A stretch of 64,000 bases of DNA, taken from the IMG/VR virus record IMGVR_UViG_3300035180_002599, positions 1-64,000 of that record. One strand, written 5' to 3'. The translations under genes were made by a program, and so were the position numbers. The notes under the pieces were generated by a model that ran no database searches, was not told the DNA's origin, and saw only the letters and a program-made list of their open reading frames with translations. Source of the stretch: a virus. Positions 1 through 64,000 of this stretch are shown here, piece by piece (positions within the stretch are counted from its first letter, which is position 1; every line of letters starts with the position of its first letter).

Positions 1-2427
1 TGCTCCTCTTGCTGGTGCCCCAAGAATTGTGTAAGTAGTAGTTGCATCCGGAGCAAAACCAGTAATAGCAGAAAATGTTAAGGTATTTGATGTATTAGAT
101 ACAATAACAATTTCATTCAATGCTGCAGCCAAACCAAAACCTGCTCCACCAGTAATACGAACCCGTTTTCCAGCCCATTGATTAACTGCCCAGTTTTTAG
201 TAGTATCAACCAATGTACTTGTTGTACCGGCACCAGTACAAGCTCCAAATGAATCAAAAATTATGTATCTTGAAGTACTATCAGGTGTAAATGATTGAGT
301 ACTATAAGTTAATGTATTAGATGTGTTTGAGGTAATAGTTAAAAAGTTATCTCTTCCGGTACCAGATTGAATTCTAACTTTTGCGCCAGCCCATTGATTT
401 GTGTTCCAGTTCTTAGTCGAATCTACTAAGGTGGTTGTACTTCCGCCAGTAGCATCACCATAAGATGATTTTGTAGGATCTTTAAATTGCTCATCTCTCC
501 CAAACATTGAAGGATCTACAATAACATACCTACCATTACCAATTAATGCAGTTGTAATAGATGCAACAGTAATTGTAGTAGCAGTATTAGAAATAATTAC
601 ACGAGGTTGGACTGCTCCAGTTGTACCTGCTAAATGAGTTTGAATAATTTTACCAACATGTTCATTAACTGTCCAATTCTTAGATGAATCAACAATGACT
701 GTAGCTGATTGAGAATTTGCTGCAGTCATATTTCCAGAAGCTGAAGTAACAAAATCGAAACCAGTTAATGAATCACAACCGATGATTGTAACTGTTCCAG
801 CATATGCAGAATCCCCTGCTAATACAACAGAATCTCCTATCTTAAAATTATGATTTATTGATGTTACAACATTACATACTGTACCTACCGCTGTTACATT
901 GGCAACGAATCCAGTTCCTACACCAGTAGTAGATGCTTGAGAGAATGTAGTGACGGAATACCCAGTTCCTGGACGTAATAATGAAATGCCCGTTACTGCA
1001 CCATTTGCCCCAACAGAAGTAACTTGAACTTTACCGTTTGTACCAGTAGCTAATGTTATAAAATCACCAACAACATAACCAGATCCAGCGGTATTAACTG
1101 TTACTGCAGTTATACCACCTGTACCACGAGTACCTGAGCTAATTGCTATAACTGAAGTATCTATACCAGGGAATTGAGCACTTAAATTACATGCAGTACC
1201 GTTATCACTTTTAGATCCTTGAAGAACCAAATCTGAATCAACATCATATTGAGCTAAAAATGATTGAGCATTACCGGCAATATAAAATTTATCATTATCC
1301 GCAATAATTTCGTAGGTGCTTGTATTATCTGGTGTTATTTGCCATTTTCTAGCTACTTCAATTGTTGTAGCATTGTTTTTAACAATTCTTCTTTGTTGAC
1401 CAACACCAGTTCCACCAGTTATTCTTATTTTATAATTATTATAAGCGTTTGGTGTCATTGTTTTTGATGAATCAGTTAAAACATATGTGCTTCCACTACT
1501 GGCTGTTCCCGAAACATATACTCCACCGACTTCACTCGTTCTTTCAATTGTTCCATCTGTACCAAAAGCTGCAAGAATCATATTTGTTGGTGCAGTTTTA
1601 TATTGCCAAATGTCGGTTGCTTCATCATAGTACTGAATACTAAAATATGGTGCAGTTGTAGCTGAAGTTAACAACCACAAACCTCCAGATTCAATTTTAA
1701 ATCTAGATGTATAATCAGGGGTTACAGTCCATGCGGCATTAACCGTTAAATCATTTGCTTCAATTACGAAATGAGTTTGTGCACCGGCAGTTGTCGATGG
1801 GGGTACTACAAAAGTGCTGTTATTGAACGAATCAATAGGTTGATAGTTTGCGTCGAATACAGTTAATGTGTTAGCATCATTGTATAAAATTCTTCTTACT
1901 TGAGTTTGCCCTGCACCATAAGTTAAACGAACTTGATAACCAGCCCATTGATTGATTTTCCATTTCTTAGTAGAATCACCGATTACTGATATAGAGGCGA
2001 CTGTTGCTACACCTTGGTCATATTTTACTGGTTCTGTAGATGAAGTAATTGTTCTAACTTGACCTGCTCCTGTTCCAGTCATAATACGAATAACTTTACC
2101 ATCTAAAATCCCAGCATTAAAACCTGCTATTCTTAATGTTGTCGAAGATGGAGCAGAAATTACCCTTCCATAGGTACCAGAAAATCGACTATATCGAATA
2201 GAAACAAATGTAGAAGGAGTTAATAACGGTGAAGCCAATTTATTATTTGTATTAGAATATGTATCATATCTGTAGAAGTTAGATCCATTTAGGTAATACA
2301 TAAATCTACCATTTCCATCTTCAGCTGTAGTTAATCCCGAGGTAGATGCGGCAGAAGCAGGAAATGGCTCCATTGATTGCCATAGTTGTTTCATATCTAC
2401 TGGTTTATTATTGTTTGTTGTTGGCAT
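1..2427 (-). CDS. Large virion structural / tail-fibre-associated protein, runs off the left edge of the window
   Basis: Absent from the ORF track because it is truncated. ATG at 2427 (MPTTNNNKPVDMKQLWQ...) stays open to base 1. Thr/Gly-rich with repeated LVDSTKNWxxNQWAGxxVRIxxGxG modules; lies in the tail-fibre cluster. Confidence 0.75.
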   Translation of the reverse strand, partial: MPTTNNNKPVDMKQLWQSMEPFPASAASTSGLTTAEDGNGRFMYYLNGSNFYRYDTYSNTNNKLASPLLTPSTFVSIRYSRFSGTYGRVISAPSSTTLRIAGFNAGILDGKVIRIMTGTGAGQVRTITSSTEPVKYDQGVATVASISVIGDSTKKWKINQWAGYQVRLTYGAGQTQVRRILYNDANTLTVFDANYQPIDSFNNSTFVVPPSTTAGAQTHFVIEANDLTVNAAWTVTPDYTSRFKIESGGLWLLTSATTAPYFSIQYYDEATDIWQYKTAPTNMILAAFGTDGTIERTSEVGGVYVSGTASSGSTYVLTDSSKTMTPNAYNNYKIRITGGTGVGQQRRIVKNNATTIEVARKWQITPDNTSTYEIIADNDKFYIAGNAQSFLAQYDVDSDLVLQGSKSDNGTACNLSAQFPGIDTSVIAISSGTRGTGGITAVTVNTAGSGYVVGDFITLATGTNGKVQVTSVGANGAVTGISLLRPGTGYSVTTFSQASTTGVGTGFVANVTAVGTVCNVVTSINHNFKIGDSVVLAGDSAYAGTVTIIGCDSLTGFDFVTSASGNMTAANSQSATVIVDSSKNWTVNEHVGKIIQTHLAGTTGAVQPRVIISNTATTITVASITTALIGNGRYVIVDPSMFGRDEQFKDPTKSSYGDATGGSTTTLVDSTKNWNTNQWAGAKVRIQSGTGRDNFLTITSNTSNTLTYSTQSFTPDSTSRYIIFDSFGACTGAGTTSTLVDTTKNWAVNQWAGKRVRITGGAGFGLAAALNEIVIVSNTSNTLTFSAITGFAPDATTTYTILGAPARGA

Positions 2428-2436
2428 ATGTAGTCC

Positions 2437-2742
2437 TTAAAAAGTTATATTTTGTAAAATTCCAGTATTAAATGCCATATCCATGACACTTTCTACTTGA
2501 CGTTGAGCTTGTATATCACCTATTCTTGATTGGTTTGTCAATGCAGTTACCGTACTAACTGTTGATAGAGGTCCAGAGTCTGTTAATTGTATTTTAAGTC
2601 TTTTACCTGCATCTGTAACCATCCCAAATTCAAGACGATCAAGAAAAAATGACATCATATTATATATATCTGTAAGATTCCTTTCTGTTTCTAGTTGTGT
2701 TTCTTCGGTAGCTAACCCACTTAATAAATTTGTTGTTGCCAT
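2437..2742 (-). CDS. Hypothetical protein in tail-fibre cluster
   Basis: 101 aa ORF packed between co-oriented fibre genes. Confidence 0.7.
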   Translation of the reverse strand: MATTNLLSGLATEETQLETERNLTDIYNMMSFFLDRLEFGMVTDAGKRLKIQLTDSGPLSTVSTVTALTNQSRIGDIQAQRQVESVMDMAFNTGILQNITF

Positions 2743-2743
2743 A

Positions 2744-5323
2744 TTAATCTCCTGTTACTATATATAAACCAAATGATCCAGAATCTGGTTTTATCCAAAA
2801 GACCTGTTCACCGGTTGCTGGCGTTGGTTGTGTAGCTTGGATAAAAACATTATTTGTTCCACTTGATATATTTATATCTCCACTACCTAATAAACTATTC
2901 CCGTTTATAGTTTTAATGTTTGTTCCAGAAACTAATGTATCTTGTTTACTTGTATCTGATGGATGGGTATGATCTGCTAAAGCAACCGTTGTAGATGATC
3001 CAATATTCGCTATTCCATCCATATTCGGAGTAGTAGAAGATAAACCAGTAATTCCATTAAATGATGTTCCAGTAGCTACACCAATATCAGGTGTGACTAG
3101 AGATGGAGAGTTTAATGGTGCTTTTAAATCCAAAGCAGATTGTACAGCAGTTGAAATTGGTTTTGATAAATCAGAAGTGTTATCAACAAAATTTAAACCA
3201 ACATCATCTTTAACTAATGTAACAACTCCTGTTTTACCAGCAACTGAATCTACCGCACCTGAAGTGATGTAGATATATATCGAACCTGACCATCTGTATG
3301 TTTTATTAGTATCTAAAGCAACATATATTTTACCAGTTTCGCCAGTTGTCGGAAAAGATGCGAAGTTTGCAAATTCTATAACATCATCAACATAACTAGG
3401 AAGTTGAGAAGATGGAATTAATGCATTTTCATCAAGAGTTGCAACACCATTTGCAACTCCTTTTTCTGATGATGCTATACGAGCAGTTGCATCTATAGCA
3501 TTAATAGTAATATCAGCACTTCCATCAAATGGAATACCATTAATATTTCGTGGTGTTTGCAACATAGTTGCTGTTCCTGCATTACCAGTAATGTTTGTCT
3601 GAGCAGGATGTACATGGTCTGCTCTAGCAACCGTTGTACTAACACCTACTGTAGCAGTTCCTGATACTAATGGTATTGTTGAACTTAGATCCGTAATATT
3701 ATTAAAACTGGTTGCATTTAATGCACCAGTACTTGGATTGTATGTTAATTTAGTACTTGATACTTTTGCATTTAATGATCCAGAGGCACTAGTTCCTAAA
3801 ACCGGATAATATGTAGCATTCGTAGTAGTATCATCAGTTACTGATACAGTACCAGAAATAGCTAAATCAGTTGAACCTAATAATGAATTACCATTAATTG
3901 TTCTTATGTTTGTTCCACTTATTAATGTTGGTTGAAATGCTGTACTATCTAAACCATCTAATAAGTCCGCATTAAGATTTGTAACTTTAGTTGTACTTGC
4001 GACAACTAATGGTGGTGTACCTGTTCCAACTGTTGAAATGTGTTGCGTACCTGAAATACCTGCAGGAAAGTACACGTACTTATTCCTATCGTAATACTCG
4101 ACATTTCTTCGTCCAATAGGATAACCACCAAACCATTCAATAGCCCCAAGCTGAACTCCATTTGCATTAATTGATGTGTTTGTAGAGTTAAATGTTACAC
4201 GCACAGCTTTTGATTTATCAGATGTTGAAGCAGAAGGTTGAAAGGCGATTGTAGTGTGCGGAATATATACATGTATAGGCCAACCATTAACCGAACCTGA
4301 TGTCACAAGGTTCCATGAAGAATCGGAGGCATCTTGTTCCTCTATCTTTATTGTTATCGTATTTGAATTAGTAGAAATATAAGAGTAGAACTTATTAAGG
4401 AAAACGTAGCTGTTTAGTGCATTAATATCCCAAGTTATACGCCATGAATTAGTAGAATTTGCCGGAATAATTGCTTGAAGTGCTGCACTTTGACCTTCGC
4501 CAATCATCATATCTGCAAGGTTATTTGCGGATACCCTGGTACTTGTTGTCCATGTCGTACCGTCTGTAGATTCTTCTTGAATAGTTGGTGATATAAATCT
4601 AAATTTATTATTCATTTCACCATGAATTAATGCCATTTCTTCAACAGCTGGCGTGCCAAGATTATATGTTACTGTGTTATTTATAGAATTTACACCAGAA
4701 AAAGCATTTGCTGAAATTTTACCACTTCCATCTCTTATAGGAATGGTGTTTGCTGCAATAGTTGTTAAAGCGGTTACCCCGTTTAATGAAGAAGCATTTA
4801 CATTAGTAATTGATGCACCATTACCAATAAAGTTCGTAGCACTTAATGTGTTTCCTGAGAACTGAAAGAAGTTAGAACCAGAATAAAATCTTAATGAACC
4901 ATCCGAATCTAATGATTGAATACCTGATTTGAATACACCATTACTTGTTCCAGATAATAACCAAGTTGCGGATGAATCTGTACCCATAATAGCATTAAAT
5001 GCACCAGTATTCACGCCATTAGTAACTCCCCACGGGGAGTTAGAACCGGTAGATTGTATATATGACGCAGCCGTTTTTGAGATTTTTCCAGTGTCTAGTT
5101 CGTTAATAGCTGCTTGTACAGTTGTTGAAACAATACTCCCAGCCGGTACATTTGATATTGTTCCAGCCGATGTTAAATCAAGGATACTTGGTGACCCATT
5201 ATCCTTCCGCATGAATAACTTACCATCGTACGTATTCATTGCTAATTCGCCTAAAGCCAAGTTGGCAGTTGTTGGAATATTCCCTTGTACAGCCGAACGC
5301 TTTAATAATATTGGTTGTGCCAT
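2744..5323 (-). CDS. Tail fibre protein
   Basis: N-terminal ILLKRS..GELAMNTYDGKLF (Mtd_N-like); fibre repeats ARADHVHP, GVATLD, SVAGKTGVVTL and SGTNIKTINGNSLLG (x2). Confidence 0.8.
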   Translation of the reverse strand: MAQPILLKRSAVQGNIPTTANLALGELAMNTYDGKLFMRKDNGSPSILDLTSAGTISNVPAGSIVSTTVQAAINELDTGKISKTAASYIQSTGSNSPWGVTNGVNTGAFNAIMGTDSSATWLLSGTSNGVFKSGIQSLDSDGSLRFYSGSNFFQFSGNTLSATNFIGNGASITNVNASSLNGVTALTTIAANTIPIRDGSGKISANAFSGVNSINNTVTYNLGTPAVEEMALIHGEMNNKFRFISPTIQEESTDGTTWTTSTRVSANNLADMMIGEGQSAALQAIIPANSTNSWRITWDINALNSYVFLNKFYSYISTNSNTITIKIEEQDASDSSWNLVTSGSVNGWPIHVYIPHTTIAFQPSASTSDKSKAVRVTFNSTNTSINANGVQLGAIEWFGGYPIGRRNVEYYDRNKYVYFPAGISGTQHISTVGTGTPPLVVASTTKVTNLNADLLDGLDSTAFQPTLISGTNIRTINGNSLLGSTDLAISGTVSVTDDTTTNATYYPVLGTSASGSLNAKVSSTKLTYNPSTGALNATSFNNITDLSSTIPLVSGTATVGVSTTVARADHVHPAQTNITGNAGTATMLQTPRNINGIPFDGSADITINAIDATARIASSEKGVANGVATLDENALIPSSQLPSYVDDVIEFANFASFPTTGETGKIYVALDTNKTYRWSGSIYIYITSGAVDSVAGKTGVVTLVKDDVGLNFVDNTSDLSKPISTAVQSALDLKAPLNSPSLVTPDIGVATGTSFNGITGLSSTTPNMDGIANIGSSTTVALADHTHPSDTSKQDTLVSGTNIKTINGNSLLGSGDINISSGTNNVFIQATQPTPATGEQVFWIKPDSGSFGLYIVTGD

Positions 5324-5413
5324 GTGGTATATAACCTTTTCAAATCATATATATGATTTATTGAATTTAGTATATTTATAGTTAGAAAATATATATAAAT
5401 CCGAAGTCTTATA

Positions 5414-6808
5414 TTAGAATGACCCGCCATCAATTGTAGATGAAATACTAATAGCATCAGTAATACCATAACCAGCAATAGTTGTTGGTTTAGATGTGAT
5501 TGAAACCCAAGTAGGAGCTAATGCTACCGCCGCTCCGATAGAAGTTATACGACCTTTTGCATCAACCGTAAATGGTCTAACTTCCGTTGCGACATTATTA
5601 TATGTTCCAGCGGTAACACCACTATTTGCTAAAGTAAGTGCAATTGTTCCAGTATTAAGAGCAGTAGCAGTGGCTGTAACATCCCCAGTTACTGCAAGAG
5701 TTTGAGTAGCAGGGAGTTGTGCAACGTTTAATACATTTCCTAAACCAACATCATCAGCAACAAGGGTAACTGCTCCAACTTTACCAGCAACACTTACAAC
5801 GTCAGGAGAACCACCTTCTACTTTATCCCATGCAGTACCATCAAATACAATTAAGTCACCAAGAGACCAGTTATTGTTAGAATCAATAGTAGTATTACCA
5901 GCAACACTGACTTTATAGTAATAACCTTTAGTACCTGTTCCATTGGTAAGTGTAGGAGTATTAGTTGAAGCATTCCAAACACCTTGATAACTTAATCCAC
6001 CAACTAAAGAATCGGGAATTTGTGAGACTGTGAGTTTTCCGGATGAATCAAGTGTAGCAACACCATTATTTGCACCAAGCAATGAGATACTTACTTTAGT
6101 TGTATCCGAAGCATGAACGTGATCTTCTCTTGCTGCTTTAGTGCTTACACCAACTGCGGCTATTGAATCCATTAGTGGAGCGGCAATAGCTAATCCTGTG
6201 ATACTATTAAAACTTGTACCAGTTGCTACACCAATATTTGGGGTTACCAAAGTTGGTGAATTACTTAATACTACCGAACCAGTACCAGTACTAGTTGTTG
6301 TTCCGGTACCTCCATTCGCCACGGCTACAATACCAGTTACATTTACAGCATTACCAGTAATGTTACTATCTAAGAATGCAATTTGTTTTGTAGCAGTACC
6401 ATTGTACCATTTTAGTACCCCATTATTTGCCCAAAGGTCTCCAGAAAATGGAGCGATTGGATCAACAGTACCATTTGGTAATAATAATGAAGCGCTTGAT
6501 GCGGTTGGTGTCATAAGAATTTGTTTGCCACTAAACAAATTAGAATTTAATGATGCTTTAGATGTGTCTGATGCATGAACGTGGTCAGCCCTTGCCCACG
6601 TTGTAGCTGTACCAACTGCAGCTGTTCCATTCATTACAGGAATTGTTGTTGATGCTTGACCAAGACCTCCAATTACCTCAACGTTAGCTCCACCATTAGT
6701 TCCAATGAAAAGGTTTTTGCTTAATGCGGAGTAAGCTAATTCCCCTTCTAATAATGATGCAGGGGTTGCTGTTGTATTAGATCTTTTAATTAAAATCGTT
6801 TGTGACAT
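5414..6808 (-). CDS. Tail fibre protein, paralogous to 2744..5323
   Basis: ILIKRS..GELAYS N-terminus; ARADHVHASDTSK, YQGVWNASTNTP, TVDAKGRIT and KPTTIAGYGITDA fibre motifs; ends IDGGSF. Confidence 0.8.
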   Translation of the reverse strand: MSQTILIKRSNTTATPASLLEGELAYSALSKNLFIGTNGGANVEVIGGLGQASTTIPVMNGTAAVGTATTWARADHVHASDTSKASLNSNLFSGKQILMTPTASSASLLLPNGTVDPIAPFSGDLWANNGVLKWYNGTATKQIAFLDSNITGNAVNVTGIVAVANGGTGTTTSTGTGSVVLSNSPTLVTPNIGVATGTSFNSITGLAIAAPLMDSIAAVGVSTKAAREDHVHASDTTKVSISLLGANNGVATLDSSGKLTVSQIPDSLVGGLSYQGVWNASTNTPTLTNGTGTKGYYYKVSVAGNTTIDSNNNWSLGDLIVFDGTAWDKVEGGSPDVVSVAGKVGAVTLVADDVGLGNVLNVAQLPATQTLAVTGDVTATATALNTGTIALTLANSGVTAGTYNNVATEVRPFTVDAKGRITSIGAAVALAPTWVSITSKPTTIAGYGITDAISISSTIDGGSF

Positions 6809-6824
6809 TTATTTTTCCTCTTGT

Positions 6825-7220
6825 TTAAAAATATCCACCATTAACAATTGTTACTGTATCTTTTGGAGTTAGAATTAGTTTCCAATCAGAAAGTGTTCCA
6901 TAGTTTGTAGTTGATAATATAAAAGTTTCTGAAGTATCAGTCCTGATTGCAATGTCACCTGTTTTAGCTTGTGAAAGTGCTAACATTTCTGATTGCGATG
7001 CTACTACGAAAACCTCAGTTACTGCCAAATCTGGTAAAATACTACCAGAAAGTTTCCCATCTGCATTAAGAACTGGTACATTACCAGCATCTGTACCGGT
7101 GTTTAATGTACTTACATTTCCTAATTCAGCAATTGCGGCTTTCTCAGCATCCGTCATAAATTTTTTATTTGCAGCTTCTACTATATTTACAGCACTAATT
7201 TTTTGAAAGTTTACAGGCAT
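6825..7220 (-). CDS. Small tail-fibre-associated protein
   Basis: GNVPVLNADGKL and GDIAIRTD motifs; C-terminal NGGYF. Confidence 0.65.
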   Translation of the reverse strand: MPVNFQKISAVNIVEAANKKFMTDAEKAAIAELGNVSTLNTGTDAGNVPVLNADGKLSGSILPDLAVTEVFVVASQSEMLALSQAKTGDIAIRTDTSETFILSTTNYGTLSDWKLILTPKDTVTIVNGGYF

Positions 7221-7233
7221 TTTTTTTACCTTT

Positions 7234-7800
7234 CTATATTAAGTATTGGTAGTTTACATCTACATAGCTACCATCTAAATCATGAACTTTTAGAGTTATA
7301 ACATTCATATTTATATTATCAACTAACTCATTTAAGTTAGATATCACTCCCATTTCATGAACATATATTTGAACTAGATCTAATATTTTTTTACTAACTA
7401 TGATTCTTCCATCTAATATTTGTAATCCAACGTCTGTAGTTTCGTGTGTTATATTATTTATGCTTGAACTTATAGTTTCATTATCTAAATTAAATGTAAT
7501 TGTTGTTCCATTTGGAACTACAACTTTGGTTATGAACCCTGATATATCTACAGTTACATTAGCTATAGGAAGTAATTTATAATCTGATAATATCGAAGGG
7601 GAATTTACAAATTTATTAAAGGCACAATCAAAATATATGTAATTTACACTATTAGGAATTTTTTTTATTTTTTTAGCCAATACAAATATATTAGAAGATA
7701 ATGTTTGGTTCAAAACTATACCTTCAGTTATATACAGATATTCTGGGTCAATTTGAGAATTTTTAATATTTATCTCTAAACCATCTTTTATAATATACAT
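7234..7800 (-). CDS. Hypothetical protein, late operon
   Basis: 188 aa ORF downstream of a minus-strand TATAAATA. Confidence 0.65.
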   Translation of the reverse strand: MYIIKDGLEINIKNSQIDPEYLYITEGIVLNQTLSSNIFVLAKKIKKIPNSVNYIYFDCAFNKFVNSPSILSDYKLLPIANVTVDISGFITKVVVPNGTTITFNLDNETISSSINNITHETTDVGLQILDGRIIVSKKILDLVQIYVHEMGVISNLNELVDNINMNVITLKVHDLDGSYVDVNYQYLI

Positions 7801-7824
7801 TATTTTCCCCGTATTTGTTTTATA

Positions 7825-7832
7825 TATTTATA
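7825..7832 (-). promoter_or_regulatory. T4-type late promoter TATAAATA driving the tail-fibre operon
   Basis: Exact TATAAATA on the minus strand. Others at 5373-5380(-), 14265-14272(+), 25424-25431(-)/25430-25437(+) and 39517-39524(-). gp55 and gp33 are encoded in the window. Confidence 0.6.
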
Positions 7833-7837
7833 AAAGT

Positions 7838-7859
7838 TTAAGGAATATTTTGATATAAT
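7838..7859 (+). promoter_or_regulatory. Early host-sigma70-type promoter TTTAAG-N8-TGATATAAT
   Basis: Motif recurs upstream of many plus-strand genes (about 12831, 15007, 16440, 17460, 18838, 19149, 31906, 36538, 43916, 59849, 61344); resembles Campylobacterota RpoD promoters. Confidence 0.7.
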
Positions 7860-7871
7860 AAATATATAAAA

Positions 7872-7912
7872 ATAACCGATATGGTTATCTTTAAATTTAC
7901 CGACGAAGGTGA
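7872..7912 (+). promoter_or_regulatory. Tandem-hairpin 5' leader element shared by both NAD salvage genes (copy 1)
   Basis: ATAACC-gatat-GGTTAT, then TTACC-gacgaa-GGTGA overlapping the RBS; second copy at 9233-9270. Confidence 0.55.
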
Positions 7913-7916
7913 TATT

Positions 7917-8960
7917 ATGAAAAAAAGTCTAGCAGTCTATATTGGACGTTTCCGTCCTCTACACAATGCACATCGCAATACAATTGAAACTTGTCTTAAA
8001 GAAAATGATGAAGTTTTGATTCTTATTGGGTCATGTGGAAATCCCCGAAATATTAAAAACCCGTTTACATTTGATGAGATCAATATTATGATTCGCTCAT
8101 GTTTCTCTGAAGAAGAAAATTCTAGAATTAAAATTGAGCCTCTTCTTGACCATTCATATGATGATACGAAATGGATTTCTCAAGTTCAAGGTATTGTTAA
8201 TACCGTAAAAACCTCAGATGAGAACATTAAGCTATATGGTAATGAGAAAGATCACTCATCTTTCTATCTGAAGTTTTTCCCTCAATGGAAATTTCGAGAT
8301 ATTGAAAACGTTTCAGATCTTCACGCTACAGATATTCGTAGATGTATGTTTTCAGATGAAGATAAAGAAGGTAACTGGATGTTGATTCAATCAAAAGTAC
8401 CAAAGTCTGTATTTTTGTTCTTGAAAGCGTTTGAAAAAACACAAGATTTTAAGAATCTAAAAGAAGAATATGATTTTATTCAAAAATATCGAAAATCATG
8501 GGAAAAAGCTCCATATCCACCAACATTTGTTACCGTAGACGCTGTTGTAGAATGTCTAGGTCACGTTCTTATGATTCAACGAAAAGCAACACCAGGTAGA
8601 GGTCTTTGGGCAATGCCAGGCGGATTTATTGATGTTCATGAAAAAATTGAAGATGCCATGATTCGTGAGTTGAAAGAAGAAACCAAAATTGATGTTTCTC
8701 ATAACCTTATAAAAGGTAGCATAAAAGCTAAAGAGGTTTTTGATAATCCTTATCGTTCTCTAAGAGGTAGAACAATTACACATGCTTATCATGTCGTTCT
8801 TAATCTTGACTATCTCCCTAAAGTAAAGGCAGATGATGATGCTATGGATGCGGTATGGATTCCTCTAGCAACACTTGCAGAAATGAGCAATCTTTGTTTT
8901 GAAGATCATATTGATATAGTTGCATATTTCACTAAAATTTCAAAAGTTTTTAAACATTAA
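7917..8960 (+). CDS. nadM: Bifunctional NMN adenylyltransferase / ADP-ribose pyrophosphatase (NadM-Nudix, NatV-like)
   Basis: IGRFRPLHNAH HxGH-type motif, KNPFTFDE, HATDIR; C-terminal Nudix domain (GLWAMPGGF..RELKEET, FEDH). Start placed at ATG 7917 after the AAGGTG RBS. Confidence 0.93.
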   Translation: MKKSLAVYIGRFRPLHNAHRNTIETCLKENDEVLILIGSCGNPRNIKNPFTFDEINIMIRSCFSEEENSRIKIEPLLDHSYDDTKWISQVQGIVNTVKTSDENIKLYGNEKDHSSFYLKFFPQWKFRDIENVSDLHATDIRRCMFSDEDKEGNWMLIQSKVPKSVFLFLKAFEKTQDFKNLKEEYDFIQKYRKSWEKAPYPPTFVTVDAVVECLGHVLMIQRKATPGRGLWAMPGGFIDVHEKIEDAMIRELKEETKIDVSHNLIKGSIKAKEVFDNPYRSLRGRTITHAYHVVLNLDYLPKVKADDDAMDAVWIPLATLAEMSNLCFEDHIDIVAYFTKISKVFKH

Positions 8961-9010
8961 TTAAGTTTAATATGATATAATTAGTATATCAAAAGAAAAG
9001 AAGGATTGAA

Positions 9011-9232
9011 ATGAACTCACCTGATAAGAGAACTCAAAAAGCATTACAACGTCTAAGGCAAGGTAAAGGTATATACTTAATCACAATTAGCTTGCCTGAT
9101 GGTGGTTCTTATAAACTTTTAGTAAAGTTTAACAAGGGCGAATCTTTCATTGTTAAATTTTACAAAGACGGAAATCGTCTTGGTAAAAGAAAAAGAGGAA
9201 TTATCCTCAAGAAGATTCAAAAACATATTTAA
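9011..9232 (+). CDS. Small basic hypothetical protein
   Basis: Own promoter cassette and AAGGA RBS. Confidence 0.6.
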   Translation: MNSPDKRTQKALQRLRQGKGIYLITISLPDGGSYKLLVKFNKGESFIVKFYKDGNRLGKRKRGIILKKIQKHI

Positions 9233-9270
9233 AATCCGATATGGATTAAATTTAACCGAAGAAGGTGTAA
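9233..9270 (+). promoter_or_regulatory. Tandem-hairpin 5' leader element (copy 2)
   Basis: AATCC-gatat-GGATT, then ACC-gaagaa-GGT overlapping the RBS of nadV. Confidence 0.55.
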
Positions 9271-9271
9271 A

Positions 9272-10648
9272 ATGAAAAATAGAATTATGATGGTAGACAG
9301 TTATAAATTGTCTCATAAAAACATGTATCCACAAGGTGCTAACTATATGTTTGATTATATGGAAAGCCGTGGCGGTCTATACCCAGCAACTATATTTGTG
9401 GGTCTTCAACCAATGCTAAAAGAGTATTTCAGTGAACCCATCACTGAAAATGAAGTTATTGAAGCCCAAGGTTATGCAAAAGCCCATGGTGTTCCATTTG
9501 ATTATGATGGGTGGATGTACATCGCAAAAGATCTTAAAGGTATGCTTCCTATTCGCATCAGAGCTGTAAAAGAAGGAACACTAGTTCCTGTAAGTAATGT
9601 AATGGTCACAATCGAAAGTACAGACCCAAAAGTTTTTTGGGTTGTATCATGGCTTGAAACATTCTTCATGAAAATTTGGTATCCAATTAACGTAGCAACA
9701 CGTAGTTTTTACGTTCGCAAAATGCTAAAAGAATTTAGCGATAATACCGGTTCTGGATTTGTGGATTTTAGTTACCACAATTTCGGCGACAGAGGATCTA
9801 CTTCTATAGAGGCAGCTGCAATCGGTGGTTCTGCTCATATGGCAGTAGGTTTCCAAGGTACTGATAATTTCAATAGTCTAAAATTTGTCTTTGAAAACTA
9901 TGGTGATACTAATGTAGGCTTCAGCATTCCAGCGAGTGAACATTCAACAGTAACTAGTTGGGGACAAGAAAATGAATATAATATGATTGCTAATTACGTG
10001 GAAGAATTCAAAGGCTCTCCAATCATTGCTTGTGTTATGGACAGTTATAACATTTTTGAAGCTGTTAAATTCATCACAAGTGGTGAAATGAAAACAAAAA
10101 TTGAAAGCGATGATTATCCTATTTTCGTTATTCGCCCTGATAGTGGTAACCCAGTAGAAGTTATCGGAGCTATTATCAATATCATGGAAGATAATAGTGT
10201 CAAATTCACAATGAACGATAAAGATTACAAAGTCTGGAACAAATATCGTATAATTTGGGGCGACGGCATCAACATGGAATCAATGAAAGAAATTCTAGAA
10301 TATGTGACTGAACGTGGCTACAGCTCTGATAATATTGCATTCGGATCTGGCGGTTGGCTCATGCAACAACATGACCGGGATACGCAAAAATTCGCTATCA
10401 AATGTTCAGCTATTCAAGTTAATTCTGAAATGAGAGATGTATTTAAAGACCCAATAACAGACCACGGCAAAAAATCTAAGAAAGGTATAATCACACTTTG
10501 GAAAACTGAAAATGGCTATGAAACTGATTATAGAAACAGATCTTGGGAAGATAAAATAGTCGACTCCCTTGAGGTAGTTTTTGAAAACGGTGTTCTTAAA
10601 CGCAATCAATCATTCAGTGAAATTAGAGAGATTGTAAGCAAACAATAA
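9272..10648 (+). CDS. nadV: Nicotinamide phosphoribosyltransferase (NAMPT)
   Basis: DSYKLSH, HNFGDRG, SIPASEHS, VIRPDSG, WGDG, FGSGG and RDTQKFAIK motifs. Confidence 0.95.
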   Translation: MKNRIMMVDSYKLSHKNMYPQGANYMFDYMESRGGLYPATIFVGLQPMLKEYFSEPITENEVIEAQGYAKAHGVPFDYDGWMYIAKDLKGMLPIRIRAVKEGTLVPVSNVMVTIESTDPKVFWVVSWLETFFMKIWYPINVATRSFYVRKMLKEFSDNTGSGFVDFSYHNFGDRGSTSIEAAAIGGSAHMAVGFQGTDNFNSLKFVFENYGDTNVGFSIPASEHSTVTSWGQENEYNMIANYVEEFKGSPIIACVMDSYNIFEAVKFITSGEMKTKIESDDYPIFVIRPDSGNPVEVIGAIINIMEDNSVKFTMNDKDYKVWNKYRIIWGDGINMESMKEILEYVTERGYSSDNIAFGSGGWLMQQHDRDTQKFAIKCSAIQVNSEMRDVFKDPITDHGKKSKKGIITLWKTENGYETDYRNRSWEDKIVDSLEVVFENGVLKRNQSFSEIREIVSKQ

Positions 10649-10649
10649 A

Positions 10650-10892
10650 ATGGTTTCATTAACTAATGAGGGAATGGCAACTTTCAAATCATCTATGATT
10701 GTACTTGGTTTGAAAGGTATTACTAATATAAAGTTTGATTTTGAACATGATATAATTATTATAAACCACCCATTATTTGATGAAATTATAATCGTGGAAA
10801 ATGTTCAATATGAATACAACAAAATGGGTATGAAATACGCTAAATATTGTTATGATATATTAGTGAACAAGTACCCAGAACTATTACTTTAA
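10650..10892 (+). CDS. Hypothetical protein ending YPELLL
   Basis: Operon-packed ORF. Confidence 0.6.
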   Translation: MVSLTNEGMATFKSSMIVLGLKGITNIKFDFEHDIIIINHPLFDEIIIVENVQYEYNKMGMKYAKYCYDILVNKYPELLL

Positions 10893-10902
10893 AAGGAAAG
10901 CT

Positions 10903-11166
10903 ATGAAATTATTCTTAATAATGAAAGAAGATCAATTAGAAAAAACTGTAGCTAAAAAATATATTGTTATGCAAGGATTTTTTAAATACAAAGGTGAGAG
11001 ATACGTATTGTTTTTCTCTGATTATTGTAAACAAAATGATGTTAACATTTCAGATGCTGCTTGGGATAAAAATTTTACTAGATTAAAAAATAGATTTTCA
11101 GGCAAAAATGAATTACCTGAAAAATTGCTAAATAAAATAGTTAAAATTGCACCTCAGCTAAAGTAG
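10903..11166 (+). CDS. Hypothetical protein
   Basis: AAGGA RBS. Confidence 0.6.
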   Translation: MKLFLIMKEDQLEKTVAKKYIVMQGFFKYKGERYVLFFSDYCKQNDVNISDAAWDKNFTRLKNRFSGKNELPEKLLNKIVKIAPQLK

Positions 11167-11170
11167 CTAC

Positions 11171-11518
11171 ATGGAATTCAAATATTATAAAATTAAAAAC
11201 AAAGATGGTAAATATTCTACCGGAGGTTCTAGTCCTAGATTTACTAAAAATGGAAAGACTTGGCATCAACAAGGACATGTTACAAATCATGTTACTCAAA
11301 TAGTAAATCCAAATACTTATTACGGTTGTTATTTAGTTATTATAACTCCAGAAGGTGTTGAAGAAAAACGAATTGAACCTTTTTTGTTGGAAAAATATCA
11401 AAATTATTATAACAAGCACATAACTACATCTGCATGTTTCGCACAAAATAATGGAGATAGATATCGAAAATGGATAGATGAATTATATCAAATTGTTAAT
11501 GAAAAAGGGTTACAATGA
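11171..11518 (+). CDS. Hypothetical phage protein
   Basis: YSTGG..FTKNGKTW motif; operon-packed. Confidence 0.65.
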   Translation: MEFKYYKIKNKDGKYSTGGSSPRFTKNGKTWHQQGHVTNHVTQIVNPNTYYGCYLVIITPEGVEEKRIEPFLLEKYQNYYNKHITTSACFAQNNGDRYRKWIDELYQIVNEKGLQ

Positions 11519-12039
11519 AGAGCTTTAAACATATAATTATTGGAATATTGGCATTTGGTTATATAGTTTTTGAAAAAATCTTCTGGGAAAAATTTGCAGT
11601 TCATATTATAAATCATATAAAAGAGAAGGATTTTTATAATAAGTTTGAGACGTTAATTTTAGCAAGCAATCGTTATATTATTCTATTAAGCTTCATTTTA
11701 TTTTTCTCAGTTTCTGAGATCATGGGATTATACGCTTTAATTCTTTTTTCTAAAGGAATGTTGATATTCGGAATTATTATGTATATAGTAAAATTGCTTC
11801 CGGTTATTGTTGCTTTCAGTTTATTGGAAAAAGCTAAAGATAAATTATATTCATTCAACTGGTTCAAGATATCTCATATTTTTATTCTAAAATGGATAAA
11901 TGAATTAAAAGAATCAAAAAGTTATATAGCTATAAGAACAAAAATTGCTGAGATAAAATCATTGATTATATCTGACCGTGAGAACAAGTTCTTACATTTG
12001 TTCAAATATTCGGTTAGTAAACAAAAAGGAAAGAGATGA
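11515..12039 (+). CDS. Membrane protein
   Basis: Three to four hydrophobic segments. Confidence 0.65.
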   Translation: MKSFKHIIIGILAFGYIVFEKIFWEKFAVHIINHIKEKDFYNKFETLILASNRYIILLSFILFFSVSEIMGLYALILFSKGMLIFGIIMYIVKLLPVIVAFSLLEKAKDKLYSFNWFKISHIFILKWINELKESKSYIAIRTKIAEIKSLIISDRENKFLHLFKYSVSKQKGKR

Positions 12040-12311
12040 AAAAAGTTCTGTTATCAGCAATGGTAGGATTAATGTTGTTTTCTGGTTGTGCTGACAATAA
12101 AGTCATTGACCAGAAAGAATACACCACGTATGGTTTTTTTAATGAATCAGACTCTAAAAATCCAGAAATTCAGTACAGTTTATCTGTTGGTAACGTAATT
12201 TGGGGAATAGTTTTAGTAGAAACTATCATTGCTCCAGTTTATTTTTTCGGGTTTTCATTGTATGAACCTGAAGGAAAAATTGGCACAGTTGAAAAAGGCG
12301 TAGTTAATTAA
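12036..12311 (+). CDS. Lipoprotein / membrane protein
   Basis: Signal peptide with lipobox LFSGC plus a hydrophobic segment. Confidence 0.7.
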   Translation: MKKVLLSAMVGLMLFSGCADNKVIDQKEYTTYGFFNESDSKNPEIQYSLSVGNVIWGIVLVETIIAPVYFFGFSLYEPEGKIGTVEKGVVN

Positions 12312-12362
12312 TTTTAAATTAAGCAAATGTATGATATAATTACAAATAAAAAAGGATAATAC

Positions 12363-12824
12363 ATGGATTATAATAGTTTTTGGAGAACAATGGTTAACAA
12401 CTCTAAAGTCACACCTAAAGAAGTATTGTCGGAGTTACAAAAAACTAAGCAAAATATGAAGACCCTTAAAAGGGAAGACATGTACAAACAGTACGGTCAA
12501 ATGTTTGACTCTATTTTTGAAGATTTAACTAAAATTTTCAGTGAAGATGAACAACCAGAAATCAACACAGAGAAATCAAAAGGTTTTTCTGAAAAAACTG
12601 GTAAAATCGAAATCCCTTTGGCAGGGTATTCAAAGGCAGATATTTCCGTTAAGTTGGAAAAAGATATTTTGATTGTATCAAATACAAACCCAAATAAACC
12701 TTCCAAAACATTGAAATATCGAATACCAGGTGATATTGAAGAAGTTTCATTAAGCATGGAAAACGGATTGTTAACTGCAATGGTTAAACGACCTAATTTA
12801 ACTCCAAATATTAAGTGGATTTAA
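12363..12824 (+). CDS. Small heat-shock (Hsp20 / alpha-crystallin) family protein
   Basis: C-terminal IEIPLAGYSKADISV...MENGLL. Confidence 0.7.
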   Translation: MDYNSFWRTMVNNSKVTPKEVLSELQKTKQNMKTLKREDMYKQYGQMFDSIFEDLTKIFSEDEQPEINTEKSKGFSEKTGKIEIPLAGYSKADISVKLEKDILIVSNTNPNKPSKTLKYRIPGDIEEVSLSMENGLLTAMVKRPNLTPNIKWI

Positions 12825-12891
12825 TCTTATTTTAAGATAGTTTGTGATATAATACAAACATAAATAAAACAACAAACAAAAGGAACAAGTC

Positions 12892-12924
12892 ATGAAGAGT
12901 ACAAAACTTCAAGACGTGTTTTGA
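12892..12924 (+). CDS. Putative leader peptide MKSTKLQDVF upstream of two tRNA-Lys genes
   Basis: Promoter at 12831-12853, AAGGA RBS at 12880-12884, Lys codons at positions 2 and 5; the stop codon lies inside a hairpin switch. Confidence 0.55.
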   Translation: MKSTKLQDVF

Positions 12925-12986
12925 TTCATTCAATCTAAGAATCAAGAGGCGTCTTTAAATAATCAAATGATTGATAGGACGCCTCT
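12911..12986 (+). promoter_or_regulatory. Two-state RNA switch overlapping the tRNA-Lys acceptor stem
   Basis: 12911-12927 pairs with 12939-12955 (16 bp, one G.G mismatch), or 12945-12955 pairs with 12976-12986 (11 bp), which includes tRNA nt 1-6. Confidence 0.6.
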
Positions 12987-13054
12987 AAAACTTTAAAGTG
13001 AAGTACCGTGCTTTTAACACGGATAAGATGGAGCATTACCGTCTAGAGGTACCA
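12981..13054 (+). tRNA. tRNA-Lys(UUU), non-canonical D/T loops
   Basis: Acceptor GCCTCTA/TAGAGGT+ACCA; anticodon arm CCGTG-cttttaa-CACGG; T-arm GATGG-agcatta-CCGTC. Confidence 0.8.
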
Positions 13055-13063
13055 TACATTTAT

Positions 13064-13139
13064 GTATCGGTAGCCCAATGGTTAAGGCACTATACTTTTA
13101 ATATAGGGATTGAGAGTTCGAGTCTCTCTCGATACACCA
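13064..13139 (+). tRNA. tRNA-Lys(UUU)
   Basis: GTATCGG/TCGATAC+ACCA; CTATA-cttttaa-TATAG; TTCGAGT T-loop. Confidence 0.92.
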
Positions 13140-13142
13140 AAA

Positions 13143-13276
13143 TAGTTAATTTATGAAGACACATTATCTTGAAAATAAATGAAGGTCATGAGACAGTTGT
13201 GTGTGTAACCATAAGTTAATTAATAATTTGATAAAGAAACGGATTTTATAACAGACACATCACGTTTCTTTATCAA
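13143..13276 (+). ncRNA. Candidate structured RNA (two long hairpins) between the tRNA blocks
   Basis: 13143-13155/13210-13222 (13 bp including GU pairs) and 13228-13241/13263-13276 (14 bp perfect). Confidence 0.35.
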
Positions 13277-13320
13277 GTTATAAAATAACTAATAAATAAA
13301 ATAAAAATCAAGGAGCAAAT

Positions 13321-13407
13321 ATGTTTAGTCATATGCAACCGCATAGTTTTAGTACTTTTCATCATTTTAGTATGAGCATGTTTGCTCATTTTATGCTGAG
13401 TTATTAA
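13321..13407 (+). CDS. Putative attenuator leader peptide MFSHMQPHSFSTFHHFSMSMFAHFMLSY
   Basis: AAGGAG RBS at 13310-13315; 6 Phe, 6 Ser (all AGY), 5 His, 5 Met and 1 Pro, matching the downstream tRNA set; followed by alternative hairpins. Confidence 0.8.
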   Translation: MFSHMQPHSFSTFHHFSMSMFAHFMLSY

Positions 13408-13556
13408 TCTCAGGAATTTCGGTTCCTGAGAGGGAACCGAAATAAGATCTTACAAATCCTCTGTTTCAGTAACATTTCCGTTACGTTCCTCCAACAAAAT
13501 AATTTTTTTTAATGTCACCTTTTTCAGAAATACTTATACTTTTTCTGAAATTTTCT
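13408..13556 (+). promoter_or_regulatory. Attenuator-like region: mutually exclusive hairpins, C-rich tract and weak terminator-like hairpin
   Basis: Hairpin A 13408-13416/13423-13431; hairpin B 13416-13427/13432-13443 (GAGA loop); 17 C versus 5 G in 13451-13520; hairpin 13522-13530/13542-13550 followed by TTTTCT. Confidence 0.6.
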
Positions 13557-13559
13557 CAT

Positions 13560-13635
13560 GCCATTCATACAAATCAAGTGAATGTACCAGACTGAAAATC
13601 TGAGGAGCCGGGAGCGTTACCCGGGAATGGCACCA
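13560..13635 (+). tRNA. tRNA-Phe(GAA), non-canonical D/T loops
   Basis: GCCATTC/GAATGGC+ACCA; CAGA-ctgaaaa-TCTG; T-arm CCGGG-agcgtta-CCCGG. Confidence 0.8.
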
Positions 13636-13673
13636 TTGAACATACAATAAAGAACTTATTGAAGTTTTTAATT

Positions 13674-13747
13674 GTGTTCGTAGCATAAAAGTAATGCGCT
13701 GGTTTGTGGCACCAGATAAGCGGGAGCGTTACCCGTCGTTCACCCCA
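13674..13747 (+). tRNA. tRNA-His(GUG), non-canonical T loop, no encoded G-1
   Basis: GTGTTCG/CGTTCAC+C+CCA; CTGGT-ttgtggc-ACCAG; GCGGG-agcgtta-CCCGT. Confidence 0.75.
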
Positions 13748-13751
13748 AAAT

Positions 13752-13826
13752 GCCATCATAGCTCAATGGTAGAGCGATACGTTGAAGGCGTATGCGTTGT
13801 AGGTTCAAGTCCTACTGTTGGCACCA
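13752..13826 (+). tRNA. tRNA-Phe(GAA)
   Basis: GCCATCA/TGTTGGC+ACCA; ATACG-ttgaagg-CGTAT; TTCAAGT T-loop. Confidence 0.88.
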
Positions 13827-13835
13827 TCTTTTTAT

Positions 13836-13912
13836 CTGGTTGTAACGTGAGTGGTATAACGGGCCGTTTTGGAAACGGGGAGAAGTGAGTTCGAGTCTCA
13901 CCTGCCAGACCA
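13836..13912 (+). tRNA. tRNA-Pro(UGG)
   Basis: C1-G72/A73; CCGT-tttggaa-ACGG; GTGAG-ttcgagt-CTCAC; CCA encoded. Confidence 0.8.
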
Positions 13913-13925
13913 ACAATTTGTAAAT

Positions 13926-14002
13926 GGTGTTTGTAGATTTAATGGTAAAACGCTTCCCTGTGAAGGAAGTAATTGAGAGTTCAAGTCTCTCCATTCACCC
14001 CA
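13926..14002 (+). tRNA. tRNA-His(GUG) with encoded G-1
   Basis: G-GTGTTTG/CATTCAC-C-CCA; CTTCC-ctgtgaa-GGAAG; TTCAAGT T-loop. Confidence 0.88.
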
Positions 14003-14008
14003 AAATAT

Positions 14009-14080
14009 GCCTACACTTCAGGTGAAGATCGTTCTCTCATAAGGAATGATAGTGTGGTTCGATACCACATGTAGGTACCA
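14009..14080 (+). tRNA. tRNA-Met(CAU), short D-arm (Ile2 not excluded)
   Basis: GCCTACA/TGTAGGT+ACCA; GTTCT-ctcataa-GGAAT; TGTGG-ttcgata-CCACA. Confidence 0.78.
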
Positions 14081-14097
14081 ATAATAATGTTTAGTAT

Positions 14098-14172
14098 CGG
14101 GATATGGGAAAGTGGTAATCCGCTTGTTTTGGGAACATGAGACCGTCGGTTCGAGCCCGACTATCCCGACCA
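14098..14172 (+). tRNA. tRNA-Pro(UGG)
   Basis: CGGGATA/TATCCCG+ACCA; anticodon loop tttggga; GTCGG-ttcgagc-CCGAC. Confidence 0.9.
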
Positions 14173-14174
14173 TT

Positions 14175-14257
14175 GGGTGAAGCATGCAAGGTGCATAAGA
14201 GGATTGCTAATCCTTGGGTCGAAAGGCTGCTGAGTTCGATTCTCAGTTCACCCGCCA
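14175..14257 (+). tRNA. tRNA-Ser(GCU)
   Basis: GGGTGAA/TTCACCC+G+CCA; GAGGA-ttgctaa-TCCTT; long variable arm. Confidence 0.88.
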
Positions 14258-14296
14258 AAGTTTATATAAATATTTAAAAATATATTAGGTATTCAT

Positions 14297-15001
14297 ATGC
14301 ACTTTAAAAACTTCTTATTTGAAGATGACAAAATAAAACAATATTCTATTTTATTAAAAGAATGTGAAATAATGAATTCAGATGCTATGTTATTGTTTAG
14401 AGGTTCTAAACATCAAAACTCAAATTTTGAACGTATTAAAACCCGAAAAGATAGAAGACCTTTAGACACTTCACCATTGATGCAAAAATATATGGATGAT
14501 GCTTTTGAAAATAAATTTAAAGAGAGAATAAGAAGCACTACAGTTTTCTGTGCTCAAGATAAAGTAATGGCAGGGATTTATGGACCTTTATATGTAGTAT
14601 TTCCCACTACAAAGGCTGAGTATTTTTCTACAGATGAATTTATAGATTTAAATTCAGTATTTTCTGATTATATAGGTAGAACCTTAAGTAAGCTTCATTC
14701 AAAAAAAGTATCTGAATTTGAGAAAAAATATAATTATGATGATTATGCTCAATTTTTGCCGGATGAATTATTAAGAGAAAATAGTTCAGATGATACAAAA
14801 TCACTAGATATGTTAAACGATTTCTTGGATTGTATTGCAGATTTTTATGAAAAAACAAACGTTCCAAAAAATAGAATTGGAGAACAGATGATTCTTTGTG
14901 ATGAATATATCTTGGTAAAATATTCCTCTTTACCTGAACCTGATGTAAACACTTATTCAGAATTAAAAAAAGTTTTAGAAAAATTAATTGAAAATGCTTA
15001 A
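14297..15001 (+). CDS. Putative internal virion protein, ADP-ribosyltransferase-like paralog family
   Basis: MHFKNFLFE N-terminus; LFRG, RRPLDT, RSTTVFC and GEQMI motifs; late promoter upstream. Confidence 0.55.
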   Translation: MHFKNFLFEDDKIKQYSILLKECEIMNSDAMLLFRGSKHQNSNFERIKTRKDRRPLDTSPLMQKYMDDAFENKFKERIRSTTVFCAQDKVMAGIYGPLYVVFPTTKAEYFSTDEFIDLNSVFSDYIGRTLSKLHSKKVSEFEKKYNYDDYAQFLPDELLRENSSDDTKSLDMLNDFLDCIADFYEKTNVPKNRIGEQMILCDEYILVKYSSLPEPDVNTYSELKKVLEKLIENA

Positions 15002-15057
15002 TTAGATTTAAGATTATGTTGATATAATTTGTTATAAGAAAGATAGAAGGAGATACA

Positions 15058-15552
15058 ATGATATTACCTTTAGGTAAATTAAAATATAATGACCGGGAAA
15101 TTAACTTTTGGAAAGATTCCCACACTAATGTTTCTAGAGAAGGCAATGGGTTTGTTCGAGATCAGTTCTTGAATGAAGAAAGATATATGCGCATTTTTTC
15201 AGAAGTTATGAAACAAGGGTTTATGTCTTTTGGTATTTACAAGCCAGAATTAATTCTTATTGCATTTAAAGATGCATGGGGATTGCATTATTCTATATTG
15301 GCTGAAAGAAATGCAAATTCGGTTGTAGTTAAAACAGTTTATACTTCAAAAAAATATCCATTTTGGGAACATTTTCCAAAAATTCATAATCGAATTCATC
15401 TATTCGAGTTTGTGTTACCGGCTATGACAAAAAAAGAATATCTGGAAAGCAAACAAAAATCTAAAAGAGTAGATGTTGATATAAAATCTAAAAAAGAAGA
15501 TCCGATGTTTCTTGGTTCCATGAGGAAATCCGGTATCAAAAAGGTGTTTTGA
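15058..15552 (+). CDS. Hypothetical protein
   Basis: Promoter and AAGGAG RBS. Confidence 0.7.
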   Translation: MILPLGKLKYNDREINFWKDSHTNVSREGNGFVRDQFLNEERYMRIFSEVMKQGFMSFGIYKPELILIAFKDAWGLHYSILAERNANSVVVKTVYTSKKYPFWEHFPKIHNRIHLFEFVLPAMTKKEYLESKQKSKRVDVDIKSKKEDPMFLGSMRKSGIKKVF

Positions 15553-15685
15553 TGTGTGCTTGTTCTTTAATTTTCGTAGGTCTATTTTTAATAATAATGT
15601 TGATGTGGATATCTTCTGATAATTCTATTGGACCGAAACGATATATTAAAGAACAACCAAAAGATAAATCTAAGAAAGGAATGAA

Positions 15686-16438
15686 ATGAGAACATTCGTT
15701 TGTGGTGATGTTCACGGAAAAATTGATATTAAAAAACTAAGTACTGAGTTTTGGCCTGAACAAAGAGAATTAACTAAAGAAGATGTGTTAATTCAGTTAG
15801 GTGATTTTGGTTGGATTTGGCATCCTTTAGCTCAGAATAATCCAGAACAAGATTATTGGCTTAATTGGTTAGGTACTAGAAAATATACATTGCTTGTTGT
15901 TCTTGGAAATCATGAAAATTATGATGAAATTGAGCAATTACCTGAGTGTCAAAAATTTAATGGAACTGTTCAATATTTAGAAGTTTCCGGAAGACATGGA
16001 GATGGTATAATTTATTTTGCTAAACGTGGCGAAGTTTATGAAATTAACAATAAAAAGTTCTGGGCTTTTGGCGGAGCTTTAAGCATAGATAAAGACATCA
16101 GAACTCCTGGAGTTTCATGGTGGGAAGGTGAATTGCCATCTTGGTGGGATTATGAGTATGGAATGAAACAGCTAGATAAAATAAATTGGAATGTTGATTA
16201 TGTAATATCTCATACTTGCCCAGTTAATATAGTGAATGAAATAATCCATAAAACACCATATACTGAAGGTAAGTTCAAAGATCCTGTAGCCGTATATTTC
16301 TTTGAGATTTACAAAAAACTTTTATTCAAAGAATGGCATTTTGGACATTTTCATGAAGATATTAGATTGGATTACACTAATACGGGTGATGGAATTTTTC
16401 ATGTGCATTATAATAACAAACCGTTTGAATTAATCTAA
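15686..16438 (+). CDS. Calcineurin-like metallophosphoesterase
   Basis: GDVHG, LGDFG, GNHE, SHT and FGHFH motifs. Confidence 0.88.
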   Translation: MRTFVCGDVHGKIDIKKLSTEFWPEQRELTKEDVLIQLGDFGWIWHPLAQNNPEQDYWLNWLGTRKYTLLVVLGNHENYDEIEQLPECQKFNGTVQYLEVSGRHGDGIIYFAKRGEVYEINNKKFWAFGGALSIDKDIRTPGVSWWEGELPSWWDYEYGMKQLDKINWNVDYVISHTCPVNIVNEIIHKTPYTEGKFKDPVAVYFFEIYKKLLFKEWHFGHFHEDIRLDYTNTGDGIFHVHYNNKPFELI

Positions 16439-16486
16439 TATTAAGATTAATCTGATATAATTACTGTATCAAAAGAAGGATAGAAG

Positions 16487-16804
16487 ATGAATTACACAGG
16501 AATTTTCTTTGATGATGGGACACATATGACTTGGAATTTTGGATATCCACTTACTTATCCAGAAGGTGTGACTCCAGGTGACCTTTGTACGGTTTCAATT
16601 TATGGACGATATGAAGATGAAGATGTTGCATGTTTTTTAGTGGATTTTGATGGAAAATTGAATCAACCATCCGGAACTTTATTACATATTACAACCAAAG
16701 TTGAAAATGGCTCTAAGCCAGTAATGAGCGGGTTAAGAGCAACTGAACATTATGAGAAAATTGAAAATTTTTCTCCATTTACTATTACAGGAGTGTGGAA
16801 ATAA
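16487..16804 (+). CDS. Hypothetical protein
   Basis: Promoter cassette and RBS; HMT/HIT motifs may indicate a minimal 2H fold. Confidence 0.6.
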   Translation: MNYTGIFFDDGTHMTWNFGYPLTYPEGVTPGDLCTVSIYGRYEDEDVACFLVDFDGKLNQPSGTLLHITTKVENGSKPVMSGLRATEHYEKIENFSPFTITGVWK

Positions 16805-17280
16805 TGGGAATGTTTGATACTTTTTATGACAAAAATTTGAAATGTGTTAATGGTTGTGATTTATCAAAAACTGGATTTCAAACTAAAGTTTTTGACTGTG
16901 ATTTAGGACATTATTCAGTTGGTGAACCAGTGAATGGATCTAGCGAATTTCTAGATACATTCAAATCCACTAATAATTGCCCTCATTGTGGACAAGTCAA
17001 TGAAGTCACAGGTGTAGTATCTTCTAATGTTTTCCTTGGATTTATAGAAACTGGGGTAGAGTGTTATGATTCATTTTTTGAGACAAAGCTTCGCATAAAC
17101 GAACTTAAAGCTGAGCTTAATGCACTAAAATCACAAGCTTTTAAAACAGTAAAAATCTATGATATGATAGAAGCTGGTGAAGGTATTTCTGATTTTTATA
17201 GAACATTGTGGGATCTAGGAGAACATACCAATAATTTTATTCTTAGTCAAAATATGGAAAAATTAAAGAAACTTCTATAA
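16804..17280 (+). CDS. Hypothetical Zn-binding protein
   Basis: MGMFDT start; CxxxC, FQTKxFDC and CPHC motifs. Confidence 0.65.
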   Translation: MGMFDTFYDKNLKCVNGCDLSKTGFQTKVFDCDLGHYSVGEPVNGSSEFLDTFKSTNNCPHCGQVNEVTGVVSSNVFLGFIETGVECYDSFFETKLRINELKAELNALKSQAFKTVKIYDMIEAGEGISDFYRTLWDLGEHTNNFILSQNMEKLKKLL

Positions 17281-17459
17281 GAAAGATTATTGGAATTACA
17301 ATAATTTTAGGTAGTCTTATTTTTTTCTAAGCGACTGTTATTGAAGAAAAAATAAATGCAAATAAAGAAATTGAATTTGCTAAATCTAGATTGCAACAAC
17401 AAATTTTCAGCAATTCAGTTATTTGGTCTAAAGAATGTAATTAAAAAAATTAATATTCT

Positions 17460-17508
17460 TTTAAGATTATTCTGATATAATTATTGTATCAAAAGAAAGA
17501 CAGAAGGA
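17460..17508 (+). repeat. Dispersed promoter/RBS cassette TTTAAG..TGATATAATTATTGTATCAAAAGAAAG..AAGGA
   Basis: Near-identical copies at about 8973, 16453, 17473, 18851, 36551 and 40081; the core is an imperfect palindrome. Confidence 0.7.
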
Positions 17509-17514
17509 TTACAT

Positions 17515-17808
17515 ATGATTTTAGCAACAGGTTATGTTTATGGAAAGTATTGGGGAGGAGGCGAAAGTGCTTATAAAGCACATAATCTTTCATTTGAAAC
17601 CCGAGAAGAATTGGTAAAACATTTAAGCGAACTTAAATCATTTAATGAATTGGATTCCGGTTTGGGTTATCAAGAAGTAATTGGTGGTATTTACGCAGTC
17701 CAGGAAATAAAATATGTTGATGATTGGACAATGACAAGACAATTAGATGAGGTTACTTTTGGAAACCTCAGCGATGAACAATTTGATTTTGTTTATGATT
17801 TAATTTAA
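17515..17808 (+). CDS. Hypothetical protein
   Basis: Promoter cassette and RBS. Confidence 0.65.
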   Translation: MILATGYVYGKYWGGGESAYKAHNLSFETREELVKHLSELKSFNELDSGLGYQEVIGGIYAVQEIKYVDDWTMTRQLDEVTFGNLSDEQFDFVYDLI

Positions 17809-17818
17809 AGGAAAGATT

Positions 17819-18217
17819 ATGGCTACACGTTCACGAATTGGAATTAAACTAGAAAATGGTTATGTTCGTTCTATATACGCTCATTGGGATGGATATCCAT
17901 CCGGTAATGGTAATATTTTGTTTAATTATTACACTGATGTAACAAAAATTAACCAGCTATTGGATTTGGGTGATGTTTCTTCTTTGCAAAAAGAAATTGC
18001 CCCTCCAGAGGAACTTATTGAGTTTCATTCATTTGAAAACCCAGTTGAAAATGTAACCACATTTTATCATAGAGATAGAGGTGAGCGAGAACATCCTGCA
18101 CAAATTTCAACAGAAAAACAATTTTATGTTGATTTATCTGAAGAATATAATTATTTGTTCAAAGATGGAAAATGGTTTGTTAATGGTGAAGAATTGACTA
18201 AAGAGATGATTAAATGA
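17819..18217 (+). CDS. Conserved phage hypothetical protein
   Basis: MATRSRIG..IYAHWDGYP family motif. Confidence 0.75.
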   Translation: MATRSRIGIKLENGYVRSIYAHWDGYPSGNGNILFNYYTDVTKINQLLDLGDVSSLQKEIAPPEELIEFHSFENPVENVTTFYHRDRGEREHPAQISTEKQFYVDLSEEYNYLFKDGKWFVNGEELTKEMIK

Positions 18218-18438
18218 TACTAACTTCAGTAGGTTGCAAACCCTTAGACACCTTAAAGTCGGGCGGAAAAGTAAGAGTTAATTCATTCGATAATGATTGT
18301 TTATTAGTAGATTTAGAAACTGGGTTTGTGACCATAATCCGGGATGCTAAAATTTCTATAGGTGATACAATTATAATAACCGGAAATTTTTATATTTCAG
18401 GTTCTAGTAATCCATTTATTGGATATTTTGATATATAA
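18214..18438 (+). CDS. Hypothetical protein
   Basis: ATGA overlap with the upstream gene. Confidence 0.55.
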   Translation: MILTSVGCKPLDTLKSGGKVRVNSFDNDCLLVDLETGFVTIIRDAKISIGDTIIITGNFYISGSSNPFIGYFDI

Positions 18439-18446
18439 GGAAGAAT

Positions 18447-18836
18447 ATGTTTAAAAATATTAATGAGCTTAGAAAAGAGCTAATGTTATCTAAAAAAACA
18501 GATAAAACAAAAGCAAACGTTTTAACAATGTTACTTTCAGAAACTCTGAATATTGCAAAATCAGATAAAAACAGAGAACCTACAGAAGCCGATATCCAAA
18601 CAGCAGTAAAAAGGCTGATAAAAAAAGCTGAACAAAGTATTTCTTTTGGAGTACAATGTGCAGATCTAGAGTTAAATATTTTGAAAACTATGATTCCGGA
18701 ACAAATGTCTGAAGAAGATATTAAAACATATGTTGATAAATTTAAGGAAATTCATGGATCTAACAAAGGTTTGATTATGAAAGAGCTTAAAAACATTCCG
18801 GGAATGAATATGAGTGTAGCTTCTAAATTAATTTAA
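18447..18836 (+). CDS. GatB/YqeY domain protein
   Basis: Helical pattern ELNILKTMIPEQMSEEDI..KGLIMKELK typical of YqeY. Confidence 0.75.
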   Translation: MFKNINELRKELMLSKKTDKTKANVLTMLLSETLNIAKSDKNREPTEADIQTAVKRLIKKAEQSISFGVQCADLELNILKTMIPEQMSEEDIKTYVDKFKEIHGSNKGLIMKELKNIPGMNMSVASKLI

Positions 18837-18888
18837 TTTTAAGATTATTTTGATATAATTATTGTATCAAAAGAAAGAAGGAGTTATC

Positions 18889-19143
18889 ATGAATGAGATT
18901 TGGTCAGATACAAATAGATTTAACCAGTCAGGTTATAGCGCATCTACAATTTTCCCAAAACGGGAAAATTATTTAGATGAAACTTTATTTAATGAAGATC
19001 TTGAACTGGCAAATTTAAGAGAAGAATCACATCAGGATTGGTTAGAGGAAGAGCGTCGTGATTACCGACGTAATACCCATGATTATTTTTCAGCTTCTTG
19101 TCGTGAATATTCACGTAGCATGAGAGAAAGAACAGGGCTTTAA
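18889..19143 (+). CDS. Hypothetical protein
   Basis: ATG after AAGGAG in the promoter cassette. Confidence 0.6.
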   Translation: MNEIWSDTNRFNQSGYSASTIFPKRENYLDETLFNEDLELANLREESHQDWLEEERRDYRRNTHDYFSASCREYSRSMRERTGL

Positions 19144-19251
19144 TGTTTTTTTAAGCATTAATTTGTTATAATGCATGTACAAAAAATGAGGTGCCGGAAC
19201 GGTTGTATTAGTCAGCAGACATAAAAAAGTTAATACAGAAAAGGAAAGAAA

Positions 19252-20670
19252 ATGAACAAATTCGTTGAAGCTATGACAAACGAAACTCAAACAGAAAATG
19301 GTGCAGTTGCATTTAAAAGTTCTATGAACAAAAACGTAGACTTGTTTTTCGCAGGTGCTGTTAAAACATCAGTAGATGAAGTAAAAAATCTCATCACAAA
19401 AGCATTTTCGGAAAATCGTTTGCTTGCTTTAAAAGTAGCGTTCTATCTTCGTGATGCTCGTGAAGGACAAGGTAAACGCGATGTTATTCGGGCATTGATT
19501 AAAGTTCTTGCTCGAGAAGATTCGGCTACATTGACAAAAATTTTGCCATTCATTCCTATGATTGGACGTTGGAAAGATGTTTTTGAAGACATGAGCATTT
19601 ATAATGCAGAACAGCTTTTAATGATTAAAAAAATGATTGAAGTTGGAGCACAAGACCCATCGACTGTTCAGTTAATGGCTAAATGGATGCCTCGTAAAGG
19701 CCAAAATGCAGTAATTTTGACAAAACTTTTAGGTTTGTCACCAAAAGAATATCGTCGTTTCATCGTTGATAATTCTAACACCGTTGAGCAATTGATGTGT
19801 GCTAAACAATGGAATGATATTGATTTTGAGAAAGTACCATCCGTGGCTTCTAAAATCTATCAAAAAGCGTTCATGCGTAATTCCGAAACTTATCAATCAT
19901 ATGTAAACTCACTTGTAAAAGGTGAAGCTAAAGTAAATGCATCTGTATTGTACCCACATGATATTGTTTCAGCAGTACTGCATGATCGTGGGAATATGAG
20001 CGTCTTAGACGCTCAATGGAAAGCGTTGCCAGATTATATGAGCGGTGCTGAGCGTTACAATGTATTGCCAGTAATTGATACATCTGGATCTATGTGTTCG
20101 ATTGCTTATGGAAATACTACATGTATGGATATTTCTGTAGGTTTAGGTGTGTATCTTTCACAACGAAACCGTGGCGCATTTAAAGATATGTGGTGTAATT
20201 TCGATTCAACCCCAACTTTTTATACACTAAAAAGTGGAACAATTGAACAAGTTGTAAAGGGATTGGATTATAGTAACTGGGGCGGATCAACAGATCTAAA
20301 TGCAGTTTTCTATAAATTACTTAACACTGCATTGCAAAATAATGTACCATCTGAGGACATGCCAAAAATTATTCTTATCATCTCTGATATGGAATTCAAT
20401 TTATGTGGACGTCTTAGCAACTATGAGAAAATCAAAGTGCAGTACCGTGAGGCTGGATATGAATGTCCAGCAATTGTATTTTGGAATGTACAATCTCGAA
20501 ATAATACAACACCAGTTCGCTTCAATGAAAAAGGTGTGGCACTGATTGGTGGTTATTCACCAGTCATCATGCAACAAATCTTGAAAGGTGGATTGAAAGA
20601 TCTTACACCTGAGGGAATTATGTTACAAACGGTTTCCGATAAATATAATTACCTTAACGGTCTTGTATAA
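19252..20670 (+). CDS. TROVE/Ro60-related protein with vWA domain (DUF2828-like)
   Basis: TENGA, YLRDAREGQGKR, GRWKD and AKWMPR motifs; vWA MIDAS VIDTSGSM, WGGSTD, ISDMEF, IVFWN. Confidence 0.8.
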   Translation: MNKFVEAMTNETQTENGAVAFKSSMNKNVDLFFAGAVKTSVDEVKNLITKAFSENRLLALKVAFYLRDAREGQGKRDVIRALIKVLAREDSATLTKILPFIPMIGRWKDVFEDMSIYNAEQLLMIKKMIEVGAQDPSTVQLMAKWMPRKGQNAVILTKLLGLSPKEYRRFIVDNSNTVEQLMCAKQWNDIDFEKVPSVASKIYQKAFMRNSETYQSYVNSLVKGEAKVNASVLYPHDIVSAVLHDRGNMSVLDAQWKALPDYMSGAERYNVLPVIDTSGSMCSIAYGNTTCMDISVGLGVYLSQRNRGAFKDMWCNFDSTPTFYTLKSGTIEQVVKGLDYSNWGGSTDLNAVFYKLLNTALQNNVPSEDMPKIILIISDMEFNLCGRLSNYEKIKVQYREAGYECPAIVFWNVQSRNNTTPVRFNEKGVALIGGYSPVIMQQILKGGLKDLTPEGIMLQTVSDKYNYLNGLV

Positions 20671-20693
20671 TAACGGATTTAGTCCGTTAGTTT
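20671..20693 (+). terminator. Hairpin after the Ro60-like gene
   Basis: TAACGGA-tttag-TCCGTTA followed by GTTT. Confidence 0.45.
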
Positions 20694-20880
20694 AAAAATC
20701 ATTCGTTAGCTGCGTTAAAGCTAGATGTCGAATCAGCTTAAAAAATTGACGTTGGATGCAATGTGTTCTTTAAAAATTATTTCTGAATGAAATATTACAG
20801 CAACCAAAAAATATGAAAATAAGCTTAAGAAGCTAACCTTTTAGGGACACCTAATAATTCAGGGATTTTTAATGATTTTT
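20694..20880 (+). ncRNA. Candidate structured RNA downstream of the Ro60-like gene
   Basis: Closing stem AAAAATCATT/AATGATTTTT; internal hairpins with CAGC+A-run loops. Confidence 0.45.
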
Positions 20881-20902
20881 GCCCTGAATGATAAATAAAC
20901 AC

Positions 20903-21166
20903 ATGAAAATATTATTTCTTTTAATCACTCTAATTTTTATATGTCATAGCGACGAGCAATTAATAGAATCAATATCAGAGTCTAAGCTTAATTATCGAAT
21001 TGAAACAAAAAATAATACTATAACAGCTTCTTCTAGATATAAATTTTTTGAATACGATAATTCCTCCCTTAATTTCATTTATTTTTATAGAACCAAAATT
21101 GATGGTAATACTTTAGAAAGACGAACCACGGATGGATACAAGCTACTATTTCAATATAAATTTTAA
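20903..21166 (+). CDS. Small secreted or membrane hypothetical protein
   Basis: Hydrophobic N-terminus. Confidence 0.5.
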   Translation: MKILFLLITLIFICHSDEQLIESISESKLNYRIETKNNTITASSRYKFFEYDNSSLNFIYFYRTKIDGNTLERRTTDGYKLLFQYKF

Positions 21167-21193
21167 TAAATAAAAATAAATTAAGGATAATTA

Positions 21194-22024
21194 ATGCATT
21201 ATAAAGATTTTTTATTTGAGAATTTAAATGAATATAGTCAAGAACGCTCTCAAGTCATTAAAATAGAAGAAGTTGTTAAATTAATAAAGACTGATTATTC
21301 AGAAGCTTGGAATAAATTAAATGAAGGTATTGTTCTTTACAGAGGAACTGAAAATAATTCTGATTTTATTATTACAGACCCCTCAATAGGTATTAGAAAT
21401 TCGGCAAACACTTTTAATTATTATACAGCTATTATAGATAATTCTAAGAGATGGAAAGGTTATCCTAAAAGATCTAAATCGGTTATATGCAGCACTTCAA
21501 TATCATATGCTGGAGGTTATGGTTCTGTTTTTTATGTGTTGCCAAAAAACGGATCTAATATAGGAGTAGCTCATGAAAGAGATTTTTGGGAATCATTTCC
21601 TATATTAACCCAACGTTTAGTTAAATTTGGATTCCGAGCTAAAACCTTACGAGGATTGAATTTAATAATAAATGCTCTTATATCTATAGCAGTTCCTAAT
21701 ATTAATCCTGATATTAAAGAATTTTCTACATTAGCTAAAACCTTAAAAGAAGTTGATGAGTATTTGAACAAAAAAGAATATTTGGAAGACGAAAACATAG
21801 ATCAAGAAATGTTGAAGAATTACATGGAGTTCTTAAATGTACACTCAGATGATAAAATTAACTGTTTAGAAGATATTGACAGTATATTAAATCCAGAAGA
21901 TAATAATTTCAAAAAATTCAAGCTAAGTGATTTCTCTATTAAAGGCGATCATGAGGTTTGGACAGACGGAAAATGTTTAATGATTAATGTTGATAAATTA
22001 GATTCATTAGGTGAATTATTATGA
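21194..22024 (+). CDS. Putative internal virion protein, ART-like paralog
   Basis: MHYKDFLFE N-terminus; LYRG, YPKRSKSVICSTS and HEVWTD motifs. Confidence 0.55.
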   Translation: MHYKDFLFENLNEYSQERSQVIKIEEVVKLIKTDYSEAWNKLNEGIVLYRGTENNSDFIITDPSIGIRNSANTFNYYTAIIDNSKRWKGYPKRSKSVICSTSISYAGGYGSVFYVLPKNGSNIGVAHERDFWESFPILTQRLVKFGFRAKTLRGLNLIINALISIAVPNINPDIKEFSTLAKTLKEVDEYLNKKEYLEDENIDQEMLKNYMEFLNVHSDDKINCLEDIDSILNPEDNNFKKFKLSDFSIKGDHEVWTDGKCLMINVDKLDSLGELL

Positions 22025-22845
22025 GATTCTCTATTTTTTTACAAGAAAAACATGAAGGAACGAATAGAACAAAAGCTATCACTAAAAAGAAGTTAAAAGA
22101 ATTATTATCAGAATATAATGAAGATGAATTGCGAAATATTCTTGGTTCATCCGATAAATTTAATAAATTCTATAGAGGGGATAAGTTAAATAAATCTATA
22201 GGGTTCATTAGTCCTAAATTATCGAGAAGATTCTCTCCTTATGCTGCAAATAACTTTTATAATCTTTACTTATCTAATTCTAATGATTGGTCTGCATATC
22301 CTAAGCGTGAATATTCTGTAATTGGAAGTACAGGTTATGGCAAAGCATCTTCATATGCGGTTAATGAGCCTTTTATTTTGATACCTATTAAGAAAAATGC
22401 AAAAATAGGAATAGCCCCGGCTGATGATATATGGGATTCTTTCTTAAAAAAATTAGGTGATCTAAATAAAATAAACAAAATGGTAGGTAGAGCAGCTTCT
22501 ATTATTAATAAAAATTATTCTGGCTGGGATGAAAATTGGGAAAAAACTTTAGACATATTGAAATCTTTCAATAAAGATGCATTAAAGGGACTTGGATCTG
22601 GACAAATTGATAGCTTATTTGAAGATTTTCCGATGCTTAAAATGTTGATGAAGAGATATGATTCATTATACGATGCCTTAGAAGATAGAATGTCTCCAAA
22701 AGATAATGGGTTTTCAGTAGTAACTTTTGATAAATTCCTTACTGGTTCATATGGAAATAAAGAGGTCTGGACTGATGAGGATTGCGTTATGATAAAAGTT
22801 ACGGATTCTATAGATATCTTATATGAATTAACTAAAGGAAAGTAA
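22021..22845 (+). CDS. Putative internal virion protein, ART-like paralog
   Basis: MRFSIFLQE N-terminus; FYRG, YPKREYSVIGST and KEVWTD motifs. Confidence 0.55.
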   Translation: MRFSIFLQEKHEGTNRTKAITKKKLKELLSEYNEDELRNILGSSDKFNKFYRGDKLNKSIGFISPKLSRRFSPYAANNFYNLYLSNSNDWSAYPKREYSVIGSTGYGKASSYAVNEPFILIPIKKNAKIGIAPADDIWDSFLKKLGDLNKINKMVGRAASIINKNYSGWDENWEKTLDILKSFNKDALKGLGSGQIDSLFEDFPMLKMLMKRYDSLYDALEDRMSPKDNGFSVVTFDKFLTGSYGNKEVWTDEDCVMIKVTDSIDILYELTKGK

Positions 22846-22847
22846 TA

Positions 22848-23579
22848 ATGACATTTAAGAAATTAATAGAAAGCATAGAAGACAAAGGAATACTTAAAGC
22901 TGTATTTATGGTTGCAGGACCTGGATCTGGAAAGACATTTATAGGTAAACAACTATTTGGGGAAATTCAGCCTAAAATTATTAATACTGATACCTATACA
23001 AGAGATTACTTCGGAATAGCTAAAGAAGCGTGGGATATTTTCTCTACTGAAACACCTAAATCAATTGTAGACAGATCTAAGCAATTGACTAAAGATCAAT
23101 TGTTTCTAAATATTAATTCAATGCTTCCTTTATTGATTGATAGTACAAGTTCTAACACTACATCATTATTCAAACGTGATGGTATTTTAAAATCTTTAGG
23201 GTATGAAACCGCAATGGTTTTTATTAAAGTTTCATTAGAAACTGCTATTCGTAGAAATGAAGAAAGAATAAAAAATGGAGAAGGCGGAGTATCAGAAGAA
23301 TTTCTTAAAGAAACTTATGGTAAAATTTCTGAAATTGAAGATTTTTATAAAGATAATTTTAAGAACTTTTATGTTATAATTAATGAGGATGATAACGCAT
23401 TTGATATATACTTACAAAAAAGATTTAAAGAGATTCAACGTTTTTATAACACACCAACTAGGAATCCAATAGGTATTAATGTGTTGAAAAAATTGAAAGA
23501 ATCCAAGGGTAAGTATATAACAGATAGTGAATTGTTTCCAAAAGACAGAGTAAAACAGATAATAGACGGATGGTATTAA
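22848..23579 (+). CDS. P-loop kinase (zeta-toxin / AAA_33-like)
   Basis: Walker A AGPGSGKT, INTD, LLIDST, lid AIRRNEER. Confidence 0.75.
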   Translation: MTFKKLIESIEDKGILKAVFMVAGPGSGKTFIGKQLFGEIQPKIINTDTYTRDYFGIAKEAWDIFSTETPKSIVDRSKQLTKDQLFLNINSMLPLLIDSTSSNTTSLFKRDGILKSLGYETAMVFIKVSLETAIRRNEERIKNGEGGVSEEFLKETYGKISEIEDFYKDNFKNFYVIINEDDNAFDIYLQKRFKEIQRFYNTPTRNPIGINVLKKLKESKGKYITDSELFPKDRVKQIIDGWY

Positions 23580-23580
23580 G

Positions 23581-24111
23581 ATGATTGAAAATAAAGAAGA
23601 TTTAGAAATTGAGTTCAAAAAATGCTCTGAATTATTAATCTCAAATAACATTAATGAAATGTTAGAGAAAATAATAGAAATTTCGGAATCTCCTTTTAGT
23701 AAAGGCACTAGTGATTTCAAACTATTTGTAATAGATATTCTTTGGAATAAGCCGTTTTTAATGCTAATGTTAGTACACGCTTGGAATAAAAAACATCCAG
23801 GAAAAATGATTCCGAATTCAATAAGACGAGCGTTTAAATATCTGTTAGAATCTCATTTTTCGTATGATGAGTTAAATGATCTTGGAGTTTTTAATGGAAT
23901 ATCTATTAAAAATATAATTAAGATATCTAGACCGAAACCTTATCCAATGAAATTAGATATTGTAAAAGCTAGAGAATTTTATGATAAAGGTATAACCATT
24001 TATAAATCTGATATGCTATTCAATAAGCATATCTTAAATATTGAATTTGAAGAATTGGGAACAGGAACATTTTATCACTTTGAATGTTTTGTCATGTTAT
24101 TAGAAAAATAG
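23581..24111 (+). CDS. Hypothetical protein resembling part of a TROVE domain
   Basis: IPNSIRRAF..FSYDEL..IKNIIKISRPKP resembles the Ro60 segment PxSLKKG..FDEYQL..LRDLLRLxHPKP. Confidence 0.45.
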   Translation: MIENKEDLEIEFKKCSELLISNNINEMLEKIIEISESPFSKGTSDFKLFVIDILWNKPFLMLMLVHAWNKKHPGKMIPNSIRRAFKYLLESHFSYDELNDLGVFNGISIKNIIKISRPKPYPMKLDIVKAREFYDKGITIYKSDMLFNKHILNIEFEELGTGTFYHFECFVMLLEK

Positions 24112-24121
24112 AAGGATATAC

Positions 24122-24946
24122 ATGGGCGGAAATGCTATTAAATGTAGTTCTAGAATAAATCAAGAAAACATTGAAGAAACTATAATAGAAATAAAGAAAA
24201 TGTTATATGATTTAGATATCAATGAGAACAATATTGCAGTTTTGGGGTCAGCTAGTAAAAAACTTCCAGGAGAAACATCTGGAGATATTGACATAGCTAT
24301 CAATATAAATGCTCTACCAGTAAATAGTTATGATTATTTGATTGATTATATGTCTAAAAAAGTTATTGAATATAAAGATATGAGATCCATGGGTATTATA
24401 TCTATAGCATTTCCTATAAAAAACATTGATTTAAGACAAATTAATAAATTTGTCCAAGTAGATTTTATGTTGGTTGATTCTATAGAATGGGCTTCATGGG
24501 CTTTTTATTCACCGTCTAGTAAAGAAAGCCCGTGGAAGGGTTTATATAGAAACGAAATACTTTATTCTATAGCTAAGCATATGAATTTTGAATTTTTAGA
24601 TTTTATTGATTCTTTACCAGTTTCTTGGAAAAGAAATTTTTTTGATCTTAGCAAAGGTTTGTTAACTGGAACCCAAACTATAAAAGGTAAAAAATCAATA
24701 TTAAAAACAGCTAAGACATTAGAAAAAACATTAATAAGTAAAGATCCAGATGAAGTTGTTAAAATGATGTTTAATGAAGATTTGTGTAAAGATGATGTGT
24801 TGACGTGGGAAAGTACATTTAAACATTTAATTTCAGATGATTTTAAATATAAGAATAACTTATTAAACATTTTAAAAATGACTAAAGAAGGTATAACTAG
24901 AAAAGGTTATCCAGTTCCTATTGAACTGGATCAATTTTTTACATAA
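24122..24946 (+). CDS. Pol-beta-superfamily nucleotidyltransferase
   Basis: MGGNA start; LGS..SGDIDIA and VQVDFM motifs. Confidence 0.7.
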   Translation: MGGNAIKCSSRINQENIEETIIEIKKMLYDLDINENNIAVLGSASKKLPGETSGDIDIAININALPVNSYDYLIDYMSKKVIEYKDMRSMGIISIAFPIKNIDLRQINKFVQVDFMLVDSIEWASWAFYSPSSKESPWKGLYRNEILYSIAKHMNFEFLDFIDSLPVSWKRNFFDLSKGLLTGTQTIKGKKSILKTAKTLEKTLISKDPDEVVKMMFNEDLCKDDVLTWESTFKHLISDDFKYKNNLLNILKMTKEGITRKGYPVPIELDQFFT

Positions 24947-25398
24947 TCAGAGAATGTTTTTGGTGAGTTGTCTTGAATAGATCTAGTTTCTTTAGCTAAT
25001 GGGGCCAAATCATCAAAATGTTCTATCTCATCATTCATAATTTCGGTAAAAAAAGCTTCGGTTTCAACATCATCATTAGAACGAGCAAGTAACACAATTG
25101 ATCTATAATCATTGATAGCAGTTTGTTCTAAGTTTTGAGTAAAATCAAGAATTTCTTTATCGGTATCTGGATAATCGTTTGTATATTCCGTCAATTCAAT
25201 TACAGGATCTAATCCATGATTGATACAGAATGATATAATTTCATTAAAATGTTCAAATTCATCTTTTGAATGATCTATCAATTCTTCAGCAATTTTTGAG
25301 TTTGTTGCATATTCAGACATGGCCTTATATACTATACTGGTGCTAATTTCATCATTTAATACTTTAGCTAACATTTTTTCTAGTTGTTCTTTATACAT
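24931..25398 (-). CDS. Ferritin-like di-iron protein
   Basis: Two E..ExxH motifs (DEFEH, DEIEH). Confidence 0.8.
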   Translation of the reverse strand: MYKEQLEKMLAKVLNDEISTSIVYKAMSEYATNSKIAEELIDHSKDEFEHFNEIISFCINHGLDPVIELTEYTNDYPDTDKEILDFTQNLEQTAINDYRSIVLLARSNDDVETEAFFTEIMNDEIEHFDDLAPLAKETRSIQDNSPKTFSDYVKN

Positions 25399-25449
25399 AG
25401 AAACTCCAATAAATAATTTACATTATTTATATAAATAAAAGGAAAGTTA

Positions 25450-27069
25450 ATGACTCATTTATATCAAGAAGTATCAAAAAAAGGGACAGAATTCTTAAAC
25501 ACCATCTTTAATAAAGAAATAACGATTACTGAAAAGTTAGATGGTACTGCATTAATATGTAAACGAACCAAATCTGGCATAATTTTCTTTGGTAGAGATG
25601 GAACTAAGAAAATAGATAAAGTAGCTAGAATGTTTAGCACCATGTATGAAGCAGGAATTGAATATTTAAAAACTAAAGATTTATCATTTCTTAGATTAAA
25701 TGAAGAATTACATTTTGAATATTTTGCTCCTAAAGTTACTCATATAGTTTCATATGATAACATTCCGGAAAATGGTTTAGTATTGCTTGCTAGTACAACT
25801 AAACGTAATTTGAATATGATAGCATATGATTTAGGGGTATTGCCTCCTCCAATAATATTCAAAGGAAAATTGAATGATGAACAGAAAGATGAGCTAACTA
25901 AATTTTTGATTATGAGTCCAGAGCTTAGACAAATAAAATTCAAAACTAATTCATTTACTTCTTTTATTGTTAGTTTATTGAATGATAATTATACACCAGC
26001 ATTGGGTAGCAATGACATAGAAGGCATAGTAATAAGCACTCAAGATGGTACTTTTGTTTCAAAAATAATAGATCCATTATTCACAGATACCGTAATGTCT
26101 AAGAAAGATAATGATGAAGTAAAGGCGGAATATTATAAAGACATATCTCGTTTAGTAACTAATTTGGAAATGACTGGAGTTGAAACATATGATTCTCCAG
26201 AAGCAAATATTGAGGACAGATATATTGACTTTTTGATGAATATCATCATAAACAATATTAGTTCTATAATGGATAAAAAACAAGAGTTTGCTAAATATGA
26301 TTTTGGAAAACCTTATATAGCTTCTTATACTGATTTTAATTACAATGTTTTTCCTAAAGTCGTATCCGACATTATGAAAGATAATCCATGGTTTAGAGAT
26401 TTTGCTAGATTGACATTTAACACTTATGTTAAACCTAAAAATCGAGCTACGAAAAATTTTAGCAAAGATGATATTCAAATAATTAATAGAAAAATAGAGC
26501 TAATTAAAAAATATGTTCTATTAGATGATGATTTAGATGATGTAGTTGAATCTGTTATAGATGAACCTTTAGAAGTTTATGGGGTAATGTTTGGAAGATT
26601 TCAGCCATTAACTAATGGACATTTGAAAGGTATTGTGCAAATGTCCGAACAAGCAGACAAAGGATGTATTTACTTAGTAAAAGGTGAAAAAACATCCAGT
26701 GATAAAGATAAAAATCCTTTTGATGAAGAAATTCAAATCAAAATGCTAGAAGCGGTTGTTCCTAAAAATATTGAAGTAAAAGTTATAAACGCTGCATTTT
26801 TTCCAGATGTTATTAATGAAATGGATTACAATAATTATTTAGTTTTTTGTGGGTCTGATAGATACACGTCTTATTCTAAAATGTTATCTTATGTTGATGA
26901 AGGTAAAACTGTAGAGATTATTGAAATAAATAGAGATGAAAGCGAAGATGTTTCTGCAACTAAAGTAAGAGCTGCTTTAAAGAATGAGGACAAAGAACTT
27001 TTTGAACAAATGACTCCTAAAGAAATTCACAATTTTTATGAAGAATTGTTAACGTATATTGGTGAATAA
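25450..27069 (+). CDS. Fusion of an ATP-dependent ligase-like nucleotidyltransferase domain and a cytidylyltransferase-like (HxGH) domain
   Basis: TEKLDG, FEY, EGIV and SKII ligase motifs; C-terminal FGRFQPLTNGH, KNPF, GSDR and SATKVR. Confidence 0.7.
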   Translation: MTHLYQEVSKKGTEFLNTIFNKEITITEKLDGTALICKRTKSGIIFFGRDGTKKIDKVARMFSTMYEAGIEYLKTKDLSFLRLNEELHFEYFAPKVTHIVSYDNIPENGLVLLASTTKRNLNMIAYDLGVLPPPIIFKGKLNDEQKDELTKFLIMSPELRQIKFKTNSFTSFIVSLLNDNYTPALGSNDIEGIVISTQDGTFVSKIIDPLFTDTVMSKKDNDEVKAEYYKDISRLVTNLEMTGVETYDSPEANIEDRYIDFLMNIIINNISSIMDKKQEFAKYDFGKPYIASYTDFNYNVFPKVVSDIMKDNPWFRDFARLTFNTYVKPKNRATKNFSKDDIQIINRKIELIKKYVLLDDDLDDVVESVIDEPLEVYGVMFGRFQPLTNGHLKGIVQMSEQADKGCIYLVKGEKTSSDKDKNPFDEEIQIKMLEAVVPKNIEVKVINAAFFPDVINEMDYNNYLVFCGSDRYTSYSKMLSYVDEGKTVEIIEINRDESEDVSATKVRAALKNEDKELFEQMTPKEIHNFYEELLTYIGE

Positions 27070-27428
27070 TTCGGGTCTATGTATTTTTTACATTATTACC
27101 TAAACTGTGCTGAACTAACAGAAAATAAAATTATGATAAATGATATTTGTTTAATCATAATATAAGCATAAATGTGATATAATAAAAGAAAGAGAATATA
27201 TGAAAATTTGGTTTACTAAAAAATGCTATAATCTTGTAAATTTCTTGTACTTGTTTTTTAAAGAAAAACGAGACAATTTACATAAAAAATTAAATCCCGT
27301 TGATGATGGTATGTTTGGTTCTTTATTTGAGAACATAGACAAAATTAAAAACGAAGATTGAAAAGGATAGAAGGAACTCTGATTTTAGAATACAAAAAAT
27401 AAATATTGTAACCAATCAAAGGACCTTA

Positions 27429-28550
27429 ATGTTATATAACAATTATAAGATAGATTTTACCCAAGAACCTATGTTTCTTGGTCAAGGACGAAACACTCAA
27501 CGTTTCGACGTTATGAAATATGAATTCTTCGATGAACGAAACGGAAAAATGCAAGGTTTTGACTGGGCATTTGACGAAGCTAAACTAACTCAAGATTACG
27601 TTGATTTTAACAACGCAATGCACCCTCATGAAAAATTCGCAACCACTAGAACTTTACAAAGATTAATTTATTTTGATTCATTGCAAGGAAGAGGTATTCT
27701 ATCCACTTTAGGACTTATTTGTACAATTCCTGAATTAGAAAATGCTATGCTCACTTGGCAGTATTTTGAAGGAGCTAAACACTCTAAAACATATACTGAA
27801 AATTTAAAAGGAATGTATGTAAATCCAACTGAAATATTTGATGAAGCCTGGGAGATACCAGAAATCACTAAAATGGCTGAAACTATAAAAGAGCCTTATG
27901 AAAACTGTTATAATTATGTAATTGAATATGAATACCGAAAAATAAAAGGTATAGATATTGATAAAGAATTTCTATACGATTTAAAGAAATCTGTAGTTAG
28001 ATTAATTGTAGCTATCAATATTTTGGAAGGTGTTAGATTTTACCCTGGATTTAGTATTATTTGGGCATTAAATAAAGGACAATCATATTTAGAAGGAACA
28101 TCAAAAAATCTTAAATTTATTTGTAGAGATGAAAATGTTCATTTATCAATGACTCAAAAGATTTTACAATTTTTCAAAAATAAGCCAGATGAAGGTTTTG
28201 TAGAGGTAATGAAAGATCTTCACGATGAGATTTATGAAGAGTATAGAAAAGCGTATGAACAAGAAGCAGAATGGATTGACTATTTATTCAGTCAAGGTTC
28301 TTTTTTAGGACTTAATGCAGAAATTTCTAAAGAGTATTTGAAATATATAATTAATAGAAGATTGAAAGCTATTGGTTACAATGTTATGTTTCAAAACTGT
28401 TCTAAAAATCCAATTCCATGGATCGAGCCATATATCAATATGGATAAGGTAGAAATATTGCCTCAAGAGGGCGAAGTTACAAATTATGTTTCTGGTGGAG
28501 TTGATAACTCCAAAGAAGCTTCAATAGATTTATATAAAGGTGTTTTATGA
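27429..28550 (+). CDS. nrdB: Ribonucleotide reductase class Ia beta subunit
   Basis: DSLQGR, EGAKHSKTY, LEGVRFY, ICRDENVH and PQEGEVTNY motifs. Confidence 0.95.
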   Translation: MLYNNYKIDFTQEPMFLGQGRNTQRFDVMKYEFFDERNGKMQGFDWAFDEAKLTQDYVDFNNAMHPHEKFATTRTLQRLIYFDSLQGRGILSTLGLICTIPELENAMLTWQYFEGAKHSKTYTENLKGMYVNPTEIFDEAWEIPEITKMAETIKEPYENCYNYVIEYEYRKIKGIDIDKEFLYDLKKSVVRLIVAINILEGVRFYPGFSIIWALNKGQSYLEGTSKNLKFICRDENVHLSMTQKILQFFKNKPDEGFVEVMKDLHDEIYEEYRKAYEQEAEWIDYLFSQGSFLGLNAEISKEYLKYIINRRLKAIGYNVMFQNCSKNPIPWIEPYINMDKVEILPQEGEVTNYVSGGVDNSKEASIDLYKGVL

Positions 28551-30799
28551 GTTCAGCGGATATTTACGTTTTAAAGGCTGGAGGCCATAAGGAATTATGG
28601 AACCCAGATAAAATTCATGAAAAAGTTATGATGGCATGTGATGGAATAACTGGAGTCTCTGCTTCATTAATTGAAATGAATGCTAATTTACATATTAGAA
28701 ATAATATAAAATCTTCAGATATACAAAAAACATTAATCAATGCATCTTCAGAATTGATAAGCGAAGAAAATCCTAATTACGAATACGTAACAGCAAGATT
28801 GTTAAATCAACAAATTAGAAAAGAAGTTTACGGACAATATCAACCCCATGATTTCTTAGAAGAAATTAAAAAGCGTTGTAATAAAGGGATATATGATAAA
28901 GATATTTTCAATTATTACTCAGAAGAAGAAATTCAATACTTCGGCAAAAAAATAAGATATCAAAAAGATGATAATTTTACATATACTGGTTTAAAACAAC
29001 TTTATTCAAAATATTTAGTTAAACGAAAAGGTAAAATTGTTGAAACTCCTCAAGAGATTTTTATGTTAATGCCTATGTATGTTTTTAGAAATTATAATCC
29101 AGAAATGAGAAAAAAATGGGTAATTGAGGGGTATAAATGTCTTAGCGATTTTGAAGTATCATTACCTACACCTATCATGAATGGGTTGAGAACAGCTTTT
29201 AAGCGATTCATTTCTTGTAATCTAATAAATGCTGGAGATACTTCTAAATCATTAGCTATGGCAAATGCGTTTATTATGATGATGACTGCAAACAAAAGTG
29301 GAATAGGAGTCAATGACGGTTATATCCGAGGTTTGGGTGCTGATATTGATAACGGTCGTATGGAACATACTGGAATACTTCCAATATTAAAAGCTCAAGA
29401 ATCTGCAACCAAAGCATTCACTCAGGAGAGTAGAGGAGGTTCATCTACTAATTATTATCCTTTCTTTCATTATGAAGCTGAATTGATTATGCAATTGGGT
29501 AATGCTAAAGGAACTGCAGACACTCGTGTTAGACATGCAGACCATACTATTGTATTCAATAAATTGTTTTTTGAGCGAATTGCAAATGGGCAAGATATTA
29601 CATTATTTCACATAAATTCAGCTCCAAAATTGTATGACAATATTGGTTATAATGAAACATTTAAAGAGCTTTATGAACATTATGAAAGAACGGTTCCAGC
29701 AAAACATAAAAAAACAATAAAAGCTTCTGCTTATAAAGACTTGTTTCATAATGAAAGATTTTTACAAGGTAGATTGTATTATATGTTTGCTGATAATGCA
29801 AACCAACATGGTATGTGGAAGATTCATGTAAATCAATCTAATCTTTGTTTAGAAATTATTGTTCCAGCTACACCTTTAGATTCAGAAACTCCAGAGGTTG
29901 GTGTTTGTATTTTAGCTGGATTACAACATGGATATTTAACAGATGAACGAGTTCCTGTAGCTTCAGAATTTTTAGTAAGATTCTTAGAAGAAATGATTGA
30001 TTATATGGATTATACACATCCAGAGATTGAATACGCTGCAAAAAAACGTAGAACTTTAGGGATAGGACATTCAGATATTTTTCATTATTTAGCAAAAAAC
30101 AAAATGTTTTATAATACATTAGAAGGTCGAAATCTAATGCACAAACGTTATGAATTAGCTACATATTGGATGACCCGAACTAGTGTGGAAATAGCTAAAG
30201 AAAAAGGTCCTTGTGAGTTATATAAAGACACCAAATATTCTGATGGTATGGTTACATTAGATGTGTATAAACGAACCGTAGATGAATTAGTAACAGAGCC
30301 TTTACATTGTGATTGGGATGGATTACGGGCAGATTTGAAAAAGTTTGGTATTAGACATAGCACATTGACTTCAAACCCACCTTTCGGTAATTCAGCTAAA
30401 ACCGGAAATGCAACATCAGGTGCAGAACCTCCTAGATTTTTGGCTACAGTTAAAGATGATAAAAAAGTTAAATTGACTCAATTGGTTCCTGAATATAATA
30501 AGCTCAAAAATTATTATACTACGGCATGGGGAGAAGATTTCAATAATATTGATTACTTTAAGTTCATTGCAGTTCTTCAAAAATTCATAGATCAAAGTGT
30601 TAGCACTAATCAATATACAAACCTATTGAGATATGAAGGTGGAAAAGTTCCAATGAGTGTATTGGAAGAAGAGTTTATCACTGCATATTATTATGGATTA
30701 AAAACCATGTATTATCAAAATTTTAGAAGCGATGATGGAGTTGATGGTATAGATGATGAAAAAGCAACAGGCTGCGGAAGCGGAGGGTGTGTCGTATAA
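28547..30799 (+). CDS. nrdA: Ribonucleotide reductase class Ia alpha subunit
   Basis: ATP-cone, PTPIM, SCNL, QSNLCLEI, KTMYY and C-terminal CxxxxC. Confidence 0.95.
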   Translation: MSSADIYVLKAGGHKELWNPDKIHEKVMMACDGITGVSASLIEMNANLHIRNNIKSSDIQKTLINASSELISEENPNYEYVTARLLNQQIRKEVYGQYQPHDFLEEIKKRCNKGIYDKDIFNYYSEEEIQYFGKKIRYQKDDNFTYTGLKQLYSKYLVKRKGKIVETPQEIFMLMPMYVFRNYNPEMRKKWVIEGYKCLSDFEVSLPTPIMNGLRTAFKRFISCNLINAGDTSKSLAMANAFIMMMTANKSGIGVNDGYIRGLGADIDNGRMEHTGILPILKAQESATKAFTQESRGGSSTNYYPFFHYEAELIMQLGNAKGTADTRVRHADHTIVFNKLFFERIANGQDITLFHINSAPKLYDNIGYNETFKELYEHYERTVPAKHKKTIKASAYKDLFHNERFLQGRLYYMFADNANQHGMWKIHVNQSNLCLEIIVPATPLDSETPEVGVCILAGLQHGYLTDERVPVASEFLVRFLEEMIDYMDYTHPEIEYAAKKRRTLGIGHSDIFHYLAKNKMFYNTLEGRNLMHKRYELATYWMTRTSVEIAKEKGPCELYKDTKYSDGMVTLDVYKRTVDELVTEPLHCDWDGLRADLKKFGIRHSTLTSNPPFGNSAKTGNATSGAEPPRFLATVKDDKKVKLTQLVPEYNKLKNYYTTAWGEDFNNIDYFKFIAVLQKFIDQSVSTNQYTNLLRYEGGKVPMSVLEEEFITAYYYGLKTMYYQNFRSDDGVDGIDDEKATGCGSGGCVV

Positions 30800-30809
30800 G
30801 GAAACCATA

Positions 30810-31319
30810 TTGGAAATGAACAAGGAGAATTGGGATATCCTCCTTGAACGTATTCAATATTTAAAAAATGAAGTTAGAAAGTACAAATATGATTTTCTAA
30901 CTGGTCTAAAAATGAGAAAAGATTTTGATGGATATTTGAGAATTTTGTTTGAAATGTGTGATTTTGAAAATAGAGATTTCACAATAATTCTTATAGATAT
31001 TGATGGATTACATGATTTGAATAGAAATTCAGGTTACTCTAAAGGTGATGAACTTATTAAAACTGTTGCTGATTCATTAATTGTTTTCAAAGAATGTAAT
31101 GGAACTGAGATTTTTAGGATAGGTGGTGATGAATTTGGAATTCTAGTAAAAGGTCATGATGAATCCAAATTAGAGCAAGCCTTAAATAAATTAGAAAAAT
31201 GTACTTGGGCATATACTCATGTAACTCCTGATAAAGATTTTGGGTCTCCAGCTCATGTATTTAAAATTACAGACGATAAAATAATTGCTAAGAAACTTGA
31301 CAAAAACACATCTAGGTGA
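30810..31319 (+). CDS. GGDEF-domain protein (putative diguanylate cyclase)
   Basis: DFLTGL, IDIDGLHDLN..GYSKGD and RIGGDEF motifs; start is TTG 30810 or ATG 30816 after AAGGA. Confidence 0.85.
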   Translation: MEMNKENWDILLERIQYLKNEVRKYKYDFLTGLKMRKDFDGYLRILFEMCDFENRDFTIILIDIDGLHDLNRNSGYSKGDELIKTVADSLIVFKECNGTEIFRIGGDEFGILVKGHDESKLEQALNKLEKCTWAYTHVTPDKDFGSPAHVFKITDDKIIAKKLDKNTSR

Positions 31320-31323
31320 TATA

Positions 31324-31545
31324 ATGATTAATAAACGAGAAGCGTTGCTTAATGAAATTATGAAAGATACACCGATAAGAAAAACCAAATTTAGGGATAT
31401 ATATCCTAAAGAAATAATTTTAGAAAAAGTCGTTGAACGAAGTTCATTTTGTTTAAATTGTCTATCAGCTAAAGAAATAGAGTTATTATGGAACGAAAAT
31501 AGAAGGAGGATAGATGAAAGATCTTTATCAGAAAATAAACAATAA
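31324..31545 (+). CDS. Hypothetical protein
   Basis: Operon-packed ORF. Confidence 0.5.
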   Translation: MINKREALLNEIMKDTPIRKTKFRDIYPKEIILEKVVERSSFCLNCLSAKEIELLWNENRRRIDERSLSENKQ

Positions 31546-31894
31546 AAACTATTTAGTTATTCATCTTAGAAGCTCATGGGCTAAAGCTAGAGGTTATTCT
31601 TCTTTTTATAAAATAAGAAGCTTGGAGTACGTATCTGGAAATTTCGATACTGGGTTTTCTTATGGCCCTCCAATCTTATTATCAATGGCTAAATTGAAAA
31701 TAAAAACTAGAATGGGTTGTATGTTTTTTAAATTGGATAAAATAGATATTGAATATTCATTATTTGAAAATTTTGATGATGCTGTAGAGTGTTTAGCAAC
31801 TGAGAAAAATTCTAGAATAGTTAGGTCTCCATTTGAATCTATTACAAAAATGAATAATTACCTTTATAAGCGAAGACCTTGGGTATTCCTTTAA
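31514..31894 (+). CDS. Hypothetical protein
   Basis: AAGGAG RBS; ends RPWVFL. Confidence 0.6.
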   Translation: MKDLYQKINNKNYLVIHLRSSWAKARGYSSFYKIRSLEYVSGNFDTGFSYGPPILLSMAKLKIKTRMGCMFFKLDKIDIEYSLFENFDDAVECLATEKNSRIVRSPFESITKMNNYLYKRRPWVFL

Positions 31895-31957
31895 TTTAAT
31901 CAGTTTTTAAGATAACTTATGTTATAATAATTATTCAATAAAACAAAAAGGATTCAA

Positions 31958-32233
31958 ATGAATAAAGCGCAACTAATCGAGACGTTGGCATCTAAACTTG
32001 ATGTAAATAAAACAGAAGCGGGTCGTGTTCTTGACACAGTTCTTTCTACAATTATCGAAGGTACAAAAACTGACGGAGAATGTGTAGTTCCAGGTCTAGG
32101 TAAATTGGTAGTGACTGAAACTGCAGCACGTTCTGGTGTTTCAAAAATGGGCGGCGTTGAAAAAGCTTGGACAAAACCAGCTGGTAAAAAAATCAGTCTC
32201 AAATTGTCAAAAGAAGGAAAAGAAGCTCTCTAA
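31958..32233 (+). CDS. hup: HU family DNA-binding protein
   Basis: MNKAQLIETLA..GLGKL..AARSG..PA. Confidence 0.9.
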   Translation: MNKAQLIETLASKLDVNKTEAGRVLDTVLSTIIEGTKTDGECVVPGLGKLVVTETAARSGVSKMGGVEKAWTKPAGKKISLKLSKEGKEAL

Positions 32234-32293
32234 GAGCTTCACGCTTATTTAAGGTTTATTAGTAAGTTTTAAATAATCGTAGAAGGAAAGAAT

Positions 32294-33103
32294 ATGACTG
32301 CAGAAAAGTTTTTTTGTATCAAATGCGAATATATAATGAAAGAACATAAATGTCCGCGTTGTAATCAGAATACATTTATTGTAGGTAAAAACACAAGATT
32401 TCCCTCTAATCCTAGAACAGAGGATTATAGACATATTGCTTTGTGTTTAGATTCTTATATTGACTCATACAATTTAGATGATTTGCCTCGTGTTGAAGCT
32501 TATATTAAGAAATACAGAAAAGAAACTAAAACTGATTTTGAAAAATTACGTGAACAAAAAAAGAAAGAATTGAATGATAAGCTATTTACTATTAATGATT
32601 CATTTACTACTAATTATTCATTAGACGGAATTAGAAGAGAAGCAATGTGGAGAGATGATGTTTATAAAATCCCTAAACATATTAGTGATTTTTTAAGAGA
32701 TTCTATATTACTACCTAACGTGAGAATACTTGATGAGAAAGAGGTATATTTTTCAAATATAGCATTCTTATATAATGAATATTCATATGAAGGTGATTTT
32801 TCTCCAAAAGATCTTTTCAAGATCTATAAATGTAAACCTTATTCTAAAAGTGGTGAGCTTATATTAACAAACGGGTTAAAAAACAGATCCCAGAATTATA
32901 TAAATTTCTTCTTTAGAACAGAGTTAGAGGCTCAACTTGCAAATGAGTTAATTGCGGATGAATATAAAAATTTGTTAGCACATGTACCTGCAAAATTTAA
33001 GAAACATCCTGACTTATTGAAGTACATTCAACAATGTGATATTTTTACTAAAAAATATAATGGACCTAAATTACATGATTTAATGCCAGAATATTATCTA
33101 TAA
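32294..33103 (+). CDS. Hypothetical protein with N-terminal Zn ribbon
   Basis: CxxC..CPRC; ends MPEYYL. Confidence 0.7.
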   Translation: MTAEKFFCIKCEYIMKEHKCPRCNQNTFIVGKNTRFPSNPRTEDYRHIALCLDSYIDSYNLDDLPRVEAYIKKYRKETKTDFEKLREQKKKELNDKLFTINDSFTTNYSLDGIRREAMWRDDVYKIPKHISDFLRDSILLPNVRILDEKEVYFSNIAFLYNEYSYEGDFSPKDLFKIYKCKPYSKSGELILTNGLKNRSQNYINFFFRTELEAQLANELIADEYKNLLAHVPAKFKKHPDLLKYIQQCDIFTKKYNGPKLHDLMPEYYL

Positions 33104-33148
33104 TTAATTATTAAAATGATATAATACAAAAAGAAAGAAGGAGAGTTT

Positions 33149-33988
33149 ATGGAAGTAATAACTGTAGAAATGTATAAATGTAGCATTTGTAAAAAAACTC
33201 ATACTACAAAAAAATCAGCATTATCTTGTCAGGTTAATTGTAGAAAGAAAGCTAAAGAAAATGAAAAAAGAAAAAAAGCTTTTGAAAAATCTGAATCCAT
33301 TAGATTGACTGCAACTTCTCTTAAAGACATTTTTGTAAAATTAAATGAATATCTAAGAGAATATCACCAAGTTCGGATAGATTTCGATTCTTATCCTTCT
33401 AGAATTGGTATGCAATCAATAACACATAACGCTCCAATTGGGGTAAGAACCAGTTGGACTTCAAATGATTCAGAGGGAAAGCCAACGTCATATCTAGCAT
33501 TTACAGGAAGATGGGAAGGAACTGTGTTTAATTTAGACGGAACATTAAGTTCCAAAACATTTGGAGAATTGATTGGAACCTTCAGCTCTAATTCATTTAG
33601 ATTTTTACATACCGGAACGGGTTCTTCTGGAACTAAATTTTCAATCGATGGGTGTATGTTTTTACAAGATTTCCCAATCATTCATAGTAAATATGAGTTG
33701 TTCATGCAACTTAAAAGAGTTAAGGAAGATATTGAGTTAGCTAGAACTCAAGCAATAAAAACTCATGCATTTAATTTGAACAAAGCTATAACCGAAGACC
33801 CTGATGTTTTAGAATTAAAAAAAGTAGAGCAAGAATTACTTAGTAATTTGAGCTCTTTGCGGGGATATATTTCTGAGGTAATTGAAGAGAAGCGAGTTCA
33901 ATATGAACCAGATTTTAAACATCTTTTGGAAATACAAGATAATTTTGATGAGGTGAAATTCAATGAACTTAAATACTCACTTATCTAA
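33149..33988 (+). CDS. Hypothetical protein
   Basis: N-terminal CxxC; promoter and RBS. Confidence 0.7.
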   Translation: MEVITVEMYKCSICKKTHTTKKSALSCQVNCRKKAKENEKRKKAFEKSESIRLTATSLKDIFVKLNEYLREYHQVRIDFDSYPSRIGMQSITHNAPIGVRTSWTSNDSEGKPTSYLAFTGRWEGTVFNLDGTLSSKTFGELIGTFSSNSFRFLHTGTGSSGTKFSIDGCMFLQDFPIIHSKYELFMQLKRVKEDIELARTQAIKTHAFNLNKAITEDPDVLELKKVEQELLSNLSSLRGYISEVIEEKRVQYEPDFKHLLEIQDNFDEVKFNELKYSLI

Positions 33989-34208
33989 TTTATTAAAAAG
34001 CCCTTTATGGGATAAATTGATTGATGAGAAGCCTGAGATTCTTTTATATAAAGATCCTGTTGAGATAAAACTAATTAAAGTTCAATATTCTGGAACTAAC
34101 ATTAATAGTTCTGGAAATTCGTTATTAACTTCAGGAGATTTAGATATATCAGAATATTATAAATTTAAAAAGAATGAATCTAAAGGCCGTGTATTATACT
34201 TACAATAA
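33963..34208 (+). CDS. Hypothetical protein
   Basis: Fills the gap in the operon. Confidence 0.4.
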   Translation: MNLNTHLSNLLKSPLWDKLIDEKPEILLYKDPVEIKLIKVQYSGTNINSSGNSLLTSGDLDISEYYKFKKNESKGRVLYLQ

Positions 34209-34220
34209 AAGGAAAATAAC

Positions 34221-34676
34221 ATGATTAATATCAAACAAGGTGATATAACTGAAGCTACAGAGGATTTGATAGCCCATCAAGTCAATTGTAAAAATGTTAT
34301 GGGATCTGGAGTGGCTAAGGCTCTATTTACAAAATATCCAGATGTATTGGCTAAATATCGTTGGTTCAATGAAAGAACTGAAGAACATGAACTATTAGGG
34401 AAAGTTGATATTTTCACAGCATTCTCTAAAGATCATTCTACTTCCAAGAAAATAGCTAACTGTTATTCTCAATTTGATTATGGTTCAGATGGGAAATTAT
34501 ACACCGATTATAATGCGGTTAACAAATGTTTCAAATATATTGCAGAGAACTTCAAAGGAACCGTTGCAGTCCCTTATCTTTATGGATGCGGATTAGGCGG
34601 AGGAGATTGGTCTATTGTGTATTCATTGATTGTAGCTAATCTTGGCAATCGAGTTACTTTTTATAAGTTGGATTAA
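34221..34676 (+). CDS. Macrodomain (ADP-ribose binding / hydrolase) protein
   Basis: GDIT, HQVNC..MGSGVA and GCGLGGGDW motifs. Confidence 0.9.
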   Translation: MINIKQGDITEATEDLIAHQVNCKNVMGSGVAKALFTKYPDVLAKYRWFNERTEEHELLGKVDIFTAFSKDHSTSKKIANCYSQFDYGSDGKLYTDYNAVNKCFKYIAENFKGTVAVPYLYGCGLGGGDWSIVYSLIVANLGNRVTFYKLD

Positions 34677-35083
34677 TGAAAGTTTTATATACAATCTATA
34701 GAGATCTTAGAAAAAGATTCAACAATTGCACATCAGTTAGCGTTGAAGTTTTTGTTGCTATTTTGTTGTTCGGTGTAGGTTCTTTATTTTTCTCTTTGGT
34801 TCAAATTATAATACAATTGTTATACTTTATCATTGTTTTAGAAATTACCAGAATGGTGATTGAATACATAAAATCTAAAGAACATAGAGTAAAAATTAGG
34901 TATTTGATTGATGCAGCTATAATTGCTGGCATTAGAGAAATTATCATTATAGTTGTAGATTCTCACAAAATACAAGAACATGTCAATCAGTTGGTCATAT
35001 ATGGATTAATCACTTTTGTTTTATTAATTATGCGAGTAATAGCTATATTTGGTTCTCCAGATGAAGTTAAATGTAACGTTTAA
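34676..35083 (+). CDS. PsiE-family membrane protein
   Basis: LEI..Y..RYLIDAAIIAGIREII; four TM segments. Confidence 0.75.
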   Translation: MKVLYTIYRDLRKRFNNCTSVSVEVFVAILLFGVGSLFFSLVQIIIQLLYFIIVLEITRMVIEYIKSKEHRVKIRYLIDAAIIAGIREIIIIVVDSHKIQEHVNQLVIYGLITFVLLIMRVIAIFGSPDEVKCNV

Positions 35084-35131
35084 AAATTAATTAATGATTG
35101 TTTTGATATAATTATAAAAAGAAGGATAGAT

Positions 35132-35212
35132 ATGTTCAAATTTTGTTCTAAATGTTGTTCTATGGTATTAGTAAAAAACCATTCATGCACTGTATGTGGA
35201 AAGGTTTTGTAA
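35132..35212 (+). CDS. Tiny Zn-ribbon peptide MFKFCSKCCSMVLVKNHSCTVCGKVL
   Basis: Promoter and AAGGA RBS; two CxxC motifs; TAATG coupling to the next gene. Confidence 0.5.
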   Translation: MFKFCSKCCSMVLVKNHSCTVCGKVL

Positions 35213-35637
35213 TGGCGAAATATATTGGAAATGTAGTTGTTATTGAAGAAACTAATCTTCCTGCGTTGTTTTATTTTAAGTATTTGGCTGAATCATATGA
35301 TAAAGAAACTAAATGTCCACCCGTTCAATATTATGACGAAATTGATAAACAAGGTTTGGACAAAACCTTCACAATGATGTTAGAAGAAACGGATTCAATA
35401 GATAAAACATCTGAATCCGAAATTAGATCATCTATTATAAGAAAAATGAATACTATAATCCAAGACGTAACAAAAACTGTTTGGCACGGATTCAAATACA
35501 ATGTAATTCATGAAAATGTAAAAGATGAAGGTCTTGCAAAGAAGCAATCGCAAGTTATTGCTAAAATGATTAAAAATCATGAAGCTCCTTATGATGATAT
35601 TTTTACAAAATACACCGTAACTATTATTCAAGGATAA
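35212..35637 (+). CDS. Hypothetical protein
   Basis: Start reassigned to the coupled ATG at 35212. Confidence 0.6.
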   Translation: MAKYIGNVVVIEETNLPALFYFKYLAESYDKETKCPPVQYYDEIDKQGLDKTFTMMLEETDSIDKTSESEIRSSIIRKMNTIIQDVTKTVWHGFKYNVIHENVKDEGLAKKQSQVIAKMIKNHEAPYDDIFTKYTVTIIQG

Positions 35638-35642
35638 ACTGA

Positions 35643-36002
35643 ATGACTGAAATAACTAAAGAGATTGTAGTATATTTATCTGAAGATGGTAAAGAGTTTT
35701 TATCTAGATATGATTGTGTAAAACATGAGGAAAAAATGAAAGAGGTTGCAGAACGTTATGCATATCTTTCCGAATTCATAACAAAAGAAATGAATTATTT
35801 CTTTAAAAGAGATTCAACTAATTTATTTAAAGTTACGGCTTATGATGATGATCTTACAATAGAAACTTTATGGGACGGTCATTATAGTGAATTAGATGGG
35901 GATTTTGATATTGATTATAGTTTATGGGATCCATTTAAACGAATGATCCGGATAAAATATGGATATGATATAAAAACGCCTTCTTGGTATTGGGGAAAAT
36001 AA
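35643..36002 (+). CDS. Hypothetical protein
   Basis: YLSEDGKEF..DC..HE phage motif. Confidence 0.65.
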   Translation: MTEITKEIVVYLSEDGKEFLSRYDCVKHEEKMKEVAERYAYLSEFITKEMNYFFKRDSTNLFKVTAYDDDLTIETLWDGHYSELDGDFDIDYSLWDPFKRMIRIKYGYDIKTPSWYWGK

Positions 36003-36116
36003 TGTCAATACAAAAAGAAGTATTTGAAATTTTAGAAAGAGATTCTACAATGAGATCTAAATTTACTTGGTATCGGTTCAATATTCAAGATGATTTTTTA
36101 ATAATGGGTATATACA

Positions 36117-36518
36117 ATGAAAAATAACATTTCTGACTTTAAGATAAACTCATTTGCCCAAGCAGTATATTTTTCAAATAATCAACGAACCCGATATGTT
36201 TTTAAAATATCTTCTATAGGTGAAGAATATGATTACAAAACGTCAAAACCTTATATCGTTTTATATGATGGTGAATGGGATCATTATAATGATGAGCCGG
36301 TTTATTATGATTTAAAGGATTGTGAGCCTTGGGTCCCAGAAAAAGGAGAATTTTGTTGGTTTTGGGATAATGATAAAAATATTTCACATCCTAGAAAATT
36401 TGATAAGATGGATGAAACAAATCCTAAATTATATCAGCCTGAAGAATCCGTAATGGGGTTTAAATTCTGTGAGCCGTTTTTTGGAACTCTCCCTTCACCT
36501 TTAGATAACACTGATTAG
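36117..36518 (+). CDS. Hypothetical protein
   Basis: WVPEKGEFCWFWD..CEPF motif. Confidence 0.65.
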   Translation: MKNNISDFKINSFAQAVYFSNNQRTRYVFKISSIGEEYDYKTSKPYIVLYDGEWDHYNDEPVYYDLKDCEPWVPEKGEFCWFWDNDKNISHPRKFDKMDETNPKLYQPEESVMGFKFCEPFFGTLPSPLDNTD

Positions 36519-36589
36519 TTGAAATATTTTATTTTTCTTTAAGTCTATTTTGATATAATTATTGTATAAAAAGAAAAGAAGGATAGAAA

Positions 36590-37168
36590 ATGAGATTCAA
36601 ATACACAAGAGAAATGTATGTTGGTGATGCGGTTAAATCAGTTGAAGATTTAGATACACAAGTAACAGCGTTTTATCGCCAATCAATTAACAATCAACCA
36701 GTAGCTATTGTATTTGTTGGAAAATCAACTAAACCCTTCGCAAGATATGCATTTAAAAATGAACAAGAACGTTCTAAATATGTTCAAGATATCATTGATG
36801 CAAGAGCAGCTCGTATTAAAGAAAATCAAGTATACAAAGCTGAACAAAAAGCTAAAAATGTTGTAAAAGCACAAGAAGTTCAAGTCGGTGACATTTTTCA
36901 TTGTGGCTGGGGTTATTCAATGTCGTTGAATGATTTCTATCAAGTCATTGCTAAAAAAGGTAACAAAGTAACTGTTCGAGAAATTGGTTCTGAATATGTT
37001 AGCGGTGACTGGATGGGCGGACAAGTTAAATGTATTCCAAATTCATTCGCTTCAGGAAGCGAAGAAATGACAAAATTGTTAAAAGGTGACTCATTTAAAG
37101 TTTCAGATTCGCGATATGCTTATAAATTCGACCCATCACAAACTTGTTATGAAAGTCATGCAGACTAA
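36590..37168 (+). CDS. Hypothetical phage protein
   Basis: VGDIF..WGY....DFYQV motif; promoter cassette. Confidence 0.7.
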   Translation: MRFKYTREMYVGDAVKSVEDLDTQVTAFYRQSINNQPVAIVFVGKSTKPFARYAFKNEQERSKYVQDIIDARAARIKENQVYKAEQKAKNVVKAQEVQVGDIFHCGWGYSMSLNDFYQVIAKKGNKVTVREIGSEYVSGDWMGGQVKCIPNSFASGSEEMTKLLKGDSFKVSDSRYAYKFDPSQTCYESHAD

Positions 37169-37177
37169 GGGATAAAA

Positions 37178-37555
37178 ATGAAATTGGCAGTAATAGGTAG
37201 TCGGGGTTTCAATGATTATGAATTATTGAAACTTCATTTAAATAACGTTATTCAAAATAACAGAGTAACTCATATTGTTTCTGGCGGAGCTTTAGGTGCG
37301 GATAGTTTAGCTGAAAGATTTGCCAAAGAAAATAATATTGAAACTCTTATATTTTTGCCCGATTGGAAAACACACGGAAAAGCTGCGGGATTTATCCGAA
37401 ACAAAGATATAGTTTCTAACGCAGATATGGTAGTTGCTTTTTGGGATGGAAAATCTAAAGGGACTAAACATTCAATTGATTTAGCTAATAAATCAAAAAC
37501 ACCGTTGCTTATTGTTGAAACTTCTAATAATTTAGGTTTGTTTGATATGTTCTGA
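37178..37555 (+). CDS. SLOG / YspA-related (DUF2493-like) protein
   Basis: IGSRGF, VSGGAxGAD, AGFIRN and FWDGKSKGT motifs. Confidence 0.85.
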   Translation: MKLAVIGSRGFNDYELLKLHLNNVIQNNRVTHIVSGGALGADSLAERFAKENNIETLIFLPDWKTHGKAAGFIRNKDIVSNADMVVAFWDGKSKGTKHSIDLANKSKTPLLIVETSNNLGLFDMF

Positions 37556-37585
37556 TAAATACCATAAAATATCTGGATATAACAA

Positions 37586-38353
37586 ATGAAATTTAGCGAA
37601 TTTGAATCTACACTAAACCTTCTAGAAAAAATCAAGGTAGATAATGGTTCTTTGGTATTTGATTACAAAGATAAAGGTAAAGGTGTAAGCAAAACATCTA
37701 TAGGTACTAGTTTTGGAAAATCCAAACTAAAACCTTATGCAAAATCAGACTCCATATTGAACGGCAAAACTGTGTTTAGTGTATATCAATCTTCAGGAGC
37801 TACTGAGATAATGGCTGCACTGAAAGGTAAAAATGATATAAATGTAGATTCTGAAGATTATGTTCATTTTATAAATCGAACGGCAATTTATCTTTATAAA
37901 GTTCTACAAGATAAAAAAATTGACATAATTATGTCGCCTAAATCTAGTTCGCCTTTGGTTGATGATTTATTAGATGCAGTAAAAGAAAGATTGCCCCATA
38001 TAATAACATATAAAGCTGTATTTGAAAAAATTCCTAAAGAAGCTATAAAAGATGTTTATATGGAAGATGATCCAAGGGTTACTGATAAAATTAGAAAATC
38101 TTTTGAAGCTATTAAGAAAGCCGCAATTAAAAAGGGATATTTTGCAATGGTTAAAATAGATCCGCCGTTTCGTAGATTTGTTAGAGGTTTTTTTCAAGAA
38201 ATTGACCCAAAAATCGTAGCTAAGTGTGAAGATAAAAATGTAGCTTTATTAGATGATGTTATAGCTTCAGGTACAACTATTTCAGAAATGATGAGAATGA
38301 TAGGGGCGGCAGGAGCTAAAGATGTCATGGGTATTACTATTTTTAAATCTTAA
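37586..38353 (+). CDS. Phosphoribosyltransferase-fold protein
   Basis: PRPP-binding loop ALLDDVIASGTT; PKSSS. Confidence 0.75.
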   Translation: MKFSEFESTLNLLEKIKVDNGSLVFDYKDKGKGVSKTSIGTSFGKSKLKPYAKSDSILNGKTVFSVYQSSGATEIMAALKGKNDINVDSEDYVHFINRTAIYLYKVLQDKKIDIIMSPKSSSPLVDDLLDAVKERLPHIITYKAVFEKIPKEAIKDVYMEDDPRVTDKIRKSFEAIKKAAIKKGYFAMVKIDPPFRRFVRGFFQEIDPKIVAKCEDKNVALLDDVIASGTTISEMMRMIGAAGAKDVMGITIFKS

Positions 38354-38362
38354 AGGGTTTAA

Positions 38363-38614
38363 ATGCTTTTTAATATAAAATTATCACCATTAACGGACAA
38401 ATATTATTTCTCTACAGAAAATTATGAAATAGAAGCTAAAAATAAAAAAGAAGCTTTTAAAATAATTAATAAAGATTCTAGAGTTAAACATTTATTGGAT
38501 AATGAGTTTGCAGAAGTTTCTATCACCAAAAAAAGTTTATCTTTTGGTGATATTTTATTGAAGAAATATGGATCCGAAATAAAATTTAGAGATTTATTAT
38601 TCAGTGTCAATTGA
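38363..38614 (+). CDS. Hypothetical protein
   Basis: ORF following the PRTase gene. Confidence 0.5.
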   Translation: MLFNIKLSPLTDKYYFSTENYEIEAKNKKEAFKIINKDSRVKHLLDNEFAEVSITKKSLSFGDILLKKYGSEIKFRDLLFSVN

Positions 38615-39040
38615 AAATTTTCTTTTCATATATCTAATAGCAGGCAATAATCCTTCTTCTCCCTCTGCTTCTAAATTCCTCATAGCTTCCAAAGTTTTTT
38701 GTTTTTGAATATCATCCAGTTTATTAAATAATTCATCATATTCATCTTGTAGAGATCTAGAAGCTTTGCTAGATTGTTTCAAGTATTTGAGCCACAATTT
38801 TGAAAGCTCCACAGTTGCGGCTGTTTTGGAATGAAATGGTTCAGTTTCATATTCTCCAGTATAATATTTGTCTTTGAAAATTCTACCTACGTACATACCT
38901 TGATCGTCTTTAAATATTTCAGCGTTTATTTGTTTATTGTTGTTAAACACATCAAATACTTCTTGATTGGTGATAAATTTATTTTTCTTAATAGTTAAAC
39001 TAACCTCGGGATTTACCTTTACAAAGTCACTAAAATTCAT
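38597..39040 (-). CDS. Hypothetical protein, paralog of 39040..39474
   Basis: MNFSDFV start; shares the K.D.G.Y.G.I...Y.G and L.(D/N)EY..L...LD pattern. Confidence 0.65.
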   Translation of the reverse strand: MNFSDFVKVNPEVSLTIKKNKFITNQEVFDVFNNNKQINAEIFKDDQGMYVGRIFKDKYYTGEYETEPFHSKTAATVELSKLWLKYLKQSSKASRSLQDEYDELFNKLDDIQKQKTLEAMRNLEAEGEEGLLPAIRYMKRKFSIDTE

Positions 39041-39474
39041 TATTCTTCCTTTTTTATTTTTATTAAATTTTGCTTAATATAATCTATTGCTTTTTGTAAT
39101 GCAACATTATCTTCAGTTTTCAGAGATTTTAAAAATTCATTAGCTTTAGTTTTATCATCAGAATCCAATAATTTTATCAAATCAGCATATTCATTTTTAA
39201 GCGTATCAGTTTTATCTACATAATCATTTAATGAATCTTTGTATTTTTTATACAAAGATTTTGTTTTTATTAATGCAGAAGAGATTGACATTTCTTCATC
39301 CGTAGATTTTTTTCCAGAATAGTGAGGATTAGCTATAATTGAACCTTTAAAATAAGTCCCTTTATCATCTGTTTTCTTTACAATCTTTCCTACTTCTTCA
39401 TCTCCATCAAATAAAGTAATTCCAGAATCTGTTTCTATGACTGATAAACTTTCTAAAAATAATGAAAATTTCAC
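39040..39474 (-). CDS. Hypothetical late protein
   Basis: GTG start, MKFSLFLE; late promoter at 39517-39524. Confidence 0.65.
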   Translation of the reverse strand: MKFSLFLESLSVIETDSGITLFDGDEEVGKIVKKTDDKGTYFKGSIIANPHYSGKKSTDEEMSISSALIKTKSLYKKYKDSLNDYVDKTDTLKNEYADLIKLLDSDDKTKANEFLKSLKTEDNVALQKAIDYIKQNLIKIKKEE

Positions 39475-39546
39475 GATTCTTCCTTAATGTTATTTTTATG
39501 CAAGTTGTGTTATAATTATTTATAAGAAATATAACTAAGGAAAAAT

Positions 39547-39756
39547 ATGAGCTTCAAAATCATAGATGAAGATATTGTAATTACTAAAACACTAATACAT
39601 GAATTAATGAATGAAGTGGGAACTAAAACTGGATTTGATTATATGCCGTATAATGAAGATGAAAATTGTTTAGGAAACCTAAAAGGTTTCATTTATTCAT
39701 TAGTAGATAGCGCTTATAATAAAGGATATCTACAAGGGGTGTCTGAATGCGATTAA
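39547..39756 (+). CDS. Hypothetical protein
   Basis: Promoter and RBS. Confidence 0.55.
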   Translation: MSFKIIDEDIVITKTLIHELMNEVGTKTGFDYMPYNEDENCLGNLKGFIYSLVDSAYNKGYLQGVSECD

Positions 39757-39941
39757 TTATATTACTAGTTTTAGTTACTAATATATATGCAACAGAAATT
39801 TGTATTGTTCCTGCTCCTGTAGGAACATTTACTACTCATGCTGATAATCATAGCAACGTTATTCAAACTATAAAATATGAAAACTGTCTGACTAGAAAAA
39901 AACTAGATGAAGTTTTAAAAGCATTAAATAAACACAAATAA
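39747..39941 (+). CDS. Small secreted hypothetical protein
   Basis: Signal-peptide-like start. Confidence 0.45.
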   Translation: MRLIILLVLVTNIYATEICIVPAPVGTFTTHADNHSNVIQTIKYENCLTRKKLDEVLKALNKHK

Positions 39942-40122
39942 TAAAGGATTTTTATGTTAGTATTACATGGTATGGTTTTTTCTGGGACTCAGATATCATT
40001 AATAATGATAGCAATTTTTATAATTATGCTCATACCTTATTTAGATAATTAAAAACATTAATATTCTTTTAATTTTTTTCTGATATAATTATTGTATCAA
40101 AAGAAAGAAAGAAGGATTTATT

Positions 40123-40374
40123 ATGTCAACAGGATTAAAAGTTACATTAGTTGCGGTTATTGCATTGTTAGTAGCTGGATGGGCAGATGCCCCATTAACA
40201 CAAACTAAACCGGAATATAGGGTTGTTTGTGTTAATCCAGAAGTGGATGACCGTTGCGAAATTTTGAATTCTAATGATATTAAAGTTGATGAAGTAAATT
40301 TTGAAATTGCTTCTGAAAACAATATGATGTCCGATGAATCTCAAGTTAAATTGTGGGTAGAAGGTAAAAAATAA
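40123..40374 (+). CDS. Small membrane-anchored hypothetical protein
   Basis: Promoter cassette; hydrophobic N-terminus. Confidence 0.6.
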   Translation: MSTGLKVTLVAVIALLVAGWADAPLTQTKPEYRVVCVNPEVDDRCEILNSNDIKVDEVNFEIASENNMMSDESQVKLWVEGKK

Positions 40375-40802
40375 TGTATTGTCCGCCTATTGGTGGCACT
40401 ATACCCAAATGGGAACATGCTTCAGATGTTTCTATAACAATAACATTAAAAAGGAAAAAGTTCATCAGTAATGATTTACTCAGTTCAGATAAAGATTATA
40501 AACCAAATAATGAATTTTATTTTTTAAAAGATGATTTAATATCAATTGGATATTTTGAAAAAACTAAAATGGGAAATTTTTATTTGACTTCGGAGAAATA
40601 TGATTCATTAATGATTATGTATCCATCAATAGAGGAAGAATTCAGTTCAGTAACGTTTCAAAGTAATAAAACCGTTAATTATGTTTCTACTAGTTATGCT
40701 AAATTGGCTACGTTTTTGTATGTGAATAAGATTTTGTGTAATAATATAAATGAAGAAATAGTAGATATGTATTTAAAGGAGCACCCTGAAGTGCTCCTTT
40801 AA
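40374..40802 (+). CDS. Hypothetical protein ending HPEVLL
   Basis: Coupled start. Confidence 0.6.
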   Translation: MYCPPIGGTIPKWEHASDVSITITLKRKKFISNDLLSSDKDYKPNNEFYFLKDDLISIGYFEKTKMGNFYLTSEKYDSLMIMYPSIEEEFSSVTFQSNKTVNYVSTSYAKLATFLYVNKILCNNINEEIVDMYLKEHPEVLL

Positions 40803-40903
40803 ATTATTTTTATGGCTTTTAGCAGATTGGTTATATTGATTACTTTTAATATTTAATGTGTATTCATTTTTAATGAAATAAAAATATCATTAAAAATAAT
40901 TAC

Positions 40904-40930
40904 TTTAAAGGGCTGAGCCCTTTAAAATTT
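40904..40930. terminator. Terminator hairpin between convergent genes
   Basis: TTTAAAGGGC-tga-GCCCTTTAAA. Confidence 0.6.
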
Positions 40931-40945
40931 ATTTTAGATCAACGC

Positions 40946-43236
40946 TTATGCGAAGATCTCTTTAAAATCTACTCCTGTACCCACTGCTATAAAGTTTAGT
41001 ACTAAAAACTCTGCGGTTCTTGCTGGTTTAATAGCAATGTCTGCAATGAATTGATTAGAATCAATAACATAAGGAGTATTGTTTGTTTCATCACAACGAA
41101 CGTAGAAGTCGAAAATACCTCTGTTTGCTTTGATGTTTCTCAAATATGGTTCGATTGTAGATTTGAATCTAGCACGGGTATAAACATCATTGTTTTTGAA
41201 AACATAATATTTTGCCATACGAGAAATTGCTCTTTCCATTTGATTGAAAAGACCTCTAACGTTAATCCGGTCAACATTTATTTTCACAAAATTCGTTACA
41301 TTTTGTCGTTATTTGCGAGGACAAATAACTGCTTAATATTTCTATTAAGGGAAGACTATATCACCACTTTTTAATTCAAATTTGGTAGGGAATTAAAAAG
41401 GCTCACCACTTCGGATTCACTTGAATCCTACTCTACTAAGGCATTACCCGTTCGATAGTCGTTGGACCTTCACCTATACGGTGCTTGGATGCTGATTGTC
41501 CAATACTAATAATTTTTAAACATTCACGCTTACCTTTTCAAGTTACGTTGTAGTTTATTAGTCTCTAAGGATTTTCCAGCAGTTCAATGAGTTTTATGTG
41601 CGCCTGAACCGTTTAACGTTTTTATTTATTAAAAAAAGATTCCAACAAATCCATTATTTCTTACCTTGGAATATATCTCAAATTGTTTATTATGTATGTG
41701 GGTATGTTGTCTTGGAACCCGTCATACACTATGGTTTTTGTTGCTTATGTTAAATATTCTTTACCGACTAATATTACTTTACGCTGCTTTAAAATGATCG
41801 TAGTTTGTGTCCCAACCATAAAATTCTTTATTACCGATAACATATTCACCTACCACAATGTTTATGTTATTTATTAATGCAAAACCAATATTTTTTGACG
41901 CACTTGGTTTGCTTTGCAATGTTTTTTGACCCCAAACTACTGTACCTTGACCGTTAAAAGAAACGATTGGGTTAATCATGTTTTTGTATAAGATATCTCT
42001 CATACCTTGATTAGGATTGATTGCCAATTTGATACAATTTCTTAAAGAACCATTATCAATACCTGCAGATGCGTCCCATGTGTTCAATGCAGTGTTTGCT
42101 AAAGCTCTAAGACCCGCAACGTCACCAGCAATGTTAACCCACATATATTCATCTAACTCTGTTGAGTATTGATATTTGTAGTTTCCGAAATATGCATTAT
42201 ATTTACCAATAGCATCACCGATATTGAGATCTACAGTTACGTACTGAACCATGTTTTCTACAGCAATTGAAGGTTTAATACCAACAACATCATCTCTCAA
42301 TGCACCTAAAAACCCGATACAATCTTTTCTTTGTCCACATAATGTAGCAACTTCACGATGCGCTTTTTCATTAGCAATAACAATATCAATATCTAAGTCT
42401 TCAATGTTAGCGAAAACGTCATATGCTAATCCATATTTTCCAGTCAAATCTCCATTAGCACCTTGTGTAAGAACTAAGTCTTTGATTACTGCATTTACAT
42501 CAGTTACTGGGTATGTCAATGATACGTTGTCTTTTACATAAATGTAAGAACTTGCACGATTGATTACTTTCTCAATATACAATGATTTCCCATTTTTTGA
42601 ATCTAATGCTGTTGGATTTACAGATACTATGAATCGCTCTACAATAGTTGTTCCATCCATAACTACTACAACAATTTCGCCATTAGTTTGGTCAATATTT
42701 TGTTGGAAAAGATCACCTAAAACTATACCTGAATTTGGATATAATTCTTGTCCTTTTTTGCTCAATGCAGCTTCATTCGCTACTATAACACGAATGTTGT
42801 TTCCCCAAGTTCCTGGAGTTCTAGCAAAAAATTTAAATTTAGATGTAGCAACGTCTACAAATGGGTATGATGTTTCTGATAACTCATAATCTTCGTCATT
42901 CATTACTAAATTTGGAACCGCAGTCAAAATTGTAGCACCATCAGAAGCTAATTCCCCAACTGCATTTTTCATAGCTTGTTCATCGCCTACACGAGAAACA
43001 TAACATTTGTCTGCATATTGTAAAAAGTTATAAACCTGATACCAGTCATTATAATTGCTAGAATTTGGTTTACCAAAATAAAGTTTAAGATCGTCTACAT
43101 TTGTGATTAACACATATTGATTTAACGGACCTTTAACAAACTCACCGCTGAATGCCCCAATAGCAGTGCTAACTGTAGGTACTATGATGCTTAAGTCAAT
43201 TTCATTAACTTGTACACCAGCCGATAATTGTGCCAT
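40946..43236 (-). CDS. gp18: Tail sheath protein, split by a group I intron (exon 1 43236-41898, exon 2 41274-40946; 555 aa spliced)
   Basis: LSAGVQVNEIDLS..FGKP; WGQKTLQSKPSA|FDRINVRGLF restored on splicing; CDETNNTP..IDSNQF. Confidence 0.92.
41275..41897 (-). mobile_element. Group I self-splicing intron (623 nt) in the tail sheath gene, without an intact homing endonuclease
   Basis: 5' exon ends in U and the intron ends in G; IGS GCGCAC pairs with exon GUGCGU (U.G at the splice site); P AACUGCUGGAAA, Q AAUCAGCAUCC, R GUCCAACGACUA, S GAUAUAGUCU; splicing restores the frame. Confidence 0.9.
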
Positions 43237-43318
43237 ATAATCTCCTTTAATCTCCGAGTGAAATAATTGATTATTTAGTTTTTCGACTTTCCCGGTCGTA
43301 GTAATAATCTTTCTTTAT

Positions 43319-43894
43319 TTATGTTTCAGAAGAAGAAGTAGTAATAATATCTGTAGGTTTGTTGTTCAAATCAAATACGGCATCCGCTCTAACTATAGCT
43401 TGAGGATTTGAACTAATTAATTGACCATTGAACTCAATATCCATATAATCATATTTTAAAGCTAAGTCCAAAACTAATACATTATTATCATTTGAACTAG
43501 AATAATTCAAGTCACCAATATTTAATATTTTTGAGTTTCTATACCATACTTTTAGCAATGTATTACCTTGAGAATCTGTAATTAAAATAAACGAATCTCC
43601 TTCATTTTTAGAGAAATTAGCATCGGGAACAGTAACCATACTGAACGCTTTAGCCATTAATTTTAACCAAATTGAAAAGCTTTCATCTAATAATATAGTC
43701 AATTGTAAATCATTGAATGTTATTTGATCTGAAGTATTGTTTAAATAAGCCCCAGTTCTAGATGGAATCTGAGGATGAGAAAAATCTATCCCAGGCAAAT
43801 TTACGTTCTGTACATTATAAACAATTTCATCATCAAACAAAGTACTTCCAAAATATATAGAAGTATCTAGTGCAAAATTTTTAGATCCAAACAT
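43319..43894 (-). CDS. gp3: Tail completion / sheath stabiliser (T4 gp3-like)
   Basis: VQNVNLPGI..ITFNDLQLTILLDE; adjacent to the sheath gene. Confidence 0.65.
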   Translation of the reverse strand: MFGSKNFALDTSIYFGSTLFDDEIVYNVQNVNLPGIDFSHPQIPSRTGAYLNNTSDQITFNDLQLTILLDESFSIWLKLMAKAFSMVTVPDANFSKNEGDSFILITDSQGNTLLKVWYRNSKILNIGDLNYSSSNDNNVLVLDLALKYDYMDIEFNGQLISSNPQAIVRADAVFDLNNKPTDIITTSSSET

Positions 43895-43971
43895 AATTCA
43901 TTCCTTTAAAGTGGTTTTAAGTATACTTGTGATATAATATTTATTGTTTAAAACAATAAGGAATAGTTATA

Positions 43972-44844
43972 ATGGCAACGAATTATGTCGATAAAGATGA
44001 AATTACTGCCGAAATAATTAATATTCAGCTAAGAGAGAAGATAAGACAGGTAAACAAGAGTATTGAAGAAGTCGGAGCGATTTTAAAAAAAACACCTGAA
44101 CATGAACCCAATTGGGAACTTAGAGAGAAATATGAAAAATTATTGGCCGAACAAAAAGCACTAATAGAAAAGGGTGCGGACCCAGAATATAGTAGGCAAA
44201 AATTTGGAGAAATTGTATTACTGATTAATGAAAATTTATTGAAAAAACCTTGTTTTAGGAATTATTCAGAAAATTGGACAGAAGATTTTAAAAGTAATGC
44301 AATTTATAAGATATTCAAATATATAAACAATTTTGACCCCGAAAAAATAAGTAAAGTTACTGGACGCAAAATCAGTTCTTTCGCTTATTTGACTCAAATT
44401 ACATATATGGCTTTTGTTGAAGTAATAAACAAAAGGAAAAAAGATAACTCTGATTTAATGGATAATATGATTCCATTACAAGATTTAAAACCTGAACATT
44501 TTGGATATAGTAAATTTGAGAGATCCAGCTCTTATTACCCAAATGAAGAAGATGAGCGAACATATTTTATAATTGACAATGTGAAAACTTCTTTATATGA
44601 CCAATTAAAAATTATAAGAGAAACTAATGACGCTGTTCATGTTACATACCCAGCAAACTACTCATTAAGTATAGATGAATTTACCTTAATAGATTCATTG
44701 AAATTTGATAAGCTGACTTTAATCAAACAAAAAGAAGCTGAAGAATGTTTTAACTCTTCAGATGATGAAGATACTTGTTTTGCATTCGCAGATGAGGAAT
44801 TTGAGGACTGGGGAGAGTGGTCTGAAAAGGATGCTAATGATTGA
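43972..44844 (+). CDS. gp55: Late-transcription sigma factor (T4 gp55-like)
   Basis: NYVDK, FRNYSENW, YINNFDPEK and FAYLTQI motifs; precedes gp47-gp46. Confidence 0.85.
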   Translation: MATNYVDKDEITAEIINIQLREKIRQVNKSIEEVGAILKKTPEHEPNWELREKYEKLLAEQKALIEKGADPEYSRQKFGEIVLLINENLLKKPCFRNYSENWTEDFKSNAIYKIFKYINNFDPEKISKVTGRKISSFAYLTQITYMAFVEVINKRKKDNSDLMDNMIPLQDLKPEHFGYSKFERSSSYYPNEEDERTYFIIDNVKTSLYDQLKIIRETNDAVHVTYPANYSLSIDEFTLIDSLKFDKLTLIKQKEAEECFNSSDDEDTCFAFADEEFEDWGEWSEKDAND

Positions 44845-45961
44845 TTTAACTTTTTCTGGAAAACAAATTATCTTAGGGGATTGTCATTTCGGAAAAGGGA
44901 AATTTTCTCAAGCGTTATTTGAATCTCAAATGGATTTTTTTGAAAAACAATTATTTCCATATATGAAAGCTAATAATATTGATACCATAATCCAATTAGG
45001 TGACTTTTTTGATAACAGAAAAAATATGGATATCAATTTTTTCAATCAGTTAGTTGATAGATTTTTTAATAAAATGAAGTCGGAAAATTTTAAAATGATA
45101 GAGATCTTGGGCAATCATGATATTTATTTTAAAAATACCCGAGATGTCAATATGATTAAAATGTTGGAAATGATGTTTCCAAGTAATCTTAGAGTAATAT
45201 CTGAGAGAGAATATGCTTATATTAATGAGAAAAAATGTTATTTTGTTCCTTGGATATTAGATCATGAGACTTTGAAAGCTTCTGAGCTAAAAGGAGTTGA
45301 ATATCTGTTTGGTCATTTTGAGATTAAAAACTTTCAAATGACCAAAGGACATTTTGATGAACATTCTACATTAACTCAAGATTTTTTTAAGAAATCAAAA
45401 ATTAAAAGAGTATTTAGCGGACATTATCATCTAGTAGATCATAAAGCAAACATTTCATATGTAGGTACACCATTTCCTTTAGATTGGGGAGATTTTGATG
45501 ACTTTAAATTCTTTTATGTCATAGATACCGAAAATGAAACTTTAGATCGTATTTACAATGAAGAATCTAAAAAATATGTAAAAATAAAATATAATTCAGA
45601 TTGTAAAGATGGATGTATTGAGATACATGGGTTAGAACCTGAAAGAGGTTTTTATTCAAAGGTTGATGATATTAATACTTCAGAATTGAAAAAACATTAT
45701 CTAAAAGCATATATTAATAAAAAAGATGAAACTAAATATCATGAAGAGGTTATGTTTTTGCTTAGAGAAAAAGGTTGTGAATTTACAGTAACGGATAATC
45801 AAGAAATAAGTAACCTTATAGGAACTGATTACATAGCTGAAGAACATCTTGAAGATCATTCAAGCACTAAAGAAATTATTTTGAAAACTATTAAATCAGA
45901 AGCACCTGAATTGCTTGAATTAGTTAATGAATTATTGAATGAAATTGTAATAGAAGATTAA
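44837..45961 (+). CDS. gp47: Recombination endonuclease subunit (Mre11/SbcD-like)
   Basis: GDCHFG, LGDFFDNR, GNHD, GHFE and SGHYH motifs. Confidence 0.9.
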   Translation: MIDLTFSGKQIILGDCHFGKGKFSQALFESQMDFFEKQLFPYMKANNIDTIIQLGDFFDNRKNMDINFFNQLVDRFFNKMKSENFKMIEILGNHDIYFKNTRDVNMIKMLEMMFPSNLRVISEREYAYINEKKCYFVPWILDHETLKASELKGVEYLFGHFEIKNFQMTKGHFDEHSTLTQDFFKKSKIKRVFSGHYHLVDHKANISYVGTPFPLDWGDFDDFKFFYVIDTENETLDRIYNEESKKYVKIKYNSDCKDGCIEIHGLEPERGFYSKVDDINTSELKKHYLKAYINKKDETKYHEEVMFLLREKGCEFTVTDNQEISNLIGTDYIAEEHLEDHSSTKEIILKTIKSEAPELLELVNELLNEIVIED

Positions 45962-45969
45962 GGAGTTTA

Positions 45970-47709
45970 ATGTTTATTAGGTTTAAACGATTAGCATTTA
46001 AAAATGTGTTATCTTATGGTAACATAATGTCCGAATTTAATTTTAAAACGGGAATAGATATAATAACGGCATCTAATGGAAATGGAAAATCTTCCATTAT
46101 AGATGCATTGACTTATAATTTATTTGGAAAACCTTATAGAAAAATAAAATTGGGAAATCTAATCAATAACAAAAATGGAAAAGAGCTTTACACAGAGCTA
46201 GAATTTGATGTAGATGATATTTCATACAAAATAGTAAGAGGTATGCGCCCTAACATTTTTGAAATAAGTACGTTTATAGACGGTGAATATAAATTAATAA
46301 ATCAAGACAGTACATCTAAAGATTATCAAAATATATTAGAGAATGAGATTTTGATGATTAATGAAACTGTATTTAGACAACTTATTGTTTTGGGTGCTAA
46401 TGTTAGTAACTCTAGAAATTTTATGGATTTAAATCCTACAGAAAAAGAAGAAGTATTTCAAGTAGTAACTGATACATCATTATTTAAACATCTGAATGAT
46501 ATTATAAAAAGCAAAAGAAATGAATTAAAAACAATACTTACTGAGCACAATTATCAATTTGATATCTTATCTAGCACTATAGAATCTGAAAGACAAACTG
46601 TAGTATCCATGCAAAAACAAAACGCTTTTTTACAACAAAACAAAGACAACCGTATAAACGAAATGAAAAAATTCATTGAAGAGGGTAAACTTAAGCTTTT
46701 GGATTATGATAAAGCTATTGAAAAACTAAAAGAGTTAAAATCCAAGTATGATGATTACATGTCCGATTTAGAGTTAGTAAAAACCGATATTAAAAATCTT
46801 AAAGATGAATCCGCGTTAGTAACTGGTAAAAAAATAGCTTTTGAACATATGAAAGAAGCTAGTATAATTTGTGACAGATGTGAGCATGAAATTCTTCCAG
46901 AAGGATATGATGATGTAGAATATCAAGAGGCTTTAAAAAGATTAGATATAATTAATGAGTCGTTGAAGAAAAAACAAGAAGTTTATGTTTCATTGATTGA
47001 AAAAACAGATTCTTTGAAAGAGAAATTATTAAACAGCAAACGAATTACTCAAAATAGATCTGAGTTAATATCTTCTTTAGAAAAAAAAGAAAATGAATTA
47101 AAAGATATAGAAACTTGGGAAATTGTAGAGATTGATACTTCTTCTATAGAGGCTAAAGAGAAAGAACTAACAAAAGTCAAATCCATTATATCTGATGCAG
47201 AAAATAAACACGCTGCCTTAAATCAATTGATGAAGTTAATTGGTGGAGACAATTTGAAAGGATATATTTTATCTAAGCAAATTCCATTATTGAACAAATA
47301 CATTAATGGTTTCATTGAGAAATTTAGTGATTTTAATTTCAATTTTGTAATAGATAACAATTTTAAAGAACAATTTATTTCTCGTAATGAATCCCAAGAG
47401 TTTCATTCTTTCTCAAATGGACAAAAACAAAGATTTACTTTTGCTATTTTGTTTGCTTTTCTAAAACTTATTGAAGAACGATCTGGTGTTAGTACGAATT
47501 TATTAGCTATGGATGAAATTTTGGATTCTAGTGCAGATAGCTCTGGAAGATCTGAATTGCTTGATATTTTGTATAATAATTTCTCAGATAAAAAGAATAT
47601 CATTATAATATCACATCAACCAGAAATACGCGAAAGAACAGAAATCATAAATAGAACCTTTGAAGTTCACAATAATGGTTTTTCAAAGTTGGTTGAAGTA
47701 ACTTCTTAA
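45970..47709 (+). CDS. gp46: Recombination ATPase subunit (Rad50/SbcC-like)
   Basis: FKNVLSYGN, NGNGKSS, CxxC hook, FSNGQ and MDEILD motifs. Confidence 0.92.
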   Translation: MFIRFKRLAFKNVLSYGNIMSEFNFKTGIDIITASNGNGKSSIIDALTYNLFGKPYRKIKLGNLINNKNGKELYTELEFDVDDISYKIVRGMRPNIFEISTFIDGEYKLINQDSTSKDYQNILENEILMINETVFRQLIVLGANVSNSRNFMDLNPTEKEEVFQVVTDTSLFKHLNDIIKSKRNELKTILTEHNYQFDILSSTIESERQTVVSMQKQNAFLQQNKDNRINEMKKFIEEGKLKLLDYDKAIEKLKELKSKYDDYMSDLELVKTDIKNLKDESALVTGKKIAFEHMKEASIICDRCEHEILPEGYDDVEYQEALKRLDIINESLKKKQEVYVSLIEKTDSLKEKLLNSKRITQNRSELISSLEKKENELKDIETWEIVEIDTSSIEAKEKELTKVKSIISDAENKHAALNQLMKLIGGDNLKGYILSKQIPLLNKYINGFIEKFSDFNFNFVIDNNFKEQFISRNESQEFHSFSNGQKQRFTFAILFAFLKLIEERSGVSTNLLAMDEILDSSADSSGRSELLDILYNNFSDKKNIIIISHQPEIRERTEIINRTFEVHNNGFSKLVEVTS

Positions 47710-47758
47710 TAAGTTTATAAGATTAATTATGATATAATAAAACAATTAAAGGAACTGC

Positions 47759-48019
47759 ATGAAGAAGATTAACCCCTCTAATGATAGTACCTCATTGCTT
47801 AATGATATATGGCGCCTGAAAGAAGAATTGAATGATCCTAATTTGTCAATGTTGGACATCATAACAGAATATATTGAAAGACACAATTTAGACCCAGATG
47901 ATATTGGGGAAATTTTAGCACAAAATAAAAACTTTGTAAAAATATTAGAAAATGAATTGATAAAAGCTAAAGTTTTTAAATCAAAAAAAGAAATAAATTC
48001 TTTTGATTGTTGGGAGTAA
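47759..48019 (+). CDS. gp33: Late-transcription coactivator (T4 gp33-like)
   Basis: LSMLDIITEYIERHNLDPDD helical pattern, size and context. Confidence 0.55.
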   Translation: MKKINPSNDSTSLLNDIWRLKEELNDPNLSMLDIITEYIERHNLDPDDIGEILAQNKNFVKILENELIKAKVFKSKKEINSFDCWE

Positions 48020-48022
48020 ATT

Positions 48023-48592
48023 ATGCTTCATTATAATAATCAATATGATATAGCTAATGGAATATTTTTGACATTTGATAAGAATTTAGCTAATAGAAAA
48101 ATGACTTCTAATCACTCTATTCAAGTAAGAGAAAAAACAAAAAGCTCATTTCCTTATATGAAATATAGTGACTGGACCAAAGAGCGATTTGCTATTTCTA
48201 TTATTTACTTGATGTATAAGAAAAAACCTCCATCTTTTAAAAACTTAATACAAATGCTTTATGATTTAGATGAAAAAGAAGTTAAAAAATTCAAAGCTGA
48301 AATTATAAATTATGAAGTACTTGTTTCTAGAGATGTTGAATTTTTAGTACAAAAGTATGGATCCAAACCTTCAGAAGAAGATATGTTTTTTGAATATTCT
48401 TTAGGAAACATTAAATTTTACACATTATGGTTTTATTTGAAAAAAATAAATGCTGATATAGATAATATTATGAATTCTCGTATAAAAGGAGTCATCATAA
48501 GAAGAATCAAAACTTTATTGTTATTTGTTTCATTCAGCGAAGAGAAGCTTAAAAAAATTGATATTTTATTAAAAGAGAGGTTAGACATTTGA
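48023..48592 (+). CDS. Hypothetical protein, possibly a gp59-like helicase loader
   Basis: Position after the gp33-like gene; only weak sequence resemblance. Confidence 0.4.
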   Translation: MLHYNNQYDIANGIFLTFDKNLANRKMTSNHSIQVREKTKSSFPYMKYSDWTKERFAISIIYLMYKKKPPSFKNLIQMLYDLDEKEVKKFKAEIINYEVLVSRDVEFLVQKYGSKPSEEDMFFEYSLGNIKFYTLWFYLKKINADIDNIMNSRIKGVIIRRIKTLLLFVSFSEEKLKKIDILLKERLDI

Positions 48593-49575
48593 AAAAAATT
48601 GACACGAAACATTATCTATGGGCGGAGAAATATAGACCTCAATTGGTTGAAGATATTATTATGCCAGATAGTGTTAAAAAACAAATGATGACTTGGGTTA
48701 AAACGGGTCAAATTCCAAATATAGGATTGTTTGGTTCTGTTCCTGGAACGGGAAAATCAACATTTGCTAATGTAATTCTTAAAGAATTAGATGCGGATTT
48801 TCTTTGGATTAACGCTTCAGCGGATGGTGGTATTGATAAAATGCGAACGGAAATTCCTAAGTTTGCACAAAGCGTTTCCATAAATGGACGTCCTAAGATA
48901 GTTGTATTGGATGAAGCAGATAACCTTACAGCGGTTACAAACGGTGCTCAATTTGCTATCCGTGGTATTATAGAAAAGTATGCATCCAATTGTCGTTTCA
49001 TGTTAACTGGAAACTATAAAGAACGTATCATTGAACCTATTTTAAATCGTTTGGTTAATTTTGATTTGGATGAACTTGCACAAGTTTACAAACAAGAAAA
49101 TGCTAAAGAAATTTTCCGAAGATTAAAATTCATTTTAGATAATGAAGGTGTAAAATATGATTCAAAAGCTTTAGGTCCTATTATTACAGCATCATACCCG
49201 AGCATTCGTGAAATGACGGTAACTTTACAGAAATTGACTGTAGAAAATGATGATGGTGAACTTGAATTGCTTACAAATGATAAAGTATTTGAAAGCTCTC
49301 AATTAATGCGTAAATTTTGTGATACTTTAGTACAAAAAGATTTCTTTGAAGCTAGAAAAATAATCACAGAGCTTGCAGATCATGATGCCGTTTATTCATA
49401 CCTTTGGAAACATATAGAAACTTATGTAGAAGAATCCAGTATCCCACAATTTGTTTTGATTTTGGCTAATTTTCAAGATCAATCTTTGCGAGCTCGTGAC
49501 AAGTCGGTCACTTTAGCAGCGTTTGTAGCAACCGTTATCATGACAGCTAACATTAAATTAATAACCAAGGAATAA
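48589..49575 (+). CDS. gp44: Clamp loader ATPase subunit
   Basis: LWAEKYRP, PGTGKST, INAS and LDEAD motifs. Confidence 0.92.
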   Translation: MKKIDTKHYLWAEKYRPQLVEDIIMPDSVKKQMMTWVKTGQIPNIGLFGSVPGTGKSTFANVILKELDADFLWINASADGGIDKMRTEIPKFAQSVSINGRPKIVVLDEADNLTAVTNGAQFAIRGIIEKYASNCRFMLTGNYKERIIEPILNRLVNFDLDELAQVYKQENAKEIFRRLKFILDNEGVKYDSKALGPIITASYPSIREMTVTLQKLTVENDDGELELLTNDKVFESSQLMRKFCDTLVQKDFFEARKIITELADHDAVYSYLWKHIETYVEESSIPQFVLILANFQDQSLRARDKSVTLAAFVATVIMTANIKLITKE

Positions 49576-49576
49576 A

Positions 49577-49975
49577 GTGACACCATCAGAATATATTAAA
49601 TTAGTTTTAAAAACAGAAAGTACAAAAGATCCAGTCAAATCAGAATATGGTGTTAATTCCCGTATTCTTCATGCATGTATGGGAACGGTTACAGAATCCG
49701 CAGAATTAATAGATGCTTGTAAAAAGTCTATGTTTTATGGAAAGACTTTAGATAAAGTAAATTTAGCAGAAGAAGCTGGTGATATTTTATGGTATATAGC
49801 TGTATTATGTGATGAGCTTAATATTACGTTTGAAGAATTATTTGAGGTGAATATTAATAAATTGAAAAAACGTTACGGTGACAAATTCAGTGATGAAAAA
49901 GCAGAAAACCGTGATATTGACTCCGAAAGAAAAATTCTAGAAGATGGACATTCATCTTTAATAAAAGGCTCATAA
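49577..49975 (+). CDS. MazG-like nucleotide pyrophosphohydrolase
   Basis: ESAELID..KK..EEAGDILWY..NINKLKKRY. Confidence 0.85.
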   Translation: MTPSEYIKLVLKTESTKDPVKSEYGVNSRILHACMGTVTESAELIDACKKSMFYGKTLDKVNLAEEAGDILWYIAVLCDELNITFEELFEVNINKLKKRYGDKFSDEKAENRDIDSERKILEDGHSSLIKGS

Positions 49976-50826
49976 TGAAAAAAGTTAAAAACGATTTCTT
50001 CCCAATTGTTTCACCAAAACCAGATGACAACATGAAAAATAATGAACATCATACATTGTTCATTAAACAAGAAGAAGGTGAATCTGTAAAGATTTCTCCT
50101 GATTATAAAAGATTCATTATGTATCTAACTGATTTTGCTGAAGATTCACGAGGACTACATGAAACTTATAATGTTCTAAGAGAAGCCGGAGATGATGATA
50201 TATTAGAGATTAGAATAAGCTCTCATGGCGGTTTTATCAAAGAAGGACAAATTTTACACAATATTATAACAGAAATATTTGATGGCAGATGTGTAACTGT
50301 ATTGGATCCTATGGGGTATTCAATGGGTGCGCTTGCATTTTGTATGGGAGATTATCGTTTAGTATATGAATCTTCAGAAATTATGTTCCATAATTACAGC
50401 ACCGGGTTGTGGGGTAAAGGTAATGAAATTTTAGCTCATATGAAACATACAGATAAAAGTATTAAAGACTTTTTTGATTCTGTAGTAATTGGTTTGACTG
50501 ATGCAGAAAAAGAAACGTTGTATGCTGGCGGAGATTTTTGGTTTAATGCTAAAGAGATGTGTCAACGAGGTATAGCAACTTCAGTTTCTGTAGGGCCACA
50601 TGTATTTGATGCTGAAGATTATCTTGAATTGTTGAAGCGTATGGGAAAAGAAGCTAAAGCAAAAGGTATCAAAAAACGTATTAAAACTTTGCGAGAAGCT
50701 CAAAAGATTTATGAAATTGATGTGGTTACTCCATTCATTGAAGAAAAAATGAAAGAAGAAGCAGAAGCATCAAAAGAATCAGAAGAAGTTAATAAAAAAG
50801 AAACAAAAAAAGGAAAAACAAAATGA
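49975..50826 (+). CDS. ClpP-like serine protease
   Basis: ISSHGG, YSMG, SEIMFH and DFWFNAKE motifs. Confidence 0.8.
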   Translation: MKKVKNDFFPIVSPKPDDNMKNNEHHTLFIKQEEGESVKISPDYKRFIMYLTDFAEDSRGLHETYNVLREAGDDDILEIRISSHGGFIKEGQILHNIITEIFDGRCVTVLDPMGYSMGALAFCMGDYRLVYESSEIMFHNYSTGLWGKGNEILAHMKHTDKSIKDFFDSVVIGLTDAEKETLYAGGDFWFNAKEMCQRGIATSVSVGPHVFDAEDYLELLKRMGKEAKAKGIKKRIKTLREAQKIYEIDVVTPFIEEKMKEEAEASKESEEVNKKETKKGKTK

Positions 50827-51422
50827 GTATTATAGAACCAGAATCAATTACACCAGAACCAGTACAAATTATTTGTATTCTTGACCGTTCTGGGTCAATG
50901 TCATCTTTAGTGTCCGATGTTATCGGATCTTACAACACGTTTATTGAGAAACAAAAATCTGAACCGGGTGAAGCTGAAGTAACTCTTGTTTTGTTTGATA
51001 CTCAGTATGAAGAAGTTTACAGCAAAGTTAATGTTAAAGAAGTTCCTTTGTTGGATAACAAAACTTATTTTGCTAGAGGAGGTACGGCACTATTAGATGC
51101 CGTTGGTAGAGCTATTTCTTCTTGTAATGCAGAAGATGCTATTGTGTTGATTCAAACAGATGGTGAAGAAAACTCTAGCAGAGAGTTCACTAAAGAAAAA
51201 TTAAAAGAACTGATTTCCAAAAAAGAAAAAGCCGGCTGGGATTTCATTTTCTTAGGCGCTAATATTGATGCCTTTTCTACAGGGGCTTCATTTGGATTGT
51301 CCCCTTCAAAATCTGTTCAATATACGGCAAATTCAGCTGGTATTGACCAAGCATTCATGGCTATGAGTACTGGTACCGCAAATTACAGAGCTAGTAAGCT
51401 TGGTAAATTTAACATATCTTAA
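50823..51422 (+). CDS. vWA-domain protein
   Basis: LDRSGSM, GGTALLDA, TDGEENSS and FLGAN motifs. Confidence 0.88.
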   Translation: MSIIEPESITPEPVQIICILDRSGSMSSLVSDVIGSYNTFIEKQKSEPGEAEVTLVLFDTQYEEVYSKVNVKEVPLLDNKTYFARGGTALLDAVGRAISSCNAEDAIVLIQTDGEENSSREFTKEKLKELISKKEKAGWDFIFLGANIDAFSTGASFGLSPSKSVQYTANSAGIDQAFMAMSTGTANYRASKLGKFNIS

Positions 51423-51456
51423 TCAAAGATATGTTAAAATATTAAAAAGGTAATAT

Positions 51457-52056
51457 ATGATAATAAGAAAATTATTTAAATTTGAAGGTGCTCATATTGT
51501 TAGAAATTGTTCATCTGATAGATGTAAGAGATCTTTACATGGTCATAGCTATGTAGTAGAATGTTTTTTCTCTTCTAAAGGATTAGATCAAGGACAAATG
51601 GTCATGGATTTTGGTTTAATGAAAGGTACTGTAAAAGATCTAATTGATTCATTTGACCACGCTTATAGTATGTGGAATAAAGAATCTGAGGATTTTAAAA
51701 ATTTCATTTATGAAAATTCAGCTAGATGGATTTCAATGCCAGTTTCTCCTAGTGCAGAAGCTTATTCTTTAATGTTATTTTATATCATTGATAAAATTGT
51801 AAAAGCTACAGAATTCAATAACGGTGAAAAAGAAGTAGAGCTGGTTTCGGTTAGAGTACATGAGACAACCACTGGATATGCAGAATCGTTTAGAGCTGAT
51901 TTAGAATATTTCCCATTTAATTTGATGGATATAACATTTAGTGAGCAAATAAAATCAGAATGGCACGATCCGGAAATGTATGATAAATTGATTCAATATA
52001 ATCAACGACCTATGAAAAAACCGTTTGTCAACCCTATAGTTGTTCAGCAAGTTTAA
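51457..52056 (+). CDS. queD: 6-carboxy-5,6,7,8-tetrahydropterin synthase (QueD)
   Basis: FEGAHIVRNCSS..C..SLHGHSY, DFG, FDH, PSAE and VHET motifs. Confidence 0.9.
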   Translation: MIIRKLFKFEGAHIVRNCSSDRCKRSLHGHSYVVECFFSSKGLDQGQMVMDFGLMKGTVKDLIDSFDHAYSMWNKESEDFKNFIYENSARWISMPVSPSAEAYSLMLFYIIDKIVKATEFNNGEKEVELVSVRVHETTTGYAESFRADLEYFPFNLMDITFSEQIKSEWHDPEMYDKLIQYNQRPMKKPFVNPIVVQQV

Positions 52057-52349
52057 TGAAAGTATCCGAGTTTGAAACCATTTTTGCTAAGGAGTTATCC
52101 TTAGCAATGTCCCATATCTTGGGGTATGATGTTAAAATCACTGCGTTTCATGATACTAATCATTATGAAGATATGATAATTATTCAATTGTATTGTCCAA
52201 ATCAATTTAAAGCAATTGACGGTACAGTAAAAGAGTTTAAAAATTTTGCTATTTCTCATAAAATTAAAGAGTTAAAATGGGAAGATTGTTATAATCATAC
52301 CCAATGGTGTTTAAATTTTCTGGACATATATCCAGAAATTTTGTTATAA
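52056..52349 (+). CDS. Hypothetical protein ending YPEILL
   Basis: Coupled start. Confidence 0.6.
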   Translation: MKVSEFETIFAKELSLAMSHILGYDVKITAFHDTNHYEDMIIIQLYCPNQFKAIDGTVKEFKNFAISHKIKELKWEDCYNHTQWCLNFLDIYPEILL

Positions 52350-52401
52350 ATATTTTACAGGTTATCCTGAAAATAAAAAAATCGTTGAAAAAGGTAAAAA
52401 A

Positions 52402-53451
52402 ATGTCGTTGATTGATAAATTAAGAAAAAACTCTACTATTAAAGAAGCGTCGGTTCTAAGCGAATCTAAATTCTTCACAGAAAAAGAACAAATCCCTACA
52501 GATATTCCTATGTTAAATGTTGCATTGGGTGGAAGTATTCAAGGTGGTCTAGGTGCGGGTTTGACCATGATTGCCGGTCCGTCTAAACACTTTAAATCAA
52601 ATTTTGCATTGAAAATGGTCAGCACTTTTTTAGCAAAGAAAAAAGATGGCGTTGTAATGTTTTATGATTCAGAGTTCGGCTCTCCTGATAGTTACTTCAA
52701 AAGTTTTGGCATTAATACAGATAATGTTTTGCATCTCCCTATTAAAAATGTAGAGGAATTGAAATTTGACATTGTGAAACAACTTGAAGAATTGGATAAA
52801 AAAGATAATGTAATGATTCTAATTGACTCGATTGGGAATCTTGCAAGCAAAAAAGAAATTGATGATGCATTGAAAGAAAATGCGGCTGCGGATATGTCAA
52901 GAGCTAAACAATTGAAATCTTTGTTCCGTATGGTAACTCCATATCTTACATTCAAAGATATTCCTATGATTGTTATTAATCATACTTATCAAGAGATTGG
53001 ATTGTTTCCGAAACAAATAGTTGGCGGAGGTACTGGGTCTACTTATTCTGCAAATGCTGTTTGGATTGTTGGTCGTTCACAAGAAAAAACAGGTACTGAG
53101 ATTACTGGATGGAACTTCACTATCAATATTGAAAAATCACGGTTTGTTAAAGAAAAATCTAAAATTGAAATTAATGTTACTTATGATGGTGGTATTGATA
53201 AATTTTCAGGACTTTTGGATAATGCATTGGAAGGTGGATATGTAATTAAACCATCGAATGGATGGTATTCACGCGCGCATATTCCAGATGATAAAAAATT
53301 CCGAGAAAAAGATACTCATACTGATGATTTTTGGAACACTATTCTTAATGATACGAACTTTCCTTCATATCTTGAGAAAAAATATAAACTAGTTACGGAT
53401 ATAAGTTTTGATAACGTTTTGGTTGAAGAACCAGATGAAGATGACGTTTGA
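52402..53451 (+). CDS. uvsX: UvsX / RecA-like recombinase
   Basis: AGPSKHFKS, YDSEFG, DSIGNLASKKE and KSRFVKEKSK motifs. Confidence 0.95.
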   Translation: MSLIDKLRKNSTIKEASVLSESKFFTEKEQIPTDIPMLNVALGGSIQGGLGAGLTMIAGPSKHFKSNFALKMVSTFLAKKKDGVVMFYDSEFGSPDSYFKSFGINTDNVLHLPIKNVEELKFDIVKQLEELDKKDNVMILIDSIGNLASKKEIDDALKENAAADMSRAKQLKSLFRMVTPYLTFKDIPMIVINHTYQEIGLFPKQIVGGGTGSTYSANAVWIVGRSQEKTGTEITGWNFTINIEKSRFVKEKSKIEINVTYDGGIDKFSGLLDNALEGGYVIKPSNGWYSRAHIPDDKKFREKDTHTDDFWNTILNDTNFPSYLEKKYKLVTDISFDNVLVEEPDEDDV

Positions 53452-53920
53452 TTCTTTCATAAATCCTCTTGAAAAAAGAGGTACATATTCTGCAATAAAA
53501 TTTTCTAAAGAATCCGTAGAAACGCTCATTAACAAAATAAATGATTTACAAATACCGAACCCAATAGATAAAGAAGATATTCATTGCACTTTAATATACA
53601 GCAGAAAATATTTACCTTATTATGAAGCTACCACTCCTATGAAATTTGAATTCCCTATTTCATGCGGGGATTTAGATTTATTTGGAGAAAATAGAAATAT
53701 ATTAGTTCTTAAATTGAATTCTAAGATATTGACGTTCAGACATAATGAAATAATGTCAGATTATTCGGGTGTTTATGACTACGATGAGTATATTCCTCAT
53801 ATAACTTTATCTTATGATGTTGGAAACTTTGATATTTCTTCAATCAAAGCAGCATTCAAAAATATAAAATTAAAATCACAAATCGAATATTCAGAACCGC
53901 TAGATTTATCTGATAAATAA
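53441..53920 (+). CDS. acb1: 2H phosphodiesterase, T4 57B / anti-CBASS Acb1-like
   Basis: GTYSAIKFS..IPNPI..IHCTLIYSR and YIPHITLSY (two HxT motifs). Confidence 0.8.
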   Translation: MTFDSFINPLEKRGTYSAIKFSKESVETLINKINDLQIPNPIDKEDIHCTLIYSRKYLPYYEATTPMKFEFPISCGDLDLFGENRNILVLKLNSKILTFRHNEIMSDYSGVYDYDEYIPHITLSYDVGNFDISSIKAAFKNIKLKSQIEYSEPLDLSDK

Positions 53921-53945
53921 GATTAGATAAACAATCGAGGTAAAT

Positions 53946-54491
53946 ATGGAAAAATTTAGTAAATACAATGCTCAATTAGAACTTAATGAAGCTATGTTCA
54001 ATTTGGTGGTTGCCATGAGTTTTAATGAAGATCTAAATGAAGGTAAAATTGATAATTTTGCTAATAAATTTGGAATGAAAATTCATAAAAGCAACGGGTT
54101 AATAGATTATATAAAAAAATTCACTATGGCTACGGGAAAATTACTTTTAGCCGCTATAAAAGGTGACGCTGAAACTGTTAAAAAAATTGCTACGTCAGTT
54201 ACAAAAGAAGAATTTATTGACTTTCTTTTAAAACTAGATATGGCTACATTGCATTTGATTACTGGACCTATTCACATGATTGATGCAATAACTGGATGGG
54301 ATCTTTCAGCAAACCTTCAACACTATACTGGACATGTTAAAGATGTGGTTGTTAAATCTGTTAAAGATGCTTTAGATTATGTAAAAGATAAAATAGATAA
54401 CTTCATGGCTCCTGGTGAAAAACGGGAAGAGATGGAAAAACACGTAATAACTTTACAAAAATTAGCAGATCCTGCTTTATTGGCAGCTTAG
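53946..54491 (+). CDS. Hypothetical, probably virion protein
   Basis: LNE repeats near the N-terminus; GATAAATA upstream. Confidence 0.65.
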   Translation: MEKFSKYNAQLELNEAMFNLVVAMSFNEDLNEGKIDNFANKFGMKIHKSNGLIDYIKKFTMATGKLLLAAIKGDAETVKKIATSVTKEEFIDFLLKLDMATLHLITGPIHMIDAITGWDLSANLQHYTGHVKDVVVKSVKDALDYVKDKIDNFMAPGEKREEMEKHVITLQKLADPALLAA

Positions 54492-54502
54492 GAGAAAAAT
54501 AT

Positions 54503-55501
54503 ATGTGTGTTATAGTAGCAGCGAAATTACCAAGAAATAAAAAAACAGGCTTACCAGAAAAAGACGCTCAATGGCGTTTAGCAAAAATTAGAGATAGAAC
54601 ATATTCCCCTACTTATAAATTGAAACGTTATACAGTAAATGAAGTAGGTGCATCTCAAATATTTCTTGTAGACCTTGACACGGATTGGACTGAAGGATTA
54701 TCTATTCACCCAGATGGATCTTATATGGGAATGGTAAATTCAGCTCTTAATAATTCAAGCGATAAGAAAGACGATGGAAGTAAATCATCTTCAGAAGGTT
54801 CTATTTCTGTAAATGGTAAAGCTATTAGAAGAGCTTTAAAACTTCATAATATCGAAAAAGCAGTTGAACTATTAAAAGAATATAAATTTGATGGAAATAC
54901 ATTCCTTACAGATGGTGATCGTTTGTTCATCATGGAGACATACCTTCCTGCTGAAGTTAAAGACAAATACCGTTCTAAAATAGAAGGAACAAACAAACGT
55001 TTTGAAGATGTAGTTCCTCCCGAGGAATATGTAGTAAGCACTAAAGAAATTAAAAAAGATTATTTAGTTGTAAGAGCTAATTCTGGAGTATTAGATCCAG
55101 ACGGTGGTTATGTAGAAGTTGATGGTGATAGTTATGAGTCTTCTCAAAAAAGAAGAGAATACACTATGAAGTTCATTGAAGAATCTGTTTATGAACCAAT
55201 TGAATTAATAACTAAATTATCTAGACTAGGACGAGATGATATAGACAAAAATCCGTTTTTCAGACCAATTAGATTGAAAGGAAAAGCTAAATCAAAAGAC
55301 AATCCAAACGTTGAAATATTTAGCACATCTATTATCCAATTGGACCCAGCAGGAACTATGATCTTAAAACCAATAGAATGTAAAGTTGAGGATGTAAGTG
55401 TCAATAAATTAGTTTCTGGTAAATATTTAGCAAATCTTGTAATTTTACCAGAAAGTTCACCAATGTTTGAAAATTTCAGAACATTTGTATTACAAAAATA
55501 A
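54503..55501 (+). CDS. Ntn-hydrolase-like protein
   Basis: Starts MCVIV (Cys nucleophile); KIRDR, EG and VNSAL motifs. Confidence 0.55.
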   Translation: MCVIVAAKLPRNKKTGLPEKDAQWRLAKIRDRTYSPTYKLKRYTVNEVGASQIFLVDLDTDWTEGLSIHPDGSYMGMVNSALNNSSDKKDDGSKSSSEGSISVNGKAIRRALKLHNIEKAVELLKEYKFDGNTFLTDGDRLFIMETYLPAEVKDKYRSKIEGTNKRFEDVVPPEEYVVSTKEIKKDYLVVRANSGVLDPDGGYVEVDGDSYESSQKRREYTMKFIEESVYEPIELITKLSRLGRDDIDKNPFFRPIRLKGKAKSKDNPNVEIFSTSIIQLDPAGTMILKPIECKVEDVSVNKLVSGKYLANLVILPESSPMFENFRTFVLQK

Positions 55502-55517
55502 GGGCATAGCCCTTATT
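55497..55517 (+). terminator. Hairpin
   Basis: AATAAGGGC-ata-GCCCTTATT. Confidence 0.45.
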
Positions 55518-55530
55518 GAGAGAAAACCTA

Positions 55531-56283
55531 ATGAATAAATTTAGCCAATTTGTAAATGAAAATGATTATAACTTGTTTGTAAAAACTGCAGATCTTTATA
55601 TAGAAAATCCGTTTTTATATCAACAACAATTAAATGAGGGTATTCTAGACTTTTTTAAAGATAAAATACAATTTATAAAAGACTTGGCTGAAAAATTTTC
55701 AATTGATGTAGTAAATCTGTTGAAAATCTTCAAAGAAAAATATGTATTTGGTTTTTTCTCAAAAATAGGTTGGTCTATGGCTAAACTAGTTGAACTAGTG
55801 CAAAAAGGTCATAAAATACAAAAGAATTTACATGATATTATTTTTAAATGGGCTAAAGAACACGGAGTAACGAAATGGACTGATGATAAAATCAAGTTAC
55901 TAGATGAGTATTTAAATCATCACCCTTATTTAAAAACTGTAACAGGACTTGCTGTTGCTGGTTTTTTGATTTATCAATGGACTAATTTAATTTCATTTAC
56001 GGGTGAAGTAGATTTTGATTTTGACCAAACATCTTTATTTCAAGCATTAACAGGGTCATTTTCTTTAACTGATATATTTGGTGGAGAAAATGGATTAAAA
56101 TTATTAACTTTTATAACCACAGGAACATTATTTAATATATCTCTTCCGTATCCAGGAGGAACTTGGGTCTTATTCGTGTTTAGCATTATTTACACAGTAT
56201 CTAAATACAAATTCCCTCAAATCGCTAATTCAATGAAACCGATGCTGAAAAAAGTATCAGTTCTTAAAAAAGAGAAAATATGA
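55531..56283 (+). CDS. Hypothetical virion / membrane protein
   Basis: MNKFSQFVNE..LNEG N-terminus; hydrophobic C-terminal half. Confidence 0.65.
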   Translation: MNKFSQFVNENDYNLFVKTADLYIENPFLYQQQLNEGILDFFKDKIQFIKDLAEKFSIDVVNLLKIFKEKYVFGFFSKIGWSMAKLVELVQKGHKIQKNLHDIIFKWAKEHGVTKWTDDKIKLLDEYLNHHPYLKTVTGLAVAGFLIYQWTNLISFTGEVDFDFDQTSLFQALTGSFSLTDIFGGENGLKLLTFITTGTLFNISLPYPGGTWVLFVFSIIYTVSKYKFPQIANSMKPMLKKVSVLKKEKI

Positions 56284-56395
56284 CATTCAATATATGCCCA
56301 ATATGTGGTTCAGTTTATTCTGATATTATTTGTTTTAAATGTGCCAAAAATAATTTTATTTTAAGATAGCTATGATTATATAAAGGAAAAAGAAT

Positions 56396-57406
56396 ATGAA
56401 TTATGATTTACAAACTTTCAAAAATATGTTACCAGATGGATATACGCTTTTGTATGTAACAAAATCTGGATCTCAGTTGTACGGGACAAATACACCAAGA
56501 TCCGATACCGATTATAAAGGTGTTTATGCACCATCTGTTTATAGTTTAGTAACCAAAACAGATTTAGAAGAAGTTAAAAACGACACCGGAAATGACAAAA
56601 CAAAAAACAGTGCAGATGATGTGGATTGTACTTTAGATTCATTAGGTAAATTTTTTCTATTGCTCTCTAAAGGTGAAACTGGAGCATTGGACGTATTATT
56701 CTCTATGTTTCGTGAGGATACTATAGTTTATGCAGAGCCAACATTTTTAGAACACATGAAAACTGTGTATAAAGGTTTTTTAAGCTCAAACACTAAAGCG
56801 TTCATGGGATATTGTTTTCAACAAGCTACGAAATACGGCCTTAAAGGTAAACGATATGATTCATTGATGAAATTATTCAATGAAGCGTCTCCTTTAAATT
56901 CATCTAAAGATCTTACCGTTGCTGATTGGTTGGGAAATTTAGACTTTTCTACATTTGATGAAGCTCACGTAAAAGTAACTAGCAAAGATAATGGTGAATA
57001 TTTGTATGTTCTGGGGCGGGAATTTCATATGAAAATGCCCATGAAAGATGCGGGTCCCGTTTTGGAGAAAATGAAAGGAATGTATGGTGAAAGAACCAAA
57101 CAAGCATCAGAATCAGCTAATGGATCCACTGATTGGAAAGCCTTATCTCATGCAGTTCGTGTTGTTGAAGAAGCAAAAGAATTATTGACAGATGAGTTCA
57201 TAACGTTTCCATTAAAAAATGCAGAATATGTTAAACTTGTCAAACAAGGAAAATGTTCTGTAGAAAATGTAATGGAAACATTAGAACAAGAAATGAACAC
57301 AGTAGAAAATTTGCTACTAAGTACTAAATTACCTTCAGAAGTTGATAAGAATTTTGTGGATACAACTTTGTATTCAATAATAGATTTTTACAAAGCTCAA
57401 GCCTGA
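56396..57406 (+). CDS. Nucleotidyltransferase (Pol-beta superfamily, T4 NrdC.11-like)
   Basis: GSQLYGTNTPRSDTDYKG; DWKALSHAVR. Confidence 0.8.
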   Translation: MNYDLQTFKNMLPDGYTLLYVTKSGSQLYGTNTPRSDTDYKGVYAPSVYSLVTKTDLEEVKNDTGNDKTKNSADDVDCTLDSLGKFFLLLSKGETGALDVLFSMFREDTIVYAEPTFLEHMKTVYKGFLSSNTKAFMGYCFQQATKYGLKGKRYDSLMKLFNEASPLNSSKDLTVADWLGNLDFSTFDEAHVKVTSKDNGEYLYVLGREFHMKMPMKDAGPVLEKMKGMYGERTKQASESANGSTDWKALSHAVRVVEEAKELLTDEFITFPLKNAEYVKLVKQGKCSVENVMETLEQEMNTVENLLLSTKLPSEVDKNFVDTTLYSIIDFYKAQA

Positions 57407-57505
57407 TTAACTCATGTAGCCCATCCCGCCAATTTTTTGGTTGGGTTTTTTGAACTATGTTATTTAAAAAATTTAATCTAGCTTTTTTGTAAGCCAGAAC
57501 AAATG

Positions 57506-58243
57506 TCATTGTTGCCCCATTCCTTCTAATATTTTTAATAAGTCTTTATATGTTCTTATAACCGAAAAAGATGTAATAATATGATTCTGCTGTAATCATT
57601 ATTTCATTATTTTTATATGTACTATAATCAGGCATTGAACCGGATTTTGTATATGTATCCACCACAGTTGTTAACCATTTAGTTGAAGGTTCTTCATTAA
57701 ATTTAGATGCAGTATTATTTTTTTAATCTGTGTACAGTTGGCCAAAACTATTATTTCCAAGAAAATCAGGTACTGTTAAACCAAACGAATCTGCAAGATC
57801 CTTTACAACATCATCCTTATAAGTATAACCAAGTGTTGTAATCATTTCTACTGATTTTGGGAGATAAAGTAATCTTGTCATATCTTTTACTACTTTTGAA
57901 AAATAGAAAGTTGAACCTGGTTTAGGTATAATAATTGCAGTCTCCCCAAGTTGTTTAAATGAGTTAGCAAGACTAATTGAATATGTACAAAATAATGATG
58001 ATCGAAGTTTTACACCGAACTTTTTATTAAACAAAGAATCCATTTTCTCTGATAGTTCTTTTGATGTGTTTAACGGGGCCCTATCTGTCCTAATTTTAAA
58101 CTCACCAAATGTATCAAGTTTTTTTTGCAAATCCTCGAAACAAACAATGATTTTTTTCTAATTTTTGTGAGAATAATTTGTTGACGGATAGTATCAAAAT
58201 TGTCTGTAAAATCATTTTCCAATACAAATCGTCTAAAATTCAT
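57506..58243 (-). pseudogene. Frameshifted tandem paralog of 58268..59050 (ART-like family)
   Basis: MNFRRFVLE.., SQKLEKNHCLFRGF, RAPLNT, YKNNEIMI and RTYKDLL segments lie in different frames (about four shifts, including the A8 run at 58119-58126). Confidence 0.7.
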
Positions 58244-58267
58244 TGCTTTATCGGCTTTACTTTTAAT

Positions 58268-59050
58268 TTAATCATTGGATACATCATTAAAGGCTTTTTT
58301 CATATCTTCTAGAAATACTAGTAGATTTGCATATGTATCAATACCTGAATAATTTGGCACTTTTACATAATAATATGAGTCATTTTCAATCATAATTTCA
58401 TTAGACTTGTATTGGTTATATGGAGGAAAGCTGGAAAATTTTTTATATGTCTCAGCAGTTCTTTTAAATACTTCGTTGATTAAACTAAAATCTATATTCT
58501 TATTTTTTGAAGCTATTATCTTCATATATAAGTTAGAAAATCTACTACTACCTAAATCCATAGGTTTCATACCAACACTCTTAGCAAGCTCATCTTGCTC
58601 ATCTTTTGAAAATCCTATTTTATCTAACATAACATCCATATTAAGATCATAAAAAAATTGTGTCATATCAGGGATTATTGAAGATGCATAAAATGTACTT
58701 CCAGCTTTTGGTACAACTATACCAATATTTCCCATATTAAAACTAAGACCAGTATAAGACATTGCAATTTTAGGTGAAAATGTGGCGAATGTTGTTGATG
58801 AACGAATGGGTTTATTGAATAATTTAACAAATTCTTCATCCATTTTTGTAGATAAAACTTTACCGGTATCTAATGGTTTTCTAAATTGTCTAATCGTTTT
58901 TTCTCCAACTGGGTCGATAGGTTTTAAGAAACCACGATAAAGACAATGAGTTTTTTCTAATTTTTGAGACTTAATAGATTCTATAATTTGTAACAGAATA
59001 CCTTCAAATTTATTATTTTTAGTCTCCAGTACAAATCGTTTAAAATGCAT
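58268..59050 (-). CDS. Putative internal virion protein, ART-like paralog
   Basis: MHFKRFVLE N-terminus; LYRG, RKPLDT, RSSTTFAT and NEIMI motifs. Confidence 0.55.
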   Translation of the reverse strand: MHFKRFVLETKNNKFEGILLQIIESIKSQKLEKTHCLYRGFLKPIDPVGEKTIRQFRKPLDTGKVLSTKMDEEFVKLFNKPIRSSTTFATFSPKIAMSYTGLSFNMGNIGIVVPKAGSTFYASSIIPDMTQFFYDLNMDVMLDKIGFSKDEQDELAKSVGMKPMDLGSSRFSNLYMKIIASKNKNIDFSLINEVFKRTAETYKKFSSFPPYNQYKSNEIMIENDSYYYVKVPNYSGIDTYANLLVFLEDMKKAFNDVSND

Positions 59051-59250
59051 TATTTCTTTCCTTTACCTTTAATCCAACCATCAGAAACATCATTAAAGAA
59101 TTTCTTCATCTCTTCTTCATCAAGTTCGGCAGGAGAACTAACATTATATTTTTTCAGCATATCTTGAAAGTATTCTTGATACTCATCTTGAAGTGATTTT
59201 TCCTCTACAACGATTTCATCGCTAATATAATCTGAAAACTTAAAACTCAT
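59050..59250 (-). CDS. Small acidic hypothetical late protein
   Basis: YQEYFQDMLKKYNVSSPAEL..KKFF..W. Confidence 0.7.
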   Translation of the reverse strand: MSFKFSDYISDEIVVEEKSLQDEYQEYFQDMLKKYNVSSPAELDEEEMKKFFNDVSDGWIKGKGKK

Positions 59251-59271
59251 ATTAATTCCTTTTTCTTTTAT

Positions 59272-59808
59272 TTATGCGTTTTGTGCTCTTGATGTCCAAC
59301 CAGCAAGAAACATCTTTTGTGAGGGGTTATCTTGTACGATTTTATATAGGAAATCCATACGTGCTTTCTTATATTCACGAACAAATGACTCAGCACCAAA
59401 TGTATTAATTGCATCAACTGTATGAGGACCCATCTGACCATCAACTGTTGATTTTACAATCGTCTGTGCATATTTCACTGCACGGCTAACACCACTATTA
59501 ACGGCAAAATCATACATATTATTTGCGACGTTTTGATCGGTAATTAGATCACCCATTATCATATCCCAGAAATTTTTCTTATAGAAGTTCATAACACTAT
59601 TAGTTAATTCAACATCGCTCATAAGCAATTTATCGAAATTAGTAGGGTTAGATTTTTTCATTTTATCAATTATTGTCCATCCGTCCCATTTAGGAAAGAA
59701 ATTTCGTGCAATACCACGAAAAGTCTCACCACCTTTATCATTAGGGTTATTAACATACCCACCTTCAAATACAGAAGTTTTTTCAAATGCTATTTTAAAA
59801 TCAGCCAT
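59272..59808 (-). CDS. Endolysin, glycoside hydrolase family 108 with peptidoglycan-binding domain
   Basis: EGGYVNNPNDKGGET.RGI, DFAVNSG, DGQMGP.T and FLAGW..R motifs. Confidence 0.9.
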   Translation of the reverse strand: MADFKIAFEKTSVFEGGYVNNPNDKGGETFRGIARNFFPKWDGWTIIDKMKKSNPTNFDKLLMSDVELTNSVMNFYKKNFWDMIMGDLITDQNVANNMYDFAVNSGVSRAVKYAQTIVKSTVDGQMGPHTVDAINTFGAESFVREYKKARMDFLYKIVQDNPSQKMFLAGWTSRAQNA

Positions 59809-59890
59809 ATGTGCTCCTTTGTTTATATTTAAATATTTATTAATAAGAGTTTAAGGTTATTTTTGTTATAATCATAAATACAAAATATAT

Positions 59891-60257
59891 GGGGTCGAAA
59901 TAGGATTCGACATTTTTTCTGTGTAATATAACAATCAAGCAATCTGGGAAGATTTTAAATATCCAACAAATAATAACAGCAAACTCAACTAGCTATAATA
60001 CATCTTACGCACTAGCTGCGTAATGTACGGGGTTGTCAAGACTCGCCCTGTTACCTAAATCTTGACTCCTTGTTTACATAGGATAAAATGTAAGTTGTTC
60101 GATATGCAATTCATAATCGCGAGTATTAGAAAGTAATACAATCATTATACAATGAATAAATGTTTTGATTTTCGGTTTTTAAGAAAGCCGTCTAAGCTTG
60201 TATTAAATTGTTATGTGAAGGATGAAATGGAACTCGGGGCAGTACCGAGCGACTCCA
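59891..60257 (+). ncRNA. ssrA: tmRNA
   Basis: GGGGTCG..GGATTCGAC 5' end; acceptor CGACTCC-A with G3.U70; tag ORF ANSTSYNTSYALAA* at 59979-60023; promoter at 59849-59872. Confidence 0.92.
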
Positions 60258-60446
60258 ATCTTTCTAAGAATTAACCTTCACGCGGTGAAAGATGTAAGTA
60301 CTCGATAGAGGAAACTAATAATTCTAAAATAAAGTATGAAATGAATATCTTTGAAAAAGAAATAATTTTCCTAGAGGTTTCTTCAGGTATAATGGATAGA
60401 ATTTATGTTGGTTGATATACCTGAGTGTTGATTATCAATAAAGGAT

Positions 60447-60471
60447 TTTAGAGGATACAACATCCTCTAAA
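60447..60471 (+). terminator. Hairpin downstream of the tmRNA
   Basis: TTTAGAGGAT-acaac-ATCCTCTAAA. Confidence 0.4.
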
Positions 60472-60524
60472 GTGTAGTTTATAGAAATTAATGGATTTTT
60501 ATAAAATACATTTGAAAGGTTCTT

Positions 60525-61337
60525 ATGACAAAAAACTTAATGGAAATTCTGGACTCTTGTGAATTTGTAACCAAACACGTAACAATAAATGAAGAATTAT
60601 TATATTCATTTTCTAATAAAATGATTAAACCTATCCCGGTTACACCTAAACATTCCAAAAACTTGAAAATAGATATATACAATAGCATAATGGATTCTGC
60701 ATTACAATTCTGTTTTTGGTATGGAAATTCCTCTATTAGAATCAATAATCATTCTAGTTCAGAAATTACTAGATTGGTAAAAGAATATAGTTATGATATT
60801 GAGCTATTAAAGAAGCATATTAGATTAGCTCGATTCCCTAATATCGAGTCCAGAACAAAAATTATAGATGAAATTGGGCCTATTAACACTAACAGAATGA
60901 GAAGAATAATTTCTATTATATCAAACACTAGAGATGTTGATTCTATATTGAGTACATTAACTGCAGAATTTGATTCATTCGCAAATGATATACTTCTCAA
61001 AAAAGCTTTATTAACCGTTATGTCTATCCATTTTAAAACTGGAATAATAAAAGATCCAGAAAAGATATTAATTCCTGCTGACTATCAAATTCCTAAAATG
61101 CTTAGACATTTTGGTATTCTTAAATATTCAAATGAATTAGCATATAAAGTTGACAATAACATACTTCTCCTAGAAAATTCAGAAGAAGAATTAGCTATTC
61201 GTATTCAAGCTATAAAAGCGGTTAAACGGATACAAGATTTATCTCAAGTTCCTTCATATATGATAGATCAAATACTTTTTCATTCTAGAAAAAATATAAC
61301 ATCAAATCATCATCTAACAATTACCACGAGTTATTAA
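60525..61337 (+). CDS. Queuosine salvage protein (QNG1 / DUF2419-like)
   Basis: LQFCFW, KKA.L, PADYQIPKMLRHFGILKYS, E.AIR and HHLTITTSY motifs. Confidence 0.8.
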   Translation: MTKNLMEILDSCEFVTKHVTINEELLYSFSNKMIKPIPVTPKHSKNLKIDIYNSIMDSALQFCFWYGNSSIRINNHSSSEITRLVKEYSYDIELLKKHIRLARFPNIESRTKIIDEIGPINTNRMRRIISIISNTRDVDSILSTLTAEFDSFANDILLKKALLTVMSIHFKTGIIKDPEKILIPADYQIPKMLRHFGILKYSNELAYKVDNNILLLENSEEELAIRIQAIKAVKRIQDLSQVPSYMIDQILFHSRKNITSNHHLTITTSY

Positions 61338-61390
61338 TATTATTTTAAGAATAGTTTGATATAATTAGATATTCAACACGAAGGAAAAAA

Positions 61391-61642
61391 ATGTTTGTAA
61401 ATCTAATTTCAACAACAAACGCTAAATTTCAAAAATATGTTTGTGACGAGTCTTTAGAACCGAAAGGTCACTTGATATGTCAAACGGGTATATCGTTTTT
61501 ATACACCCCTTATTTTCAAAACAATCGGGCTGGTATTTACAAAGGGCTTTTGTCTTCTGTGGTTGACACTATAACAGTTTCTGGAGATATATGTACGGTA
61601 AAAACCTTGAATTCCGTATATGTATTTAAAATGTATGCTTAA
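61391..61642 (+). CDS. Hypothetical protein
   Basis: TLNSVYVF motif; promoter and RBS. Confidence 0.6.
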   Translation: MFVNLISTTNAKFQKYVCDESLEPKGHLICQTGISFLYTPYFQNNRAGIYKGLLSSVVDTITVSGDICTVKTLNSVYVFKMYA

Positions 61643-61704
61643 AGAAAATTTAAGCATTTTATTCTGTGTAATTAAACTACAAAAACAAAATATAAAGGAA
61701 AGAG

Positions 61705-62301
61705 ATGATTAATTTACAAAAAGGTCAGTCAATCAATTTGTCAAAAGAAGTGAATGCTCAAGGATTACAAAATCTTCGTGCAAGTATCGGATGGGATCCA
61801 AATAAGTTTAACACTGGTGGAAAATTTGATTTGGATATCAGTTGTTTCGCTTTGGCAGATTTGGGCGGAGGTTCTTATAAACTTCAAAAAGGTTCTGATT
61901 TCTGTTTTTATAATGCACCAATTTCAGCAAACGGAGCTTTGAAATATAGTGGAGATAACACTACAGGTGGGGGAGAAGGTGATGATGAGTACATCGATAT
62001 TGATTTGAGCAAAGCTGAAGCTGGCATTACAAACTTTTCAATTGTCGTTAGTATTCCAGAGCCACTTAACAGAACATTAAACTTTGGTATGGTTAGTAAC
62101 TCATATGTAAGAATTACAAACACATTGACTGGTGAAGAAATTGCCCGATATGATCTCGGAGAAGATTTCAGCACAGAAACGGCAGTCCAATTCGGTTCAA
62201 TTTACCTTTATAACAATGAATGGAAATTCAAAGCAATCGGGCAAGGGTTTCAAGCAGGTCTTAGTGAATTTTTGGAAGAATACAAATACGATAACAACTA
62301 A
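61705..62301 (+). CDS. terD: TerD family protein
   Basis: INLQKGQSINLSK, GWD, FDLD, GDNTTGGGEGDDE and WKFKAIGQG motifs. Confidence 0.92.
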   Translation: MINLQKGQSINLSKEVNAQGLQNLRASIGWDPNKFNTGGKFDLDISCFALADLGGGSYKLQKGSDFCFYNAPISANGALKYSGDNTTGGGEGDDEYIDIDLSKAEAGITNFSIVVSIPEPLNRTLNFGMVSNSYVRITNTLTGEEIARYDLGEDFSTETAVQFGSIYLYNNEWKFKAIGQGFQAGLSEFLEEYKYDNN

Positions 62302-62345
62302 GTTGTTCTAAACTATTCAATAAAACATAATTAAAAAGGAATAAC

Positions 62346-62975
62346 GTGGCAGGTATTAATTTAACTAAAGGCCAAATAATCAATTTAAGCAAAGCTCCTG
62401 CAGCTTTGAATGAGTCAACCGGACTTCGTAAGGTGTCATTTGGTTTGGATTGGGGAATGATTTCTCGTGGTGGTATACTAGGATTTGGTAAAACTAAAGA
62501 AAAGGTCGATTTGGATGCAAGTGCAGTTCTGATGGATGCCAACAAAAACATTGTCGAAATTGTGTATTTTGGAAACCAAACAAGTTCAAAAGGAACTGTA
62601 AGACATTCAGGTGATGACCGTGGCGGTGATGATGCGGATGATGGAAAAGATAATGAAGTAATTAAAGTTAATTTGGAGTGTATGACTGAAGCAACTCACG
62701 TAGCTTTTGTACTTAACAGTTATTCTGGTCAAGATTTTGGTCAATTGCCATATGTTCGTATTCGTGCATATACAGGAGACCGTGAAGTTCCTTTAGAATC
62801 ACAAATTCTTGGTAAAATGGAACTGTCTAAAGATCCTTCTTACAACGGCAAAACCTCAATGGTTATGGGTATCGTTTCAAAAGTAGGTAATGAATGGACA
62901 TTTAAAGCAGTTGGTCAAGCAACATCAGATCGCGATGTTCGTGACTTAGCAAGATCATCTCGTAATTTCGTTTAA
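62346..62975 (+). CDS. TerD / TerZ family protein
   Basis: INLTKGQ, GLDW, VDLDAS, HSGDD and WTFKAVG motifs. Confidence 0.88.
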   Translation: MAGINLTKGQIINLSKAPAALNESTGLRKVSFGLDWGMISRGGILGFGKTKEKVDLDASAVLMDANKNIVEIVYFGNQTSSKGTVRHSGDDRGGDDADDGKDNEVIKVNLECMTEATHVAFVLNSYSGQDFGQLPYVRIRAYTGDREVPLESQILGKMELSKDPSYNGKTSMVMGIVSKVGNEWTFKAVGQATSDRDVRDLARSSRNFV

Positions 62976-62995
62976 TTTTAAAAAAGGATAGAAAG

Positions 62996-64000
62996 ATGGC
63001 ATTAACACCAACAAGAGTTGCAGCACCTGCAACTCAATCAACAACTTCGTTTCCACAAACAACAGAAGTTTTAGAAACTGAAATTTCTTCATATATGAAT
63101 AATATTCCCCCAGAATATCGAGATGAAGTTTTAGCTAAAAAAGATCAAATTGTTTTTGGTGATATTTCAACCATTCAAAAATTCGGTTCAGAGATTGCTA
63201 CAGCTAGTGCAAAATTTACAGCCGAGAGTACAAACGCTATCAAACTGGGTAATGCTGGAGATATTGGTGATAAAATTAATGAGATGATGAGAATTTCTAA
63301 GAAATTAGATCCATCTAAACTGCTTGACAACAAAGATCCAGGATTTTTTGGTAAACTTTTCGGAAAAACAAAAGACAAAATAATTGAATTTAAAAATGAC
63401 CAAATGAGCATTAATGAATCATTAAAACAACTTGGTAATTCACTTCTTGCTGATGCAAAGTCTTTAGAAAATGAAAATAAAAAACTTGAGGGCATGTACC
63501 AACAAAACTCAGAAAATATCAAACTGTATGACGTTATTTTAGCTGCGGGTATGATTAAGAAACATGAGATTGAATCTCAAATTATTCCACGATTAGTAGA
63601 AAAAGCTCAAGAATCTGGAAAACCTGAAGATGCTAATGAAGTCCGTGCTGGACAAAATTTCCTACGACAATTGGATGTTCGTATAGCAAACATAAATTCA
63701 GCACGTTCAGTTGCAATTCTTCAAGCTCCTGCTCTAAAAGATATGCAAGATAGCAATGCTATGCAAATTGAAAACATTCAAACTATGATTACAATTGGTT
63801 TACCAGCATGGCACCAACAAATTGCGATGTATATCAGTCAAATGGAAACTCGTCGATCTGTAGAAATTACAAATCAATTGTCTCAAGGTATTAATGAAAC
63901 AATGAGAGCTACCGCAGCTTTACAAGGTCAAAATGCAGTTATGATTGCAGAAGCGGCGAACAAAGCTATTATTGATGTTGAAACTATTCAAACTATTCAA
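62996..64000 (+). CDS. telA: Toxic anion resistance protein TelA, runs off the right edge of the window
   Basis: Absent from the ORF track because it is truncated. ATG at 62996 after AAGGA; IQKFG, LDP..GFFGKLFGK and LPAWHQQIA motifs; follows the terD genes. Confidence 0.85.
   Translation, partial: MALTPTRVAAPATQSTTSFPQTTEVLETEISSYMNNIPPEYRDEVLAKKDQIVFGDISTIQKFGSEIATASAKFTAESTNAIKLGNAGDIGDKINEMMRISKKLDPSKLLDNKDPGFFGKLFGKTKDKIIEFKNDQMSINESLKQLGNSLLADAKSLENENKKLEGMYQQNSENIKLYDVILAAGMIKKHEIESQIIPRLVEKAQESGKPEDANEVRAGQNFLRQLDVRIANINSARSVAILQAPALKDMQDSNAMQIENIQTMITIGLPAWHQQIAMYISQMETRRSVEITNQLSQGINETMRATAALQGQNAVMIAEAANKAIIDVETIQTIQ

Follow-up and report, generated by a model that had tools for sequence, protein, structure and literature searches.

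The leader ahead of two phage tRNA-Lys(UUU) genes has the layout of a ribosome-gated RNA switch without a terminator, and we give roughly an even chance to the reading in which such a switch operates here and is turned on by a stalled ribosome. Its parts are a ribosome-binding site, a ten-codon open reading frame (ORF) with two lysine codons, and two competing helices, one of which takes in the 5′ end of the first tRNA. This layout probably links the maturation of tRNA-Lys to the reading of lysine codons. The DNA analysed, referred to here as the window, is the first 64 kb of the 93-kb IMG/VR virus record IMGVR_UViG_3300035180_002599, which has a completeness of ~38% (CheckV) and a G+C content of ~30%. 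Within it, the leader and tRNA genes are flanked by an Hsp20-like gene (12363-12824) on one side and by a tRNA cluster on the other, with NAD-salvage genes upstream; in the remainder of the cluster non-canonical tRNAs alternate with canonical ones. An initial annotation of this region had proposed a lysine leader peptide controlling the sequestration of a tRNA-Lys acceptor stem. Its structural core, namely a Lys leader, the 3′ part of the ORF in a hairpin and a competing tRNA-sequestering helix, is borne out by the sequence and by comparison with a family of similar leaders; taken as a whole, its account of the leader, ORF and helices stands, while its two tRNA-Lys genes turn out to be one non-canonical and one canonical gene, and its promoter an extended -10 with a poor -35.

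The window leader and its competing pairings

All features of the leader lie on the + strand. Read from the sequence, an extended -10 promoter element, TGaTATAAT, occupies 12845-12853; the -35 is weak, and because of this the promoter is absent from the output of a two-hexamer consensus scan. A Shine-Dalgarno sequence, AAGGAA (12880-12885), follows 6 nt ahead of the ATG at 12892, which opens the ORF MKSTKLQDVF (12892-12924; 10 codons, TGA at 12922-12924). Both elements are as originally described, as are the lysines at codon 2 (AAG, 12895-12897) and codon 5 (AAA, 12904-12906). The leader thus has the start signals and short ORF of an attenuator and codons cognate to the product, two lysines ahead of two tRNA-Lys(UUU) genes. 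Taken alone, the codon match is weak evidence: two lysines per ten codons are unremarkable at 30% G+C, a caution that the initial annotation had rightly attached to them, and this counts against the switch reading.

The pairings carry more of the argument. Region 1 (12911-12927), which comprises the last four sense codons and the stop, is the 5′ arm of a hairpin whose 3′ arm is region 2 (12939-12955). The predicted 16-bp pairing was recovered as pairs at 16 of 17 positions, two of them G-U, with an energy for the helix alone of -19.9 kcal/mol, compared with -6.8 +/- 2.3 for dinucleotide shuffles, none of which (0/200) equalled it. Part of region 2, 12945-12955, doubles as the 5′ arm of an anti-tRNA helix with region 3 (12976-12986), made up of five leader nucleotides and nucleotides 1-6 of the tRNA acceptor strand. 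This 11-bp alternative, likewise anticipated, has 11 contiguous pairs with one G-U and an energy of -20.8 kcal/mol (shuffles, -5.4 +/- 2.4; 0/200 equal), and its loop is capped by a small 5-bp hairpin at 12960-12973. Helices 1:2 and 2:3 exclude each other because both need 12945-12955, and they overlap the end of the ORF, as in an attenuator. Moreover, helix 2:3 shares 12981-12986 with the acceptor stem of the tRNA (12981-12987 with 13044-13050), and there are therefore three successive mutually exclusive pairings. What is lacking relative to an attenuator is a GC-rich helix 3:4 with a U-run: its place in the window is taken by the tRNA acceptor stem, with ACCAUACAUUUAUG after it, and a consensus scan of 12831-13139 returned no intrinsic terminator. 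A T-box or other known RNA family can be ruled out as the identity of the leader, since Rfam gave only chance-level matches (E > 1) in 12831-12980 and no match for the leader in the family locus examined.

Thermodynamic folding separates the two states. The minimum free energy (MFE) structure of 12860-13060 contains helix 2:3 (-52.3 kcal/mol, z -6.4), compared with -46.9 kcal/mol for the ON state of hairpin 1:2 plus acceptor stem; the OFF state is therefore the ground state and the ON state would be the first-forming fold. When a ribosome at the stop codon was represented by a mask, helix 2:3 resulted, in agreement with the claim that completion of the ORF leads to the anti-tRNA helix. The companion claim, that stalling at an early lysine frees the tRNA, held for a Lys-2 stall, which yielded hairpin 1:2 and the cloverleaf, but not for a Lys-5 stall (single-stranded to 12914), for which the MFE was still 2:3; the ON outcome of a Lys-5 stall would therefore depend on kinetics. 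Geometry fits the scheme: the leading edge of a ribosome with Lys-5 in its A site would lie at ~12911, the base of hairpin 1:2, and the second Lys codon begins 7 nt before the first paired base, compared with a fixed 8 nt in the family described below.

The initial annotation had counted two tRNA-Lys(UUU) genes. One, at 13064-13139 (+), is canonical, scores 62.9 bits in Rfam and is the sole tRNA-Lys that ARAGORN calls here. The other, at 12981-13054 (+), is not called by ARAGORN and is non-canonical. It has a 7-bp acceptor stem, the anticodon at 13013-13015 in the loop CUUUUAA, discriminator A and an encoded CCA, and the segment 12981-13051 scores 35.8 bits against the RF00005 tRNA model, over the gathering threshold of 29. 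Its D-loop (UAAAGUG) is without GG and its T-loop is AGCAUUA, and the segment thus lacks the canonical elbow of GG in the D-loop and a UUCRANY T-loop. A pattern built on these non-canonical D- and T-loops matched at least 119 IMG/VR contigs, and 117 of the 120 matches listed (window included) keep the cloverleaf through many compensatory changes, with 6-7 of 7 acceptor pairs, 4-5 of 5 T-stem pairs and varied sequences. Judged by this comparison, non-canonical phage tRNA-Lys(UUU) genes form a genuine and widespread family.

An anti-acceptor helix is not general to that tRNA family. Across 70 distinct upstream contexts, the upstream region paired with its own tRNA 5′ end at -7.9 kcal/mol and with the 5′ ends of other loci also at -7.9 kcal/mol, which rules out this possibility. 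The window is the extreme among the 70, with a duplex of -19.0 kcal/mol with its own tRNA 5′ end, and the helix is limited to a leader-bearing subgroup of these loci. The subgroup closest to the window tRNA shares the D-arm AAACTTTAAAGTGAAGTA and an encoded CCA, and it includes loci with a Shine-Dalgarno sequence and a mini-ORF (MKTSKR, MKRKSRKL, MKRTGKL or MKRAKR); behind each mini-ORF lies a stretch that can pair with the start of the tRNA in its own locus.

Close relatives of the window leader itself are few. GenBank phages contained no homologue by megablast or blastn of the region, no IMG/VR relative was found via the neighbouring Hsp20-like and NadV proteins (the search with the Hsp20-like protein returned only itself), and metagenome scans for window-type relatives gave 0 matches. 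Among the matches listed for public runs, wastewater contigs of ~95% identity span the whole leader. A more diverged relative from a hydrothermal vent (run X7) has AAGGACGTACAAA ATG AAG CGA ATG directly before the position of 12904, and it encodes MKRMK where the window encodes MKSTK. It retains the Shine-Dalgarno sequence, the ATG and the lysines at codons 2 and 5 but departs from the window at codons 3-4 and in the sequence upstream.

A phage leader family of the same build

A comparable arrangement recurs in a family of leaders from uncultured phages, with MKRSGKR-like peptides. The motif TAGTGTCA...TGGCACRTWAAA, a pattern with no ORF or tRNA term, was searched in IMG/VR and found at least 120 loci. 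About 20 matches of the form TAGTGTCAAGCCAATT... were rejected as an unrelated element with no ORF, and 89 unique leaders remained among the matches listed. All 89 of these have an ATG and an ORF of 6, 7, 8 or 9 codons, and the indels are therefore in frame. Codon 2 is lysine in 89/89 of the listed leaders (85 AAA, 4 AAG), and so is the codon two before the stop (83 AAA, 6 AAG). Thus, the lysine positions change synonymously only, as selection on decoding predicts and selection on the RNA sequence would not. Arginine is conserved as well, which counts against the switch reading: among the same listed leaders codon 3 is Arg in 81/89, with synonymous variation (CGT 59, CGA 20, CGC 2), and the last codon is Arg in 61/89 and otherwise Leu, Gln or Pro. 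By strict motif search, a Shine-Dalgarno sequence lies 5-9 nt from the start in 80 of 93 unique sequences among the matches listed; the 13 without one include four mis-set starts and four sequences from the unrelated element. Several family loci have a perfect TTGACA-17-TATAAT promoter at the corresponding position.

The first tRNA called by ARAGORN downstream of the leader is tRNA-Lys in 75 of 78 loci among the matches listed, and usually tRNA-Lys(CUU) precedes tRNA-Lys(UUU), with variable genes behind them; tRNA-Arg(ACG) occurs downstream in only 15 of the 78 listed. No homologue of a family leader was found in GenBank phages by megablast or blastn. A conserved TGGCAC motif was considered as a sigma-54 promoter and rejected, as the -12 element is missing from the sequences, and the likeness of the conserved MKR start to ribosomal protein L34 was taken as coincidence.

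The two folds of the family are supported by covariation. The hairpin opens at the G of the stop codon (TAG), and its lower stem covaries, with pair 36-66 being UA in 26 and AU in 26 sequences among the matches listed; native hairpins average -18.9 kcal/mol, whereas chimeras that join half-hairpins of separate loci average -14.1. An anti-tRNA helix, with a mean of 16 bp and -26 kcal/mol, can form between the hairpin top and the spacer together with the opening 3-8 nt (mode 6) of tRNA-Lys(UUU), and the hairpin top covaries with the acceptor (CTTCC/GGAAG, CCCCC/GGGGG, TACTCC/GGAGTA and GCCCC/GGGGC). The 3′ arm of the hairpin can additionally pair with the start of tRNA-Lys(CUU) and the sequence just 5′ of it, and the same A/T covariation is seen there. 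Among the 72 loci folded at full length from the matches listed, the MFE structure contained helix 2:3 in 68 and the tRNA-Lys(UUU) acceptor stem in 3. When the family hairpin was enforced, at a mean cost of 8 kcal/mol, the acceptor stem formed in 55/72 of the listed loci, and a ribosome-at-stop mask (ORF plus 12 nt past the stop single-stranded) gave 2:3 in 71/72 of them.

The window leader shares much of this design. Both have a Shine-Dalgarno sequence and a mini-ORF whose codon 2 is Lys and whose second Lys codon precedes a hairpin by 7-8 nt, and in both that hairpin competes with a helix that takes ~6 nt of the tRNA-Lys(UUU) 5′ end; neither has a terminator, and in both the anti-tRNA fold is the ground state. 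As in the family, the hairpin is complementary to the leader and the tRNA-Lys(UUU) start, and the first tRNA is tRNA-Lys. The differences are equally clear. The family ORF has 6-9 codons, a TAG stop and a Lys two codons before it, and it ends at the base of the hairpin, whereas the window ORF has 10 codons, crosses the 5′ arm, in which its TGA lies, and places Lys-5 six codons before the stop. The window also lacks the conserved TAGTGTCA and TGGCAC motifs and a tRNA-Lys(CUU), and its sequestered tRNA is the non-canonical one. A family covariance model (R1) found no match at 12880-12960 with E up to 10 (cmsearch, filters off, whole window). The window leader is therefore an architectural variant and not a detectable homologue; it is either diverged beyond recognition or convergent, rather than a family member. 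The covariation that the initial annotation had looked to in homologous loci exists in the family of the same build, but the model of that family does not match the window leader.

A proposed ribosome-gated mechanism and competing readings

We infer translation of the ORF, inhibition of processing by helix 2:3 and an ON state upon stalling. On this basis, hairpin 1:2 would form first during transcription and lock region 2, and with region 2 locked the acceptor stem of the downstream tRNA-Lys could form and RNase P could release the tRNA. A ribosome translating to the stop would unwind region 1, free region 2 and allow the more stable helix 2:3 to form; nucleotides 1-6 of the tRNA and its RNase P site would then be hidden in this helix, and the tRNA would stay unmatured. 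If charged tRNA-Lys were scarce, possibly through an anticodon nuclease cutting host tRNA-Lys, the ribosome would stall either at codon 2 or, directly in front of the hairpin, at codon 5; the lock would stay closed and the phage tRNA-Lys would be produced.

Defence nucleases often target tRNA-Lys. It is conceivable, although we consider it doubtful, that the switch senses an attack on tRNA-Lys by a host anticodon nuclease of the PrrC, RloC or PARIS type. Depletion would then cause stalls on both Lys codons, the hairpin would survive and phage tRNA-Lys would be released, beginning with the elbow-rewired copy that may escape the nuclease. In such a circuit the tRNA would autoregulate its own maturation via the ribosome, with no protein factor or terminator.

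The rival that survives best, and which we nonetheless hold to be unlikely, is a leader that serves processing or folding and does not sense codons. Helix 2:3 would be a processing stalk with an RNase III or RNase E site, or a folding chaperone, hairpin 1:2 would be transient, and the mini-ORF would be irrelevant or untranslated. The dominance of helix 2:3 as the ground state, in the window and in 68/72 family loci among the matches listed, would suit such a stalk, as would the absence of a terminator. In addition, the mean of 16 bp in the family is the size of an RNase III substrate, the helix includes the ACCA end of the preceding tRNA-Lys(CUU), and other long family hairpins are anchored on the ACCA end of tRNA-Lys(UUU). 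Several features speak against this rival: the family Lys codons are invariant except for AAA to AAG, the Arg codons vary synonymously, the indels are in frame, the Shine-Dalgarno sequence is kept at 5-9 nt despite differing sequence, and the spacing from Lys codon to hairpin is fixed. The placement of the leader ahead of tRNA-Lys in 75/78 loci among the matches listed also argues against this rival.

The ribosome-gated switch could in principle run in the opposite direction, which we regard as improbable. A stalled ribosome would then keep the hairpin partly open, and a shortage of Lys-tRNA would favour helix 2:3, with that helix being either productive (e.g., through RNase III cleavage) or a means of shutting the tRNA off. 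This polarity draws on the strong conservation and high stability of 2:3 and on the Lys-5 stall mask (to 12914), which still yields 2:3 as the MFE. Against it stands the position of that helix, in which the RNase P cleavage site is covered along with 3-8 nt of the acceptor strand; with 2:3 in place, the acceptor stem forms in only 4/72 loci among the matches listed. A stall at Lys codon 2, the first to occur under real depletion, would moreover leave the hairpin untouched.

It is decidedly improbable, in our estimate, that the mini-ORF is a general translation gauge, reporting working ribosomes (during host shut-off or ribosome shortage) and not Lys-tRNA specifically. There are only two Lys codons, any ribosome at the stop would open the hairpin, and among the matches listed Arg is conserved too (81/89 at codon 3, 61/89 at the last codon). 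Both Lys positions, however, are 100% Lys, whereas His, Gln, Leu and Pro also occur where Arg is usual; the regulated genes, for their part, are always tRNA-Lys, with tRNA-Arg(ACG) downstream in only 15/78 loci among the matches listed.

Finally, that the window ORF and helices are functionless accidents of an AT-rich spacer is very improbable: the ORF is short, the family model has no match in the window and 64 kb had been searched for such patterns, but 0/200 shuffles reach either helix, the three-way overlap, Shine-Dalgarno sequence, Lys-hairpin spacing and six tRNA bases in 2:3 are the family norm, and the X7 relative keeps the Shine-Dalgarno sequence, ATG, Lys 2 and Lys 5 amid diverged flanks.

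Relation to known systems and significance

Leader-peptide attenuation is a textbook mechanism, and its ribosome-mediated representatives include trpL, hisL, pheL, thrL and pheM of pheST. To our knowledge, the output of attenuation is either a transcription terminator or a ribosome-binding site, and its targets are protein-coding operons. The window leader shares with attenuators of the trpL type a short translated leader, codons cognate to the regulated product, and overlapping helices 1:2 and 2:3 chosen by the position of the ribosome. It departs from them in its third element, which is a tRNA acceptor stem and not a GC hairpin with a U-run, and in its output, which would be tRNA folding or processing in place of transcription termination. 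Unlike attenuators, it would also regulate the very tRNA that reads its sensor codons, and it has only two regulatory codons. In the ermC, cat and cmlA leaders, translational attenuation takes place when a drug-stalled ribosome frees a ribosome-binding site. These leaders resemble that of the window in that no terminator is present and a ribosome on a short ORF rearranges the hairpin behind it, but in the window no ribosome-binding site is involved and the signal would be the supply of charged tRNA-Lys. Ribosome-mediated attenuators in general are described in PMC1183508, and the translational attenuation of ermB in PMC8274638. The closest known kind of regulation is thus leader-peptide attenuation, whose defining terminator is absent in the window.

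The nearest published system is the inducible tRNA array of Anabaena sp. PCC 7120, the trn operon, in which the repressor TrcR binds direct repeats at the promoter (PMC8421152, PMC10272220). The two have in common that extra tRNA genes are (or, in the window, would be) switched on under impaired translation. The trn operon differs in relying on a protein repressor, and the two papers, PMC8421152 and PMC10272220, make no mention of a leader peptide or attenuation. With regard to counter-defence, a tRNA-Lys of phage T5 is reported to counter the PARIS effector AriB (PMC11464382), and anticodon-loop variants of phage tRNAs have been related to tRNA-cleaving immunity (PMC10264068). The window likewise has phage-encoded tRNA-Lys(UUU), as a canonical and a structurally altered copy. 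In title and abstract, both papers deal with the tRNAs as such, and neither names a cis-acting sensor of their production. Literature searches turned up no description of tRNA genes under the control of a leader peptide.

The lysine leader may not stand alone in this phage. A neighbouring leader at 13321-13407 encodes MFSHMQPHSFSTFHHFSMSMFAHFMLSY, in which Phe, His, Met, Ser(AGY) and Pro make up 23 of 28 codons (Phe TTT x6, His CAT x5, Met x5, Ser AGT/AGC x6, plus Pro). The tRNAs or tRNA-like elements behind it are Phe GAA, His GUG, Pro UGG, Met CAU and Ser GCU, exactly those for its enriched codons. Because its codons match the tRNAs that follow, the phage seems to apply leader-peptide logic to tRNA genes in general.

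With a competing helix that involves the tRNA acceptor stem, charged tRNA would act back, by way of the ribosome, on how its own precursor is folded and processed. The design is small (~100 nt) and portable, and it could serve as a sensor of codon-specific translation speed. If the proposed mechanism is true, it would represent a new output class for ribosome-mediated switches. It would also offer a simple explanation of how large phages dose tRNA-Lys, and its connection to the arms race around cleavage of tRNA-Lys could be tested directly.

A second leader and the tRNA cluster behind it

A second leader ORF, MFSHMQPHSFSTFHHFSMSMFAHFMLSY, lies in the 13321-13445 region of the window, with the Shine-Dalgarno sequence AAGGAG at 13311-16. 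Phe, His, Met, Ser (AGY) or Pro codons make up 23 of its 28 codons, and these amino acids are the same as those of the tRNAs encoded 3′ of the leader. Downstream of the ORF, but still within 13321-13445, two alternative hairpins share sequence, with TCTCAGGAA/TTCCTGAGA pairing in one and TTCGGTTCC/GGAACCGAA in the other.

The cluster that follows (13560-14258) consists of canonical tRNAs interleaved with non-canonical tRNA-like genes, namely Phe GAA (13560-13635), His GUG (13674-13744), Pro UGG (13836-13909), Met CAU (14010-14081), and Ser GCU (14175-14258), two of which contain the T-loop AGCGUUA. ARAGORN called only four canonical genes in this interval and none of the non-canonical ones.

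Non-canonical tRNA-Lys(UUU) and its leaders in other phages

Non-canonical phage tRNA-Lys(UUU) forms a widespread family on IMG/VR contigs (loci L004-L134), with the D-loop UUAAAGUG and the T-loop AGCRUUA. Among the IMG/VR matches listed, the stems are fully compensated in 117 loci, and many loci of the family are enclosed by ordinary tRNA arrays.

One locus, L122, carries a variant leader (1060-1320) in which the frame ATG AAA ACA CGA AAA... is open for 45 codons and extends to the base preceding the non-canonical tRNA-Lys, the usual TAG of the leader family being out of frame. The search pattern for that family also matched a conserved element, TAGTGTCAAGCCAATT...TGGCACATTAAA, which lacks a mini-ORF and is unrelated to the Lys mini-ORF leaders; it occurs in L143, L147, L150, L153, L163, and about 15 more loci.

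Other pairings near tRNA-Lys

Between the Lys unit (mini-ORF leader and two tRNA-Lys genes) and the second leader, a perfect 12-bp inverted repeat with a 21-nt loop (GATAAAGAAACG/CGTTTCTTTATC; 13230-13274) has no T-run on its 3′ side. Within 13052-13070, the 5′ bases of the canonical tRNA-Lys (TGTATCGG) are complementary to the CCA end encoded in the non-canonical tRNA-Lys together with the adjoining spacer (CCATACA), a match that could give a second, weak pairing of a tRNA 5′ end.

In other loci, including L125, L158, L161, and L172, a long hairpin lies immediately 3′ of tRNA-Lys(UUU). It opens with the tRNA's own ACCA end (ACCATATAAAAACAC...GTGTTTCTATATGGT), has a structured and variable interior, and may act as a signal for processing or represent a small RNA resembling Y RNA.

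Follow-up and report, generated by a model that had tools for sequence, protein, structure and literature searches.

T-box riboswitches recognise uncharged tRNA directly by means of a specifier codon, without any need for translation. The mgtL, corL, tnaC and speFL leaders use control by a short upstream ORF over Rho-dependent termination (PMC12360218). In these systems a C-rich Rho loading site is masked or exposed according to the RNA fold that the position of the ribosome selects, and efficient translation favours termination (PMC12360218). The trn operon of Anabaena PCC 7120 is a supernumerary tRNA array that is described in abstract as silent by default and induced on impaired translation (PMC8421152), and as being under the protein repressor TrcR (PMC10272220). 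Phage tRNA sets, some with altered loops, are reported in abstracts to replace destroyed host tRNAs (PMC10264068, PMC11464382, PMC11555353); these accounts concern the action of the tRNAs, and their abstracts describe no sensing leader.

The DNA analysed here (the window) comprises positions 1 to 64,000 of the IMG/VR virus record IMGVR_UViG_3300035180_002599. The analysis gives about an even chance that it carries a T4-like phage leader working as a ribosome-operated gauge of codon content, which would exert negative feedback on a tRNA array through an RNA switch and probable Rho termination. An earlier sequence-only reading had interpreted the region as a leader attenuator, an interpretation that is partly supported. 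The locus resembles Salmonella mgtA/mgtL, corA/corL, tnaC and speFL in featuring a short, probably translated leader and a C-rich tract, together with predicted alternative folds. Unlike the mgtL/corL type, it is a phage element without sequence homology to them that would control tRNAs instead of proteins and sample five amino acids or isoacceptors. It shares with the hisL, pheL, thrL and ilvGMEDA leaders the reporting codons, the overlapping 1:2/2:3/3:4 pairings and a composition that is conserved over sequence; however, none of its alternative pairings is a terminator hairpin followed by a U tract, the product is the tRNA itself and not an amino-acid pathway, and there is no Rfam leader family. 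The likeness to T-boxes would be that genes related to translation are controlled by the sensed state of a particular tRNA pool, whereas no T-box match was found here: known leader, riboswitch and sRNA families, T-box included, gave no Rfam match at E<=1 in 12500-15000. Like Anabaena trn, which by its abstracts is itself silent until translation is impaired, the locus holds an extra tRNA array, but trn is a bacterial megaplasmid array with the repressor TrcR, and a leader ORF with matched codons is not mentioned in its abstracts. No published account of such leader control for tRNA genes was found. The start of the proposed transcription unit features the following elements:

12813..12853, plus strand: early promoter of the phage's own class (PWM score 22; at 12848)
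13291..13298, plus strand: T4-late-promoter-like motif AATAAATA, 29 nt before the leader ATG; putative promoter
13310..13315, plus strand: Shine-Dalgarno AAGGAG with a 5-nt spacer; signal and spacing as in bona fide genes
13321..13407, plus strand: leader ORF of 28 codons and a stop, with 23 of the codons decoded by the tRNAs behind it

The unannotated 28-codon ORF with an AAGGAG ribosome-binding site, claimed by the sequence-only reading, is indeed present with the start signals standard for this phage, and its translation is MFSHMQPHSFSTFHHFSMSMFAHFMLSY. It is composed of TTT (6), AGT (5), AGC (1), CAT (5), ATG (5) and CCG (1), the remaining codons being CAA, ACT, GCT, CTG and TAT (one each). 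Nine of the 12 AAGGAG-N4-6-ATG sites in the genome start ORFs of at least 84 aa. ATAAATA is found 19-33 nt upstream of many gene starts in the genome, and the motif before the leader sits at the modal distance from its ATG. As predicted from these signals, the leader is a short ORF that is preceded by a ribosome-binding site and opens the regulated transcript. Just one phage early-class promoter (12848) is present in 12700-14400, the next being at 15023, and no ATAAATA occurs between 13299 and 14265. The earlier reading had named an independent promoter at 13410-13560 as evidence against itself, and the stretch from the ORF to the tRNAs contains no promoter of the classes that this phage uses. 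The promoters suggest a host from the Campylobacterota. A sigma70-like match at 13512-40 is not regarded as a promoter; matches of this kind are no more frequent here than chance predicts, it scores <0 on the phage promoter matrix and its spacing is lost in L196, a divergent metagenome relative. A Lys mini-ORF was also set aside, with 2/9 Lys codons here and 3/14 in L196, which is not significant alone. The array begins at 13560 and consists of:

13560..13635, plus strand: non-canonical tRNA-Phe(GAA) (aragorn -mt, MFE cloverleaf; no Rfam match at E<=1)
13674..13747, plus strand: tRNA-His(GUG) with a non-canonical T-arm (Rfam 38.8 bits; aragorn)
13752..13826, plus strand: canonical tRNA-Phe(GAA) (Rfam above gathering score)
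13836..13912, plus strand: non-canonical tRNA-Pro(UGG) (Rfam 37.8 bits; aragorn)
13927..14002, plus strand: canonical tRNA-His(GUG) (Rfam above gathering score)
14009..14080, plus strand: CAU-anticodon tRNA (Met elongator or Ile2) with a non-canonical D-arm (MFE cloverleaf, loop CUCAUAA)
14098..14172, plus strand: canonical tRNA-Pro(UGG) (Rfam above gathering score)
14175..14257, plus strand: tRNA-Ser(GCU) with a long variable arm (aragorn -mt, cloverleaf; weak covariance-model match)

The tRNAs at 13674 (His), 13752 (Phe), 13836 (Pro), 13927 (His) and 14098 (Pro) exceed the Rfam gathering score, and the mitochondrial mode of aragorn added Phe 13560-13635 and Ser 14175-14257. The Ser gene at 14175 is weak in Rfam (26.5 bits, on the Sec model). 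The CAU tRNA is seen only as an MFE cloverleaf; it appears in another register in aragorn and has no covariance-model match in Rfam. All eight tRNAs of the sequence-only reading were recovered by Rfam, aragorn -mt or cloverleaf folding, while its assignment of the CAU tRNA to Met has to be widened to Met or Ile2, a choice on which database searches gave no informative matches. If this tRNA is Ile2, the Met codons of the leader would go unmatched.

The Phe, His, Pro, CAU and Ser(GCU) tRNAs that follow decode 23/28 leader codons, for which the binomial probability by chance is 1e-14. The leader ranks first of the 1054 ORFs of at least 20 codons in the genome, with 82% of its codons matched versus 48% for the runner-up, and it is the highest of ~186,000 28-codon windows (23 matched codons versus 19 at the next independent site), so the 23/28 match claimed earlier stands as the genome-wide maximum for both ORFs and windows. 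The claim that the match extends to the Ser isoacceptor also stands: all six Ser codons are AGY, which has a probability of ~2e-4 because AGY makes up only 25% of the Ser codons in phage genes. The Pro codons are invariably CCG (one in this phage, two each in L196 and in X5, a wastewater relative) versus 8% in phage genes. Codons whose decoding reflects the regulated product are over-represented in the leader. A chance ORF without function is scarcely credible. Short ORFs are common in AT-rich DNA, as the 1054 of them in this genome illustrate; however, this one is an extreme outlier genome-wide, is kept in three lineages and shows 7-fold lower divergence than the spacer beside it. Across 101 gaps that precede other phage tRNA blocks (loci L001-L097), a permutation screen, crude in covering canonical tRNAs and ATG starts only, revealed no general codon matching. 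Ranks in this screen averaged 0.46, with 5 gaps under 0.05 where 5 were expected.

No close relatives were found in INPHARED or IMG/VR by blastn, flanking proteins or conserved motifs, and a UvsX search of these collections gave matches at 61% or less. The single IMG/VR match, L215, is GC-rich, lacks tRNAs and is ascribed to chance, and the matches in genome contigs were likewise rejected as chance. A Pfam search of the neighbouring proteins gave no match. In metagenomes, a first pattern search gave no loci and a second gave 53 loci, all unrelated except L196. In the wastewater relative (X5/X11) the leader ORF is kept with three changes only, an in-frame 3-nt loss of the non-matching CAA, AGT>AGC, and CTG>CCG (Leu>Pro), with the codon match raised, and leader plus switch are diverged 7-fold less than the upstream spacer (p = 3e-4). 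The first tRNA-Phe (13560-13635) shows 0 differences over 79 nt in this relative. The L196 leader reads MFTHTHVSFMPTHMFTHMMFHPFS, and 16/23 of its post-start codons are Phe, His, Met or Pro (p = 3e-10), while its order is no closer to that of this phage than are codon-shuffled versions (p = 0.28). It has AAGGA 7 nt upstream of its ATG and a perfect TATAAATA where this phage has its late-promoter-like motif, and the RNA downstream of the stop codon is 87% identical between the two. As judged from these alignments, the leader is conserved in three lineages. The comparisons support the view that ORF 13321-13407 behaves like a conserved translated leader in which codon content is kept and peptide order is not, and its translation is probable.

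The same comparisons bear on the idea of an untranslated structured spacer or small RNA, in which the richness in ATG, CAT and TTT comes from hairpin palindromes in AT-rich DNA. The region folds well (z = -5.1), one MFE pairs the Shine-Dalgarno and AUG with 13374-87, CAT is the reverse complement of ATG, and the minus strand carries a 38-codon frame. That minus-strand frame is lost in L196 and not conserved, whereas the plus frame, Shine-Dalgarno and ATG are kept there; in addition, the X5 indel is in frame, the composition is retained even where the sequence has been completely reshuffled, and no Rfam family matches. This alternative is very unlikely.

The sequence-only reading had proposed that leader codons should co-vary with the array, and the outcome is mixed. 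The X7 contig features the end of an L196-type leader, poor in Ser-AGY, and an array without tRNA-Ser after tRNA-Pro, so that a Ser-AGY-poor leader goes with a Ser-less array, a single event in the predicted direction; however, the L196-type leader carries four Thr codons that are unmatched, tRNA-Thr being absent from the visible stretch of the X7 array, and the arrays of relatives were seen in part. The Ser-to-Thr change would be equally allowed by selection on the peptide. In that alternative, the composition serves a small peptide, either a His/Met-rich metal-binding or nascent-chain sensor or a hydrophobic effector, and the match to the tRNAs is coincidental. Ser>Thr is a conservative replacement, and His and Met are classical metal ligands. 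There is also precedent in the copper-sensing leader peptide CruR, as it is cited in a later paper (Roy et al. 2022, via PMC12360218; PMC9426467). This alternative is decidedly unlikely, as it leaves unexplained the codon-level bias (Ser 6/6 AGY, Pro always CCG), the position before exactly matching tRNAs and the stop codon adjoining a conserved switch, and the residue order is not conserved. The codon-gauge reading draws on the region between the stop codon and the first tRNA, which features:

13408..13431, plus strand: hairpin A (arms 13408-16/13423-31), -13.2 kcal/mol; begins right after the stop codon
13416..13443, plus strand: hairpin B (13416-27 with 13432-43), -16.7 kcal/mol; mutually exclusive with A
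13432..13490, plus strand: long-range helix 3:4 (13432-37/13485-90; 13439-43/13474-78), enclosing small hairpins
13444..13520, plus strand: tract rich in C and poor in G (18 C, 6 G); putative rut site where Rho may load
13522..13554, plus strand: AU-rich hairpin (13522-30/13542-50) with a short U run, -7.5 kcal/mol; possible pause or termination site

The mutually exclusive hairpins after the stop codon that had been described from the letters hold up energetically (-13.2 and -16.7 kcal/mol) and in the nucleotides they have in common (13416-27/13423-31). The arms of hairpin A are identical in L196, where a 5-nt insertion is restricted to the loop, and hairpin A is unaltered in X5. Hairpin B in L196 consists of 9 bp + 3 bp, as paired by hand. 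In L196 as in this phage, 0-1 nt separate the stop codon from hairpin A, and the comparison supports a stop codon adjoining a conserved, apparently bistable hairpin pair. The pairing of 13432-43, freed by A, with 13474-78 and 13485-90 had also been proposed, and the 3:4 helix appears in computed folds whenever A forms. One half of it, GGGAAC/GUUCCU, is invariant in the relatives; the other (13439-43/13474-78) is not conserved in L196, and the X5 change 13478 C>U leaves a G.U pair. No compensatory double changes turned up. Constrained folds in which the stop region is masked by a ribosome change from A + 3:4 to B in both this phage and L196. In these models the alternative hairpins are chosen by ribosome position, and such a ribosome-dependent choice of fold may operate in the phage. 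A terminator-like hairpin within the ORF (13372-89) was rejected, as inspection of the L196 leader sequence showed no counterpart.

A recount confirmed the 17 C versus 5 G reported earlier for 13451-13520, and the C-G skew there is in the top 0.6% of 70-nt windows. The L196 counterpart of the tract has 19 C and 6 G, and a block within it, CGTTCCTCCAACA, is invariant between the relatives. In the A state the 3:4 helix encloses 13444-13490, and 13491-13520 are open in both states. The hairpin at 13522-54, which the earlier reading did not mention, immediately precedes the first tRNA. All modelled states contain it and its stems are conserved in L196, while 13509-13557 are replaced in two relatives (X5, X4b). 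No U run follows hairpin A, B or 3:4. Classical intrinsic attenuation is unsupported because the alternative hairpins are without a U run and the hairpin that has one, 13522-54, is constitutive. The best guess is termination by Rho in the manner of mgtL, a role for Rho being suggested by base composition.

The same codon-reading translated leader could have another output, in which efficient translation raises expression, by coupling or as a positive test of whether the phage tRNAs are functional, or the switch governs the processing or stability of the tRNA precursor. The evidence on translation and codon content fits this equally, and no regulated terminator was found, the pre-tRNA hairpin being constitutive. 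Capture of the first tRNA by the switch was rejected: the leader/first-tRNA duplex (-33.3) is no better than for shuffles (-33.1), so there is no special complementarity between them, and the conserved C-rich, G-poor tract suits a Rho site better than a processing site. Another output is considered unlikely, though the least so of the alternatives weighed.

In the proposed mechanism of Rho-dependent feedback, the leader would be translated and multivalent, with its content of Phe, His, Met, Pro(CCG) and Ser(AGY) codons as the sole selected property, these being the codons decoded by the tRNA genes downstream in what would be the same transcription unit. The stop codon touches hairpin A at its 5' arm. 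Prompt arrival of a ribosome at the stop would cover this arm, so that hairpin B forms, the tract 13444-13520 is left single-stranded and transcription is probably terminated by Rho before 13560, where the polymerase would be likely to pause at the hairpin and U run of 13522-54. Slow progress or stalling of the ribosome on matched codons would let hairpin A form first, segment 3 would then pair with segment 4, and the tract would be partly folded, allowing RNA polymerase to enter the array. The outcome would be negative feedback in which the phage tRNAs are made when their own codons are decoded slowly, either from loss of host tRNA or from high demand; both this direction and the physiological trigger are those that the model would favour. 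A more specific version is tentative and somewhat doubtful. In this version, the leader is a five-way gauge that switches on unusual, possibly nuclease-resistant tRNAs only upon loss or exhaustion of the host Phe, His, Pro, Met and Ser(GCU) tRNAs, which would make it an inducible counter-defence acting through Rho-dependent attenuation.

The purpose and use of phage tRNA genes have been debated for decades. The element is small (~250 nt) and self-contained, with natural variants, and is therefore directly testable by reporter fusions. If the proposed mechanism is true, the phage would gauge decoding capacity directly and supply tRNAs on demand, ribosome-mediated attenuation would extend from amino-acid operons to tRNA genes, and the regulation of phage tRNAs would be tied to the recently discovered tRNA-cleaving defence systems.

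The leader ORF at 13321-13407, upstream of the eight tRNA genes at 13560-14257, encodes MFSHMQPHSFSTFHHFSMSMFAHFMLSY, and its codon content is identical to that listed in the sequence-only reading. The match between these codons and the array is confirmed and far beyond chance. The codon set was fixed by the array's tRNAs, independently of the ORF. The leader has 82% of its codons in this set versus 48% for the runner-up among 1054 ORFs of the whole genome, and of the ~186,000 windows that cover all six frames, the best independent one after the leader (23 matching codons of 28) has 19. The binomial probability of this match is 1e-14 against phage gene usage, in which 14% of codons belong to the set. 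All six Ser codons are AGY, which makes up 25% of the Ser codons in phage genes, and the Pro codon is CCG, which makes up 8% of the Pro codons. The match thus extends to the Ser isoacceptor, as had been claimed, and is a genome-wide extreme. The genome has 12 instances of AAGGAG, a 4-6 nt spacer and ATG in succession, 9 of which start ORFs of at least 84 codons; the leader's spacer of 5 nt is the modal value.

The tRNA array is real and partly non-canonical. Five of the eight proposed members are above the Rfam threshold, with Ser detected weakly, and aragorn in mitochondrial mode additionally finds the first Phe gene (13560-13635) and Ser; the one line of support for the CAU tRNA (14009-14080) is an MFE cloverleaf with a normal CUCAUAA loop. 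An unusual T-arm, CGGGAGCGTTACCCG (T-loop AGCGUUA), is found at 13606-13622 in the odd tRNA-Phe and at 13719-13735 in the odd tRNA-His. The same T-arm is present in 97 IMG/VR contigs, many within large phage tRNA arrays and several His-like, which suggests a non-canonical tRNA design that is widespread in phages. Two further tRNA genes precede the leader:

12981-13054, tRNA-Lys, upstream of the leader
13064-13139, tRNA-Lys, upstream of the leader

The source contig (93,309 bp, 30.6% G+C, with the window covering its first 64 kb) belongs to a distant T4-like phage. The UvsX protein shares no more than 64% identity with any sequence in the phage collection and no more than 61% with IMG/VR contigs, and no close relative was found in either. 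The stretch is present in sequencing runs from microbial mat, sediment, wastewater and hydrothermal vent samples. An early promoter class, TTAAT-N7-TTTAAG-N9-TGaTATAAT, has ~31 copies in the whole contig, on the plus strand only, each followed 3' by a common 5'UTR (TATTGTATCAAAAGAAAGAAGGA). Its form resembles Campylobacter sigma70 promoters, which we take as a hint at a Campylobacterota host. The second recurrent signal, ATAAATA/TATAAATA, is of the T4 late-promoter type and lies upstream of many start codons, often at 19-33 nt and over a full range of 19-56 nt, including those of minus-strand structural genes. Examples of both are:

12813-12853, plus strand, early promoter matching the class consensus
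15000-15028, plus strand, early promoter matching the class consensus
17450-17481, plus strand, early promoter matching the class consensus
13292, ATAAATA/TATAAATA motif
14266, ATAAATA/TATAAATA motif
25431, ATAAATA/TATAAATA motif
7831, minus strand, ATAAATA/TATAAATA motif
5379, minus strand, ATAAATA/TATAAATA motif

A weight matrix built from the ~31 phage sites finds a single early-class site in 12700-14400, at 12848, with the next at 15023. ATAAATA at 13292 is 29 nt upstream of the leader ATG, and there is none between the leader and the array end. The leader and all eight tRNAs are therefore under common promoters, and neither of the phage's two classes supplies an independent promoter between them. 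A weak sigma70-like match at 13512-40 was rejected as a promoter because it fits neither class and has a spacing that is not conserved. The gene 3' of the array (14297-15001) is preceded by a perfect TATAAATA at 14265; its PHROG matches are confined to families of unknown function (phrog_11975), and a search of 5.8 billion proteins showed no relatives other than members of its cluster.

Contigs of four sequencing runs, compared over 12830-14300, and one divergent metagenome contig, L196, gave three further versions of the region. In the wastewater run X5 (X11 has the same form) the 123-nt spacer after tRNA-Lys carries 15 substitutions and 2 indels, whereas the leader and switch carry 4 substitutions in 209 nt, 7-fold fewer (p = 3e-4). 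Within the ORF, a non-matching CAA is lost in-frame (3 nt), AGT>AGC keeps the codon in the GCU-read box and CTG>CCG replaces Leu with Pro and gains a matching codon, leaving 24 of 27 codons matched. The X5 array is rearranged, with the non-canonical His gene 5' of the non-canonical Phe gene and the canonical Phe missing. A second form, in run X4, skips 13645-13919. A 12-bp hairpin in 13230-13274, between tRNA-Lys and the leader, has no U run after it; in X5 its arms are unchanged and its loop and flanks have many substitutions.

L196 shares the early promoter and both tRNA-Lys genes. A mini-ORF between these (12892-12924) is kept at L196:745-792 (MKSTKLQDVF versus MKTKSSKITSHGIEC); its Lys enrichment is modest and alone not significant. 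A homing endonuclease gene (L196:1133-1687; phrog_314, E = 4e-10), absent from the window, interrupts the stretch from the tRNA-Lys pair to the leader, and is followed by TATAAATA, AAGGA and a 24-codon ORF, MFTHTHVSFMPTHMFTHMMFHPFS. Phe, His, Met and Pro account for 16 of its 23 codons after the start (p = 3e-10), with CCG used at both Pro positions. Its codon order is no more similar to that of the window leader than codon-shuffled versions are (p = 0.28), and the 160 nt 3' of the leader stop are 87% identical. This rapid turnover of sequence with composition kept, together with indels that preserve the frame and a stop that stays in place, argues for a leader peptide and not for a specifically folded peptide or an untranslated spacer. 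Conservation of the plus-strand frame and the in-frame indel contradict the alternative of a structured RNA that is not translated; the window's minus-strand frame over the leader is absent in L196.

A contig from the vent run X7 joins an L196-type leader end (...CCG TTT AGT TAA) to an array nearly identical to that of the window from 13418 to 14170, and has unrelated sequence after tRNA-Pro where the window phage has tRNA-Ser(GCU). Covariation of leader codons with the array is seen in one Ser event, in the predicted direction, but the L196-type leader has four Thr codons that are unmatched in the array portion visible. The tolerance of Ser>Thr would suit a functional peptide that depends on composition, for example a metal-sensing nascent chain like CruR; however, such a peptide leaves the isoacceptor-level codon choice and the position before matching tRNAs unexplained.

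The RNA after the leader stop has the two mutually exclusive hairpins that had been described. Hairpin B (13416-27/13432-43; 12 bp, -16.7 kcal/mol) overlaps hairpin A (13408-16/13423-31; 10 bp in the fold, -13.2 kcal/mol), whose 5' arm follows the stop after 0 nt in the window and 1 nt in L196. The arms of A are identical in the two phages, with a 5-nt insertion limited to the loop. No covarying base pairs were seen in the switch, and half of the 3:4 pairing (13432-43 with 13474-78 and 13485-90) is not kept in L196. Folds of both phages were constrained by masking the 30 nt that a ribosome would cover; when placed at the stop, the ribosome is predicted to give B and no 3:4 helix in both. The ribosome-free fold of L196 is predicted to be A with 3:4, and the ribosome-free MFE fold of the window phage is predicted to be A with 3:4 (276-nt fold) or B (260-nt fold). 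That stalling inside the ORF favors A with 3:4 is predicted for L196 at both positions modelled, but not for the window phage, where a stall in mid ORF is predicted to give B and one late in the ORF an extended B-type hairpin.

The tract before the array (13444-13520) contains 18 C against 6 G (in L196, 19 against 6), a C-over-G excess in the genome's top 0.6% that bears out the earlier description. Within it, the invariant block CGTTCCTCCAACA (13481-13496) carries an anti-Shine-Dalgarno-like CCUCC, which is predicted in one fold to pair with the leader's own Shine-Dalgarno. Classical intrinsic attenuation is not supported, because no U run follows A, B or 3:4, and the sole hairpin that precedes one (13522-54, -7.5 kcal/mol) is present in every modelled state and replaced in two relatives. 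That hairpin could plausibly be an RNA polymerase pause site in Rho-type termination. In the mgtL and corL leaders, uORF translation exposes a Rho loading site (PMC12360218); the leader-switch architecture here matches theirs, and by analogy Rho may have a role. The leader might instead be regulatory with a different readout, for example processing of the precursor or positive coupling; it does not pair with the first tRNA better than expected by chance.

No leader peptide that controls tRNA genes turned up in literature searches, in agreement with the claim that no such attenuator of a phage tRNA array has been described. The closest published parallel is the trn array of Anabaena, which is induced by translational stress (PMC8421152) and is reported to be controlled by a repressor (PMC10272220). 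Across 101 tRNA blocks of unrelated phage contigs, a crude permutation screen showed no general codon-match signal (best z 5.6, versus about 9-10 for the leader by arithmetic from match counts and background usage), and the codon-matched leader design is therefore not universal, even if recurrent. For this phage, sequence comparison gives good support to reading the ORF as a translated leader that is matched in its codons to the array and coupled to an RNA switch. We infer that the switch would act as a Rho-dependent, uORF-type control, with termination before the tRNAs relieved in the proposed direction, and that this control may link the array to depletion of host tRNAs.
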